Of a stretch of DNA of 43,931 nucleotides, positions 1 to 43,931 are shown piece after piece. The stretch lies in the IMG/VR virus record IMGVR_UViG_2541047897_000005; one strand, 5' to 3'. The notes below the pieces were generated by a model. That model saw only the letters and a program-made list of their open reading frames with translations. It ran no database searches and was not told the origin of the DNA. Every line of letters starts with the position of its first letter. The stretch's first letter is position 1. Source of the stretch: a virus. Taxonomy: Duplodnaviria > Heunggongvirae > Uroviricota > Caudoviricetes. The position numbers were made by a program, and so were the translations under genes.

Positions 1-1143
1 CTATGCTGTTTTGATATCTACGATAATCCAGTCTTTACCACGATCATCATTGTATCGGTCGGTCATTTTTCTGGATTTATGACCTAACAACTTTTGCGTA
101 TCCAGACCCTGTTCCCGATATAACCGTTCTGACAGAGATCGCTGCTCATGAAATGTGGGCGCAGTTCCTGGCTCCCATTTTATGCCACATTTTTCCCTGG
201 CCTTTTTAAAAGCCGTTGTAAGAGTATTTGCAGAAACCTGGTCTCCTCTGTTTGCTTGAGAGGTAGTGTGACGGTAATGGACCAGATATTTACTAACAAC
301 AGCATCCCTGCACTGAGATATAACTTCACGAAGGGTAATATTCAGAGCATCGCATTTCAGGCTAAGCGGAATAGCAAGTTTTGAACCGGTTTTTTCCTGA
401 GTAATGTGCAACATGTCGTCCCATATATCAGAGAATTTCAAATTGCAGATATCGCCTAAACGTTGTCCAGTAACAAGAGCAAGTAGCATGCCGCATTTTA
501 AATAGGGCTGCCGTCTGCTTACGCTTTCAAATATTGCCTGCCATTCGGGCAGTGATAATCTTTGGCGGTTTACTCGATTTCGCGGTTGTTTTGTTGCCTG
601 CGCTGGGTTAAATCCTGGCGGAACATGTCCTGCGTGTTGTGCTTCTTTGAAGACGTCGATCAACACCATTCTCACGACTTGCGCCATCCTGTTATGACCT
701 TCAGCCTTTACAGCATCAATTATTTCGGCAATATCAAGTGCGGTAATATCCTTGAGGTGTTGCATTCCACAATGCTCACGGAAAAGACGAATGGGTTTAC
801 CTTTTTGCCGATAGGAGTTGGGTTTTAGTTCATTATGTTGCAGCCTGTCCTCCTGGATAGAAATATATTTATCAAGCCATTCTGTCACCGTAATGTCTGA
901 ACGCCTGCCTTTCATTCTTTCTAGACGCTCATTGACGCTTAATATTTGTCGGGTACGTTGTTCAGCAATAATGGTATTTGCTTCAGTAGCAACTTGTTTT
1001 GCTTCATTCTCATCAGTTCCTAAGCTATGAAAACGACCGGATAGTGGATGTTTGTATTGCCAATATACCTTTCCGGTTCGCTTATCTAATTTGCAATATA
1101 AATTGGGTATAGAGATTTTGTGAGATCGGGGTCTAGCAGCCAT
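1..1143 (-). CDS. int: Tyrosine integrase, lambda Int-like (380 aa); window begins at its stop codon
   Basis: Full ORF; recalled similarity to lambda Int (N-terminal arm-binding region, C-terminal HxxR...Y catalytic region ending ...LLGHKSRKMTDRYNDDRGKDW); position at prophage end next to xis. Confidence 0.93.
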   Translation of the reverse strand: MAARPRSHKISIPNLYCKLDKRTGKVYWQYKHPLSGRFHSLGTDENEAKQVATEANTIIAEQRTRQILSVNERLERMKGRRSDITVTEWLDKYISIQEDRLQHNELKPNSYRQKGKPIRLFREHCGMQHLKDITALDIAEIIDAVKAEGHNRMAQVVRMVLIDVFKEAQHAGHVPPGFNPAQATKQPRNRVNRQRLSLPEWQAIFESVSRRQPYLKCGMLLALVTGQRLGDICNLKFSDIWDDMLHITQEKTGSKLAIPLSLKCDALNITLREVISQCRDAVVSKYLVHYRHTTSQANRGDQVSANTLTTAFKKAREKCGIKWEPGTAPTFHEQRSLSERLYREQGLDTQKLLGHKSRKMTDRYNDDRGKDWIIVDIKTA

Positions 1144-1369
1144 CAGCGATTATCCGTTGGAGTTTTGGGTTTGCGTTTATTGGGAGTTGCGGTTCTGCAA
1201 GCGTTCCTACAAAACGGGAATTTCGGTCAATCATCCAGTAGCGACCAACTTTTATAGCGGGTGGGGCCATCATTTTCCCTTGCGCGTATTTTTTCAGAAC
1301 TCGCTCACTTGGTGCTAAGTCCCCAAATTCTTCTTTAGCCCAGTCCTGTAAAGTGATTAGTCGAGACAT
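1133..1369 (-). CDS. xis: Excisionase (78 aa)
   Basis: Small basic ORF overlapping the int start by 11 nt, strong AGGAGG RBS upstream; lambda-Xis-like arrangement. Confidence 0.8.
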   Translation of the reverse strand: MSRLITLQDWAKEEFGDLAPSERVLKKYAQGKMMAPPAIKVGRYWMIDRNSRFVGTLAEPQLPINANPKLQRIIADGC

Positions 1370-1508
1370 TTGTCCTCCTCTTAGCTGCTGAGGGAGTTTG
1401 TGACCGATATATCTGACATGATATTAAGCTCATGGCAGGTACATCTCTTGACTGGTCATAGAGATAAATTTAATGCTGAGAAATGCAGTATTGAATTTAT
1501 CAATTTTT

Positions 1509-1748
1509 CTATTTCCTGCGTATGGCACGTAACTTCTTAATGTGTTCTGCTGTATCGATCTCTTCGGCTATCCGATCTGCATCAGCTTTATTCACAGGTT
1601 CAAAGTCATGATTAAAGCGGAACATGCTGGCGATACATGTTCTGCCTTTTTGGATGTAGTGAACTTTGTTGTGGGTAGAACGCAGGATTTTGCAGGGAGT
1701 GCCGTGGTGGTCGACGTACCAGGTGTTAGGAAAAATGATTCTGAACAT
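1509..1748 (-). CDS. Hypothetical small protein (79 aa), xis-exo accessory region
   Basis: ORF with GAGG RBS; co-oriented with the early-left operon; no recognisable motif. Confidence 0.5.
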   Translation of the reverse strand: MFRIIFPNTWYVDHHGTPCKILRSTHNKVHYIQKGRTCIASMFRFNHDFEPVNKADADRIAEEIDTAEHIKKLRAIRRK

Positions 1749-1795
1749 TTTTACACCTCAGTTGGACGATGTTGAAATTTGCTGCTTTGAGGCCA

Positions 1796-2014
1796 TTACA
1801 ATCCCCATTGTTTGTTCTTAAGTTCGATCTCCTCCTGGCAACTTGCACAAGTCCGACAACCCTGAACGGCCAGGCGTCTTCGCTCATCTATGGGATCGCC
1901 ACACTCACAACAATGAGTGGCAGATATAGCCTGGTGGTTCAGGCGGCGCATTTTTATTGCTGTGTTGCGCTGTAATTCTTCAATTTCTGATGCTGAATCA
2001 ATGATGTCTGCCAT
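1796..2014 (-). CDS. TraR/DksA-family C4 zinc-finger protein (72 aa)
   Basis: CxxC...CxxC arrangement (CCECGDP...CRTCASC) near the C-terminus, size typical of phage TraR-like proteins. Confidence 0.7.
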   Translation of the reverse strand: MADIIDSASEIEELQRNTAIKMRRLNHQAISATHCCECGDPIDERRRLAVQGCRTCASCQEEIELKNKQWGL

Positions 2015-2112
2015 CTTCCATTAATCCCTGAATTGTTGGTTAATACGCTTGAGGGTGAATGCGAATAATAGAAAAGGAGCCTGTAGCTCCCTGATGATTT
2101 TGCTTTTCATGT

Positions 2113-2328
2113 TCACCGTTCCTTAAAAACGCCGTTTAACATGCCGATCGCTAGGCTTAAATGAGTCGGTGTGAATCCCATCAGCGTTACCGTTTCGCGG
2201 TGCTTCTTCAGTACGCTACGGCAAATGTCATCGACGTTTTTATCCGGAAACTGCTGTCTGGCTTTTTTGATTTCACAATTAGCCTGACGGGCAATGCTGC
2301 GAAGGGCGTTATTATGTTCTATTGTCAT
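2113..2328 (-). CDS. Hypothetical protein (71 aa); start taken at internal ATG 2328, not the 117-aa track ORF
   Basis: The longer ORF would overlap the upstream 250-aa gene by about 130 nt; ATG at 2328 lies 7 nt after that gene's stop. Confidence 0.5.
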   Translation of the reverse strand: MTIEHNNALRSIARQANCEIKKARQQFPDKNVDDICRSVLKKHRETVTLMGFTPTHLSLAIGMLNGVFKER

Positions 2329-2335
2329 ATTGGCC

Positions 2336-3088
2336 TCACACTTCGAATGCCAACTGAGGGGTAAAGACGTCCCGTTCAGCGTTGTAATTAAGTGAACTGG
2401 CACTGTTGAATGATTCAATGCGTTCCACAAGAACTTGCGTACGGGTTTCTTTACTTGCGGGAGCATATGGCGAACCTACCCAGGATTTGTCGATGCCTAT
2501 ATTTCTTGCGACGTTCGTGCTGTCTGCAGACGAAAGCGGTACATGAGTAAAAATGTCTTTATTTAACATCCGTAACCCATGAATCTTGGTGATTGGGTAG
2601 CCGTACTGATCTACAACATGACGTATAAGATCGCGTAGTTTAGCCCGACACGCTCTCGGTCGTTTTGCATCGTATTCCCCCATCGAGCCGATGCAGACGC
2701 GGGGAAACTCATGGCACAGACGAATAAATCGCTCATCTGGTTCGTTCATGTGCCACACCGGAGCACCAATAAATTTACCGTGAGGCCATGCCGCAATCAG
2801 GGCGTCATTCTCTTCACTGGTTCCGCCGATAACATCCGGGATAACCGCGAATGAGAAACGAGGGTGATTACCCCAGCGTTCAACAAATCTGTAATATTCA
2901 TTCCAGTCTACGGCCTTGTTTTTTGTCCAGAATGTGAATGCACCATTATCAAGAGCAAATGATTGGGTGACTTCGGAAGCCAGATCAATCTGAGCTGGAT
3001 TAGCAAAACTGATGAATGCGTGTCTGCCTTTCCAGGCTTTCAACGCACAGGTATCGGGAGTTATTGGACCACCGTGAAAATGAATCAT
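2336..3088 (-). CDS. TGT-fold protein, candidate DpdA-like DNA-guanine transglycosylase (250 aa)
   Basis: Motifs LDNGAFTFW (compare TGT DSGGFQVF, first catalytic Asp) and ADSTNVARN (compare TGT FDCVMPTRNARN, second Asp with identical D-x5-RN spacing); no C-terminal zinc-binding Cys cluster; motif comparison from memory only. Confidence 0.45.
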   Translation of the reverse strand: MIHFHGGPITPDTCALKAWKGRHAFISFANPAQIDLASEVTQSFALDNGAFTFWTKNKAVDWNEYYRFVERWGNHPRFSFAVIPDVIGGTSEENDALIAAWPHGKFIGAPVWHMNEPDERFIRLCHEFPRVCIGSMGEYDAKRPRACRAKLRDLIRHVVDQYGYPITKIHGLRMLNKDIFTHVPLSSADSTNVARNIGIDKSWVGSPYAPASKETRTQVLVERIESFNSASSLNYNAERDVFTPQLAFEV

Positions 3089-3243
3089 ACACTCTCCCGT
3101 TTATTATTTATCTCCTCAGCCAGTCGCTGGGCTTTCAGCGGATTTCGGATAACAGAAGGCCCGGGAAATACCCAGCCTCGCTTTGTAACGGAGTAGACGA
3201 AAGTGATCGCACCTACCCGGATATTATCGTGAGGATGCTTCAT
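3085..3243 (-). CDS. Unlisted small ORF (52 aa) translationally coupled between exo and the TGT-like gene
   Basis: ATG overlaps the exo stop in ATGA, and its stop overlaps the ATG of the 250-aa gene in ATGA; below the 60-aa cutoff of the supplied track. Confidence 0.4.
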
Positions 3244-3920
3244 CGCCATTGCTCCCCAAATACAAAACCAATTTCAGCCAGTGCCTCGTCCATTTTTTCG
3301 ATGAACTCCGGCACCATCTCGTCAAAACTCGCCATGTACTTTTCATCCCGCTCAACCACGACATAATGCAGTCCTTCACGCTTCATACGCGGGTCATAGT
3401 TGGCAAAGTACCAGGCATCTTTTCGCGTCACCCACATGCTGTACTGCACCTGGGCCATGTAAGCTGACTTTATGGCCTCGAAACCACCGAGCCGGAACTT
3501 CATGAAATCCCGGGAGGTAAACGGGCATTTCAGTTCAAGGCCGTTGCCGTCACTGCATAAACCATCTGGAGAGCAGGCGGTACGCATACTTTCGTCGCGA
3601 TAGATGATCGGTGATTCAGTAACATTCACGCCGGAAGTGAACTCAAACAGGGCTCTGGCGTCGTTCTCGTACTGTTTTCCCCAGGCCAGCGCTTTAGCGT
3701 TAACTTCCGGAGCCACACCGGTGCAAACCTCAGCAAGCAGGGTGTGGAAGTAGGACATTTTCATGTCAGGCCACTTTTTTCCGGAGCGGGGTTTTGCTAT
3801 TACGTTATGAACTTCTGAAGCTGTGATGACGCCGAGCCGTAATTTGTGCCACGCATCATCCCCCTGTTCGACAGCTCTCACGTCGATCCCGGTACGCTGC
3901 AGGATAATGTCCGGTGTCAT
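3240..3920 (-). CDS. exo: Lambda exonuclease (Red-alpha), 226 aa
   Basis: Near-identical over full length to recalled lambda Exo ([37 protein letters not shown]...). Confidence 0.97.
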
Positions 3921-4702
3921 GCTGCCACCTTCTGCTCTGCGGCTTTCTGTTTCAGGAATCCAAGAGCTTTTACTGCTTCGGCCTGTGTCAGTTCTGACGA
4001 TGCGCGAATGTCGCGGCGAAATATCTGGGAACAGAGCGGCAATAAGTCGTCATCCCATGTTTTATCCAGGGCGATCAGCAGAGTGTTAATCTCCTGCATG
4101 CTTTCATCGTTAACCGGAGTGATGTCGCGTTCCGGCTGACGTTCTGCAGTGTATGCGGTATTTTCGACAATGCGCTCGGCTTCATCCTTGTCATAGATAC
4201 CAGCAAATCCGAAGGCCAGACGGGCACACTGAATCATAGCTTTATGCCGTAACATTCGTTTGGGATGCGACTGCCACGGTCCCGTGATTTCTCTGCCTTC
4301 GCGGGTTTTGAATGGTTCGCGGCGGCATTCATCCATCCACTCGGTAACGCAGATCGGATGATTACGGTCCTTGCGGTAAATCCGGCATGTACATGATTCA
4401 TTGTCCTGCTCAAAGTCCATGCCATCAAACTGCTGGTTTTCATTAATGATGCGGGACCAGCCATCAACGCCCACCACAGGAACGATGCCGTTCTGCTTAT
4501 CAGGGAAGGCGTAAATTTCTTTCGTCCACGGATTAAGGCCGTACTGGTTGGCGACGATCAGCAATGCGATGAACTGCGCATCGCTGGCATCACCTTTAAA
4601 TGCCGTCTGACGAAGAGTGGTGATCAGTTCCTGTGGGTCGACAGAATCCATGCCGACACGTTCAGCCAGCTTCCCGGCTAGCGTTGCGAGTGCTGTACTC
4701 AT
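3917..4702 (-). CDS. bet: Recombination protein Bet (Red-beta), 261 aa
   Basis: Near-identical to recalled lambda Bet; overlaps the exo start by 4 nt as in lambda. Confidence 0.97.
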
Positions 4703-4707
4703 CCGTT

Positions 4708-5004
4708 TTATACCTCTGAATCAATATCAACATGGTGGTGAGCAATGGTTTCAACCATGTACCGGATGTGTTCTGCCATGCGCTCCTGAAACTCAACATC
4801 GTCATCAAACGCACGGGTAATGGCTTTTTTGCTGGCCCCGCAGCGTTGCAAATGATCGATGCAGAGTGATTCAAACAGGTGCTGTGGAAGACCTTTTTCC
4901 ATGTCGTCTGCCAGTTCTGCCTCTTTCTCTTCACGGGCGATCTGCTGGTAGTGACGCGCCCAGCTTTGAGCCTCAAGACGATCCTGAATGTAATAAGCGT
5001 TCAT
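4708..5004 (-). CDS. gam: Gam, RecBCD inhibitor (98-aa form)
   Basis: Matches recalled lambda Gam short form ([21 protein letters not shown]...HHVDIDSEV). Confidence 0.93.
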
Positions 5005-5079
5005 GGCTGAACTCCTGAAAATGGCTGTGAAAATATCGCCCGCGAAATGCCGGGCTGATTAGGAAAACAGGAAAGGGGA

Positions 5080-5370
5080 TTAGTGATTCAGGCCGTTGCC
5101 GCGCCCGTCGAGAAAAACTTCCACGAGCAAATCACGGGTATAAGTGCGCTCGATGCCGCGATGCAGATAAAGCCGTCCGCGTAAATTAGCTGATGCAGTC
5201 CAGGTACCATCTTTGTGTTTGACCAGCATTCCTGGCATGACCGCACCTCGATTAACGGTCTGCGTTCCGTAATGTTGATGAACCATAAAAACTCCTGCCC
5301 GTAAGCTGGGCTGCTGAACATATAGAGACTTCTGCGCGTATTCAGGCGGTGGATGGCCGCCGGTTGTCAT
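5080..5370 (-). CDS. Hypothetical protein, first gene of the leftward early operon (96 aa from ATG 5370; track ORF extends to a TTG at 5490)
   Basis: ORF with GAGG about 12 nt upstream of ATG 5370; the TTG-initiated 136-aa version adds an Arg-rich N-terminus (RLREVRGVKRTRERR); function unknown. Confidence 0.45.
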
Positions 5371-5539
5371 AACTAAGCCGCCTCGTTGAAACGACTGAGG
5401 TATGAAGTGTTGAGTTGATTTCAGCTGGTCACACCGACGTTCACGCGTCCGCTTCACCCCTCGCACTTCCCGAAGCCTGCTGAAATTCAAGCTGCGGACC
5501 TAAGCGGTCATCGCAACGGTGAATCAGGTGGTTGCCGTA

Positions 5540-5640
5540 TCGTTGTGTTGTTGCGATGAATTTATTTAAAACTATAGTTGTTTTGTTGTCAACAACAAAA
5601 GTTGTTTTATTGGTTGTTTTAGATGTAACTGGTTGTATTT
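5540..5640 (-). promoter_or_regulatory. Putative OL/PL: leftward early promoter with operator repeats
   Basis: Minus strand reads TTGACA (5592-5587), 17-nt spacer, TTAAAT (5569-5564); flanked by repeated GTTGTT/AACAAC motifs shared with the OR region. Confidence 0.5.
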
Positions 5641-5740
5641 AGGATGGGTTTATTTTGTGACTTGCATCGCATAGCGATAACTGAAGGGAGATTGTGGTGG
5701 TTTTTTGAACGGTATACGTGATGAGGGGAGGGGATAAAAG

Positions 5741-5766
5741 AAAACCCGGCACGGTGGCCGGGTATC
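5741..5766 (-). terminator. Rho-independent terminator after the 317-aa gene
   Basis: Minus-strand hairpin CCCGGC-CACCGU-GCCGGG followed by UUUUCUUUU, starting a few nt after the stop at 5768. Confidence 0.65.
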
Positions 5767-5767
5767 T

Positions 5768-6721
5768 TTATTCGAATGGAAGATCTATTTGCCTTTGAGG
5801 ATTCAACTGTTTTTTTACATGCTCAATTTCGAATATGGTTTTTATGGCATCTCCGATCATATATTGAGTTACTTTTAAATCTACAAGTAACATATCACCT
5901 TTAGAAAAATTTAAGGTGTTGTTATCAATATCGCTGATGAATTTCTGGTCTTTTATTTCAGCCAAAAAGCTACTGGCACCATCAGAAAACCGCCACCGGC
6001 TTCCTTCATTGAAGGAAATATTTTTAATTTGAAGGGCTTTCTCTACTGTGTACTCTGAAATTATTGATTCTGCTGGTAGATTGACTTTGAAATAATGTGC
6101 TTCTTGCTTGTTGATCGTCATGAATGTCAAACCATCATCGACAGTAGAGGCAAAGCTGTCAATGCCTTCCTGCTCTAATGGCTTACTTATAACTTCTTGT
6201 AATGAAGAGCGAAGTTTAATATTTTTATAAAGTTCAATAACGTTACTGTCGTAGATCTCGCTTTCGTCATCAACAAAGACTTCGATGTTGCTATCAGGCA
6301 AATTGTGTAATTTTTTTATTTTCCTTGGACCTATCCATTTTATCAGTTGAATTAGGCCTTTGCATATTTTTTCTTTAGAACCAGGACAGAGTCCAATAAA
6401 AGCAATCAAATTCGCAGCGGCTGTTGCTGAATCGCCGGATAAAAAATCAACAGCCTGTTTGAACCAAGATGTAGATGAGGCAACCAGATCTATTCCAAAT
6501 GAGCCAGCTTTAAATGATGCATTGACTTTTACAGAAACAACAGTCTTGTTTCCGTAGAGAGTTTTACCGGCTTCCTCTAATGCATCTGATAGTGATAGAA
6601 GGGCAGGAGCAAGGTCTCGCACGTTCATTTCATGCGTTTCCAGTGCCGGACCGTCGTATACTATCCTGAACTTCATATCATTGGTTTCCGAATTGTTGCC
6701 CGCATCCATTATGGCATTCAC
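5768..6721 (-). CDS. Hypothetical 317-aa protein at the rexAB-equivalent locus; candidate superinfection-exclusion/defence gene
   Basis: Long ORF between the repressor gene and OL/PL; visibly AT-rich, Lys/Ile/Asn/Ser-rich codon use unlike flanking phage genes; own terminator; no recognisable motif. Confidence 0.8.
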   Translation of the reverse strand: MNAIMDAGNNSETNDMKFRIVYDGPALETHEMNVRDLAPALLSLSDALEEAGKTLYGNKTVVSVKVNASFKAGSFGIDLVASSTSWFKQAVDFLSGDSATAAANLIAFIGLCPGSKEKICKGLIQLIKWIGPRKIKKLHNLPDSNIEVFVDDESEIYDSNVIELYKNIKLRSSLQEVISKPLEQEGIDSFASTVDDGLTFMTINKQEAHYFKVNLPAESIISEYTVEKALQIKNISFNEGSRWRFSDGASSFLAEIKDQKFISDIDNNTLNFSKGDMLLVDLKVTQYMIGDAIKTIFEIEHVKKQLNPQRQIDLPFE

Positions 6722-6782
6722 CTGATCACATATACAGTTAATTTACGATATTGTCTTAAATCTTAAAACTTCTATTGTATGG

Positions 6783-7472
6783 CTACCCATGCTTCCTATA
6801 CGTCTGCGGCATGCTCCCAATAACCTTACCGAAGATGAACACCCGGTTCATCTCGTCTTTCTCGATCGGGTCCCAAGGTGAGTAGCTCTTGTTATCAGAG
6901 ATAACCAGCAGCTTATCCTTCATCATTTGCAGACGCTTTACATGGGCTGTGTCGTCGTACAGAAACGCATAGATACCATCACCGTCGAAAGATTTAACCG
7001 TGATATCAACGAACAGCAGCTCACCTGGTTCGATCGTTCCTGACATGCTGTCACCGCGTACGTTAATGATACGGATATTTTCCGCCTTCCTGCCATCGAA
7101 CATGTGACGAGCATCGTCAAACGAATACTCAACCGAACGTAGAACTTCTACAAACTCACGGTTGATGACTCCCGGCCCGGCACTCACTTCGATATCAAGA
7201 ACGTCAATCTTAAAGTATTTGGAATGGCTGACAGTTGTTTGTATTGGTTGCACTGTACTGTCTGACATATTTCCAACGCCAGAAGATAACCATTCTGCGC
7301 GCACACCCAAAGCGTTCGCGATCTCCACGATTTTAGTTGTTTGGTTAGCTTTCCCTGTTTCGATTTTCTGAATAGCTGCTTGGCTAACCCCGACCAAATC
7401 CCCAAGCGCCTTTTGTGTAAGGCCTCGCGCTAATCTGGCTTCTTTAAGTCTTTCTGAGAGTGTTGTTTTCAT
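6783..7472 (-). CDS. cI: CI-type prophage repressor, HTH plus S24 LexA-like autopeptidase domain (229 aa from ATG 7472)
   Basis: N-terminal HTH (LTQKALGDLVGVSQAAIQKIETG), Ala-Gly cleavage site (VSAGPG), GDSM serine and VKRL lysine motifs; divergent from cro. Confidence 0.9.
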   Translation of the reverse strand: MKTTLSERLKEARLARGLTQKALGDLVGVSQAAIQKIETGKANQTTKIVEIANALGVRAEWLSSGVGNMSDSTVQPIQTTVSHSKYFKIDVLDIEVSAGPGVINREFVEVLRSVEYSFDDARHMFDGRKAENIRIINVRGDSMSGTIEPGELLFVDITVKSFDGDGIYAFLYDDTAHVKRLQMMKDKLLVISDNKSYSPWDPIEKDEMNRVFIFGKVIGSMPQTYRKHG

Positions 7473-7576
7473 AGTCCAAATGTACAACCAAGGTTTTATT
7501 TCATCAAACGAAAATGGTTGTTGACTAAAAACAACCATGGTTTTAATCTTGATTCAAATTAACCACGGAGGTTGTT
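7473..7576 (+). promoter_or_regulatory. OR region: PR for cro with overlapping operators, and probable PRM
   Basis: TTGACT (7521-7526), 17-nt spacer, TAATCT (7544-7549); 9-bp inverted repeat ATGGTTGTT/AACAACCAT (7514-7522, 7530-7538) and perfect palindrome AACCATGGTT (7533-7542); GGAGG RBS before cro. Confidence 0.6.
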
Positions 7577-7807
7577 ATGAACCCAGCCATCAAAACAGCG
7601 ATCAATATCGTTGGTTCACAAAAGAAACTAGGCGCTGCCTGCGAAGTTTCACAGCAGGCCGTCTATAAGTGGCTTCACAACAAAGCAAAGGTATCCCCTG
7701 AACATGTCGGCAGCATTGTTACGGCTACTGGTGGAGTAGTGAAGGCATACCAGATTCGCCCGGATCTTCCGAAGTTGTTTCCACACACTGAAAAGAACGC
7801 AGCTTAA
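7577..7807 (+). CDS. cro: Cro-like HTH regulator, YdaS-like (76 aa)
   Basis: Small HTH protein divergent from the repressor; pattern resembles Rac YdaS as recalled. Confidence 0.8.
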   Translation: MNPAIKTAINIVGSQKKLGAACEVSQQAVYKWLHNKAKVSPEHVGSIVTATGGVVKAYQIRPDLPKLFPHTEKNAA

Positions 7808-7818
7808 ATTTCCATTTC

Positions 7819-7831
7819 ACGCTCTTTAACA
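7819..7831 (+). promoter_or_regulatory. boxA-like element (CGCTCTTTAACAA) downstream of cro
   Basis: Near-match to the boxA consensus of nut sites and rrn antiterminators; no clear GC-rich boxB hairpin follows. Confidence 0.4.
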
Positions 7832-7876
7832 ATAAGCAATCAACTTAACAGTCAATTCAAACTAAAGGAGTCAATT

Positions 7877-8416
7877 ATGCAACCACTTACATACCAACAG
7901 ACTAGCGGATTTAGCCCGACTGCGGTGATAAATCGTTCTCAAACAAAACAAGCTCCAGGCCACGAAAAAATCCGTGATGCCGTCCGCGCCTGGTCGGCTG
8001 TAGATAATCAGGATGTCGTTGCCGCACTCATTGTGAATGAGTATCGGGAGCAGGGCGGCGGCACCATCGATTTCCCTGATGATGTCAGCCGTGCACGCCA
8101 GAAGCTGTTCCGCTTCCTCGATAACAAATTCGATTCTGAAAAATACCGAAATAACGTGCGTGAACTGACCCCGGCAATTCTGGCGGTACTACCGCTGGAA
8201 TATCGCGGTTACCTAGTTGAGCAGGATAGCTTCATGGCTCGGCTGGCTGAAATGGAAAAGGAACTCAGTGAGGCAAAGCAGGCGGTCATTCTCAACGCAC
8301 CACGCCACCAGAAACTGAAGGAGATGAGTGAAGGCATTGTGTCGATGTTTCGAGTGGACCCGGATCTGGCTGGTCCACTGATGGCGATGGTCACCACCAT
8401 GCTGGGGGCAATATGA
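7877..8416 (+). CDS. YdaT-like regulatory protein in the cII position (179 aa)
   Basis: AGGAG RBS; motifs EYREQGGG and LTPAILAVLPLEYRG resemble Rac YdaT as recalled. Confidence 0.7.
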   Translation: MQPLTYQQTSGFSPTAVINRSQTKQAPGHEKIRDAVRAWSAVDNQDVVAALIVNEYREQGGGTIDFPDDVSRARQKLFRFLDNKFDSEKYRNNVRELTPAILAVLPLEYRGYLVEQDSFMARLAEMEKELSEAKQAVILNAPRHQKLKEMSEGIVSMFRVDPDLAGPLMAMVTTMLGAI

Positions 8417-8502
8417 CAGGTTCAGAAATGGCGAAAGCCGGTCTGCTGGAACAGAACCGACTTTCAGGTGCAAATCGTAACACACTCATTGCGGGAGGAA
8501 TT

Positions 8503-9432
8503 ATGGCAAACACTGCTGAGATATTCAATTTTCCAGTGCCGGATGCGGCACAAAAGGAGCCGCGCGTGGCAGATCTCGATGATGGTTATACGCGCATTGC
8601 AAATGAGTTGCTGGAAGCTGTGATGCTGGCCGGATTAACACAGCACCAGCTTCTGGTCTTTCTGGCTGTCATGCGCAAAACATATGGCTTTAATAAAAAA
8701 CTGGATTGGGTTAGCAACGAGCAACTTTCCGAATTAACCGGGATATTGCCGCACAAGTGTTCTGCTGCAAAAAGTGTTCTGGTAAAGCGTGGGATTTTTA
8801 TTCAGAGCGGGCGGAATACCGGCATTAATAATGTGGTCAGTGAATGGTCTACATTACCCGAATCAGGTAAGAAAAATAAAGTTTACCTGAAAGAGGTAAA
8901 TTTACCTGAATCAGGTAAAAAAAGTTTACCCAAATCAGGTAAAGGCGTTTACCCGAATCAGGTAAACACAAAAGACAAACTAACAAAAGACAATATAAAA
9001 CCTTTTTCGTCCGAGAATTCTGGCGAATCCTCTGACCAACCAGAAAACGATCTTCCTGTGGTGAAACCGGATGCTGCAATTCAGAGCGGCAGCAAGTGGG
9101 GGACAGCAGAAGACCTGACCGCCGCAGAGTGGATGTTTGACATGGTGAAGACCATCGCGCCATCAGCCAGAAAACCGAATTTTGCAGGGTGGGCTAACGA
9201 TATCCGCCTGATGCGTGAACGTGACGGACGTAACCACCGCGACATGTGCGTGCTGTTCCGCTGGGCATGCCAGGACAACTTCTGGTCCGGTAACGTGCTA
9301 AGTCCGGCCAAACTCCGCGACAAGTGGACCCAACTCGAAATCAACCGTAACAAGCAACAGGCAGGCGTGACAGCTAGCAAACCAAAACTCGACCTGACAA
9401 ACACAGACTGGATTTACGGGGTGGATCTATGA
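8503..9432 (+). CDS. O: Replication initiator O (start at ATG 8503, MANTAEIFNF...)
   Basis: Recalled similarity to lambda O N- and C-termini; GGAGG RBS before 8503; iterons lie inside the gene. Confidence 0.9.
   Translation: MANTAEIFNFPVPDAAQKEPRVADLDDGYTRIANELLEAVMLAGLTQHQLLVFLAVMRKTYGFNKKLDWVSNEQLSELTGILPHKCSAAKSVLVKRGIFIQSGRNTGINNVVSEWSTLPESGKKNKVYLKEVNLPESGKKSLPKSGKGVYPNQVNTKDKLTKDNIKPFSSENSGESSDQPENDLPVVKPDAAIQSGSKWGTAEDLTAAEWMFDMVKTIAPSARKPNFAGWANDIRLMRERDGRNHRDMCVLFRWACQDNFWSGNVLSPAKLRDKWTQLEINRNKQQAGVTASKPKLDLTNTDWIYGVDL
8854..8966 (+). repeat. Replication origin iterons (about 5 copies of TTTACCYGAATCAGGTAAA) within O, followed by an AT-rich stretch
   Basis: Five near-identical 18-19 bp direct repeats, each an internal inverted repeat (TACC...GGTA), then AT-rich sequence 8967-9010; classic ori-lambda architecture. 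Confidence 0.85.
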
Positions 9433-10130
9433 AAAACATCGCCGCACAGATGATTAACTTTGACCGTGAGCAGATGCGCCGGATCGCCAACAACATGCCG
9501 GAACAGTACGACGAAAAGCCGCAGGTACAGCAGGTAGCGCAGATAATCAACGGTGTATTCAGCCAGTTACTGGCAACTTTCCCGGCGAGCCTGGCTAATC
9601 GTGACCAGAACGAACTGAACGAAATCCGCCGCCAGTGGGTTCTGGCTTTCCGGGAAAACGGGATCACCACGATGGAACAGGTGAGCGCCGGAATGCGTGT
9701 TGCCCGTCGGCAGAATAGACCATTTCTGCCATCACCCGGGCAGTTTGTTGCATGGTGCCGGGAAGAAGCATCCGTTACCGCCGGGCTGCCAAACGTCAGC
9801 GAGCTGGTTGATATGGTTTACGAGTATTGCCGGAAGCGTGGTCTGTATCCGGATGCAGAGTCTTATCCGTGGAAATCAAACGCGCACTACTGGCTGGTTA
9901 CCAACCTGTATCAGAACATGCGGGCCAATGCGTTGACTGACGCGGAATTACGGCGCAAGGCTGCCGATGAACTGTCCTGTATGACCGCGCGAATTAACCG
10001 TGGTGAGGCGATACCTGAACCAGTAAAACAACTTCCTGTCATGGGCGGTAGACCTCTAAATCGTGCACAGGCTCTGGCGAAGATCGCAGAAATCAAAGCT
10101 AAGTTTGGGCTGAAAGGAGCAATTGTATGA
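9429..10130 (+). CDS. P: Replication protein P (DnaB helicase loader), 233 aa
   Basis: Recalled near-identity to lambda P; ATGA overlap with the O stop. Confidence 0.95.
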   Translation: MKNIAAQMINFDREQMRRIANNMPEQYDEKPQVQQVAQIINGVFSQLLATFPASLANRDQNELNEIRRQWVLAFRENGITTMEQVSAGMRVARRQNRPFLPSPGQFVAWCREEASVTAGLPNVSELVDMVYEYCRKRGLYPDAESYPWKSNAHYWLVTNLYQNMRANALTDAELRRKAADELSCMTARINRGEAIPEPVKQLPVMGGRPLNRAQALAKIAEIKAKFGLKGAIV

Positions 10131-10429
10131 CGGGCAAAGAGGCAATTATTCATTACTTGGGGACTCATAAGAACTTCTGTGCGCAGGACGTTGCCGCGGT
10201 AACAGGTGCAACCGTAACCAGCATAAATCAGGCTGCGGCTAAAATGCCGCGGGCAGGAATCCTGGTCGTTGATGGTAAGGTCTGGCGAACGGTGTATTAT
10301 CGGTTCGCTACCAGAGAAGAATGGGAAGGAAAGGTGAGCACGAATTTGATTTTTAAGGAGTGTCGCCAGAGTGCCGCGATGAAACGGGTATTGAGGGTAT
10401 ATAAAAGAACATCAATGGGTACACAATGA
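10127..10429 (+). CDS. ren: Ren (100 aa)
   Basis: Recalled near-identity to lambda Ren (MTGKEAIIHYLGTH...). Confidence 0.9.
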   Translation: MTGKEAIIHYLGTHKNFCAQDVAAVTGATVTSINQAAAKMPRAGILVVDGKVWRTVYYRFATREEWEGKVSTNLIFKECRQSAAMKRVLRVYKRTSMGTQ

Positions 10430-10496
10430 TGAAACAGGTGAGTTGAGTTCAAACTGTAGTACAATTCTCTCCAGTTTGAACAGGAAAGAATATGCT

Positions 10497-10829
10497 ATGA
10501 ATCCTTATATTTATCTTGGTGGTGCAATACTTGCAGAGGTCATTGGTACAACCTTAATGAAGTTTTCAGAAGGTTTTACACGGTTATGGCCATCTGTTGG
10601 TACAATTATTTGTTATTGTGCATCATTCTGGTTATTAGCTCAGACGCTGGCTTATATTCCTACAGGGATTGCTTATGCTATCTGGTCAGGAGTCGGTATT
10701 GTCCTGATTAGCTTACTATCATGGGGATTTTTCGGCCAACGGTTGGACCTGCCAGCCATTATAGGCATGATGTTGATTTGTGCCGGTGTGTTGGTTATTA
10801 ATTTATTGTCACGAAGCACACCACATTAA
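10497..10829 (+). CDS. emrE: EmrE, small multidrug resistance (SMR) efflux transporter (110 aa)
   Basis: Matches recalled E. coli EmrE (MNPYIYLGGAILAEVIGTTLMKFSEGF...); four TM segments; start at internal ATG 10497. Confidence 0.95.
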   Translation: MNPYIYLGGAILAEVIGTTLMKFSEGFTRLWPSVGTIICYCASFWLLAQTLAYIPTGIAYAIWSGVGIVLISLLSWGFFGQRLDLPAIIGMMLICAGVLVINLLSRSTPH

Positions 10830-11084
10830 AAATAATTTGTTTTTAAACGACTAAAATATGGAGGCTCGTATATTTATATGGGCCTCGTTTTATGCTTTTT
10901 GTTAATGTCTTTAGTTTTTATTCATTCTTTTGTGCTTTCAAGATTATGGTGTAAGAAAATTGCAATGCGATTATTGTTGTATATTCAAGATAATGTGACC
11001 TTAATTGTCTTTTTAAATAAAAATTAAACAAAAATCATATCTCACCACTAAGGTTTATAAAAGCATACTTTAGCAGGTGTCACC

Positions 11085-12611
11085 ATGAAAAAAGCCATAG
11101 CATATATGCGATTTTCATCACCAGGTCAGATGTCTGGTGATTCATTAAACCGCCAGAGAAGGCTTATTACTGAATGGCTAAAGGTAAATAGTGATTATTA
11201 CCTTGATACCGTAACGTATGAAGATTTGGGGTTAAGCGCATTCAATGGAAAGCATGCACAATCAGGAGCTTTTTCGGAATTTTTAGATGCTATAGAACAT
11301 GGTTATATATTGCCAGGGACTACATTGTTAGTTGAAAGTCTGGACAGACTTTCAAGAGAAAAAGTCGGTGAAGCGATTGAGCGTCTGAAATTGATTTTGA
11401 ATCACGGTATTGATGTTATAACTCTTTGCGATAATACAGTCTATAATATTGACTCATTGAATGAGCCATATTCATTAATAAAAGCCATACTTATAGCACA
11501 AAGGGCAAATGAAGAAAGCGAGATAAAGTCAAGTCGGGTTAAATTATCATGGAAGAAAAAACGGCAGGATGCACTGGAGTCAGGCACGATTATGACGGCT
11601 TCTTGTCCGAGATGGCTCTCATTGGATGACAAAAGAACGGCTTTTGTTCCAGACCCCGACAGGGTGAAAACTATTGAGCTAATTTTTAAACTCAGGATGG
11701 AAAGGCGCTCATTGAATGCAATAGCCAAGTATTTAAATGATCATGCTGTAAAGAATTTCTCAGGAAAAGAAAGTGCATGGGGACCTTCTGTAATTGAAAA
11801 ATTATTAGCGAATAAAGCTCTGATAGGTATATGCGTACCTTCATATCGTGCAAGAGGGAAAGGGATAAGTGAAATCGCTGGCTATTATCCCAGAGTCATA
11901 TCAGATGATTTGTTTTACGCTGTACAGGAAATTCGGTTGGCACCTTTTGGTATTAGCAATAGTAGCAAGAATCCTATGCTAATAAATCTACTTCGAACAG
12001 TTATGAAGTGTGAGGCTTGTGGTAATACCATGATTGTTCATGCGGTATCTGGAAGTTTGCATGGCTATTATGTTTGTCCGATGAGAAGATTACATCGATG
12101 TGACAGACCATCAATAAAAAGAGATTTGGTTGATTATAATATCATTAATGAATTGCTTTTTAATTGTAGCAAAATTCAACCAGTTGAAAACAAGAAAGAT
12201 GCTAATGAAACTTTAGAGTTAAAAATTATTGAGCTTCAGATGAAAATTAATAATTTAATCGTTGCATTGTCTGTCGCGCCTGAAGTTACCGCTATAGCAG
12301 AGAAAATAAGACTATTAGATAAGGAATTACGAAGGGCTTCGGTATCATTAAAAACTTTGAAGAGTAAAGGGGTGAGTTCACTTGGTGATTTTCATGCTAT
12401 TGATTTAACCAGTAAAAATGGGCGAGAGCTATGTCGTACACTTGCCTATAAAATATTCGAAAAAATTATAATTAATACAGATAATAAAACCTGTGATATC
12501 TATTTTATGAATGGCATTGTTTTTAAACACTATCCTTTAATGAAAGTAATATCCGCCCAGCAGGCGATAAGTACTCTTAAATATATGGTTGATGGTGAGA
12601 TTTATTTTTGA
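11085..12611 (+). CDS. ybcK: Large serine recombinase (508 aa), DLP12 YbcK-like
   Basis: N-terminal resolvase catalytic motif (YMRFSSPGQ...LNRQ), central recombinase region, Cys-rich zinc ribbon (CEACGN...C...C), C-terminal coiled coil; very AT-rich. Confidence 0.88.
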   Translation: MKKAIAYMRFSSPGQMSGDSLNRQRRLITEWLKVNSDYYLDTVTYEDLGLSAFNGKHAQSGAFSEFLDAIEHGYILPGTTLLVESLDRLSREKVGEAIERLKLILNHGIDVITLCDNTVYNIDSLNEPYSLIKAILIAQRANEESEIKSSRVKLSWKKKRQDALESGTIMTASCPRWLSLDDKRTAFVPDPDRVKTIELIFKLRMERRSLNAIAKYLNDHAVKNFSGKESAWGPSVIEKLLANKALIGICVPSYRARGKGISEIAGYYPRVISDDLFYAVQEIRLAPFGISNSSKNPMLINLLRTVMKCEACGNTMIVHAVSGSLHGYYVCPMRRLHRCDRPSIKRDLVDYNIINELLFNCSKIQPVENKKDANETLELKIIELQMKINNLIVALSVAPEVTAIAEKIRLLDKELRRASVSLKTLKSKGVSSLGDFHAIDLTSKNGRELCRTLAYKIFEKIIINTDNKTCDIYFMNGIVFKHYPLMKVISAQQAISTLKYMVDGEIYF

Positions 12612-12935
12612 GTAATAATCACTTTTTCAACCGTGCTATGGTATGAAAGTAAAGTGACTAATATGATATTAACTATCTTGAACGAAGCGCCCTGAGCTAT
12701 AGTTTTACTATAGGCACTGCCACTGGATGTTGGCATTCTTGCTCTAGTAGCTCAACAATACCCAATCACAAAACAATTCACTGATAACAAACTTTGTGCA
12801 CGTGCTTGGTTATGGCGAACAGGTGATGTTAACCTCTTGCCTGAATGCCACTCCACTTCATTAAGTATCTGAGCACCGAGAGGCTGGTCACGCCCCCATT
12901 AAAAATAATTTCTTTTGAATCGAGTGAAATAGGTT

Positions 12936-12962
12936 AGCCCGCATAAGTGCGGGCTGCTTTTT
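12936..12962 (+). terminator. Putative intrinsic terminator between ybcK and the esterase gene
   Basis: Hairpin AGCCCGC-loop-GCGGGCT followed by GCTTTTT. Confidence 0.45.
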
Positions 12963-14004
12963 ACAGGTCAGCGTTTGTTTTTTGTTGTTGGGTAGCGGTT
13001 TTTATGGGGGTTCCCAGGTTTTTAGTAAACCACTCAACAACTCTGTTTATAATAATTGGCTGATACCATGTATTATCGCCATGCTCAGCCCCTTCTACCA
13101 GAACGTACTCAGCGTTATCGCCGTTCTTCTTCAACATCCTGAATAGTTTGGCGCTTTGCTCAGGTGAAACCAGAGTGTCTTTGCTACCATGCATAATAAG
13201 AAATGGGGGTTTTACTCCTTTCATATGTCCGATTGGACTGGCGTTTAGCGCTTTTTCTTTTGACGCTGTTATGGGGGCTCCCGCAAAACTTCTGAATGCA
13301 GGGCCATTGATCATTAAGGCTTCGGTTACGGCAGGAGATCGATGAACCTCCTGCACTGATTCAGGGAACCCCTCGCCAATATTCAACAAGTCAGAAATCC
13401 CATAAAGTGTGGCAACTGCCTGAACATCTGCTGATTGCTGAAGAAAGTCACCTTTATTAAAGGTTTTGTCACCATTTGTAGTTCCCATCATCTGGGCAAG
13501 CCATCCACCGGCAGAGTCACCCAGAACTCCGATTCTTTGAGGATCAATCCCATAATCGCTGGCATGTTCTCTCAAGTAACGTATTGCAGCTTTCCCATCC
13601 TCAACTGGTGCTGGAAATGTATCAGGAATTGTTCTGTATTCTACAGCGGCCACAACAAAACCAGCTTCAGCCAGAGCCATTCTCATTTCAATAAATTTGT
13701 CATGTTCAGAAGACATGAATCCGCCGCCGGGATAATAAATAATGGCTGGTTTTAAATCATTTGTTCGCGGGACAAGAACTGACATGTGAAGCTGTCTGAC
13801 AGAACGAGTTCCTTTTATCTGGGAATAAACAACATCACCAATGAGATCGACCTGGTTTCTGGTGGGTGAAACACTAATGATATCTGCACCCGGGGTGTAA
13901 CCAGGAAGATTAGTCTGGACAGGTGTTGCACAACTCCCGACCGACATGGCCATTGACATACCATACAATAGTGTTGCAGATGATAATATCTTGTTAATTT
14001 TCAT
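12961..14004 (-). CDS. Secreted alpha/beta-hydrolase (esterase/lipase family), 347 aa
   Basis: N-terminal signal peptide with possible lipobox (MSVGSC), HGGG-type motif (YPGGGF), nucleophile elbow GDSAGG, C-terminal His/Asp motifs; AT-rich. Confidence 0.85.
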   Translation of the reverse strand: MKINKILSSATLLYGMSMAMSVGSCATPVQTNLPGYTPGADIISVSPTRNQVDLIGDVVYSQIKGTRSVRQLHMSVLVPRTNDLKPAIIYYPGGGFMSSEHDKFIEMRMALAEAGFVVAAVEYRTIPDTFPAPVEDGKAAIRYLREHASDYGIDPQRIGVLGDSAGGWLAQMMGTTNGDKTFNKGDFLQQSADVQAVATLYGISDLLNIGEGFPESVQEVHRSPAVTEALMINGPAFRSFAGAPITASKEKALNASPIGHMKGVKPPFLIMHGSKDTLVSPEQSAKLFRMLKKNGDNAEYVLVEGAEHGDNTWYQPIIINRVVEWFTKNLGTPIKTATQQQKTNADL

Positions 14005-14451
14005 GTTTTACATGCCTTGACTTATCGGATGAAATTCTCTTACTGAATTTAACGGCAGTTTAATAGCAGTACAACTCGTGGTAGCTAGGGAAATATCCCA
14101 GTCGTGGTTAAGGTTGTACTTGACGGCTATTATTTCAACAATGCTTAAAGTGAGAGCTTAAGGTTATGCGTATGTTTTACAGTCCGAGTAGATTCTGACC
14201 AATAGCTTCTTTGTATAATTCTGTCAGAAATAAATCTTGGCTTGCATGAAGTTTGAGACCTTATCTTGTTTGATTATGAATAATCAATTCGCCATAATTG
14301 TATCACCGGAGCCTGAACAACTCCTGTGACTTCTGCGCTAAACGGGGACGTTTATGCGCACATACAATCCAACCTATCTTCTCCATTCACAGATGCAGAA
14401 ATGCACCTGCGATTTTTTGCATCCAGCGTTTGGCCTCTGCGGAGGTGAATC

Positions 14452-14907
14452 GTGAACCTCCCACAAGATGGCATCAAATTGCATCGCGGCAACTTCACCG
14501 CTTTCGGCCAGCAGATCCAGCCTTATCTGGAGGACGGAAAATGCTTTCGCATGGTGCTTAAACCGTGGCGTGAGAAACGCAGTCTTTCCCAGAATGCACT
14601 CAGCCATATGTGGTACAGCGAAATCAGTGAATACCTCATCAGCAGGGGGAAATCGTTCGCTACCGCAGCATGGGTAAAAGATGCTCTCAAACACACATAC
14701 CTCGGTTATGAAACCAAGGACCTGGTTGATGTCGTAACCGGCGAAATCACTACTATCCAGTCGTTACGCCATACCTCCGATCTTGATACCGGAGAGATGT
14801 ATGTCTTCCTGTGTAAGGTTGAAGCCTGGGCGATGAATATTGGCTGCCACCTGACTATTCCGCAGCGCTGCGAGTTCCAGCTGCTGCGCGACAAGCAGGA
14901 GGCGTAA
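14452..14907 (+). CDS. ybcN: NinB/Orf-family recombination mediator (151 aa, GTG start), DLP12 YbcN-like
   Basis: GGAGG RBS; RSLSQN motif resembling lambda NinB; first gene of the nin region. Confidence 0.8.
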
Positions 14908-15077
14908 TGGCTACACCGCTTATTCGTATCATGAACGGACACATCTACAAAGTACCAAATCGTCGTAAGCGTAAACCTGAGCTGAAGCCATCCGAAATAC
15001 CAACACTGCTCGGGTATACCGCCAGCCTGGTTGATAAAAAATGGTTGCGACTGGCAGCAAGGAGGAATCATGGCTGA
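14907..15077 (+). CDS. ninE: NinE-like small protein (56 aa), not in the supplied track
   Basis: ATG overlaps the ybcN stop (TAATG); basic protein [25 protein letters not shown]... resembling NinE. Confidence 0.65.
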   Translation: MATPLIRIMNGHIYKVPNRRKRKPELKPSEIPTLLGYTASLVDKKWLRLAARRNHG

Positions 15078-15360
15078 TTTGAGAAAAGCAGCGCGTGGTC
15101 GGGAATGCCAGGTAAGAATCCCTGGCGTATGTAATGGCAATCCTGAAACGTCAGTACTGGCACATATCCGGCTGGCTGGATTGTGCGGTACCGGTATCAA
15201 ACCGCCAGACCTGATTGCCACCATTGCATGTTCTGCCTGCCACGACGAAATCGACCGTCGCACGCATTTTGTTGACGCTGGATATGCAAAAGAATGCGCG
15301 CTGGAAGGTATGGCGAGAACACAGGTTATCTGGTTGAAAGAGGGGGTTATTGAGGCGTGA
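15070..15360 (+). CDS. ybcO: YbcO-like protein (DUF1364 putative nuclease), 96 aa from ATG 15070
   Basis: AGGAGG RBS before 15070; several Cys/His; nin-region position. Confidence 0.75.
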
Positions 15361-15719
15361 ATACCTACAGCATCACATTACCTTGGCCTCCGAGCAATAA
15401 TCGCTATTACCGCCATAATCGTGGGCGCACGCACGTCAGCGCAGAGGGGCAGGCATACTGCGATAACGTCGCCCGAATCATTAAAAACGCAATGCTGGAT
15501 ATCGGCTTGGCTATGCCAGTGAAAATCCGTATTGAGTGCCACATGCCGGATCGCCGTCGCCGTGACCTGGATAATCTGCAAAAAGCCGCTTTTGACGCAC
15601 TCACCAAAGCAGGTTTCTGGCTGGATGATATTCAGGTCGTTGATTACCGTGTTGTGAAGATGCCCGTTACCAAAGGTGGGAAGCTGGAGCTGACCATCAC
15701 CGAACTGGGAGATGAATGA
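15357..15719 (+). CDS. rusA: RusA Holliday-junction resolvase (120 aa)
   Basis: Recalled similarity to RusA ([18 protein letters not shown]...); acidic residues DLDN. Confidence 0.93.
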
Positions 15720-15856
15720 TGTTTGAGTCTTATATGGCAGAGCGTCTTCGCCGCCGCTGGGTGCGCCTGCGCTTATATCGTTTTCCTGGTTCTGTTTTGA
15801 CCGATTACCGAATACTGAAGAATTACGCCAAAACCCTGACAGGAGCAGGAGTATGA
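15716..15856 (+). CDS. ylcG: YlcG-like small protein (46 aa), not in the supplied track
   Basis: ATG overlaps the rusA stop; [15 protein letters not shown]... Confidence 0.55.
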
Positions 15857-15941
15857 AGTCAGAGATAACAATCAACTAATACTGTTTTGTTGATTTTTGC
15901 TTGTAATTGGCGTTCTGGTCTGATTTTTGTGGAGTAAGTTG

Positions 15942-16325
15942 ATGCGTGATATTCAGATGGTTCTTGAGCGTTGGGGAGCGTGGGCGGCTAATAATCATGA
16001 AGATGTGACCTGGTCGTCCGTTGCCGCCGGTTTTAAGGGATTAATTCCTTCAAAAGTAAAATCTCGCCCGCAATGTTGTGACGATGACGCGATGATCATT
16101 TGCGGGTGCATGGCCCGTCTGAAAAAGAACAACAGCGATTTACACGATTTATTAGTAGATTATTATGTATGTGGTATGACATTCATGTCACTGGCAAGTA
16201 AGCATTGCTGCTCGGATGGTTATATCGGGAAAAGGTTACAGAAGGCTGAGGGCATAATTGAAGGGATGTTAATGGCATTAGATATCCGGTTAGATATGGA
16301 TATCGTTGCTAATAATTCTAATTGA
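15942..16325 (+). CDS. quuD: Late-gene antiterminator Q (127 aa from ATG 15942)
   Basis: GGAG RBS; Cys-rich Q-like protein directly upstream of the late/lysis region. Confidence 0.85.
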
Positions 16326-16357
16326 TATGCAATTGTTTACTAAAAGTTATTAAAAAT

Positions 16358-16375
16358 GGGGCGTGGAAACGCCCC
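16358..16375 (-). terminator. Hairpin, probable terminator of the minus-strand porin transcript
   Basis: GGGGCG-loop-CGCCCC stem; on the minus strand it is followed by a U-rich tract. Confidence 0.4.
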
Positions 16376-16464
16376 CAAAATAAAGGGTAATATATAACAG
16401 AAGGTTTATATAGTAAGAAGCAAGGTAGTGCTTCTAAAGGAAGTGGCTTGAGGGCTCCACTTAT

Positions 16465-16505
16465 ATGTTGCGGAGGCAAAGCCTCCCGCAACATATCTTT
16501 TTCGT
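16465..16505 (+). terminator. Intrinsic terminator downstream of Q
   Basis: 13-bp stem ATGTTGCGGAGGC/GCCTCCCGCAACAT, then ATCTTTTT. Confidence 0.55.
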
Positions 16506-16513
16506 AAGTCAGA

Positions 16514-17596
16514 TTAGAACTGATAAACCAGACCTACAGCGACGATGTCGTCGGTATCAATACCAGCTGTTTTGGTAAACTTACTATCGTCAATTAAGTT
16601 GATTTTGTAATCAACAAAAGTGGACATGTTTTTATTAAAGTAGTAAGTAGCACCGACATCGACATACTTGACTAAGTCTCGGTCACCATGAACACCAAGG
16701 TCTTTACCTTTTGACTGAAGGTAAGCAACAGATGGTCGCAGACCGAAGTCAAACTGATATTGTGCTACTGCTTCAAAGTTTTGTGCTTTGTTTGCAATAT
16801 GGTTATTACCAAAAACGGTCATATTCTGAGTTTCAGAATATGTGGTAGCCAGATAGATATTGTTCGCATCATATTTCAGGCCTGCAGCCCATACTTCCGC
16901 ATTTTTGCCGGAGGCATTGAATTTGCTCTTACCATAGGCGACCTGACCGTCAGTGCGATCTGATTTAGCATAGGTTGCACCCACGCCGAATCCTTCATAC
17001 TCATAAGTAGTGGAGAAACCGAAACCATCACCATTGGCTTCAGTTACGTCAGTGCGGTCATTTTTACCCTGATACTGAGCAGCAAAGTTCAGGCCATCGA
17101 CCAGACCAAAGAAGTCGTTGTTACGATAAGTTGCAACACCAGTAGTGCGACCAGTCATGAACACATCTGTTTGGGTCCAGGTATCACCACCGAATTCTGG
17201 CAGGACGTCAGTCCACGCACCGATGTCGTATGCTACACCGTAGTTACGGCCGTAATCGATTGAGCCGTAATCACCAAATTTCAGGCCTGCAAATGCAAGA
17301 CGGGTTTTGTCTTTGGAAGAACCTTGAGATTCAGCACGGTTGCCTTTGAATTCATATTCCCACTGACCGAAACCAGTCAGTTGATCGTTGATTTGGGTTT
17401 CACCTTTGAAGCCAAGACGGGCATAAGTAGTATCACCATCATCTGCATCATTAGAGGAAAAGTAGTGCTTGGCATTAACTTTCCCGTATAGATCCAGCTT
17501 GTTACTGTCTTTATTATAAATTTCAGCTGCCTGAGCAGACATCGCCATCAGTACTGATGCAGCTACAGCAGAAATTGCCACTGTTAATTTTTTCAT
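16514..17596 (-). CDS. nmpC: Outer-membrane general porin, NmpC/Lc/OmpC family (360 aa), apparently intact
   Basis: Signal peptide ([23 protein letters not shown]), OmpC/OmpF-like sequence throughout, C-terminal ...VGLVYQF. Confidence 0.95.
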
Positions 17597-18023
17597 TGTA
17601 CGCCCTTTTTTTTGAACTATTATTAAAAAATGATGTCACTGCGCGATAAATATTCATCTAATCAATGCGATTATTTCAAGATGTAAGTTTTAGTTTCTCA
17701 TTTAATTTGTGAAGTAGATCTCTATTTTTATCTGAACCTTTTCTATCTAATCCTATTCATGGCTCTTGTTTGAACGAAAATAAATCTATTAGCTAATTTA
17801 TATTAATGGCACTTATTTATAAGCGCTCTATAATTCTTTAGCTTAATTTAAACAAACTAAAAATAACATCGGAAATTATTCATTGGTTATTTGTTGAAGT
17901 TTTCTTATGTATTTGTGGTGGTGTTTTGAACACTCGGTGGCATTCTCACAAATATCATTTAGTAGTTTACGTACGTAAAAAATTGGTTATGCTGTTAAGA
18001 GTGGTTACTTCGTCACACAGCTT

Positions 18024-18056
18024 AAACCCGCCGTCGAGCGGGTTTTTCCATTTTTT
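18024..18056 (+). terminator. Intrinsic terminator upstream of the lysis cassette (possible tR')
   Basis: Hairpin AAACCCGC-CGTCGA-GCGGGTTT followed by TTCCATTTTTT. Confidence 0.5.
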
Positions 18057-18185
18057 GAGTCTCGATATTAGCTGATAACCCAATACCTGAGTTATTCACT
18101 GACTCCAAATCTGTTACGTTTCTGCCTTTATTGCGATACGTAGTATCCCCTTAATTTACACCCGCTTTGTCTGCGAGGTGGGGTT

Positions 18186-18401
18186 ATGAAATCCATGGAT
18201 AAGTTAACAACGGGTGTCGCCTATGGCACCTCAGCAGGTAGTGCCGGGTACTGGTTTTTACAGTTGCTCGATAAAGTCACGCCCTCACAGTGGGCGGCAA
18301 TAGGTGTGCTGGGTAGTCTGGTATTTGGCTTGCTGACGTATCTGACAAACCTTTATTTCAAGATTAAAGAAGATAAGCGTAAGGCTGCGAGAGGTGAATA
18401 A
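18186..18401 (+). CDS. essD: Holin, phage-21 S-type pinholin with dual start (71 aa)
   Basis: MKSMDK dual-start motif, two TM segments, charged C-terminus; recalled similarity to S21. Confidence 0.9.
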
Positions 18402-18898
18402 TGTCGCCATCATTACGCAAGGCTATTGCTGCTGCTATTGGTGGTGGGGCTGTTGCCATAGCGTCTGTGCTCATCACTGGTCCGAGTGGTGACGATGGCC
18501 TGGAAGGTGTCAGCTACATACCATACAAAGATATCGTTGGCGTATGGACTGTATGTCACGGACACACCGGAAAAGACATCATGCTCGGTAAAACGTATAC
18601 CGAAGCAGAATGCAAAGCCCTCCTGAATAAAGACCTTGCCACTGTCGCCAGACAAATTAACCCGTACATCACAGTCGATATACCGGAAACAACGCGCGGC
18701 GCTCTTTACTCATTCGTTTACAACGTGGGCGCTGGCAATTTCAGAACATCGACGCTTCTTCGCAAAATAAACCAGGGCGATATCAAAGGCGCATGTGATC
18801 AGCTACGGCGCTGGACATACGCTGGCGGTAAGCAATGGAAAGGGCTGATGACTCGCCGTGAGATTGAGCGTGAAGTCTGTTTGTGGGGGCAACAATGA
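18401..18898 (+). CDS. rrrD: SAR endolysin (lysozyme), 165 aa
   Basis: N-terminal Gly/Ala-rich signal-anchor-release segment ([20 protein letters not shown]), then lysozyme-like domain; TAATG coupling with the holin. Confidence 0.9.
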
Positions 18899-18986
18899 GC
18901 ATGATTTGCTTTTTCATGGCAGCGTTGCTCGCATTCAATGGCAACGATGCGTGGCCGTGGTTTCTGGCTGTTGGAGTGTTGATGTC

Positions 18987-19448
18987 ATGAGTCGGTTAAC
19001 CGCGATTATCTCCGCTCTGCTCATCTGCATCATCGTCTGCCTGTTATGGACTGTTAATCATTACCGTGATAACGCCATTACCTACAAAGCCCAGCGCGAC
19101 AAAAATGCCAGAGAACTGAAGCTGGCGAATGCGGCAATTACTGACATGCAGATGCGTCAGCGTGATGTTGCTGCGCTCGATGCAAAATACACGAAGGAGT
19201 TAGCTGATGCGAAAGCTGAAAATGATGCTCTGCGTGATGATGTTGCCGCTGGTCGTCGTCGGTTGCACATCAAAGCAGTCTGTCAGTCAGTGCGTGAAGC
19301 CACCACCGCCTCCGGCGTGGATAATGCAGCCTCCCCCCGACTGGCAGACACCGCTGAACGGGATTATTTCACCCTCAGAGAGAGGCTGATCACGATGCAA
19401 AAACAACTGGAAGGAACCCAGAAGTATATTAATGAGCAGTGCAGATAG
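18987..19448 (+). CDS. rzpD: Rz i-spanin (153 aa from ATG 18987)
   Basis: N-terminal TM segment, coiled-coil periplasmic domain, Rz1 embedded in the +1 frame. Confidence 0.85.
19207..19389 (+). CDS. rzoD: Rz1 o-spanin lipoprotein (60 aa) embedded within Rz
   Basis: Lipobox VVVGC, proline-rich mature region (PPPPPAW...PPPDW); entirely inside Rz in another frame. Confidence 0.8.
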
Positions 19449-19479
19449 AGCTGCCCATATCGATGGGCAACTCATGCAA

Positions 19480-19773
19480 TTATTGTGAGCAATAGACACG
19501 CGCTTCCAGCGGAGTATAAATGCCTAAAGTAATAAAACCGAGCAATCCATTTACGAATGTTTGCTGGGTTTCTGTTTTAACAACATTTTCTGCGCCGCCA
19601 CAAATTTTGGCTGCATCAACAGTTTTCTCCTGTCCAATTCCCGAAACGAAGAAATGATGGGTGATGGTTTCCTTTGGTGTTACTGCTGTCGGTTTGTTTC
19701 CAACAGTAAACGTCTGTTGAGCACATCCTGTAATAAGCATTGCCAGAGCGGCAGAAAACAACATTTTTTTCAT
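19480..19773 (-). CDS. bor: Bor/Iss-family lipoprotein (97 aa from ATG 19773)
   Basis: Signal peptide plus lipobox (MKKMLFSAALAMLITGCAQ); matches recalled lambda Bor. Confidence 0.9.
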   Translation of the reverse strand: MKKMLFSAALAMLITGCAQQTFTVGNKPTAVTPKETITHHFFVSGIGQEKTVDAAKICGGAENVVKTETQQTFVNGLLGFITLGIYTPLEARVYCSQ

Positions 19774-20230
19774 CTTATTATCCTGCATTGTTAAAAACGG
19801 CAGAATCCTATGTGACAACAATTAAACGATAGTTAAATGGATTGATGAAAATTAAAACTATATAGGTGGATGCTCAGCCTATTGGAGGAGGGAGGCACTC
19901 AGAATCCTGTGGAATGAAATAAACCGCTCTATCTGTCCATTACCCTTTTAGCTGCGCTGTATCGTCGCCGTATTCCCGCATTAACCATGACCGTAGCCCG
20001 ACGGGGAATTCCTTCTGCGTGAGTGTGCGGGAATAATCAAAAACGATGCACACCGGGTTTTTACCGCGTTTATGGTTCGCGGGGGGGGGGCCCTCATGCT
20101 CGCCAGTCCTGTGCGGGGGTGGAAGAAACAGGACGTGTATTCAGGTCTGTGTGACTGTGGTCGCAAGACTTTTGTCGTTCAGCTATTAAATCCCATTACG
20201 AAGTAGACCAGAACGGCCAACGGGTCCTTT

Positions 20231-20440
20231 CCGGCGATCCGACAGGTTACGGGGCGGCGACCTCGCGGGTTTTCGCTATTTATGAAAATTTTCCGGTTTA
20301 AGGTGTTTCCGTTCTTCTTCGCCGTAACCTAATGTTTTTATTTAAAACACCCCCTGAAAAGAAAGGAAACGACAGGTGCTGAAAGCGAGCTTTTTGGCCT
20401 CTGTCGTTTCCTTTCTCTGTTTTTGTCCGTGGAATGAGCA
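20231..20440 (+). other. cos site: cosN (GGGCGGCGACCT at 20252-20263) with flanking cosQ/cosB
   Basis: Sequence CCGGCGATCCGACAGGTTACG|GGGCGGCGACCTCGCGGGTTTTCGCTATTTATGAAAATTTTCCGG matches the recalled lambda right-end/left-end junction; Nu1 starts at 20441. Confidence 0.85.
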
Positions 20441-20960
20441 ATGGAAGTCAACAAAAAGCAGCTGGCTGACATTTTCGGTGCGAGTATCCGTACCATTCAG
20501 AACTGGCAGGAACAGGGAATGCCCGTTCTGCGAGGCGGTGGCAAGGGTAATGAGGTGCTTTATGACTCTGCCGCCGTCATAAAATGGTATGCCGAAAGGG
20601 ATGCTGAAATTGAGAACGAAAAGCTGCGCCGGGAGGTTGAAGAACTGCTGCAGGCCAGCGAGACAGATCTCCAGCCAGGGACTATTGAGTACGAACGCCA
20701 TCGACTTACGCGTGCGCAGGCCGATGCACAGGAGCTGAAAAATGCCAGAGACTCCGCTGAAGTGGTGGAAACCGCATTCTGTACTTTCGTGCTGTCGCGT
20801 ATCGCAGGTGAAATTGCCAGTATTCTCGACGGGATCCCCCTGTCGGTGCAGCGGCGTTTTCCGGAACTGGAAAACCGACATGTTGATTTCCTGAAACGGG
20901 ATATCATCAAAGCCATGAACAAAGCAGCCGCGCTGGATGAACTGATACCGGGGTTGCTGA

Positions 20961-20986
<26 letters not shown>
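20441..20986 (+). CDS. nu1: Terminase small subunit Nu1 (181 aa)
   Basis: Recalled near-identity to lambda Nu1 (MEVNKKQLADIFGASIRTIQNWQEQGMPV...). Confidence 0.97.
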
Positions 20987-24667
<3,681 letters not shown>

Positions 24668-24687
<20 letters not shown>

Positions 24688-25987
24688 TCTCCCGCATATT
24701 GCCAGTATGGCCTTTAATGAGCCGCTGATGCTTGAACCCGCCTATGCGCGGGTTTTCTTTTGTGCGCTTGCAGGCCAGCTTGGGATCAGCCGCCTGACGG
24801 ATGCGGTATCCGGCGACAGTCTGACTGCCGGAGAGGCACCCGCGACGCTGGCGTTATCCGGTGATGATGACGGACCACGACAGGCCCGCAGTTATCAGGT
24901 CATGAACGGCATCGCCGTGCTGCCGGTGTCCGGCACGCTGGTCAGCCGGACGCGGGCGCTGCAGCCGTATTCGGGGATGACCGGTTACAACGGCATTATC
25001 GCCCGTCTGCAACAGGCTGCCAGCGATCCGATGGTGGACGGCATTCTGCTCGATATGGACACGCCAGGCGGAATGGTGGCGGGAGCATTTGACTGCGCTG
25101 ACATCATCGCCCGTGTGCGTGACATAAAACCGGTATGGGCGCTGGCCAACGACATGAACTGCAGTGCAGGTCAGCTGCTTGCCAGTGCTGCCTCCCGGCG
25201 TCTGGTCACGCAGACCGCCCGGACAGGCTCCATCGGCGTCATGATGGCTCACAGTAATTACGGTGCTGCGCTGGAGAAACAGGGTGTGGAAATCACGCTG
25301 ATTTACAGCGGCAGCCATAAGGTGGATGGCAACCCCTACAGCCATCTTCTGGATGACGTCCGGGAGACACTGCAGTCCCGGATGGATGCAACCCGCCAGA
25401 TGTTTGCGCAGAAGGTGTCGGCATATACCGGCCTGTCTGTGCAGGCTGTGCTGGATACCGAGGCTGCAGTGTACAGCGGTCAGGAGGCCATTGATGCCGG
25501 ACTGGCTGATGAACTTGTTAACAGCACCGATGCGATCACCGTCATGCGTGATGCACTGGATGCACGTAAATCCCGTCTCTCAGGAGGGCGAATGACCAAA
25601 GAGACTCAATCAACAACTGTTTCAGCCACTGCTTCGCAGGCTGACGTTACTGGCGTGGTGCAAGCGACGGAGGGCGAGAACGCCAGCGCTGCGCAGCCGG
25701 ACGTGAACGCGCAGATCACCGCAGCGGTTGCGGCAGAAAACAGTCGCATTATGGGGATCCTCAACTGTGAGGAGGCTCACGGACGCGAAGAACAGGCATG
25801 CGTGCTGGCCGAAACCCCCGGTATGACCGTGGAAACGGCCCGCCGTATTCTGGCCGCAGCACCACAGAGTGCACAGGCGCGCAGTGACACTGCGCTGGAT
25901 CGTCTGATGCAGGGGGCACCGGCACCGCTGGCTGCAGGTAACCCGGCATCTGATGCCGTTAACGATTTGCTGAACACACCAGTGTAA
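24668..25987 (+). CDS. C: Capsid maturation protease/scaffold C (GTG start 24668, 439 aa), with Nu3 scaffold nested in frame
   Basis: Protein from VTAELRNLPHIASMAF... matches recalled lambda gpC; the track ORF from 24533 is an upstream in-frame extension overlapping B. Confidence 0.9.
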
Positions 25988-25996
25988 GGGATGTTT

Positions 25997-26329
25997 ATGA
26001 CGAGCAAAGAAACCTTTACCCATTACCAGCCGCTGGGCAACAGTGACCCGGCTCATACCGCAACCGCGCCCGGCGGATTGAGTGCGAAAGCGCCTGCAAT
26101 GACCCCGCTGATGCTGGACACCTCCACCCGTAAGCTGGTTGCGTGGGATGGCACCACCGACGGTGCTGCCGTTGGCATTCTTGCAGTTGCTGCTGACCAG
26201 ACCAGCACCACACTGACGTTCTACAAGTCCGGCACGTTCCGTTATGAGGATGTGCTCTGGCCGGAGGCTGCCAGCGACGAGACGAAAAAACGGACCGCGT
26301 TTGCCGGAACGGCAATCAGCATCGTTTAA
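25997..26329 (+). CDS. D: Capsid decoration protein D (110 aa from ATG 25997)
   Basis: [27 protein letters not shown]... matches recalled lambda gpD. Confidence 0.93.
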
Positions 26330-26385
26330 CTTTACCCTTCATCACTAAAGGCCGCCTGTGCGGCTTTTTTTACGGGATTTTTTTT

Positions 26386-27411
26386 ATGTCGATGTACACA
26401 ACCGCCCAGCTGCTGGCGGCAAATGAGCAGAAATTTAAGTTTGATCCGCTGTTTCTGCGTCTCTTTTTCCGTGAGAGCTATCCCTTCACCACGGAGAAAG
26501 TCTATCTCTCACAAATTCCGGGACTGGTAAACATGGCGCTGTACGTTTCGCCGATTGTTTCCGGTGAGGTTATCCGTTCCCGTGGCGGATCCACCTCTGA
26601 ATTTACGCCGGGATATGTCAAGCCGAAGCATGAGGTGAATCCGCAGATGACCCTGCGTCGCCTGCCGGATGAAGATCCGCAGAATCTGGCGGACCCGGCT
26701 TACCGCCGCCGTCGCATCATCATGCAGAACATGCGTGACGAAGAGCTGGCCATTGCTCAGGTCGAAGAGATGCAGGCCGTTTCTGCCGTGCTTAAGGGCA
26801 AATACACCATGACCGGTGAAGCCTTCGATCCGGTTGAGGTGGATATGGGCCGCAGTGCGGCGAATAACATCACGCAGTCCGGCGGCACGGAGTGGAGCAA
26901 GCGTGACAAGTCCACGTATGACCCGACCGACGATATCGAAGCCTACGCGCTGAACGCCAGCGGTGTGGTGAATATCATCGTGTTTGATCCGAAAGGCTGG
27001 GCGCTGTTCCGTTCCTTCAAAGCCGTCAAGGAGAAGCTGGATACCCGTCGTGGCTCTAATTCCGAGCTGGAGACAGCGGTGAAAGACCTGGGTAAAGCGG
27101 TGTCCTATAAGGGGATGTATGGCGATGTTGCCATCGTCGTGTATTCCGGACAGTACGTGGAAAACGGCGTCAAAAAGAACTTCCTGCCGGACAACACGAT
27201 GGTGCTGGGGAACACTCAGGCACGCGGTCTGCGTACCTATGGCTGTATTCAGGATGCGGACGCACAGCGCGAAGGCATTAACGCCTCTGCCCGTTACCCG
27301 AAAAACTGGGTGACCACCGGCGATCCGGCGCGTGAGTTCACCATGATTCAGTCAGCACCGCTGATGCTGCTGGCTGACCCTGATGAGTTCGTGTCCGTAC
27401 AACTGGCGTAA
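26386..27411 (+). CDS. E: Major capsid protein E (341 aa)
   Basis: Recalled near-identity to lambda gpE. Confidence 0.97.
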   Translation: MSMYTTAQLLAANEQKFKFDPLFLRLFFRESYPFTTEKVYLSQIPGLVNMALYVSPIVSGEVIRSRGGSTSEFTPGYVKPKHEVNPQMTLRRLPDEDPQNLADPAYRRRRIIMQNMRDEELAIAQVEEMQAVSAVLKGKYTMTGEAFDPVEVDMGRSAANNITQSGGTEWSKRDKSTYDPTDDIEAYALNASGVVNIIVFDPKGWALFRSFKAVKEKLDTRRGSNSELETAVKDLGKAVSYKGMYGDVAIVVYSGQYVENGVKKNFLPDNTMVLGNTQARGLRTYGCIQDADAQREGINASARYPKNWVTTGDPAREFTMIQSAPLMLLADPDEFVSVQLA

Positions 27412-27452
27412 TCGTGGCCCTTCGGGGCCATTTTCTCTCTGTGGAGGAGTCC

Positions 27453-27851
27453 ATGACGAAAGATGAACTGATTGCCCGTCTCCGCTCGCTGGGTGAACAA
27501 CTGAACCGTGATGTCAGTCTGACGGGGACGAAAGAAGAACTGGCGCTCCGTGTGGCAGAGCTGGAAGAGGAGCTTGATGACACGGGCGACACTGCCGGTC
27601 AGGATACCCCTCTCAGCCCGGAAAATGTGCTGACCGGGCATGAACATGAGGTGGTATCAGCGCAGCCGGATACCGTGATTCAGGATACGGCTGAACTGGT
27701 CACGGTCGTGGCACTGGTGACGCTGCATACTGATGCACTTCACGCCACGCGGGATGAACCTGTGGCATTTGTGCTGCCGGGAACGGCGTTCCGTGTCTCT
27801 GCCGGTGTGGCAGCTGAAATGACAGAGCGCGGCCTGGCCAGAATGCAATAA
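27453..27851 (+). CDS. FI: DNA-packaging protein FI (132 aa from ATG 27453)
   Basis: GGAGG RBS; MTKDELIARLRSLGEQLNRDV... matches recalled lambda FI. Confidence 0.9.
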   Translation: MTKDELIARLRSLGEQLNRDVSLTGTKEELALRVAELEEELDDTGDTAGQDTPLSPENVLTGHEHEVVSAQPDTVIQDTAELVTVVALVTLHTDALHATRDEPVAFVLPGTAFRVSAGVAAEMTERGLARMQ

Positions 27852-27862
27852 CGGGAGGCGCT

Positions 27863-28216
27863 GTGGCTGATTTCGATAACCTGTTCGATGCTGCCATTGC
27901 CCGCACCGATGAAACGATACGCGGGTACATGGGAACGTCAGCCACCATGACATCCGGTGAGCAGTCCGGCGCAGTAATACGTGGTGTTTTTGATGACCCT
28001 GAAAATATCAGCTATGCCGGACAGGGCGTGCGCGTTGAAGGCTCCAGCCCGTCCCTGTTTGTCCGGACTGATGATGTGCGGCAACTGCGGCGTGGAGACA
28101 CGCTGACCATCGGTGAGGAAAACTTCTGGATAGATCGTGTTTCGCCGGATGATGGCGGAAGCTGTCATCTCTGGCTTGGACGGGGCGTACCGCCTGCCGT
28201 TAACCGTCGCCGCTGA
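27863..28216 (+). CDS. FII: Head completion protein FII (117 aa)
   Basis: Matches recalled lambda FII. Confidence 0.95.
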   Translation: MADFDNLFDAAIARTDETIRGYMGTSATMTSGEQSGAVIRGVFDDPENISYAGQGVRVEGSSPSLFVRTDDVRQLRRGDTLTIGEENFWIDRVSPDDGGSCHLWLGRGVPPAVNRRR

Positions 28217-28227
28217 AAGGGGGATGT

Positions 28228-28806
28228 ATGGCCATAAAAGGTCTTGAGCAGGCCGTTGAAAACCTCAGCCGTATCAGCAAAACGGCGGTGCCTGGTGCCG
28301 CCGCAATGGCCATTAACCGCGTTGCTTCATCCGCGATATCGCAGTCGGCGTCACAGGTTGCCCGTGAGACAAAGGTACGCCGGAAACTGGTAAAGGAAAG
28401 GGCCAGGCTGAAAAGGGCCACGGTTAAAAATCCGCAGGCCAGAATCAAGGTTAACCGGGGGGATTTGCCCGTAATAAAGCTGGGTAACGCGCGGATTGTC
28501 CTGTCCCGACGCAGGCGTCGTAAAAAGGGGCAGCGTTCAGCCCTGAAAGGTGGCGGCAGCGTGCTTGTGGTGGGAAACCGTCGTATTCCCGGCGCGTTTA
28601 TTCAGCAACTGAAAAATGGCCGCTGGCATGTTATGCAGCGTGTGGCCGGGAAAAACCGTTACCCCATTGATGTGGTGAAAATCCCGATGGCGGTGCCACT
28701 GACCACGGCGTTTAAACAGAATATTGAACGGATACGGCGTGAGCGTCTTCCGAAAGAGCTGGGCTATGCGCTGCAGCATCAACTGAGAATGGTAATAAAG
28801 CGATGA
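28228..28806 (+). CDS. Z: Tail completion protein Z (192 aa)
   Basis: Matches recalled lambda gpZ. Confidence 0.95.
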   Translation: MAIKGLEQAVENLSRISKTAVPGAAAMAINRVASSAISQSASQVARETKVRRKLVKERARLKRATVKNPQARIKVNRGDLPVIKLGNARIVLSRRRRRKKGQRSALKGGGSVLVVGNRRIPGAFIQQLKNGRWHVMQRVAGKNRYPIDVVKIPMAVPLTTAFKQNIERIRRERLPKELGYALQHQLRMVIKR

Positions 28807-29198
28807 AACATACTGAACTCCGTGCAGCCGTACTGGATGCACTGGAGAAGCATGACACCGGGGCGACGCTTTTTGATGGTCGCCCCGCTGTTTTTGATGA
28901 GGCGGATTTTCCGGCAATTGCCGTTTATCTCACCGGCGCTGAATACACGGGCGAAGAGCTGGACAGCGATACCTGGCAGGCGGAGCTGCATATTGAAGTT
29001 TTCCTGCCTGCTCAGGTGCCGGATTCAGAGCTGGATTCGTGGATGGAGTCCCGGATTTATCCGGTGATGAGCGATATTCCGGCACTGTCAGATTTGATCA
29101 CCAGTATGGTGGCCAGTGGCTATGACTACCGACGCGACGATGATGCGGGCCTGTGGAGTTCAGCCGATCTGACGTATGTCATTACCTATGAAATGTGA
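28803..29198 (+). CDS. U: Tail terminator U (131 aa)
   Basis: Matches recalled lambda gpU. Confidence 0.95.
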
Positions 29199-29205
29199 GG
29201 ACGAT

Positions 29206-29946
29206 ATGCCTGTACCAAATCCTACAATGCCGGTGAAAGGGGCCGGGACCACACTATGGGTTTATAAGGGGAACGGTGACCCTTATGCGAACCCGCTTTC
29301 AGACGTTGACTGGTCGCGTCTGGCAAAAGTTAAAGACCTGACGCCCGGCGAACTGACCGCTGAGTCCTATGACGACAGTTATCTCGATGATGAGGATGCG
29401 GACTGGACTGCGACCGGGCAGGGGCAGAAATCAGCCGGAGATACCAGCTTCACGCTGGCGTGGATGCCCGGAGAGCAGGGGCAGCAGGCGCTGCTGGCGT
29501 GGTTTAATGAAGGTGATACCCGTGCCTATAAAATCCGCTTCCCGAACGGCACGGTCGATGTGTTCCGTGGCTGGGTCAGCAGTATCGGTAAAGCGGTGAC
29601 GGCGAAGGAAGTGATCACCCGCACGGTGAAGGTCACCAATGTGGGACGCCCGTCGATGGCAGAAGATCGCAGCACGGTAACAGCGGCCACCGGCATGACG
29701 GTAACGCCAGCCAGTGCTTCCGTAGTGAAAGGGCAGAGCACGACGCTGACCGTGGCATTCCAGCCGGAAGGCGCAACCGACAAGAGCTTCCGTGCGGTGT
29801 CAGCGGATAAAACAAAAGCCACCGTGTCGGTCAGTGGTATGACCATCACCGTGAACGGCGTTGCTGCAGGCAAGGTCAACATTCCGGTTGTATCCGGTAA
29901 TGGTGAGTTTGCTGCGGTTGCAGAAATCACCGTCACCGCCAGTTAA
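29206..29946 (+). CDS. V: Major tail tube protein V (246 aa from ATG 29206)
   Basis: GAGG RBS; [22 protein letters not shown]... matches recalled lambda gpV, including the C-terminal Ig-like domain. Confidence 0.95.
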
Positions 29947-29961
29947 TCCGGAGAGTCAGCG

Positions 29962-30384
29962 ATGTTCCTGAAAACAGAATCATTTGAACATAACGGCGTG
30001 ACCGTCACGCTTTCTGAACTGTCAGCCCTGCAGCGTATTGAGCATCTTGCCTGGTTGAAAGAGCAGGAAAAAAAGGCTGAATCCAGCGGCAACCTGCAGG
30101 TGTCTGTAGAGGATCTTATCAGAGGCGGGGCGTTTCTGGTGGCGATGTCTCTGTGGCATAACCATCCGCAGAAGACAAAGCTGCCGTCCATGAATGAAGC
30201 CATTACGCAGATTGAGCAGGAAGTGCTTACCACCTGGCCCACGGAGGCAATTGCTCAGGCTGAAAACGTGGTGTTACGTCTGTCCGGAATGTCTGAGTTT
30301 GTGGTGAATAATTCCCCTGAACAGGCAGATGACGCCGGGCCTGCAGAGCCTGTTTCTGCGGGAAAGTGTTCGTCGGTGAGCTGA
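29962..30384 (+). CDS. G: Tail assembly chaperone G (140 aa)
   Basis: Matches recalled lambda gpG; slippery heptamer near its 3' end. Confidence 0.95.
   Translation: MFLKTESFEHNGVTVTLSELSALQRIEHLAWLKEQEKKAESSGNLQVSVEDLIRGGAFLVAMSLWHNHPQKTKLPSMNEAITQIEQEVLTTWPTEAIAQAENVVLRLSGMSEFVVNNSPEQADDAGPAEPVSAGKCSSVS
30360..30366 (+). other. Programmed -1 ribosomal frameshift site (G GGA AAG) generating the G-T fusion
   Basis: Heptamer GGGAAAG lies in the G frame as G-GGA-AAG just before the G stop; the T frame opens in -1 here. Confidence 0.85.
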
Positions 30385-30800
30385 GTTTTGCCCTGAAACT
30401 GGCGCGTGAGATGGGGCGACCCGACTGGCGCGCCATGCTTGCCGGGATGTCATCCACGGAGTATGCCGACTGGCACCGCTTTTACAGTACCCATTATTTT
30501 CATGATGTTCTGCTGGATATGCACTTTTCCGGGCTGACGTACACCGTGCTCAGCCTGTTTTTCAGCGATCCGGATATGCATCCGCTGGATTTCAGTCTGC
30601 TTAACCGGCGCGAGGCTGACGAAGAGCCTGAAGATGATGTGCTGATGCAGAAAGCGGCAGGGCTTGCCGGAGGCGTTCGTTTTGGCCCGGACGGGAATGA
30701 AGTTATCCCCGCTTCCCCGTATGTGGCGGACATGATGGAGGATGACGTAATGCTGATGACAGTATCAGAAGGGATCGCAGGAGGAGTCCGGTATGGCTGA
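30366..30800 (+). CDS. T: T portion of tail assembly chaperone G-T (made only as a frameshift fusion with G)
   Basis: -1 frame ORF immediately downstream of the slippery site, no independent ATG/RBS; matches recalled lambda gpT. Confidence 0.85.
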   Translation: MFVGELSFALKLAREMGRPDWRAMLAGMSSTEYADWHRFYSTHYFHDVLLDMHFSGLTYTVLSLFFSDPDMHPLDFSLLNRREADEEPEDDVLMQKAAGLAGGVRFGPDGNEVIPASPYVADMMEDDVMLMTVSEGIAGGVRYG

Positions 30801-33357
30801 ACCGGTAGGCGATCTGGTCGTTGATTTAAGTCTGGATGCGGCCAGATTTGACGAGCAGATGGCCAGAGTCAGGCGTCATTTTTCCGGTACGGAAAGTGAT
30901 GCGAAAAAAACAGCGGCAGTCGTTGAACAGTCAATGAACCGGCAGGCGCTGGCTGCACAGAAAGCGGGGATTTCCGTCGGGCAGTATAAAGCTGCCATGC
31001 GTATGCTGCCTGCGCAGTTCACCGACGTGGCCACGCAGCTTGCAGGGGGGCAGAATCCGTGGCTCATCCTGCTGCAACAGGGTGGTCAGGTGAAGGACTC
31101 CTTCGGCGGGATGATCCCCATGTTCAGGGGGCTTGCCGGTGCGATCACCCTGCCGATGGTTGGTATCACTTCGCTGGCGGTGGCGACCGGTGCGCTGGCG
31201 TATGCCTGGTATCAGGGTGACTCAACCCTGTCCAATTTCAATAAAACGCTGGTCCTTTCCGGTAATCAGGCGGGACTGACGGCAGATCGTATGCTGGCCC
31301 TGTCCAGATCCGGGCAGGCGGCAGGGCTGACGTTTAACCAGACCAGCGAGTCACTGACGGCGCTGGTGAATGCCGGTGTGCGTGGTGGTGAGCAGTTTGA
31401 GGCAATCAGCCAGAGTGTGGCGCGTTTCTCCTCTGCATCCGGCGTGGAGGTGGACAAGGTCGCTGAAGCCTTCGGGAAGCTGACCACTGACCCGACGTCT
31501 GGGTTGACGGCGATGGCGCGCCAGTTCCATAACGTGACGGCGGAACAGATTGCGTATGTTGCTCAGTTGCAGCGTTCCGGCGATGGGGCCGGGGCATTGC
31601 AGGCGGCGAACGAGGCCGCAACGAAAGGGTTTGATGACCAGACCCGTAAACTGAAAGATAACATGGGTACGCTGGAGACCTGGGCAGACAAGACTGCACA
31701 GGCATTCAAATCCATGTGGGATGCGGTGCTGGATATTGGTCGCCCGGACTCCTCTGCAGATATGCTCGCCAAAGCTGAAAAGGCTTTTGATGAAGCGGAT
31801 AAAAAATGGCAGTGGTATCAGAGCCGAAGCCACCGGCGCGGTAAAACGTCAGCATTTCTTGCCAATCTCCGGGGGGCATGGGAGAAGAGAGAGAATGCGC
31901 GACTTGGGCTTTCAGCCGCCACGTTGCAGGCAGATCTTGAAAAGGCCAGTGAGATGGCAGCAAAAGATCGGGCCGAGTCTGAGGCATCACGGCTGAAATA
32001 TACCGAAGAGGCGCAGAAGGCTTACGAACGCCTGCAGACACCGCTGGAGAAATATACCGCCCGCCAGGAGGAACTGAATAAGGCACTGAAAGACGGAAAA
32101 ATCCTGCAGGCAGATTACAACACGCTGATGGCGGCGGCGAAAAAGGACTATGAAGCGACGCTGAAAAAGCCGAAGCAGTCCGGCGTGAAAGTGTCTGCGG
32201 GCGATCGTCAGGAAGACAGTGCTCATGCTGCCCTGCTGACGCTTCAGGCAGAACTCCGGACACTGGAGAAGCATGCCGGAGCGAATGAGAAAATCAGCCA
32301 GCAGCGCCGGGATTTGTGGAAGGCGGAAAGTCAGTTCGCGGTACTGGAGGAGGCGGCGCAACGTCGCCAGCTGTCCGCACAGGAGAAATCCCTGCTGGCG
32401 CATAAAGATGAGACGCTGGAGTACAAACGCCAGCTGGCTGCACTTGGCGATAAGGTCACGTATCAGGAGCACCTGAACGCGCTGGCGCAGCAGGCGGATA
32501 AATTCGCACAGCAGCAACGGGCAAAACGGGCAGCCATTGAGGCGAAAAACCGGGGGCTGACTGACCGGCAGGCAGCGCGGGACGCCACGGAACAGCGCCT
32601 GAAGGAACAGTATGGCGATAATCCGCTGGCGCTGAATAACGTCATGTCAGAGCAGAAAAAGACCTGGGCGGCTGAAGACCAGCTTCGCGGGAACTGGATG
32701 GCAGGCCTGAAGTCCGGCTGGAGTGAGTGGGAAGAGAGCGCCACGGACAGTATGTCGCAGGTAAAAAGTGCAGCCACGCAGACCTTTGATGGTATTGCAC
32801 AGAATATGGCGGCGATGCTGACCGGCAGTGAACAGAACTGGCGCAGCTTCACCCGTTCCGTGCTGTCCATGATGACAGAAATTCTGCTTAAGCAGGCAAT
32901 GGTGGGGATCGTCGGGAGTGTCGGCAGTGTCATTGGCGGTGCATCAGCGTCAGGCGGTACAGCCATTCAGGCATCTGCGGCGAAATTCCATTTTGCGACC
33001 GGAGGATTTACGGGAACCGGCGGCAAATATGAGCCAGCGGGGATTGTTCACCGTGGTGAATTTGTCTTCACGAAGGAGGCAACCAGCCGGATTGGCGTGG
33101 GGAATCTTTACCGGCTTATGCGCGGCTATGCCACCGGCGGTTATGTCGGTACACCGGGCAGCATGGCGGACAGTCGGTCGCAGGCGTCCGGGACGTTTGA
33201 GCAGAATAACCATGTGGTGATTAACAACGACGGCACGAACGGTCAGATAGGGCCACAGGCGCTGAAGGCTGTTTATGACGTAGCCCGTAAGGCGGCAATG
33301 GATGTTGTGACCGGGCAGATGCGTGATGGTGGTCTGTTCTCCGGAGGTGGACGATGA
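30793..33357 (+). CDS. H: Tail tape measure protein H (854 aa)
   Basis: Matches recalled lambda gpH; long helical protein with a Gly-rich C-terminus. Confidence 0.97.
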   Translation: MAEPVGDLVVDLSLDAARFDEQMARVRRHFSGTESDAKKTAAVVEQSMNRQALAAQKAGISVGQYKAAMRMLPAQFTDVATQLAGGQNPWLILLQQGGQVKDSFGGMIPMFRGLAGAITLPMVGITSLAVATGALAYAWYQGDSTLSNFNKTLVLSGNQAGLTADRMLALSRSGQAAGLTFNQTSESLTALVNAGVRGGEQFEAISQSVARFSSASGVEVDKVAEAFGKLTTDPTSGLTAMARQFHNVTAEQIAYVAQLQRSGDGAGALQAANEAATKGFDDQTRKLKDNMGTLETWADKTAQAFKSMWDAVLDIGRPDSSADMLAKAEKAFDEADKKWQWYQSRSHRRGKTSAFLANLRGAWEKRENARLGLSAATLQADLEKASEMAAKDRAESEASRLKYTEEAQKAYERLQTPLEKYTARQEELNKALKDGKILQADYNTLMAAAKKDYEATLKKPKQSGVKVSAGDRQEDSAHAALLTLQAELRTLEKHAGANEKISQQRRDLWKAESQFAVLEEAAQRRQLSAQEKSLLAHKDETLEYKRQLAALGDKVTYQEHLNALAQQADKFAQQQRAKRAAIEAKNRGLTDRQAARDATEQRLKEQYGDNPLALNNVMSEQKKTWAAEDQLRGNWMAGLKSGWSEWEESATDSMSQVKSAATQTFDGIAQNMAAMLTGSEQNWRSFTRSVLSMMTEILLKQAMVGIVGSVGSVIGGASASGGTAIQASAAKFHFATGGFTGTGGKYEPAGIVHRGEFVFTKEATSRIGVGNLYRLMRGYATGGYVGTPGSMADSRSQASGTFEQNNHVVINNDGTNGQIGPQALKAVYDVARKAAMDVVTGQMRDGGLFSGGGR

Positions 33358-33683
33358 AAACCTTCCGCTGGAAAGTGAAACCCGGTATGGATGTGGCTTC
33401 GGCCCCTTCTGTAAGAAAGGTGCGCTTTGGTGATGGCTATTCCCAGCGAGCGCCTGCCGGGCTGAATGCCAACCTGAAAACGTACAGCGTGACGCTTTCT
33501 GTTCCCCGTTGGGAGGCCGCGGCGCTGGAGTCGTTTCTGGAAGAGCACGGGGGCTGGAAAGCCTTTCTGTGGACGCCGCCTTATGAGTGGCGGCAGATAA
33601 AGGTGACCTGCGCAAAATGGTCGTCGCGGGTCAGTATGCTGCGTGTTGAGTTCAGCGCAGAGTTTGAACAGGTGGTGAACTGA
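33354..33683 (+). CDS. M: Tail tip protein M (109 aa)
   Basis: Matches recalled lambda gpM. Confidence 0.95.
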   Translation: MKTFRWKVKPGMDVASAPSVRKVRFGDGYSQRAPAGLNANLKTYSVTLSVPRWEAAALESFLEEHGGWKAFLWTPPYEWRQIKVTCAKWSSRVSMLRVEFSAEFEQVVN

Positions 33684-34381
33684 TGCAGGATATCCGGCAG
33701 GAAACACTGAATGAATGCACCCGTGCGGAGCAGTCGGCCAGCGTGGTGCTCTGGGAAATCGACCTGACAGAGGTCGGTGGAGAACGTTATTTTTTCTGTA
33801 ATGAGCAGAACGAAAAAGGTGAGCCGGTCACCTGGCAGGGGCGACAGTATCAGCCGTATCCCATTCAGGGGAGTGGTTTTGAACTGAATGGCAAAGGCAC
33901 CAGTACGCGCCCCACGCTGACGGTTTCTAACCTGTACGGTATGGTCACCGGGATGGCGGAAGACCTGCAGAGTCTGGTCGGCGGAACGGTGGTCAGGCGT
34001 AAGGTTTATGCCCGTTTTCTGGATGCGGTGAACTTCGTCAACGGAAACAGCGACGCCGATCCGGAGCAGGAGGTGATCAGCCGCTGGCGCATCGAGCAGT
34101 GCAGCGAACTGAGCGCGGTCAGTGCCTCTTTTGTACTGTCCACGCCGACGGAAACGGATGGTGCCGTTTTTCCGGGGCGCATCATGCTTGCTAATACCTG
34201 CACCTGGACCTATCGCGGTGATGAGTGCGGTTATCACGGTCCGGCGGTCGCGGATGAATATGACCAGCCGACATCCGAAATCACGAAGGATAAATGCAGC
34301 AAATGCCTGAGTGGCTGTAAGTTCCGCAATAATGTCGGCAACTTTGGCGGCTTCCTTTCCATTAACAAACTTTCGCAGTAA
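33683..34381 (+). CDS. L: Tail tip protein L (232 aa)
   Basis: Matches recalled lambda gpL (Cys cluster C...CxxC...C). Confidence 0.95.
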   Translation: MQDIRQETLNECTRAEQSASVVLWEIDLTEVGGERYFFCNEQNEKGEPVTWQGRQYQPYPIQGSGFELNGKGTSTRPTLTVSNLYGMVTGMAEDLQSLVGGTVVRRKVYARFLDAVNFVNGNSDADPEQEVISRWRIEQCSELSAVSASFVLSTPTETDGAVFPGRIMLANTCTWTYRGDECGYHGPAVADEYDQPTSEITKDKCSKCLSGCKFRNNVGNFGGFLSINKLSQ

Positions 34382-34386
34382 ATCCC

Positions 34387-35130
34387 ATGACAGAGACAGA
34401 ATCAGCGATTCTGGCGCACGCCCGGCGATGTGCGCCAGCGGAGTCGTGCGGCTTCGTGGTGAGAACGTCGGAAGGGGAAAGATATTTTCCCTGCGTGAAT
34501 ATCTCCGGTGAGCCGGAGGATTATTTCCGGATGTCGCCGGAGGACTGGCTGCGGGCAGAGATGCAGGGTGAGATTGTGGCGCTGGTCCACAGCCACCCCG
34601 GTGGCCTGCCCTGGCTGAGTGAGGCTGACCGGCGGCTGCAGGTGCAGAGTGATTTGCCATGGTGGCTGGTCTGCCGGGGGGCGATTCATAAATTCCGCTG
34701 TGTGCCGCATCTTACCGGGCGGCGCTTTGAGCACGGGGTGACGGATTGTTACACACTGTTCCGGGACGCTTACCATCTGGCGGGGATTGAGATGCCGGAT
34801 TTTCATCGTGAGGATGACTGGTGGCGTAACGGCCAGAATCTCTATCTGGATAATCTGGAGGCCACAGGGCTGTATCAGGTGCCGTTGTCATCAGCACAAC
34901 CGGGTGATGTGCTGCTGTGCTGTTTTGGTTCATCGGTGCCGAATCATGCCGCCATTTACTGTGGTGACGGCGAGCTGCTGCACCATATTCCTGAACAACT
35001 GAGTAAACGAGAGAGGTATACCGACAAATGGCAGCAACGCACACACTCCCTCTGGCGTCACCGGGCATGGCGCGAATCTGCCTTTACGGGGATTTACAAC
35101 GATTTGGCCGCCGCATCGACCTGCGTGTGA
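34387..35130 (+). CDS. K: Tail tip assembly protein K with JAB/MPN and NlpC/P60-like motifs (247 aa)
   Basis: N-terminus matches recalled lambda gpK; HSHPGG (JAMM-like) and a downstream Cys/His region. Confidence 0.93.
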   Translation: MTETESAILAHARRCAPAESCGFVVRTSEGERYFPCVNISGEPEDYFRMSPEDWLRAEMQGEIVALVHSHPGGLPWLSEADRRLQVQSDLPWWLVCRGAIHKFRCVPHLTGRRFEHGVTDCYTLFRDAYHLAGIEMPDFHREDDWWRNGQNLYLDNLEATGLYQVPLSSAQPGDVLLCCFGSSVPNHAAIYCGDGELLHHIPEQLSKRERYTDKWQQRTHSLWRHRAWRESAFTGIYNDLAAASTCV

Positions 35131-35675
35131 AAACGGGGGCCGAAGCAGTCCGGGCGCTGACCACACAGCTTCCGGCGTTTCGTCAGAAACTGAGCGACGG
35201 CTGGTATCAGGTACGTATTGCCGGGCGTGATGCAGGTGAAACTGAATTATCAGCCCGTCTTAATGAACCGCTGGCAAATGGTGCCGTGATCCACATTGTG
35301 CCGCGTCTGGCGGGAGCCAAAAGTGGCGGTCTTTTTCAGGCTGTGCTGGGGGCGGCGCTGATTGCGGTGGCATGGTGGAACCCTGCAGGTTGGTTGGGGG
35401 CTGCCGCAATTACAGGAATGTATGGTGCGGGGGCCAGTATGGTGCTCGGTGGTGTGGCGCAGATGCTGGCACCGAAAGCCAGAACTCCCCGTACACAGAC
35501 AACGGATAACGGCAAACAGAACACCTATTTCTCCTCACTGGATAACATGGTTGCCCAGGGCAATGTTCTGCCGGTTCTGTACGGTGAAATGCGCGTGGGG
35601 TCACGGGTGATTTCGCAGGAGATCAGCACGGCAGATGAAGGAGATGGTGGTCAGGTTGTGGTGATTGGTCGTTGA
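35028..35675 (+). CDS. I: Tail assembly protein I (215 aa)
   Basis: Matches recalled lambda gpI N- and C-termini; overlaps the K 3' end in another frame as in lambda. Confidence 0.9.
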   Translation: MAATHTLPLASPGMARICLYGDLQRFGRRIDLRVKTGAEAVRALTTQLPAFRQKLSDGWYQVRIAGRDAGETELSARLNEPLANGAVIHIVPRLAGAKSGGLFQAVLGAALIAVAWWNPAGWLGAAAITGMYGAGASMVLGGVAQMLAPKARTPRTQTTDNGKQNTYFSSLDNMVAQGNVLPVLYGEMRVGSRVISQEISTADEGDGGQVVVIGR

Positions 35676-35732
35676 TGCAGAATGTTTTGTGTGAAACCGC
35701 CTCAGGGCGGTTTTGTCGTTTCTGGAGCGTGA

Positions 35733-39133
<3,401 letters not shown>

Positions 39134-39200
39134 ATTTTATAACCCCAATACGGGCGTCAGAAATGACGCCTTTTTTATTGCAGAAAAGCGAGAGGTAATT

Positions 39201-39800
39201 ATGCGTAAATTATGTGCTGTTATTCTGTCCGCAGTAGTCTGGCTGGTTGCCGCTGGTACGCCAGCGAGCGCAGCAGAGCATCAGTCCACACTAAGCGCCG
39301 GGTATCTTCAGACCCATACTGATATGCCAGGCAGTGATGACCTGAAGGGCATTAACGTGAAATACCGTTATGAATTTACGGACACGCTGGGGCTGGTGAC
39401 GTCATTCAGTTATGCAGGATACAAGAATCGTCAGCTGACCCGTTACAGCGATACCCGCTGGCATAAAGATTCCGTGCGTAACCGCTGGTTCAGCGTGATG
39501 GCGGGGCCGTCTGTGCGCGTGAATGAATGGTTCAGCGCGTATGCGATGGCGGGTATGGCTTACAGCCGTGTTTCGACTTTTTCCGGGGATTACCTCCGCG
39601 TAACTGACAACAAGGGGAAAACGCACGATGTGCTGACCGGAAGTGATGACGGTCGCCACAGCAACACGTCTCTGGCGTGGGGAGCTGGCGTGCAGTTTAA
39701 CCCGACCGAATCCGTGGCCATTGATATTGCTTATGAAGGCTCCGGCAGTGGTGACTGGCGCACTGACGGTTTCATCGTGGGTGTCGGTTATAAGTTCTGA
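39201..39800 (+). CDS. lom: Lom outer-membrane protein, Ail/Lom family (199 aa)
   Basis: Signal peptide, beta-barrel pattern ending ...GVGYKF; matches recalled lambda Lom. Confidence 0.95.
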   Translation: MRKLCAVILSAVVWLVAAGTPASAAEHQSTLSAGYLQTHTDMPGSDDLKGINVKYRYEFTDTLGLVTSFSYAGYKNRQLTRYSDTRWHKDSVRNRWFSVMAGPSVRVNEWFSAYAMAGMAYSRVSTFSGDYLRVTDNKGKTHDVLTGSDDGRHSNTSLAWGAGVQFNPTESVAIDIAYEGSGSGDWRTDGFIVGVGYKF

Positions 39801-39826
39801 TTAGCCAGGTAACACAGTGTTATGAC

Positions 39827-39854
39827 AGCCCGCCGGTTCAGGCGGGCTTTTTTG
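39827..39854 (+). terminator. Intrinsic terminator after lom
   Basis: Hairpin AGCCCGCC-GGTTCA-GGCGGGCT followed by TTTTTT. Confidence 0.7.
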
Positions 39855-39864
39855 TGGAGTGGAT

Positions 39865-42264
39865 ATGGCAGCAGTAAAAATCTCAGGTGTGCTGAAAGAT
39901 GGTGCGGGAAAACCAATACAGAACTGCACTATTCAACTGAAGGCAAAGCGTAACAGCACCACGGTACTGGTGAACACGGTGGCCTCTGAAAATCCGGATG
40001 AAGCCGGGCGTTACAGCATGGATGTTGAGTATGGCCAGTACAGCGTTATCCTGCTGGTTGAAGGTTTTCCGCCTTCACATGCCGGGACCATCACCGTGTA
40101 TGAAGATTCTAAGCCGGGGACGCTGAATGATTTTCTCGGTGCCATGACGGAAGATGATGTCATGCCGGAGGCATTGCGTCGTTTTGAGGAAATGGTGGAA
40201 GAAGCGGCACGCAACGCTGAAGCCGCCTCTCAGAGCGCAGCGGCGGCAAAGAAATCCGAAACAGCAGCGGCATCATCGAAGAACGCGGCGAAAACCTCAG
40301 AAACGAACGCAGCTAACAGCGCACAGGCGGCAGCGGCCTCACAGACTGCATCGGCAAACTCCGCGACTGCAGCCAAAAAATCAGAAACCAACGCGAAAAA
40401 CAGTGAGACAGCCGCAAAGACGAGCGAAACCAACGCGAAGTCCAGCCAGACGGCAGCGAAAACCAGCGAAACGAATGCCAAAGCCAGTGAAACTGCGGCG
40501 AAAAGCAGTCAGGATGCAGCAGCTGAAAGCGAGAGTGCGGCGGCCGGTTCTGCGACTTCAGCAGCCGGATCAGCAACTGCTGCGGCTAACAGCCAGAAAG
40601 CTGCGAAGACGAGTGAAACTAACGCAAAGTCCAGCCAGACAGCAGCGAAGACCAGCGAAACGAATGCCAAAGCCAGCGAAACTGCGGCGAAAAGTAGTCA
40701 GGCTGCAGCAGCCGAAAGCGAGAGTGCTGCAGCTGGTTCTGCAAGTGCGGCGGCTGCTTCTGCCACTGCATCAGCTAACAGTCAAAAAGCAGCAAAAACC
40801 AGTGAAACCAACGCAAAGGCGAGCGAAACAGCGGCTGCGAACTCAGCGAAAGCATCGGCAGCAAGCCAGACGGCAGCTAAAGCAAGCGAAGATGCAGCCA
40901 GAGAGTACGCAAGCCAGGCTGCGGAGCCGTATAAATATGTCTTACAGCCGTTACCTGAGGTGTGGATACCGTTTAACGATTCACTGGATATGATTACCGG
41001 GTTTGCTCCTGGATATAAGAGCATCACAGTTGGTGACGATGTTATTGCATTGCCGTCTGAAAAGGTTGTTTCATTTACCAGGGCGTCAACTGCAACGTAT
41101 ATAGATAAGTCTGGGTGTTTTGCTGAATCAGCGATAAATGAACCACGTTTTGAAAAAGATGGTCTGCTCATTGAAGGTCAGAGAACGAATACTTTTTCTT
41201 ATACGAATACACCAGTATCGTGGAACTATGACACTGCTAACTTAACTATTACCACGGGAGTTGATGAGTATGGTTTCAGTTATGGTTTGTTTGGCGTTAA
41301 AGAAACATCCACAACTGAAAGGGCGACATTAATTTCTACTGGATATACCAGGGTTATTTCAGTTTCGGCAAATGAATCAGTTACTTTATCCTGCAGAGTT
41401 AAAAAAGTAAGTGGGGATGGTATTATCACGTTGCGTCCAAGAATATCATATGTTAACGACGATGGCTCAAGTAACACACTGACCGCTGGCGCATATATTG
41501 ATTGCGAGACTGGCGATATGTTGAGTTATTCTGGAGGTGAGGCGGCAACTTATAACATATTCAGAGAGTCTAATGGATGGATTCGTGTTGAGTTTACCTA
41601 CAAATCACCAGAAGCAAAAAATATGTATGGGCGTTTTGAGTTTGGAGCACATCAACGATCAATCAAGTCTGGCGATAAATTAATGTTAACAACCCCTCAA
41701 TTCGAAAAGGGACTAAACGCGTCATCTTTTATCATCACAACAGAGGTCGGTGCCACGAGAGCAAGTGACCAGGTAATCATACCTATACCTTTCAATTGGG
41801 CAACTCCACCAGTTAGTGTTCTCATGGAAGTTAATGTTAATTGGGATTCTGAAATGCCTAATTTAGAAGGCTCTGCGCGTTTGCTTAATATCTCAATTAC
41901 AGGGGCGACGACTGAAGTTTCTGATGAAAGTTATATGTATTTTGGTTTTACCACTCGTGGTAAAAGGCTAATTATCACCAATGGCAAAGGAACAAAAACA
42001 GAATATAAAGCATATGGGAATAGAGAGAAAAGGAAATTTGTTACTGGCTTTAAGTTTACAGAAGATAAACAGTTGCAGGTTGTTGTTGATGGAATTTTAG
42101 GTGGCAGCTCCCCGTCTCTGCATACATTGCAACGTTATACTGCCGGTAATATTAATATCGGTGGACAATCATCCAGTGGCAACAGACACCTGTTCGGTCA
42201 TGTGAAAAATTTACGCATTTGGCATAAAGAATTAACTGAGGCACAAATGGGGGAGTCAATCTAA
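39865..42264 (+). CDS. stf: Side tail fibre protein Stf (about 799 aa from ATG 39865), lambda-like N-terminus, repeat region, divergent AT-rich C-terminal domain
   Basis: N-terminus (MAAVKISGVLKDGAGKP...) matches recalled lambda Stf; central SETNAK heptad-type repeats; C-terminal roughly 400 aa AT-rich and unlike lambda Stf. Confidence 0.88.
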   Translation: MAAVKISGVLKDGAGKPIQNCTIQLKAKRNSTTVLVNTVASENPDEAGRYSMDVEYGQYSVILLVEGFPPSHAGTITVYEDSKPGTLNDFLGAMTEDDVMPEALRRFEEMVEEAARNAEAASQSAAAAKKSETAAASSKNAAKTSETNAANSAQAAAASQTASANSATAAKKSETNAKNSETAAKTSETNAKSSQTAAKTSETNAKASETAAKSSQDAAAESESAAAGSATSAAGSATAAANSQKAAKTSETNAKSSQTAAKTSETNAKASETAAKSSQAAAAESESAAAGSASAAAASATASANSQKAAKTSETNAKASETAAANSAKASAASQTAAKASEDAAREYASQAAEPYKYVLQPLPEVWIPFNDSLDMITGFAPGYKSITVGDDVIALPSEKVVSFTRASTATYIDKSGCFAESAINEPRFEKDGLLIEGQRTNTFSYTNTPVSWNYDTANLTITTGVDEYGFSYGLFGVKETSTTERATLISTGYTRVISVSANESVTLSCRVKKVSGDGIITLRPRISYVNDDGSSNTLTAGAYIDCETGDMLSYSGGEAATYNIFRESNGWIRVEFTYKSPEAKNMYGRFEFGAHQRSIKSGDKLMLTTPQFEKGLNASSFIITTEVGATRASDQVIIPIPFNWATPPVSVLMEVNVNWDSEMPNLEGSARLLNISITGATTEVSDESYMYFGFTTRGKRLIITNGKGTKTEYKAYGNREKRKFVTGFKFTEDKQLQVVVDGILGGSSPSLHTLQRYTAGNINIGGQSSSGNRHLFGHVKNLRIWHKELTEAQMGESI
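40432..40809 (+). repeat. Tandem direct repeat (2 x ~189 bp) inside stf, encoding (TSETNAK-xSxTAAK)n-type repeats
   Basis: Sequence from about 40432 (AACGCGAAGTCCAGCCAGAC...) recurs from 40621 (AACGCAAAGTCCAGCCAGAC...) with few substitutions; 7-residue sub-periodicity. Confidence 0.8.
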
Positions 42265-42545
42265 TGAAAGATTTAACACTCAAATTTGAAGACAGGGCCG
42301 ACTTTTCGGCCTTTATGGAGAGTATTGGCTATTATGATGACGAGTCGATGCAGGATGATATTCTTATCGACGTGATAGGTAACGTGTACAAAGAAACCGG
42401 AGAACTGACTGAAGATGGCGAACCGGTATGTGTTAAGGAAGACGGATATTTTGTAAACGTGCGCATCATTAATGATTCGCAAATATCGTCATTATTCGAT
42501 GAATACGTGGTTGCTGTTGAGCATCAACTTCGTGGCTGGATGTGA
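42264..42545 (+). CDS. Hypothetical small acidic protein (93 aa) between the two tail-fibre genes
   Basis: ORF coupled to the stf stop; acidic; no recognisable motif; possible fibre-associated accessory. Confidence 0.55.
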   Translation: MKDLTLKFEDRADFSAFMESIGYYDDESMQDDILIDVIGNVYKETGELTEDGEPVCVKEDGYFVNVRIINDSQISSLFDEYVVAVEHQLRGWM

Positions 42546-42554
42546 GGAAGAAAA

Positions 42555-43595
42555 ATGGCTACATCGACAGTAATTCCTGATGACATCAAAACGCTAAAAT
42601 CCGACGTTAGCAAATTAAAAAACGATCAAGGAAGCTACGCAACAAAATTATATGTAGACAGCAAAGATGAAATCGTTGGTGACTGGTCTGCTTCATGGTA
42701 TCAGCAGGTATTGCCAACTAGCGGAGCTATATTTGGGAGAAAACTCCGCTCAACTCACAGGACGGCAGGTGTTGAGGATGCGTATTGCGAACTATACCTC
42801 AAAAAATGGATAGACAGTCCAGGTAACGCAATGGCGCGCCTTAACCTGAACGATAACGGGACAAACATTTGCTGGGACTTTACCAACCTTTATGGCGGTA
42901 CGATGATTTTTCCCGGTGACAGCGGATACCTCAAAATGGGTAACTGCCTTATGTCATACAGCAAGCGTGGAAGTAACGCGCTTATTAAATTTGATTACAC
43001 CGACACATTACAGATCAAATATGCCAATCATGGGTCAACCATGACATTAAACACACAGGGAACCGCTTATGCTGGTGTTACTGCTCAATTGTGGGGCAAC
43101 TCCAGCCGTCCTGTTGTTTATGAAGTCGGTGTTGATGGTGGCGCTTATATGTTCTATGCGCAGAAAAATACCGATAACACCTATATGTTAAGCGTTAATG
43201 GTGCATGTCATGCCACCGCATTTAACCAGCATTCCGACCGGGATCTGAAAGACAACATTCAGGTGATCGATAATGCAACCGACCGCATCCGTAAAATGAA
43301 CGGCTATACATACACGCTTAAAGAAAACGGTATGCCCTATGCTGGTGTCATTGCACAGGAAGCTCTGGAAGCAATCCCAGAAGTTGTAGGTTCCGCAATG
43401 AAATATCAGGACGGTGCGAGCGGATCGGAAGGTGAAGAAGGTGAACGTTATTACACAGTAGATTATTCTGGTGTTACTGGCTTGCTTGTTCAGGTAGCCA
43501 GAGAGTCAGACGACAGAATAACAGCACTGGAAGAAGAAAACGCAGAATTAAGACAAAGATTATCTGCAATTGAGGCGGCGCTTGCGTCTAAATAA
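42555..43595 (+). CDS. Tail fibre/spike protein with C-terminal intramolecular chaperone (peptidase S74-like) domain, 346 aa
   Basis: C-terminal region (SDRDLKDNIQVIDNATDRIRKMNGYTYTLKENG...YYTVDYSGVTGLLVQVARE...) resembles the self-cleaving chaperone of endosialidase-type fibres; AT-rich. Confidence 0.8.
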   Translation: MATSTVIPDDIKTLKSDVSKLKNDQGSYATKLYVDSKDEIVGDWSASWYQQVLPTSGAIFGRKLRSTHRTAGVEDAYCELYLKKWIDSPGNAMARLNLNDNGTNICWDFTNLYGGTMIFPGDSGYLKMGNCLMSYSKRGSNALIKFDYTDTLQIKYANHGSTMTLNTQGTAYAGVTAQLWGNSSRPVVYEVGVDGGAYMFYAQKNTDNTYMLSVNGACHATAFNQHSDRDLKDNIQVIDNATDRIRKMNGYTYTLKENGMPYAGVIAQEALEAIPEVVGSAMKYQDGASGSEGEEGERYYTVDYSGVTGLLVQVARESDDRITALEEENAELRQRLSAIEAALASK

Positions 43596-43601
43596 TATTA
43601 A

Positions 43602-43624
43602 GGGGCCGAGCGCCCCGTTTTATT
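43602..43624 (+). terminator. Putative intrinsic terminator after the second fibre gene
   Basis: Hairpin GGGGC-loop-GCCCC followed by GTTTTATT. Confidence 0.5.
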
Positions 43625-43631
43625 GGGTAGG

Positions 43632-43931
43632 ATGAAAATGGATATAACACCTTTCCTTCATGCGCTTTGTGCTGTGGCTGCGCAGCTACTGATTGGTCTT
43701 TTTACCGGGAACTGGGCTTACGGGGCGATAGCCGGTTGTACGTTCTTCATTGCGCGTGAACACACCCAGGCAGAATATCGCTGGATCGAAATGTTCGGGC
43801 ATGGCAAGCGAATGAATATGCCGTGGTGGGGCGGTTTTGATACACGTGCATGGGATGTGGCAAGCCTGATGGATTTTGCTGTGCCGGTGGTGGCGTGTCT
43901 GCTGGTCTGGCTGTTGGTTAATCGTGGGTGA
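43632..43931 (+). CDS. Hypothetical membrane protein (about 99 aa; two predicted TM segments); window ends at its stop
   Basis: ORF with hydrophobic segments (FLHALCAVAAQLLIGLF; FAVPVVACLLVWLLV); start uncertain (TTG 43623 or ATG 43632). Confidence 0.55.
   Translation: MKMDITPFLHALCAVAAQLLIGLFTGNWAYGAIAGCTFFIAREHTQAEYRWIEMFGHGKRMNMPWWGGFDTRAWDVASLMDFAVPVVACLLVWLLVNRG

What the first reader, a model, noticed from the sequence alone, without database searches (positions are those of the whole stretch)
2336..3088. 250-aa protein with TGT-like catalytic motifs: candidate DpdA-type DNA 7-deazaguanine transglycosylase
The protein has LDNGAFTFW and ADSTNVARN, which resemble the two catalytic-Asp motifs of tRNA-guanine transglycosylases (DSGGFQVF and FDCVMPTRNARN in E. 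coli Tgt as I recall), with the same D-x5-RN spacing. It lacks the C-terminal zinc-binding module. Phage DpdA-family enzymes insert preQ0-derived 7-deazaguanines into phage DNA to evade restriction; an enzyme of this kind in a lambda-like xis-exo accessory region would be an anti-restriction DNA-modification function using host preQ0.
Basis: inference. Interest (0 to 1): 0.7.

Follow-up and report, generated by a model that had tools for sequence, protein, structure and literature searches.

The report
Stand-alone prophage DpdA-type DNA transglycosylase
This gene in an E. coli lambda-like prophage encodes a stripped-down relative of the enzymes some phages use to swap guanine in their DNA for a modified base; the identical protein was already listed as such in a 2019 survey, but nobody has tested what it does.

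Summary
Window 2336-3088 (minus strand) encodes a 250-aa protein carrying LDNGAFTFW (residues 46-54) and ADSTNVARN (188-196). It has no zinc motif.

It is a minimal TGT-fold enzyme of the phage DpdA family. The evidence:
- PHROG 887 matches at E 4e-99. The experimentally validated CAjan DpdA falls in the same PHROG.
- Profile-profile alignment to CAjan DpdA gives 98.7% probability (E 1.6e-16).
- D47, D85, H170 and D189 are essentially invariant across 60 diverse relatives.
- Relatives sit next to a YhhQ-family preQ0-transporter gene, or next to QueC and FolE.

The gene is embedded in the early-left operon, between exo and xis. The prophage has no preQ0 pathway genes, but queC is present in 5425 of 5426 complete E. 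coli genomes.

The finding is not new. The protein is 100% identical to Shigella phage SfI gp34 (YP_009147480). Hutinet et al. 2019 list that protein in their "DpdA only" group.

Function remains untested. The closest assayed relative, Salmonella phage 7-11 (36% identity), had only about 0.02% of its G replaced by dADG. DNA modification, and especially anti-restriction, is therefore a likely inference and has not been shown.

Interest is low to moderate.

The parts
2336..3088 (-). dpdA-like ORF, 250 aa: a stand-alone phage DpdA-family, TGT-fold transglycosylase
2927..2953 (-). Motif LDNGAFTFW (residues 46-54). It contains D47 (codon 2948-2950), the candidate general acid/base, at the C-terminal end of predicted strand 43-47.
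   Evidence: D47 is invariant in 60/60 diverse relatives. It aligns with CAjan D63 in LDSGAF. It shares the D-[SN]-G-[GA]-F motif with E. coli Tgt D89. It lands on the DSGGF Asp of the bridging TGT-like proteins in extended alignments.
2834..2836 (-). Codon of D85 (IPDVI), the candidate base-recognition Asp, located just after predicted strand 78-82
   Evidence: Conserved in 59/60 relatives. Its spacing from D47 (38 residues) resembles bDpdA D95-D130 (35) and CAjan D63-D105 (42). The alignment register to TGT was not established.
2579..2581 (-). Codon of H170 (KIHGLRML), an invariant His 19 residues before the nucleophile
   Evidence: Conserved in 60/60 relatives. It aligns with CAjan H187 (KLHAFG) and with the LH[IV]FGLG His of the short TGT-like proteins. 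It may be analogous to the Cap10 H226/D248 pair (inference).
2501..2527 (-). Motif ADSTNVARN (residues 188-196). It contains D189 (codon 2522-2524), the candidate covalent nucleophile.
   Evidence: Conserved in 59/60 relatives. The alignment chain is: D189 to CAjan D206 (E 1.6e-16), then to the VDSSS Asp of the Nostoc/Deinococcus TGT-like proteins (E 7e-6), then to E. coli Tgt D264 (E 2.9e-15).
3085..3098 (-). Translational coupling signal. The ATG of dpdA (3088-3086) overlaps the TGA of the upstream DUF1317 gene (3087-3085), and a GGGAGAG Shine-Dalgarno-like run lies at 3098-3092.
   Evidence: Read directly from the sequence.
3085..5004 (-). Upstream genes of the same early-left operon: gam (4708-5004), bet (3917-4702), exo (3240-3920) and DUF1317 (3085-3249). 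These are context that sets the timing of expression.
   Evidence: ORFs with overlapping or abutting ends. RefSeq annotation. DUF1317 Pfam E 1.5e-32. No sigma70-like promoter on the minus strand between about 6160 and the gene.
2074..2328 (-). Downstream 71-aa ORF of unknown function (2113-2328), starting 7 nt after the dpdA stop, followed by a terminator-like hairpin (2092-2074)
   Evidence: No Pfam or PADLOC hit. Outside the SfI module it is not co-conserved with dpdA.

Best explanation
The ORF encodes a stand-alone ('singleton') member of the phage DpdA family. It is a minimal (beta/alpha)8 TGT-fold base-exchange enzyme that lacks the zinc subdomain.

Proposed mechanism (inferred by homology). 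After prophage induction or infection, the gene is transcribed from pL together with gam-bet-exo. D189 attacks C1' of a deoxyguanosine in double-stranded DNA and displaces guanine. D47 acts as general acid/base, and D85 plus the H170/L172 strand hold the base. The covalent enzyme-DNA intermediate is then resolved by N9 of a host-made 7-deazaguanine (preQ0 from E. coli FolE-QueD-QueE-QueC). This leaves dPreQ0, or a derivative such as dADG, in replicated phage DNA before packaging.

The phage brings no precursor pathway, so the expected level is low (well below 1% of G), possibly at a specific sequence motif. The likely benefit is evasion of some DNA-targeting host defences.

What is shown: the ORF, the fold, family membership, conserved catalytic residues, operon position and host pathway presence. 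What is inferred: the DNA target, the preQ0 substrate, the level of modification and the anti-restriction benefit.
For: Family and fold:
- PHROG 887 matches at E 4e-99, and CAjan DpdA (genetically shown to be required for dPreQ0 in phage DNA) is in the same PHROG at E 7e-95.
- hhalign of the 60-sequence family profile against CAjan DpdA gives 98.7% probability, E 1.6e-16.
- In the viral structure library, every named hit with E <= 1e-3 is a phage 'queuine tRNA-ribosyltransferase'.

Catalytic residues:
- D47 60/60, D85 59/60, H170 60/60 and D189 59/60 across relatives of 32-90% identity.
- The nucleophile is mapped to Tgt D264 by chained alignments.

Substrate link:
- The PEAT2 homolog (36% identity) abuts a Vut_1/YhhQ-family gene, the preQ0 transporter family (Pfam 38.1 bits against a cutoff of 27.2).
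- The phage ZHS homolog sits next to QueC and GTP cyclohydrolase I.

DNA link:
- In lytic relatives the gene lies among helicase, primase and polymerase genes. In temperate relatives it lies beside the recombination genes.
- The zinc/Ins8 subdomain that TGT uses to hold the tRNA anticodon arm is missing.

Host supply:
- No que genes are annotated in the prophage, and queC is in 5425 of 5426 E. coli genomes.
- Phage 9g DpdA expressed alone in E. coli put 790 dPreQ0 per 10^6 nt into plasmid DNA using host preQ0 (PMC6884629).

Expression: the ATGA overlap with the upstream gene places it in the pL operon.

Literature: the identical SfI protein is listed in the DpdA column of Hutinet 2019 Supplementary Data 1.
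Against: - No member of this gamma-proteobacterial singleton clade has been shown to modify DNA appreciably. Salmonella phage 7-11 (36% identical DpdA) had only 50 dADG per 10^6 nt, about 0.02% of G, and no dPreQ0.
- The authors themselves left open whether the singleton DpdAs have functionally diverged.
- Another DpdA-only phage, Mycobacterium phage Orion, had no modification. There, however, the host lacks the pathway.
- Pfam TGT, NCBIfam and the PADLOC bacterial DpdA model do not detect the protein.
- Direct profile comparison with canonical TGT is not significant.
- The protein is neutral (pI 7.15) and lacks the basic Ins8 surface that bacterial DpdA is proposed to use for DNA binding.
- In E. 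coli, QueF converts preQ0 to preQ1 (pathway as described in PMC10516641), so the free preQ0 pool may be small (my inference).
- A trace, non-motif-specific modification would give little protection against restriction.
Confidence: 0.6

Rival explanations
1. The protein is a genuine, catalytically competent TGT-fold enzyme, but the singleton clade has diverged in substrate or target. It might act on an RNA (for example host or phage tRNA). It might insert a base other than preQ0 (preQ1, CDG, ADG). Or it might act mainly as a guanine- or deazaguanine-excising glycosylase rather than installing a protective DNA modification.
For: Phage 7-11 DNA is essentially unmodified (0.02% dADG), and Hutinet et al. 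flag possible functional divergence of singleton DpdAs. The singleton clade forms its own similarity cluster there. DpdA2 enzymes are promiscuous for preQ1, preQ0 and CDG. The fold family has been repurposed before, as Cap10. There is no obvious basic DNA-binding surface (pI 7.15).
Against: The tRNA-gripping Ins3/Ins8-zinc elements of TGT are absent. All catalytic and base-binding positions shared with CAjan DpdA are conserved. Genomic neighbours are DNA replication and recombination genes, or preQ0 supply genes. Every DpdA tested so far inserts a 7-deazaguanine into DNA.
Confidence: 0.27
2. The protein works like CBASS Cap10: a TGT-fold protein that binds or transfers a deazaguanine-conjugated protein. 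Alternatively, it is a phage counter-measure that intercepts such deazaguanylated defence proteins.
Confidence: 0.04
3. The motif resemblance is coincidental, and the ORF is an unrelated TIM-barrel protein or a non-functional remnant.
For: There are no Pfam, NCBIfam or PDB sequence hits. Foldseek against the PDB is weak, with best E 0.02. RefSeq calls it hypothetical in 100 E. coli genomes.
Confidence: 0.01

Closest known systems
Enterobacteria (Shigella) phage SfI gp34, YP_009147480 / AFR52480. It is listed as DpdA in group 3, 'DpdA only', of Hutinet et al. 2019 (Nat Commun 10:5442).
   Same: The amino-acid sequence is 100% identical over all 250 residues. The position is the same, downstream of exo-DUF1317 and upstream of xis/int. 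The neighbouring genes are 92-99% identical.
   Different: The prophage backbone differs: here it is integrated next to icd, carries a PDC-S42 candidate gene where SfI has rexAB, and has no gtr serotype-conversion genes. Neither copy has been tested experimentally.
Salmonella phage 7-11 DpdA (YP_004782407), the only member of this singleton clade whose phage DNA has been analysed
   Same: 36% identity (E 1e-36). It has the same LDNGAF, PDVI, KIHGL and ADS motifs and is in the same PHROG 887. The phage has no preQ0 genes.
   Different: 7-11 is a virulent 90-kb phage. It lacks the RN after the nucleophile Asp. Its DNA carries only about 0.02% dADG.
Escherichia phage CAjan DpdA (DpdA1, YP_009196829). 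It is required for replacing about 32% of G with dPreQ0.
   Same: Same PHROG. hhalign 98.7%. D63/D105/H187/D206 correspond to D47/D85/H170/D189 with near-identical spacing. It has no zinc motif either.
   Different: Identity is only about 19-21% in the aligned region. CAjan DpdA is 306 aa with a C-terminal extension. CAjan encodes its own FolE, QueD, QueE, QueC and a preQ0 transporter next to dpdA, whereas the window prophage encodes none.
Bacterial DpdA of the Dpd restriction-modification system (Salmonella Montevideo, PDB 7UI4)
   Different: The bacterial enzyme is 413-436 aa with insertions Ins1, Ins2 and a 128-residue Ins8 pinned by a CxCx2Cx22H zinc site. It needs DpdB and ATP, and sits in the dpdA-K cluster. 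None of these features is present here.
tRNA-guanine transglycosylase (E. coli Tgt; Z. mobilis TGT)
   Different: There is no detectable direct sequence similarity. The N-terminal beta-lid, the tRNA-binding insertions and the zinc site are absent. The target is presumed to be DNA rather than tRNA position 34.

Membership tests
Phage DpdA (DpdA1-type; PHROG 887) | Significant sequence or profile similarity to experimentally validated phage DpdA | tested here: met
   PHROG 887 matches at E 4e-99, and CAjan DpdA is in the same PHROG at E 7e-95. hhalign of the family profile against CAjan DpdA gives 98.7%, E 1.6e-16. The identical SfI protein is in the DpdA column of Hutinet 2019 Data S1.
Phage DpdA (DpdA1-type; PHROG 887) | Conserved His that distinguishes DpdA from DpdA2 ('position 196' in Hutinet 2019) | tested here: met
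   H170 is invariant in 60/60 relatives and aligns with CAjan H187. Its equivalence to '196' in 9g numbering is inferred and was not checked on the 9g sequence.
Phage DpdA (DpdA1-type; PHROG 887) | Exchanges guanine in DNA for preQ0 or another 7-deazaguanine | not testable with these tools
   This needs LC-MS/MS of DNA or an in vitro exchange assay. The closest assayed relative (7-11) shows only trace dADG.
Phage DpdA (DpdA1-type; PHROG 887) | Access to a 7-deazaguanine precursor (phage-encoded pathway, transporter or host pathway) | tested here: met
   No que, folE or yhhQ genes are annotated in the prophage. The host pathway marker queC is in 5425 of 5426 E. coli genomes. Relatives sit beside a YhhQ-family gene, or beside QueC and FolE.
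TGT superfamily (base-exchange transglycosylases) | (beta/alpha)8 TGT-like barrel | tested here: met
TGT superfamily (base-exchange transglycosylases) | Nucleophile Asp (E. coli D264 / Z. mobilis D280 / bDpdA D256) | tested here: met
   D189 is conserved in 59/60 relatives. It is mapped through CAjan D206, then the Nostoc/Deinococcus VDSSS Asp, then Tgt D264, with E 1.6e-16, 7e-6 (84% probability, the weakest link) and 2.9e-15. The direct family-to-bridge alignment is in the same register but only E 0.006-0.036.
TGT superfamily (base-exchange transglycosylases) | General acid/base Asp in the D-S-G-G-F motif (E. coli D89 / bDpdA D95) | tested here: met
   D47 is conserved in 60/60 relatives within DNGAF, with the same D-x3-F spacing as Tgt D89..F93 and bDpdA D95..F99. 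It aligns to CAjan D63 significantly. Its alignment to the DSGGF Asp of the bridging proteins appears only in low-confidence extended alignments.
TGT superfamily (base-exchange transglycosylases) | Base-recognition Asp (E. coli D143 / bDpdA D130) | tested here: inconclusive
   D85 is conserved in 59/60 relatives, follows a predicted strand and has plausible spacing. The alignments do not put it in register with the TGT Asp.
TGT superfamily (base-exchange transglycosylases) | Structural zinc site CxCx2C...H | tested here: not met
   There is no CxCxxC and only 4 Cys. E. coli Tgt has CDCYTC and bDpdA has C368/C370/C373/H395. CAjan DpdA also lacks it, so this feature separates canonical TGT and bDpdA from phage DpdA rather than excluding DpdA-like function.
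TGT superfamily (base-exchange transglycosylases) | Match to Pfam TGT (PF01702) or NCBIfam Tgt models | tested here: not met
   There are no hits for the window protein, CAjan DpdA, 7-11 DpdA or any of the 60 family members.
Bacterial DpdA (Dpd R-M system) | Match to the DpdA model, a DpdB partner and the dpd gene cluster | tested here: not met
   PADLOC DpdA gives no hit. There are no dpdB-K genes in the prophage. No neighbour is conserved.
CBASS type IV Cap10 | Operon with Cap9 (QueC-like) and a CD-NTase carrying the N-terminal Gly-rich tail | tested here: not met

The most novel reading that the evidence does not exclude
The temperate-phage singleton DpdAs may not be bulk anti-restriction enzymes. 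Instead they may install a sparse, motif-specific 7-deazaguanine mark using host preQ0. One possibility is that the mark imitates the dPreQ0/dADG 'self' mark of bacterial Dpd restriction-modification systems, so that the phage escapes Dpd-type restriction in enteric hosts. Another is that it marks phage DNA for some phage-internal purpose. This would explain why phage 7-11 carries only trace dADG, and why the gene travels as a single cassette without a precursor pathway.
Probability: 0.12. Interest if true: 0.6.

Novelty: already known. Interest (0 to 1): 0.25.

Why it matters
If the enzyme is active, about 2% of sequenced E. coli strains (100 of 5426 complete genomes), along with many Salmonella, Klebsiella, Shigella and Vibrio temperate phages, carry a one-gene device. 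That device would let an induced phage borrow the host's queuosine precursor to chemically alter its own DNA.

This bears on three things: phage host range, horizontal transfer across restriction barriers, and sensitivity to the newly described 7-deazaguanine-targeting glycosylase defences.

The open question is narrow but testable: do 'DpdA-only' phages really modify DNA, at what level and at which motif?

There is also a practical point. RefSeq still labels the E. coli prophage copies 'hypothetical protein', although the identical phage protein is annotated and published as a DpdA homolog.

Tried and rejected
Searches and comparisons that led nowhere:
- Pfam and NCBIfam scans of the protein gave no hit.
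- Pfam on 60 family members, CAjan DpdA and 7-11 DpdA gave no TGT hit.
- phmmer/hmmsearch of the protein, of two family profiles and of CAjan DpdA against PDB sequences gave only spurious weak hits: HipT, designed repeat proteins and GCN4 coiled coils.
- hhalign of the family profile against E. coli Tgt alone, and against an 8-sequence TGT profile built here, was not significant. The link had to be made through CAjan DpdA and two short TGT-like proteins from Nostoc and Deinococcus plasmids.
- The PADLOC bacterial DpdA model gave no hit for the window protein.
- A search for a conserved partner gene found none. No neighbour of the window gene is found beside the homologs in BTP1, Athena1, PEAT2, 7-11, K391 or ZHS.
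- A search for experimental work on lambdoid or temperate singleton DpdAs found nothing.
- The supplementary tables of the 2023 DpdA paper are not held, so I could not see how it classifies SfI.

Ideas considered and rejected:
- A Cap10-like role, because there is no Cap9 or CD-NTase.
- A tRNA-directed Tgt paralogue, because the tRNA-binding zinc subdomain is missing.
- Membership of a bacterial Dpd system, because there is no cluster.

Full report
**1. Observation**

The ORF listing and translation show a 250-aa ATG-initiated ORF at exactly 2336..3088. It lies on the minus strand, and the plus-strand frame is broken by many stops. LDNGAFTFW occupies residues 46-54 and ADSTNVARN residues 188-196.

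The MG1655 tgt product contains TDSGGFQVF (D89), MFDCVMPTRNARNG (D264) and the zinc motif CDCYTC. The window protein has four Cys and no CxCxxC.

**2. Where the window comes from**

The whole window is 99.97% identical to a lambdoid prophage integrated next to icd in E. coli strain YP3.

Gene order on the minus strand is gam, bet, exo, DUF1317, this ORF, a 71-aa ORF, TraR/DksA-like, DUF4222, xis, int.

The ORF's ATG overlaps the TGA of the DUF1317 gene (ATGA) and is preceded by GGGAGAG. The next ORF starts 7 nt after its stop. No sigma70-like promoter was found on the minus strand between about 6160 and the gene. A terminator-like hairpin follows at 2092-2074.

The gene is therefore part of the early-left (pL) operon. 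It should be silent in the lysogen and expressed with the Red recombination genes during lytic growth. This last point is an inference from lambda biology.

**3. What the protein is**

Direct family models fail:
- Pfam, NCBIfam and PADLOC give no hit.
- Sequence searches of the PDB find nothing.

Phage-specific and profile methods are unambiguous:
- PHROG 887 ('queuine tRNA-ribosyltransferase') matches at E 4e-99 over the full length.
- The same PHROG contains Escherichia phage CAjan DpdA at E 7e-95. Deleting that gene abolishes dPreQ0 in CAjan DNA (PMC6884629).
- A 60-sequence profile of relatives at 32-90% identity aligns to CAjan DpdA with 98.7% probability, E 1.6e-16.
- The family is large: 6182 proteins in the 90% clusters and 894 clusters at 50% identity.

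Structural evidence:
- An AlphaFold2 model (mean pLDDT 80.4, pTM 0.79) shows alternating strand/helix elements.
- Foldseek against the PDB was weak.
- Against viral models there were 24 hits at E <= 1e-3, and every named one is a phage 'queuine tRNA-ribosyltransferase'.

**4. Catalytic residues**

Conservation across the 60 diverse relatives:

| Residue | Conserved |
|---|---|
| D47 | 60/60 |
| D85 | 59/60 |
| H113 | 59/60 |
| H170 | 60/60 |
| D189 | 59/60 |
| S190 | 59/60 |
| R195 | 41/60 |
| N196 | 46/60 |

Motif order and spacing (47-85-170-189) match CAjan DpdA (63-105-187-206). They also resemble bacterial DpdA D95/D130/D256 (PMC10164549) and Cap10 D73/D122/H226/D248.

I built an 8-sequence TGT profile and found two short TGT-like proteins (Nostoc 315 aa, Deinococcus 276 aa) that E. 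coli Tgt detects directly. The results were:
- TGT profile against these bridges: 98.5%, E 2.9e-15. Tgt D89, D143 and D264 fall on their DSGGF, LDFP and VDSSS Asp residues.
- CAjan plus ZHS DpdA against the bridges: 84%, E 7e-6. CAjan H187 and D206 fall on LH and VDSSS.
- The window family aligns to the bridges in the same register, but only at E 0.006-0.036.
- Extended alignments put both CAjan D63 and window D47 on the DSGGF Asp.

The nucleophile equivalence (D189 = Tgt D264) therefore rests on a chain of profile alignments, two strong and one moderate. The D47 = D89 equivalence rests on motif identity, position at a strand end and low-confidence alignment. The D85 equivalence is unproven. 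I could not perform a coordinate superposition.

**5. Link to 7-deazaguanine and to DNA**

- In Pectobacterium phage PEAT2 the homolog (36% identity, E 9e-34) overlaps the end of a Vut_1/YhhQ-family gene, the preQ0 transporter family (above the Pfam cutoff).
- In Edwardsiella phage ZHS a more distant homolog lies directly after QueC and GTP cyclohydrolase I.
- In lytic relatives the gene sits among helicase, primase and polymerase genes.
- In temperate relatives it sits next to the recombination module.
- No neighbouring gene is co-conserved, so it moves as a single-gene cassette.
- The prophage encodes no precursor pathway, but queC is present in 5425 of 5426 complete E. coli genomes.
- Published work shows that a phage DpdA expressed alone in E. 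coli can use host preQ0 to put about 790 dPreQ0 per 10^6 nt into plasmid DNA.

**6. What is already known**

The protein is 100% identical to gp34 of Shigella phage SfI. The RefSeq phage record names that protein 'queuine tRNA-ribosyltransferase', accession YP_009147480.

That accession appears in the DpdA column, with all pathway columns empty, in Supplementary Data 1 of Hutinet et al. 2019. The relatives I found independently (BTP1, SPN3UB, Athena1, PEAT2, 7-11, HK106) are listed there too.

The paper places these in its third group, 76 phages that 'encode DpdA but no G+ or preQ0 biosynthesis protein homologs'. It says their modification status 'is difficult to predict'. It notes a gamma-proteobacterial singleton cluster that may have diverged. 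It reports only 50 dADG per 10^6 nt in phage 7-11. Later papers repeat this without new data on the clade.

The family assignment is therefore already in the literature. The function is still open.

**7. Mechanism and rivals**

The best-supported reading (confidence about 0.6) is a DpdA-type DNA guanine transglycosylase, expressed early in lytic growth, that uses host preQ0. Homology predicts the double-displacement chemistry: D189 as nucleophile and D47 as acid/base. The modification level is expected to be low.

The main rival (about 0.27) is a competent TGT-fold enzyme whose target or substrate has diverged. This is supported chiefly by the near-absence of modification in phage 7-11.

A Cap10-like protein-directed role is unlikely (about 0.04), because Cap9 and a CD-NTase are absent from the prophage annotation. 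Chance resemblance is excluded.

**8. Verdict**

The finding is already known as a catalogued, uncharacterised 'DpdA-only' phage gene.

It is present at >= 99% identity in 100 of 5426 complete E. coli genomes. In all twelve hits shown in that search RefSeq calls it 'hypothetical protein'. Its remaining value is as a convenient, genetically tractable test case for whether singleton DpdAs modify DNA at all.

Noticed in passing
window 5768-6721 (-): A 317-aa 'hypothetical' ORF lies immediately beside the S24-peptidase cI-like repressor (6783-7538), in the slot where lambda and SfI carry rexAB. It is a full-length match to the PADLOC candidate single-gene defence family PDC-S42 (E 3.4e-86) and has no Pfam domain. 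It is probably a prophage-encoded defence or exclusion gene of unknown mechanism.
   Followed up: partly
window 2113-2466 (-): A 117-aa ORF overlaps the last 131 nt of the dpdA-like gene in another frame, and it is annotated that way in phage SfI (SfI_0033). RefSeq instead starts it at the internal ATG at 2328 (71 aa), 7 nt after the dpdA stop. Neither version hits any family, and it is not found beside dpdA homologs outside the SfI-type module.
   Followed up: partly
L009 (Pectobacterium phage PEAT2) 5531-5998: PEAT2 gp18 is a Vut_1/YhhQ-family protein (Pfam 38.1 bits, cutoff 27.2) whose end overlaps the start of the DpdA homolog. The YhhQ column for PEAT2 is nevertheless empty in Hutinet 2019 Supplementary Data 1. 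At least one 'DpdA-only' phage therefore appears to bring a precursor transporter.
   Followed up: partly
L022 1498-2445 (Nostoc plasmid pNOS3756_2) and L023 1354-2184 (Deinococcus grandis pDEGR-2): These are short TGT-like proteins (315 and 276 aa) without a CxCxxC zinc motif. They carry DSGGF, LH[IV]FGLG and VDSSS motifs, intermediate between canonical TGT and phage DpdA. The Nostoc gene is sandwiched between two DEAD/DEAH-box helicase genes, which suggests an uncharacterised Dpd-like or defence cluster.
   Followed up: no
phage record OR850331.1 (hit H5): A 1719-bp unannotated GenBank record labelled 'Staphylococcus phage SA 1298 Kay' encodes a homolog with the same identity to the window protein (67.6%) as the Salmonella P22-like phage copies. 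This is an odd match for a Staphylococcus phage, and the record is probably mislabelled or a contaminant fragment.
   Followed up: no
whole window (RefSeq annotation of the identical YP3 prophage): The prophage sits next to icd. It carries several cargo genes among the late and nin regions: iss (serum survival), an ompC-like porin, emrE, an alpha/beta hydrolase, a ybcK-type recombinase and a YdaT toxin-domain gene next to the immunity region.
   Followed up: no
window 2336-3088, compared with E. coli RefSeq genomes: There is an annotation inconsistency. The identical protein is 'queuine tRNA-ribosyltransferase' in the RefSeq SfI phage record (YP_009147480), but WP_000581109.1 is 'hypothetical protein' in the E. 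coli chromosomes that carry it. Of 100 matching genomes, all twelve listed are annotated this way.
   Followed up: yes

What the first reader, a model, noticed from the sequence alone, without database searches (positions are those of the whole stretch)
5491..5640. No recognisable N gene; structured leader at the start of the PL transcript (possible put/nut-like RNA)
Downstream of the putative PL the first about 190 nt are non-coding with no N-like ORF. The transcript would begin with a perfect 10-bp inverted repeat (plus 5508-5517 TCATCGCAAC and 5550-5559 GTTGCGATGA) enclosing a 32-nt loop. HK022-type phages place cis-acting put RNAs at this position to antiterminate without N, so this phage may use RNA-based or otherwise non-canonical antitermination.
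Basis: inference. Interest (0 to 1): 0.5.

Follow-up and report, generated by a model that had tools for sequence, protein, structure and literature searches.

The report
Hairpin starting an N-less phage's early-left transcript
The inverted repeat is real and forms a small hairpin at the very start of the early-left (PL) transcript of a lambda-like prophage that lacks the N antiterminator gene, but it is not an HK022-type put RNA or a nut site, and it looks like an ordinary 5' leader hairpin of unproven function.

Summary
A perfect 10-bp inverted repeat (5508-5517 / 5550-5559, 32-nt loop) lies directly downstream of a well-supported PL promoter. The leader before kil is non-coding: 187 nt to ATG 5370, 271 nt to the conserved kil start at 5286. 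No N homologue was found in any early ORF.

The put/nut interpretation fails.
- A covariance model built from 24 put RNAs scores HK022 putL, HK022 putR and HK639 putL at 47-96 bits. Nothing in the window exceeds 9 bits.
- There is no second copy after PR, no boxA or boxB in the leader, and no Rfam match.
- The leader folds no better than shuffled sequence.

The hairpin does appear to be a real feature.
- The predicted start A5557 (same promoter geometry as lambda PL) is the first paired base.
- Relatives with other immunity regions keep 7-9 of the pairs.
- Leaders from other genera keep a hairpin at the same place, with two compensatory pairs.

My best reading is a 5'-terminal leader hairpin, probably protecting the mRNA 5' end. 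That function is inferred, not shown.

Two side findings are more unusual. An exact consensus boxA sits alone in the cro-cII spacer. Two short motifs flanking it recur, in the same order, in the PL leader.

The parts
5587..5592 (-). PL -35 hexamer TTGACA
   Evidence: Read from the sequence. Aligns base for base with the PR -35 region at 7521-7526.
5564..5569 (-). PL -10 hexamer TTAAAT (17-nt spacer)
   Evidence: Six bases separate it from A5557, the same spacing as between the lambda PL -10 (GATACT) and A35582.
5577..5620 (-). OL operator repeats (three copies of AAAACAAC, half-site AACAAC[C/T])
   Evidence: 5 of the 9 copies in the window lie at OL or OR, against 2.2 expected by chance.
5557..5557 (-). 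Predicted transcription start (A of CAT); also the point where homology with phages of other immunity types begins
   Evidence: homology breakpoint at 5556/5557; geometry shared with lambda PL. The start has not been mapped experimentally.
5550..5559 (-). 5' arm of the inverted repeat (UCAUCGCAAC; the transcribed part AUCGCAAC is 5557-5550)
5518..5549 (-). 32-nt C/A-rich loop (AACACAACGAUACGGCAACCACCUGAUUCACC). Positions 5555-5541, which span arm and loop, are complementary to the GcvB R1 seed.
   Evidence: The loop is replaced in type C relatives and is only 9 nt long in other genera.
5508..5517 (-). 3' arm of the inverted repeat (GUUGCGAUGA)
   Evidence: Invariant in the conserved leader module apart from one singleton variant.
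5287..5557 (-). Untranslated PL leader upstream of kil. The leader stretch 5372-5557 is present at 95-99% identity in 2210 of 5426 complete E. coli genomes.
5482..5496 (-). Motif M1 (CGCAGCUUGAAUUUC), shared with the cro-cII spacer. Its 3' part can pair with 5425-5415.
5408..5420 (-). Motif M2 (AAUCAACUCAACA), shared with the cro-cII spacer
5373..5397 (-). 9-bp hairpin covering the GAGG upstream of ATG 5370. Substitutions among relatives keep the pairing.
5080..5286 (-). kil (68 aa, FtsZ-inhibitor family), the first gene of the PL operon
   Evidence: phrog_294, E 2.5e-38; the NCBI PGAP annotation aa; the MVHQHYG start is conserved across genera while upstream sequences differ.
5038..5055 (-). 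Weak terminator-like hairpin between kil and gam
   Evidence: -11.7 kcal/mol, tail GAUAUUUUCA.
5744..5763 (.). Bidirectional terminator ending the leftward operon of cI and the 317-aa ORF, just upstream of PL
7820..7832 (+). Exact consensus boxA CGCUCUUUAACAA in the cro-cII spacer, with no boxB hairpin
   Evidence: the only zero-mismatch match in the window; the spacer is unstructured: -3.6 kcal/mol, z +0.9.
7798..7812 (+). M1' (CGCAGCUUAAAUUUC), overlapping the cro stop codon
7838..7850 (+). M2' (AAUCAACUUAACA)

Best explanation
The inverted repeat is the 5'-terminal stem-loop of the PL (early-left) transcript of a lambdoid prophage. That operon begins with a long untranslated leader followed by kil-gam-bet-exo instead of N. 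Transcription most likely starts at A5557, so the first eight transcribed bases (AUCGCAAC) pair with GUUGCGAU (5517-5510) and leave no unpaired 5' end.

The most likely role is the generic one for such a structure: shielding the 5' end of the long early-left mRNA from 5'-end-dependent decay (RppH and RNase E entry), as the 5' hairpin of ompA does.

It is not a put RNA and not a nut site. There is no evidence that it modifies RNA polymerase.

Shown: the sequence, the promoter context, the absence of N, the failure of the put and nut tests, and the conservation of a start-proximal hairpin in diverged leaders.

Inferred: the start site and the stabilising function.
For: 1. Promoter and start.
- The -35, -10 and operators are shared with OR.
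- The geometry is identical to lambda PL.
- Homology with phages of two other immunity types begins exactly at 5556/5557.

2. Pairing kept where sequence differs.
- Type B relatives read CCAU[G/A]UCGCAAC and keep 7 Watson-Crick pairs plus 1-2 further A-U or G.U pairs, with their predicted +1 (G or A) pairing with U5510 (AU 30, GU 11).
- Silvania, Enterobacter, Kluyvera and IMG/VR loci have AUCGACAAC-9 nt-GUUGUC at the same place. Against the window's CGCAAC/GUUGCG, two pairs change on both sides: G-C to A-U and C-G to G-C.
- Other leader classes also appear, on inspection, able to pair their first bases: AUCGCG..CGCG(C)AU and AUCAC..GUGAU. This reading was not tested by folding.

3. RNAalifold on 41 distinct E. 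coli leaders keeps this hairpin.

4. No coding signal in the leader. The arginine-rich frame gives 7 synonymous, 14 non-synonymous and 1 stop change, the same as the other frames, and some variants carry indels.

5. The leader stretch 5372-5557 is present in 41% of complete E. coli genomes, with nothing annotated over it in the 40 records listed.
Against: - The start site is predicted, not mapped.
- The hairpin is weak (-8.6 kcal/mol, z -0.98). In full-length folds the 3' arm pairs elsewhere.
- Type C relatives retain only 5 bp (CAUCG/CGAUG), starting at about +5.
- The covariation amounts to a single evolutionary split between two leader classes. Within E. coli there are only one-sided changes and two singleton breaks in this stem.
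- The 96% identity of the leader is no higher than that of the flanking genes, so conservation alone does not show selection.
- No stability data exist.
Confidence: 0.4

Rival explanations
1. Chance or hitch-hiking inverted repeat with no function. The leader is a recently spread mosaic segment and the hairpin is incidental.
For: - About 2.75 such repeat seeds are expected per window by chance, and 8 loci are present.
- Folding z-scores lie between -0.98 and +0.26.
- Type C relatives lack most of the hairpin.
- There are no double compensatory changes within E. coli.
Against: - A hairpin starts at or within a few bases of the predicted +1 in the leader classes examined, in different genera and behind different promoters. 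One pair of classes differs by two compensatory pairs.
- The 5' arm lies in the variable immunity module, yet stays complementary to the conserved 3' arm.
Confidence: 0.3
2. Regulatory leader. The C/A-rich 5' region and the alternative pairings control elongation or translation. Options are Rho loading or attenuation before the toxic kil gene, or docking of a host small RNA (GcvB).
For: - The first 40 nt are C-rich and G-poor by my own count (15 C, 5 G).
- M2 (5420-5408) and the cro-cII spacer are C/A-rich and unstructured, like Rho-loading (rut) sites.
- The 3' arm can pair instead with 5496-5491.
- From my own knowledge (Cardinale et al. 2008), kilR in the Rac prophage is silenced by Rho.
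- Positions 5555-5541 give 12 contiguous Watson-Crick pairs (15 with two G.U) with the GcvB R1 seed, among the top three matches in 88 kb.
- A phage RNA that sponges GcvB (AgvB) is known (PMC4104026).
Against: - The C-rich stretch is only about 45 nt long. The rest of the leader is G-rich.
- The U-tract after the alternative hairpin is poor (UUGAAUUUC), and most relatives carry a mismatch in that hairpin (G5499A).
- The GcvB match was found post hoc, C/A-rich 5' ends are common, and the loop is replaced in type C relatives.
- PL is repressed in lysogens.
Confidence: 0.15
3. Part of a degenerate or non-canonical nut-like pair. The PL leader and the cro-cII spacer share the M1 and M2 motifs. With the lone consensus boxA, they would recruit Nus factors (ribosomal-RNA-operon style), or an unknown phage factor, for N-independent antitermination.
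For: - The colinear M1/M2 similarity is not reached by any of 1000 dinucleotide shuffles.
- An exact 13-nt boxA lies at the nutR position.
- Terminator-like hairpins lie in both early operons.
- No N gene is present.
Against: - No boxA lies between M1 and M2 in the leader.
- Phage 4A7 has the same leader but neither boxA nor M1/M2 after cro.
- The boxA spacer is confined to six phages of one immunity type.
- The hairpin under review lies outside the M1-M2 segment.
Confidence: 0.08
4. HK022-type put RNA. The nascent leader folds, binds the beta' zinc-binding domain of RNA polymerase, and makes it resistant to terminators.
For: - The position is the same as putL, starting at +1 to +3 of the PL transcript (PMC9378689).
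- The phage lacks N.
- Terminator-like hairpins lie downstream.
Against: - The put covariance model scores at most 9.1 bits (E 0.9) anywhere in the window and finds nothing in the leader or after cro. It scores putL at 91-98 bits and putR at 47-50 bits in HK022, HK639 and four IMG/VR put phages.
- There is no second copy.
- The conserved put blocks (GAACGGC, GUCGG, GGCG, CAAU) are absent.
- Hairpin and loop are not conserved in type C relatives.
- There is no excess folding energy.
Confidence: 0.04

Closest known systems
5'-terminal stabilising stem-loops of E. coli mRNAs (ompA 5' UTR hairpin type; protection from RppH and RNase E 5'-end sensing)
   Same: The hairpin begins at the predicted first nucleotide and leaves no single-stranded 5' end. 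It heads a long polycistronic mRNA. Its position rather than its sequence is kept among diverged leaders.
   Different: There are no half-life data. The stem is short (8 bp) with an unusually large 32-nt loop. The start site is not mapped.
HK022 / HK639 put RNAs (putL, putR)
   Same: The element sits at the very start of the PL transcript of a lambdoid phage that has no N antiterminator.
   Different: There is no sequence or structure match to the put model. It is a single hairpin rather than two irregular stem-loops of about 70 nt. There is no putR-like copy. The PR side carries a boxA instead.
Lambda nutL / nutR (boxA + boxB) with the N protein
   Same: The operon layout is the same (PL-leader..., PR-cro-site-cII). 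The PL start has the same geometry and the same first bases (C|AUC). A consensus boxA is present at the nutR position.
   Different: There is no N homologue, no boxB hairpin at either site, and no boxA in the PL leader.
KilS, the 5'-UTR-derived small RNA upstream of kilR in the Rac prophage (E. coli K-12)
   Same: It is a non-coding RNA region between a PL-type promoter region and a kil-family gene.
   Different: There is no sequence similarity. KilS has its own terminator, and the window leader has none.

Membership tests
put antiterminator RNA (HK022 type) | Match to the conserved put sequence and structure (covariance model of 24 put RNAs) | tested here: not met
   the best hit in the window is 9.1 bits (E 0.9) at 23097-23126, with none in 5287-5560 or 7540-7900. 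Controls: HK022 putL 95.5 bits, HK639 putL 91.2 bits, HK022 putR 47.3 bits.
put antiterminator RNA (HK022 type) | Two related copies, one downstream of PL and one downstream of PR | tested here: not met
   One search finds none. In HK022 and in four IMG/VR put phages, the model finds both putL and putR.
put antiterminator RNA (HK022 type) | Location at the start of the PL transcript | tested here: met
   The hairpin starts at the predicted +1. putL starts at +3 (PMC9378689).
put antiterminator RNA (HK022 type) | Terminator read-through that depends on the beta' zinc-binding domain | not testable with these tools
   Needs reporter assays in rpoC mutants.
N / nut antitermination (lambda type) | N-family protein encoded downstream of PL | tested here: not met
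   Pfam and PHROGs scans of 30 early ORFs give no N family. The relative's annotation lists only a Q-like antiterminator. The arginine-rich frame in the leader shows no coding signature and is interrupted in relatives. An arginine-rich-motif scan finds no other candidate.
N / nut antitermination (lambda type) | boxA followed by a boxB hairpin in the PL leader (nutL) | tested here: not met
   no boxA match with up to 3 mismatches in the leader. Folds show no GC stem with a pentaloop.
N / nut antitermination (lambda type) | boxA plus boxB after cro (nutR) | tested here: inconclusive
   An exact boxA lies at 7820-7832, but no hairpin follows it and the spacer is unstructured.
5'-terminal stabilising stem-loop | Stem begins within about 0-2 nt of the transcript 5' end | tested here: inconclusive
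   Met if +1 is A5557, as promoter geometry, the lambda analogy and the homology breakpoint all predict. There is no experimental start site.
5'-terminal stabilising stem-loop | Pairing conserved among relatives despite sequence change | tested here: met
   Type B relatives keep 8-9 pairs, counting G.U. Leaders from other genera keep a hairpin with two compensatory pairs. Exception: type C relatives keep only 5 bp.
5'-terminal stabilising stem-loop | Lengthens mRNA half-life | not testable with these tools
   Needs rifampicin chase experiments with stem mutants.
Any Rfam family | Covariance-model match | tested here: not met
   No hit at gathering score in the whole window. Only noise at E about 9-10 in 5000-8000.
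AgvB-type phage anti-sRNA | 51-60 nt RNA located 3' of PR', with a conserved 3' region and a variable 5' seed mimic | tested here: not met
   The location differs (PL leader rather than PR' moron site; PMC4104026). Only the C/A-rich complement to GcvB is shared. The conserved AgvB 3' region was not compared with the window.

The most novel reading that the evidence does not exclude
This widespread group of N-less lambdoid prophages would use an undescribed, N-independent and put-independent way of getting through its early terminators. On the right there is a lone consensus boxA in an unstructured, C-rich cro-cII spacer, which would recruit the host Nus complex in the manner of ribosomal RNA operons. 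On the left there is a leader RNA sharing the flanking motifs M1 and M2, with the 5' hairpin as part of that leader domain.
Probability: 0.1. Interest if true: 0.75.

Novelty: new member of a known kind. Interest (0 to 1): 0.3.

Why it matters
If the best reading is right, this is an ordinary leader hairpin. Its main value is negative: absence of N in a lambdoid phage does not by default mean a put-type RNA, and the put family can be recognised or excluded cleanly with a covariance model.

The context is more interesting than the hairpin. This unannotated leader sits in about 41% of complete E. coli genomes, ahead of a toxic kil gene and the Red recombination genes. How N-less, put-less lambdoid phages read through their early terminators is unknown. 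The lone consensus boxA after cro, and the motifs shared between the PL leader and that spacer, give a testable starting point.

Tried and rejected
- put homology. I built a covariance model from 24 put RNAs collected from HK022, HK639 and IMG/VR. It was negative in the window and in 31 kil-leader loci.
- Rfam, at gathering score and at E <= 10: nothing.
- A hidden N-like micro-ORF. The frame from TTG 5490 encodes ...RLREVRGVKRTRERR... at the N position. It is interrupted by TAG in IdasGreatGrand and other variants, some variants carry indels, and its synonymous/non-synonymous pattern is the same as in the other frames. Rejected.
- Homology to the Rac KilS small RNA: none.
- Identity with AgvB. 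AgvB lies 3' of PR'. Three EcOnc sites in O157 Sakai that I checked were not the kil leader. This check was not exhaustive.
- A phage with the same PL followed by putL. L255 shares only about 14 nt of promoter sequence with the window and no wider similarity. Dropped.
- A second copy of the conserved leader core after cro in sister phages of other genera. Only operator repeats recur. A 14-nt match occurs 5-7 kb away in three loci and was not pursued.
- RNA duplex energies against GcvB. RNAduplex scores were uninformative because of long interior loops, so I replaced them with ungapped pair counts.

Full report
**Context**

The window is a lambda-like prophage, and several early genes and sites can be placed on it.
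- Leftward (minus strand): int (1-1143), xis, several small ORFs, exo (3240-3920), bet (3917-4702), gam (4708-5004) and kil (5080-5286).
- Rightward of these on the map lie the region under review and a bidirectional terminator (5744-5763).
- Next, still on the minus strand, come a 317-aa ORF of unknown function (5768-6721) and a cI-type repressor (6783-7538).
- On the plus strand follow a YdaS-like cro (7577-7807), a YdaT-like cII (7877-8416), O, P, ren, inserted accessory genes, the nin region and a Q-like antiterminator (15927-16325).
- The closest phages are PhiR47_2, IdasGreatGrand, PhiR34_1 and others, at about 97% identity.

**The observation**

The inverted repeat is exactly as described: 5508-5517 TCATCGCAAC and 5550-5559 GTTGCGATGA, 10 of 10 complementary, 32 nt apart.

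PL is well supported.
- On the minus strand, TTGACA (5592-5587), 17 nt and TTAAAT (5569-5564) lie among three copies of the word AAAACAAC. That word occurs twice more at OR. These are 5 of the 9 copies in the window, against 2.2 expected.
- The PL and PR promoter regions align almost base for base.
- The promoter follows the terminator of the leftward cI operon.
- In lambda the sequence is GATACT|GAGCAC|A, with that A at 35582, which I recall (from memory) to be the mapped PL start. The window has the same layout, TTAAAT|AAATTC|A, which predicts +1 = A5557.
- Homology with phages carrying other immunity regions starts exactly at 5556/5557. The mosaic joint therefore sits at the transcription start.

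In RNA the stem would be 8 bp (AUCGCAAC / GUUGCGAU) and would begin at the first nucleotide.

On its own the repeat is not statistically remarkable.
- Perfect inverted repeats of 10 bp or more with loops up to 60 nt occur at 8 loci in the window, and about 2.75 seeds are expected by chance.
- The 58-nt 5' end folds at -8.6 kcal/mol (z = -0.98).
- Longer stretches of the leader fold no better than shuffles: z = +0.26, +0.66, -0.30 and -0.26.

**No N gene**

Pfam and PHROGs scans of 30 ORFs in the early operons and the cI-PL interval found these families and no N family:
- Kil, a cI-type repressor, YdaS-like and YdaT-like regulators, O, P and Ren;
- an excisionase, a DksA-like protein, NinB, RusA and Q;
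- several accessory genes.

The PHROGs-style annotation of IdasGreatGrand lists only a Q-like antiterminator.

One frame of the leader encodes an arginine-rich stretch (RLREVRGVKRTRERR) at the place where N would be. It is not a gene.
- It is cut by a TAG codon in IdasGreatGrand and other variants.
- Some variants carry 1-nt indels.
- Among 41 distinct leaders the changes are 7 synonymous, 14 non-synonymous and 1 stop, no different from the other two frames.

kil starts at ATG 5286. The NCBI PGAP annotation aa, and the MVHQHYG start with a strong ribosome-binding site is conserved in Citrobacter, Silvania, Enterobacter and Kluyvera, where the upstream sequence is unrelated. The untranslated leader is therefore 271 nt, or 187 nt up to the in-frame ATG 5370.

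**Is it a put RNA?**

I located HK022 putL and putR and the annotated HK639 putL-like RNA. I then collected more putL sequences from IMG/VR with a conserved 14-mer, aligned 24 put RNAs and built a covariance model.
- With filters off, the best score anywhere in the window is 9.1 bits (E 0.9), at 23097. Nothing lies in the leader or after cro.
- Controls: HK022 putL 95.5 bits, HK639 putL 91.2, HK022 putR 47.3 (putR was in the training alignment). In four IMG/VR put phages, putL scores 96-98 bits (three of the four putL sequences were in the training alignment) and a putR that was not in the alignment scores 47-50 bits.
- Put phages thus show a clear signature of two related copies. The window has neither.
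- Thirty-one kil-leader loci of all classes are also negative.
- Rfam gives nothing.

Membership in the put family is rejected.

**Is it a nut site?**

The leader has no boxA within three mismatches and no boxB-like hairpin. The cro-cII spacer, however, holds the only exact match in the window to the consensus boxA, CGCUCUUUAACAA (7820-7832). This is the position of nutR in lambda. No hairpin follows it, and the spacer is essentially unstructured and G-poor (-3.6 kcal/mol, z +0.9). The phage therefore has a Nus-factor site on the right but no recognisable N/boxB system.

**What the hairpin looks like in relatives**

The leader stretch 5372-5557 occurs in 2210 of 5426 complete E. coli genomes at 95-99% identity, with nothing annotated over it in the 40 records listed. 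Three immunity contexts are seen in E. coli.
- Type A is the window's own type.
- Type B reads ...TATTAT|CACCAT|[G/A]UCGCAAC. The predicted +1 (G or A) pairs with U5510 and the next U with G, giving 8-9 pairs.
- Type C replaces the first 35 nt, and only CAUCG/CGAUG (5 bp, from about +5) remains.

In other genera the kil leaders are unrelated in sequence, but most of those with a recognisable PL promoter start CAUCG downstream of it. The class-3 leaders start AUCACC or AUCAAC instead.
- One class reads AUCGACAAC-AAGCGCACC-GUUGUC. This is the same hairpin with a 9-nt loop. Relative to the window's CGCAAC/GUUGCG, two pairs change on both sides: G-C to A-U and C-G to G-C.
- Other classes appear, on inspection, able to pair their first bases too: AUCGCG...CGCG(C)AU and AUCAC...GUGAU. 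The latter class begins like lambda's own PL transcript.

RNAalifold on 41 distinct E. coli leaders keeps the 5' hairpin. Fourteen paired columns vary: ten keep pairing through one-sided changes, four are singleton breaks, and none is a double compensatory change.

The comparative support is real but thin. It amounts to one split with two compensatory pairs, plus a recurring positional pattern.

**Most likely function**

A stem that starts at +1 and leaves no single-stranded 5' end is the classic arrangement that protects E. coli mRNAs from RppH and from 5'-end-dependent RNase E attack. This is established knowledge from the ompA-type hairpins, not something tested here. I take it as the most likely role (about 40%), with 'no function' close behind (about 30%).

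Alternatives that the data allow:
- A regulatory role of the C/A-rich 5' region. This could be Rho loading ahead of the toxic kil gene, or pairing with GcvB. Positions 5555-5541 give 12 contiguous Watson-Crick pairs (15 with two G.U) with the GcvB R1 seed, among the three best matches in 88 kb. I found this post hoc.
- A relationship with the cro-cII spacer, described next.

**An unexpected link between the two early leaders**

The two best matches between the PL leader and the whole PR operon both fall in the cro-cII spacer and are colinear.
- M1: CGCAGCUUGAAUUUC (5496-5482) against CGCAGCUUAAAUUUC (7798-7812).
- M2: AAUCAACUCAACA (5420-5408) against AAUCAACUUAACA (7838-7850).
- None of 1000 dinucleotide shuffles of the leader reaches this colinear pair.

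After cro, the two motifs flank boxA and lie 25 nt apart. In the leader they lie 61 nt apart, no boxA lies between them, and their inner parts can pair.

Against a conserved paired function: phage 4A7 has the same leader but a different spacer without boxA, M1 or M2, and the boxA spacer is limited to six phages of this immunity type. This may be a relic of a common ancestor of the two sites, or a real pair of sites. It remains unexplained.

**Need for antitermination**

Terminator-like hairpins lie in both early operons.
- On the PL strand: 5055-5038 between kil and gam (-11.7 kcal/mol, poor U-tract) and 2092-2074 (-10.2).
- On the PR strand: 10861-10886 (-16.3) and 12935-12956 (-15.9, followed by CUUUUU), both upstream of Q.

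How the phage passes them is not known. Nothing here shows that the hairpin is involved.

**Verdict**

The feature is best filed as an undescribed instance of a 5' leader hairpin of an early phage operon, of modest interest. The lone boxA and the M1/M2 motifs are the parts of this region that would repay experiments.

Noticed in passing
window 7820-7832 (+), spacer 7808-7876: Exact 13-nt consensus boxA (CGCTCTTTAACAA) between the YdaS-like cro and the YdaT-like cII, at the nutR position. There is no boxB hairpin and no N gene. The spacer is unstructured and G-poor, like a Rho-loading region. It is confined to six phages of this immunity type.
   Followed up: partly
window 5496-5482 / 5420-5408 (-) versus 7798-7812 / 7838-7850 (+): Two colinear short motifs are shared between the PL leader and the cro-cII spacer, where they flank boxA. 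None of 1000 shuffles reaches this similarity. They are absent from the spacer of phage 4A7, which has the same leader.
   Followed up: partly
window 5555-5541 (-): CGCAACAACACAACG at the 5' end of the PL transcript gives 12 contiguous Watson-Crick pairs (15 with two G.U) with the R1 seed of the host small RNA GcvB. The known phage sponge of GcvB (AgvB) lies elsewhere, 3' of PR'.
   Followed up: partly
window 5768-6721 (-): A 317-aa ORF (phrog_3243, no Pfam domain) lies between cI and PL. Close relatives carry different cargo at this spot (GevT/GevA, HipA/HipD, an ASCH-domain gene). It looks like a variable accessory or defence hotspot, in the position of rexAB in lambda.
   Followed up: no
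window 10443-14004: Accessory genes are inserted in the PR operon between ren and ninB. They are an SMR-family transporter (10443-10829), a large serine recombinase (11085-12611) and an oppositely oriented esterase (12961-14004). Strong terminator-like hairpins lie at 10861-10886 and 12935-12956, upstream of Q.
   Followed up: no
window 5080-5490 (-): The kil gene is annotated inconsistently in relatives, as 128, 96 or 68 aa. Conservation across genera supports the 68-aa form starting at ATG 5286. The stretch 5370-5287 varies less than the upstream leader (5 variable codons in 28, against 22 in 40), so it may be constrained or translated.
   Followed up: partly
window 5373-5397 (-): A 9-bp hairpin covers the GAGG upstream of ATG 5370. 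All four variable pairs among 41 leader variants keep pairing (U.G to C-G, U.G to U-A, and so on).
   Followed up: partly
L088-L175 (kil loci of Citrobacter, Silvania, Enterobacter, Kluyvera and IMG/VR): kil leaders in other genera share a conserved core, ...GCGCAUCAGGUUAAAGAAACGUUCCGCCAGCCUGGCGACAAGGGCAAA, with a CGCCA/UGGCG hairpin directly before kil. One class starts AUCACCAAGACGCACC..., homologous to the start of the lambda PL transcript. These phages also have no gene between PL and kil. In three loci a 14-nt piece of the core recurs 5-7 kb into the PR-side strand.
   Followed up: partly
window 2336-3088 (-): A 250-aa ORF in the PL operon matches a PHROG annotated as queuine tRNA-ribosyltransferase (phrog_887, E 4e-99).
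   Followed up: no
window 7536-7538 / 7514-7538: The cI start codon lies inside the PR promoter and operator palindrome (ATGGTTGTTGACTAAAAACAACCAT). This suggests a leaderless cI transcript from PRM, as in lambda.
   Followed up: no

Follow-up and report, generated by a model that had tools for sequence, protein, structure and literature searches.

Lambda passes from ren to ninB across a gap of only 73 bp. In the lambda-like E. coli prophage considered here (the window, 43,931 nucleotides of viral DNA, IMGVR_UViG_2541047897_000005), an accessory segment of low GC content and ~3.8 kb (10430-14268) lies between ren and the ylcH-ybcN block of the nin region, and one of its genes specifies a large serine recombinase. 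Where did this DNA come from, and was the recombinase the driver of its insertion, is it a relic of an earlier one, or is it simply one more passenger?

The slot and its edges

On its left the slot is bordered by ren (10127-10429, + strand; an ORF call, named 'protein ren' in the LF82 annotation), where the conserved genes of that side end. On its right the conserved nin genes begin with ylcH (14354-14455, + strand, identified by translation) and the ninB-like ybcN (14452-14907, + strand; PF05772, NCBIfam PRK09741); these two, together spanning 14354-14907, lie outside the island. Between ren and ylcH are emrE, ylcJ, ybcK and a convergently transcribed gene for a 347-residue esterase. GC content falls from 0.503 in the window as a whole to 0.387 in 10430-14268, and GC3 is 0.33 in emrE, 0.29 in ybcK and 0.37 in the esterase gene, against 0.59 in P and 0.63 in ybcN. 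The sequence-only reading from which this analysis started had placed a lower-GC region here, had noted that lambda has no insert between ren and nin, and had called and positioned emrE, ybcK and the esterase gene; GC content, GC3 and comparison with lambda bear it out on each point. Its list of genes was correct but incomplete, since the small fourth gene, ylcJ, escaped it, and its right edge, at 14451, has to be moved back to 14268/14269.

Comparison of slot variants locates the edges. Homology with the ren side is lost at various positions between 10119 and 10420 and is regained at 14269/14270 in all variants compared. This invariant right junction (14269-14298, + strand) coincides with a -35/-10-like site belonging to the ylcH-ybcN block: a promoter-like TTGATT-17-CATAAT at 14270-14298, which the phage 82 record (X92588) annotates as a putative -35/-10. 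The stretch 14269-14451, with the promoter-like site and ylcH, belongs to the conserved nin block. The repeats that had been expected to bound the island, near 10430-10500 and 14005-14450, are absent; the sole significant repeat lies inside it, and no att-like repeats were found bounding any module.

DLP12, the cryptic prophage of K-12, has the same slot and order (renD-emrE-ylcJ-ybcK-ybcL-ybcM-ylcH-ybcN). Its identity with the window is 96.8% over a stretch that reaches from ren to 39 nt beyond the stop codon of ybcK (12650), and 95.2% from 14269 on; between these points, 1,618 bp of the window (12651-14268: an antirepressor-like stump, an emrE tail and the esterase gene) replace the 1,813 bp of ybcL-ybcM. 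The earlier statement that emrE and ybcK occupy this site in DLP12, with an esterase in place of ybcL/ybcM, is thus exact at the level of the base pair. In K-12, IS3 interrupts ren and IS5 interrupts nmpC, whereas the window's prophage is intact; its closest annotated relative is at icd and DLP12 is at argU. The whole 4.85-kb query is also present in the isolated phages Perceval (OV696612, which is LF82 prophage 2), 4A7, Lambda_4C10, 1W, 3W and PhiR47_2 at 98.4-98.5% identity and, over 96% of its length, in phage D2 at 98.0%. The sequence divergence of the window from the Perceval group is a few per cent, and Perceval's genes are annotated as 'Multidrug transporter EmrE', 'Large serine recombinase' and 'alpha/beta hydrolase'. 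Several prophages in bacterial chromosomes, those of KC-Dl-1 and MS20658 among them, carry the window's island with 100% identity.

emrE, ylcJ and the esterase

The emrE module (10420-10837, + strand; coding sequence 10497-10829) specifies an SMR-type multidrug efflux pump (PF00893, E 2e-35). Its predicted product matches the NCBIfam EmrE model (NF042984) over the full 110 residues (1-110) with 240.6 bits, passing the EmrE-specific cut-off of 226 bits, and on that score it is the efflux transporter EmrE itself, an exporter of cationic toxic compounds. The stretch 10420-10837 recurs in most E. coli adjoining fliE, as emrE-ybcL-ybcM, with 91.6% identity. Set against this fliE island, K-12 shows a clean 2,083-bp indel that holds ylcJ-ybcK, with its left edge at 10837/10838, readable as a discrete insertion. 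A terminator-like hairpin follows emrE (10861-10886, + strand; an 11-bp stem and then a T run), and the ATG of ylcJ (10878) sits within it. ylcJ (10878-11027, + strand; PF23688 YlcJ, E 1e-29) is a small hydrophobic ORF of 49 residues that lies in the leader of ybcK; in K-12, ybcK is reportedly kept silent by a Rho/NusG-dependent terminator in that leader (PMC4150792).

The esterase module (12957-14268) contains a coding sequence (12961-14004, - strand) for a 347-residue lipoprotein of the alpha/beta-hydrolase fold, and begins at the same position, 12957, in MS20645, in a context that lacks ybcK. Between the convergent genes lies a GC-rich hairpin (12935-12956; a 9-bp stem with 6 GC pairs and a T run), probably a bidirectional terminator. 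The protein matches BD-FAE (PF20434, 151 bits) and has a GDSAG nucleophile elbow at 162-166 and a GGG oxyanion motif at 93-95, as do BD-FAE/HSL-type enzymes such as the CE domain of 6mly and the acetyl-xylan esterases 6xyc and 6tkx. Its nearest solved structures are a lipase (6nkf), the GH43-CE protein 6mly and acetyl-xylan esterases. Orthologues 63-80% identical occur in Dickeya, Pectobacterium, Pantoea and Klebsiella; in plant-associated Enterobacterales they are chromosomal (one, from Dickeya, is named a ferulate esterase at source), whereas the window's is phage-borne and has a lipoprotein signal. From the nearest structures and the named orthologue, the hydrolase is probably a carbohydrate acetyl or feruloyl esterase. 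It had been described as secreted; the export signal is there, but it is of the lipoprotein kind, with a lipobox (...MSVGS|C25) and Ala at +2. Family and orthologues together suggest an enzyme that is probably lipoprotein-anchored in the cell envelope, where it would deacylate glycans carrying acetyl or feruloyl esters.

A scar between ybcK and the esterase gene

The sequence-only reading had the genes separated by AT-rich intergenic regions. The one between ybcK and the esterase gene is more than plain spacer, for it contains the stump of a pseudogene and a second copy of the emrE 3' end. The stump (12651-12891, + strand) is what remains of an antirepressor-like gene with a P22AR C-terminal domain, frameshifted, interrupted by a stop codon and truncated at 12891. 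Probing with an intact P22AR protein by tblastn yields matches at 12719-12891 that are divided between two frames and include a stop codon; nucleotide homology with SA53-3 continues through to 12891, and an intact P22AR gene lies 3' of ybcK in 17 of 80 IMG/VR loci. The stump abuts the second copy of an imperfect 52-nt direct repeat with the perfect core CATTAAAAATAATTT. Copy 1 (10821-10872, + strand) is the emrE stop region and 3' UTR; copy 2 (12894-12945, + strand) is the relic of a second emrE, its last codons (Pro-His-stop) and 3' UTR. The copies agree at 40 of 52 positions (77%), a score that none of 60 Markov shuffles reached (mean 30.9, maximum 33), and copy 2, with a synonymous change, is a genuine emrE tail. 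The pair is best described, from its sequence, as a recombination scar.

Such a scar, a stump joined to a second emrE tail, predicts a parental arrangement in which emrE is followed by the esterase gene. That form is present in two genomes, F467 and Rb-50, in which an intact emrE runs directly on into the copy 2 sequence (99.2-99.4% identity in a single alignment); the two differ in their immunity regions. They could instead be deletion products, generated by recombination between the repeat copies: the junction in both reads CCACATT, as in copy 1, where copy 2 of the window has CCCCATT. Against this, their flanks diverge from the window by ~3.4%, which favours independent lineages and points away from deletion without proving the case.

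YbcK as a serine integrase

ybcK (11085-12611, + strand) encodes a protein of 508 residues with Resolvase, Recombinase and Zn_ribbon_recom domains (PF00239, E 8e-19; PF07508, E 2e-14; PF13408, E 8e-8) and falls in PHROG 95, 'integrase'. Across 20 homologues the catalytic residues (R9, S11, Q15, D19, R23, Q24, D87, R88, R91 and E143/E144) and the zinc-ribbon cysteines (C309, C312, C331 and C339) are invariant, and S11 aligns with the catalytic serine motif of TP901-1. The AF2 model (pLDDT 81) includes a predicted coiled-coil hairpin at 368-427 (helices 368-397 and 401-427) and is matched by Foldseek to full-length serine integrases, among them serine integrase-att complexes, at E 1e-18. YbcK shares with phiC31, Bxb1, TP901-1 and A118/LI the domain order, the Ser/Arg/Asp set, the zinc ribbon and the coiled-coil hairpin (full-length Foldseek matches at E 1e-18 to 1e-12, with only 14-19% identity). 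It is unlike them in its place: its gene sits midway along the early-right operon, in a phage that has a tyrosine integrase for its own integration, and an excisionase besides. The gene is full-length or nearly so in 1,398 of 1,424 E. coli carriers, with dN/dS of 0.065-0.085 at dS of up to 0.16. On this conservation and the predicted fold, YbcK is a structurally complete and intact serine integrase under strong purifying selection.

emrE, ylcJ and ybcK are contiguous in 1,399 genomes, against 1,398 with a near-full ybcK, and because emrE adjoins it in essentially all carriers, E. coli ybcK is not at a prophage end on its left side. In other genera, homologues 50-59% identical do lie at prophage termini adjoining host genes: one in Atlantibacter faces the 3' end of ssrA and one in Ewingella adjoins host metabolic genes, while one in Yersinia adjoins another prophage. 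An 83%-identical YbcK-type copy serves another prophage, one at ssrA, as what looks to be its integrase. The family is also found in the nin region of Atlantibacter sp. RC6 and of a prophage on a metagenomic contig, and nucleotide homology between the nin-located and terminal Atlantibacter genes ends at the stop codon. Around ybcK itself there are no att-like repeats, and the best inverted repeat is no better than expected by chance; neither an att site for YbcK nor a recombination directionality factor was recognised. A literature search found no experimental report of recombination by YbcK; the papers mention only silencing that depends on Rho and a phenotype of sabinene tolerance.

Most likely, we infer, YbcK still catalyses site-specific recombination, at a target that is not in the island. 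It is a tentative further thought that YbcK-type integrases have a conserved accessory role in the nin region of lambdoid phages, kept by selection, and are active on targets elsewhere. Such a target might conceivably be a secondary att site, used when the tyrosine-integrase site is occupied, or, no less speculatively, a site carried by a competing element or by the host genome.

How the segment was put together

A single island had been envisaged. The comparisons point instead to independently circulating modules stacked in one slot, and very probably 10430-14268 consists of four of these, assembled by ordinary lambdoid mosaicism and not by YbcK, and carried as morons that are expressed in the lysogen. 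The slot is a hypervariable one of lambdoid phages, with the replication genes (P/ren) on one side and the promoter of the ylcH-ninB block on the other. From left to right the modules would be emrE with its terminator; the ylcJ leader with ybcK; the scar, in which a truncated antirepressor-like gene is fused to a second emrE tail; and the convergent esterase gene with its own terminator. The history of this arrangement is reconstructed from the scar and from natural variants: an illegitimate event would have joined a phage of the ren-emrE-ylcJ-ybcK-P22AR... type with one of the ren-emrE-esterase-ylcH type, and homologous recombination in the conserved flanks would then have spread the join.

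The scar invites a different account, in which ylcJ-ybcK and the tail beyond it are an autonomous mobile element, inserted at the 3' end of emrE with duplication of its target into the 52-nt repeats. A significant direct repeat does flank exactly 2,073 bp, forms that look precisely 'empty' occur, the separate 2,083-bp indel between DLP12 and the fliE-adjacent genes has the same left edge, and mobile elements whose only recombinase is of the large serine type, like those of Tn4451 and Tn5397, are recorded in other bacteria. But the right 240 bp of the supposed element are a truncated piece of a gene, and since that gene continues intact in other phages, this end is a truncation scar and not a terminus. 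The right ends also differ between K-12, which has 309 bp of unrelated sequence there, and the window; the ends are not inverted repeats; the repeat copies are only 77% identical, the second being a true emrE tail with its synonymous change; serine recombinases make 2-bp crossovers, not duplications of ~50 bp; and ybcK is known in E. coli from essentially a single left context, next to emrE. We consider such an element improbable, and we are as reluctant to see empty sites in F467, Rb-50 and the fliE island. A serine-recombinase transposon or mini integrative element was rejected as a class for want of inverted-repeat ends, for its truncated gene at the right end and for its one left context.

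The notion that YbcK drives the capture of cassettes, with the right-hand part of the slot as an integron-like landing pad, draws on the comparison with K-12, in which the most variable DNA starts 39 nt past the ybcK stop codon, and on the presence of at least five cassette types 3' of ybcK. We find it very hard to credit. The left breakpoints there number at least five over 240 bp (12650, 12677, 12686, 12866 and 12887-12891), with 12957 in addition; the junction at 14269 is just as invariant in the ybcK-less phages L005, L006, L008 and L095; the esterase gene also occurs without ybcK, accompanied in some cases by an inverse autotransporter and in others immediately following emrE; and no repeated site marks the bounds of the cassettes. 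With its breakpoints staggered and the esterase gene at home without it, the recombinase is therefore not the driver that the sequence-only reading had suggested it might be. An integron-like cassette array was likewise rejected, there being no fixed recombination site by ybcK and a right junction common to phages that lack it. As for a relic, a functionless and decaying remnant of the integration module of some past phage or satellite, the family does look integrase-derived, and in favour of a relic are the homologues at prophage termini, the phage's own tyrosine integrase and excisionase, and the silencing of the gene by Rho in K-12. Decay is another matter. The gene is intact in ~1,400 genomes at the low dN/dS cited, its catalytic and zinc-binding residues are all invariant, a complete integrase fold is confidently predicted, the family recurs in the nin regions of other prophages, and in LF82 the gene is transcribed and macrophage-induced; a relic is accordingly very unlikely.

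Expression and distribution

Perceval has already been studied for its morons and their expression, and emrE was discussed as a moron there (PMC9928086). RNA-seq of this LF82 prophage places emrE, the recombinase gene and the hydrolase gene above the silent O, P, NinB and NinE (in LB, log2 fpkm of 4.4-4.5, 3.1-3.2 and 4.1-4.4, respectively, against 2.3-2.9), and all three are higher in DMEM and in macrophages (PMC9928086). By these data, which come from a 98.5%-identical prophage in a strain other than the window's, emrE, ybcK and the esterase gene are morons expressed in the lysogen. The island has the marks of such genes: accessory DNA present in some relatives and absent from others, deviant GC, junctions at gene boundaries, terminator-like hairpins of its own and, in its 98.5%-identical relative, expression from a repressed prophage. 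It differs from the usual moron in that several are stacked and that one junction retains its scar of stump and duplicated emrE tail.

In a survey of 5,426 complete E. coli genomes, 1,424 carry ybcK, 681 the esterase gene and 172 the whole arrangement, so that the esterase gene occurs without ybcK in roughly 500; its carriers (~13% of the genomes) include many human extra-intestinal isolates, ST131 among them. Elsewhere the slot holds ybcL-ybcM, P22AR alone or with HEPN, a 254-bp remnant (in O157), an acyltransferase with a lipoprotein, SNIPE, PD-lambda-1, or an inverse autotransporter with the esterase. Among 80 IMG/VR ybcK loci there are at least ten slot lengths, from 254 to 2,554 bp, and the right junction at 14269/70 is common to them, while the breakpoints on the left vary.

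What the locus signifies

The island is an ordinary moron cluster and already known, a near-identical sequence (98.5%) being present in published, annotated phages; the concepts of the phage moron and of the mosaic lambdoid nin region are reportedly those of Hendrix and colleagues. What this analysis adds is the base-pair map, with four modules of separate histories, and a preserved recombination scar whose predicted parental form is found in nature, a worked example of how a lambdoid mosaic is built. It also adds the evidence for YbcK as a complete, strongly selected serine integrase in phages that use a tyrosine integrase; one in four complete E. coli genomes, that of K-12 among them, has its gene. 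The role of YbcK is open to test by comparing natural ybcK-plus prophages of the window's type with ybcK-minus ones (F467, Rb-50) whose flanks otherwise match, and the esterase, in ~13% of complete genomes, may merit biochemical attention.

Composition and limits of the island

The window is a complete lambdoid prophage resembling DLP12, the cryptic prophage of E. coli K-12. Between ren (10127-10429) and ylcH (14354-14455), the latter followed by the ninB-like ybcN (14452-14907), it carries emrE (10497-10829), the small ORF ylcJ (10878-11027), ybcK (11085-12611) and, on the minus strand, the gene of a 347-aa alpha/beta-hydrolase (12961-14004), referred to here as the esterase; the ORF list, Pfam scans and RefSeq annotation of the nearest relatives agree on this gene content. 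GC content is 0.387 in 10430-14268, as against 0.503 across the 43.9-kb window, and third-position GC is 0.29-0.37 in the three large genes of the island, as against 0.59 in P and 0.63 in ybcN. In phage lambda, 73 bp separate ren from ninB. Thus, the low-GC island with emrE, recombinase and hydrolase genes that the sequence-only reading had proposed is confirmed, and its designation as a moron region is supported. The island is real, but its right edge lies at 14268 instead of 14451, and the direct repeats anticipated at its outer boundaries come down to chance-like two-copy matches of 12-18 nt.

The arrangement is not novel, since public phage genomes already hold and annotate it (as EmrE, large serine recombinase/YbcK and alpha/beta hydrolase/esterase): it is found in phages 4A7, Lambda_4C10, 1W, 3W, D2 and PhiR47_2, several E. 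coli strains have chromosomal prophages that match the 4.85-kb region around the island at 100% identity, and the LF82 prophage at icd (the isolated phage Perceval) matches it at 98.5%. The window is homologous to DLP12 from ren as far as 12650, 39 nt beyond the ybcK stop codon, and again from 14269; in between, 1,813 bp with ybcL-ybcM in K-12 are replaced by 1,618 bp in the window, so that the proposal of an esterase in place of ybcL/ybcM is exact. The 309-bp K-12 tail after ybcK has no match in any other slot variant compared. The nmpC/ompC-like porin gene (16514-17596, minus strand), which is split by IS5 in K-12, is intact here, and a stretch with GC content 0.30 (17501-18000) lies between it and the lysis genes.

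Most E. coli also have a second, older emrE next to fliE, in the order emrE-ybcL-ybcM and without ylcJ-ybcK (L007 5001-7144 in strain KMi006; 1974525-1976405 in LF82). Its identity with the phage emrE is 91.6% (dS ~0.4, dN/dS 0.01-0.02). Compared with this arrangement, K-12 DLP12 is longer by a clean 2,083-bp segment (ylcJ-ybcK) with the same left edge, 10837/10838; a search for inverted-repeat ends of that segment found none.

A slot with one fixed edge

The interval from P/ren to ylcH is hypervariable across a sample spread over 4,543 matching genomes and 165 phages. In some, emrE-ylcJ-ybcK is followed by ybcL-ybcM, by an antirepressor-like P22AR gene (alone or with further ORFs) or, in O157:H7, by a 254-bp remnant. 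Others hold emrE with an unrelated 1.3-kb gene, just two small ORFs, an acyltransferase and a lipoprotein, SNIPE, PD-lambda-1, HEPN, or an inverse autotransporter followed directly by the esterase, with neither ren, emrE nor ybcK. The last filling is seen in the E. coli blood isolate MS20645 (L005 2060-7048), where a gene for a 1,302-aa inverse autotransporter (intimin/invasin-type) stands in place of ren-emrE-ylcJ-ybcK, directly next to the esterase module known from the window. Variant H261 (emrE-ylcJ without ybcK) was discarded as an informative variant, being the product of an IS1-mediated deletion into host DNA. Among 5,426 complete genomes, 1,424 carry ybcK, 681 the esterase and 172 the whole island; emrE-ylcJ-ybcK is contiguous in 1,399, essentially every ybcK carrier, and the esterase occurs without ybcK in ~500 genomes.

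Comparison of 80 ybcK-bearing prophage contigs from IMG/VR places the right junction at 14269/14270 for almost every locus extending that far, with one exception at 14280. On the left, similarity to the window breaks off at 12650, 12677, 12686, 12866 or 12887-12891. At least 10 slot lengths occur, ranging from 254 to 2,554 bp. The fixed right junction coincides with a promoter-like TTGATT-17-CATAAT sequence (14270-14298), the site being annotated in phage 82 as a putative -35/-10 upstream of orf33/orf151, and phages lacking ybcK use it equally. The island is a patchwork of independent modules, built by phage recombination of the ordinary kind, illegitimate as well as homologous.

The join between ybcK and the esterase gene

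The only significant repeat found is a 52-nt imperfect direct repeat (10821-10872 and 12894-12945), matching at 40 of 52 positions with the perfect core CATTAAAAATAATTT; the best of 60 Markov shuffles reached at most 33/52. Copy 1 comprises the emrE end (Pro-His-stop) and the 3' UTR as far as the terminator hairpin. Copy 2 also specifies Pro-His-stop, with a synonymous change, and leads into another hairpin (12935-12956), directly adjoining the esterase stop codon. The segment immediately adjoining copy 2 on its left, 12651-12891, shares homology with the DNA found behind ybcK in strain SA53-3; within it, 12719-12891 aligns with an intact protein with a P22AR C-terminal domain, in two frames and with an internal stop. 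Thus, a second emrE has left its tail here, joined to a dead gene stump.

Such a fusion predicts a parental ren-emrE-esterase arrangement. A chimeric query, emrE joined to 12894-13400, retrieved the predicted emrE-esterase form as a single alignment of 99.2-99.4% identity from two genomes, F467 and Rb-50. In the simplest history, an emrE-ylcJ-ybcK-P22AR phage and an emrE-esterase phage were brought together by an illegitimate join. F467 and Rb-50 may instead be deletion products, generated by recombination between the two repeats; the immunity regions of their prophages differ, and their flanks are ~3.4% divergent from the window.

The esterase, an ORF in the rexAB position, and expression

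The esterase has a PROSITE-type lipobox (Cys25, Ala at +2), a GDSAG elbow and a GGG oxyanion motif, and belongs to the Pfam family BD-FAE. Among solved structures, a metagenomic lipase, a GH43-carbohydrate-esterase and acetyl-xylan esterases come closest to it; chromosomal orthologues with 63-80% identity, one of them called a ferulate esterase by its source, are found in Dickeya, Pectobacterium, Pantoea, Klebsiella and Rhizobium. We infer from these sequence comparisons a putative carbohydrate acetyl/feruloyl esterase that is anchored in the envelope and derives from plant-associated Enterobacterales. Its dN/dS among E. coli alleles is 0.07-0.25. A defence role of the island's proteins was looked for with PADLOC, which gave no matches.

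A 317-aa ORF (5768-6721, minus strand) lies in another low-GC patch (0.36-0.38), directly 3' of the cI-like repressor gene (6783-7538; HTH and S24 peptidase) and thus in the position equivalent to rexAB of lambda. A Pfam search with this ORF gave no match; matches were obtained to PDC-S42, a candidate defence family of PADLOC (E 3e-86), and to PHROG 3243, and the corresponding LF82 region is the home of Perceval's most highly expressed moron.

In LF82 growing in LB, emrE, recombinase and hydrolase are transcribed above their silent flanking genes (log2 fpkm 4.4-4.5, 3.1-3.2 and 4.1-4.4, respectively, compared with 2.3-2.9 for O, P, NinB and NinE), reaching up to 7.4, 5.8 and 7.3 in medium and macrophage samples; all three are flagged as up-regulated, and EmrE is named by the authors as an induced Perceval moron (PMC9928086, including supplementary tables). 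In K-12, a Rho/NusG-dependent terminator in the leader keeps ybcK expression low (PMC4150792). The small ORF ylcJ overlaps what the K-12 literature regards as this untranslated, Rho-terminated leader, and its start codon (10878) falls within the emrE terminator hairpin (10861-10886).

YbcK: neither driver nor dying relic

The recombinase had been suggested to be the relic or the driver of an inserted cassette. YbcK is not the driver of the island, because the breakpoints to its right are staggered, because the fixed junction is independent of ybcK, and because the esterase module, which starts at 12957, travels without it. A repeat search for att-like repeats bounding any module found none. 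A 16-nt inverted repeat bracketing most of ybcK (11186-11201 and 12612-12627) was dismissed as chance (one pair observed, shuffle mean 0.97). In E. coli, emrE is contiguous on the left of ybcK in 1,399 cases, compared with 1,398 genomes having a near-full ybcK, so that on that side ybcK never turned up at the end of a prophage; its E. coli context holds no sign of YbcK-mediated integration.

As to the relic, YbcK is not a dying one. It carries all three large serine recombinase Pfam domains; an alignment with 19 homologues shows no variation at the catalytic residues (R9, S11, Q15, D19, R23, Q24, D87, R88, R91 and E143/E144) or at the four zinc-ribbon cysteines, and all six E. coli alleles are intact (dN/dS 0.065-0.085 at dS up to 0.16). 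Its AlphaFold model (pLDDT 81) has the catalytic domain, long E-helix, recombinase domain, zinc ribbon and coiled-coil hairpin, and matches full-length serine-integrase/att complexes with E 1e-18. Serine integrases were recovered only by profile and fold searches, phmmer against PDB sequences giving no matches; the PHROGs class is 'integrase'. The C-terminal third, modelled as a coiled coil and an alpha/beta module (residues 444-507), has its own PHROG family of unknown function (phrog_2371, residues 348-508, E 2e-107). That this family covers just the C-terminal third suggests that phage genomes contain truncated or separately called versions.

The end of a prophage is the classical integrase position, and homologues with 50-59% identity occupy it, facing the ssrA 3' end (Atlantibacter), host metabolic genes (Ewingella) or another prophage (Yersinia). 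As in the window, other homologues belong to the nin region of a lambdoid prophage: Atlantibacter sp. RC6 (L011) has the order O-P-…-C5 methylase-LSR-DinI-DUF1367-NinG-Q, and a metagenomic contig has LSR-DinI-DUF1367-NinG-Q. The nin-located (L011 7933-9530) and terminal (L089 7933-9530) Atlantibacter recombinases are 83% identical proteins, the latter at the end of a Mu-tail-type prophage and facing the ssrA 3' end. The 76% identity of their DNA starts 68 nt upstream and ends precisely with the stop codon, beyond which nothing is shared; the recombinase gene itself is thus the unit of exchange. A conserved att half-site 3' of the gene was rejected on the same comparison, homology ending at the stop codon, and on the lack of any match between the K-12 tail and other variants. 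In Candidatus Pantoea alvi (L024 7256-10859), a convergent homologue with 48% identity lies between P-like genes; an apparent split P gene there proved to be an intact P and a second partial copy, with no insertion into P, and the locus suggests a junction between two lambdoid segments.

A literature search on ybcK function turned up just Rho-dependent silencing and sabinene tolerance, which over-expression raises and deletion lowers (PMC7181518), with no recombination activity or target reported. The residual interest lies in the unexplained fact that lambdoid phages maintain a complete serine integrase in their nin region.
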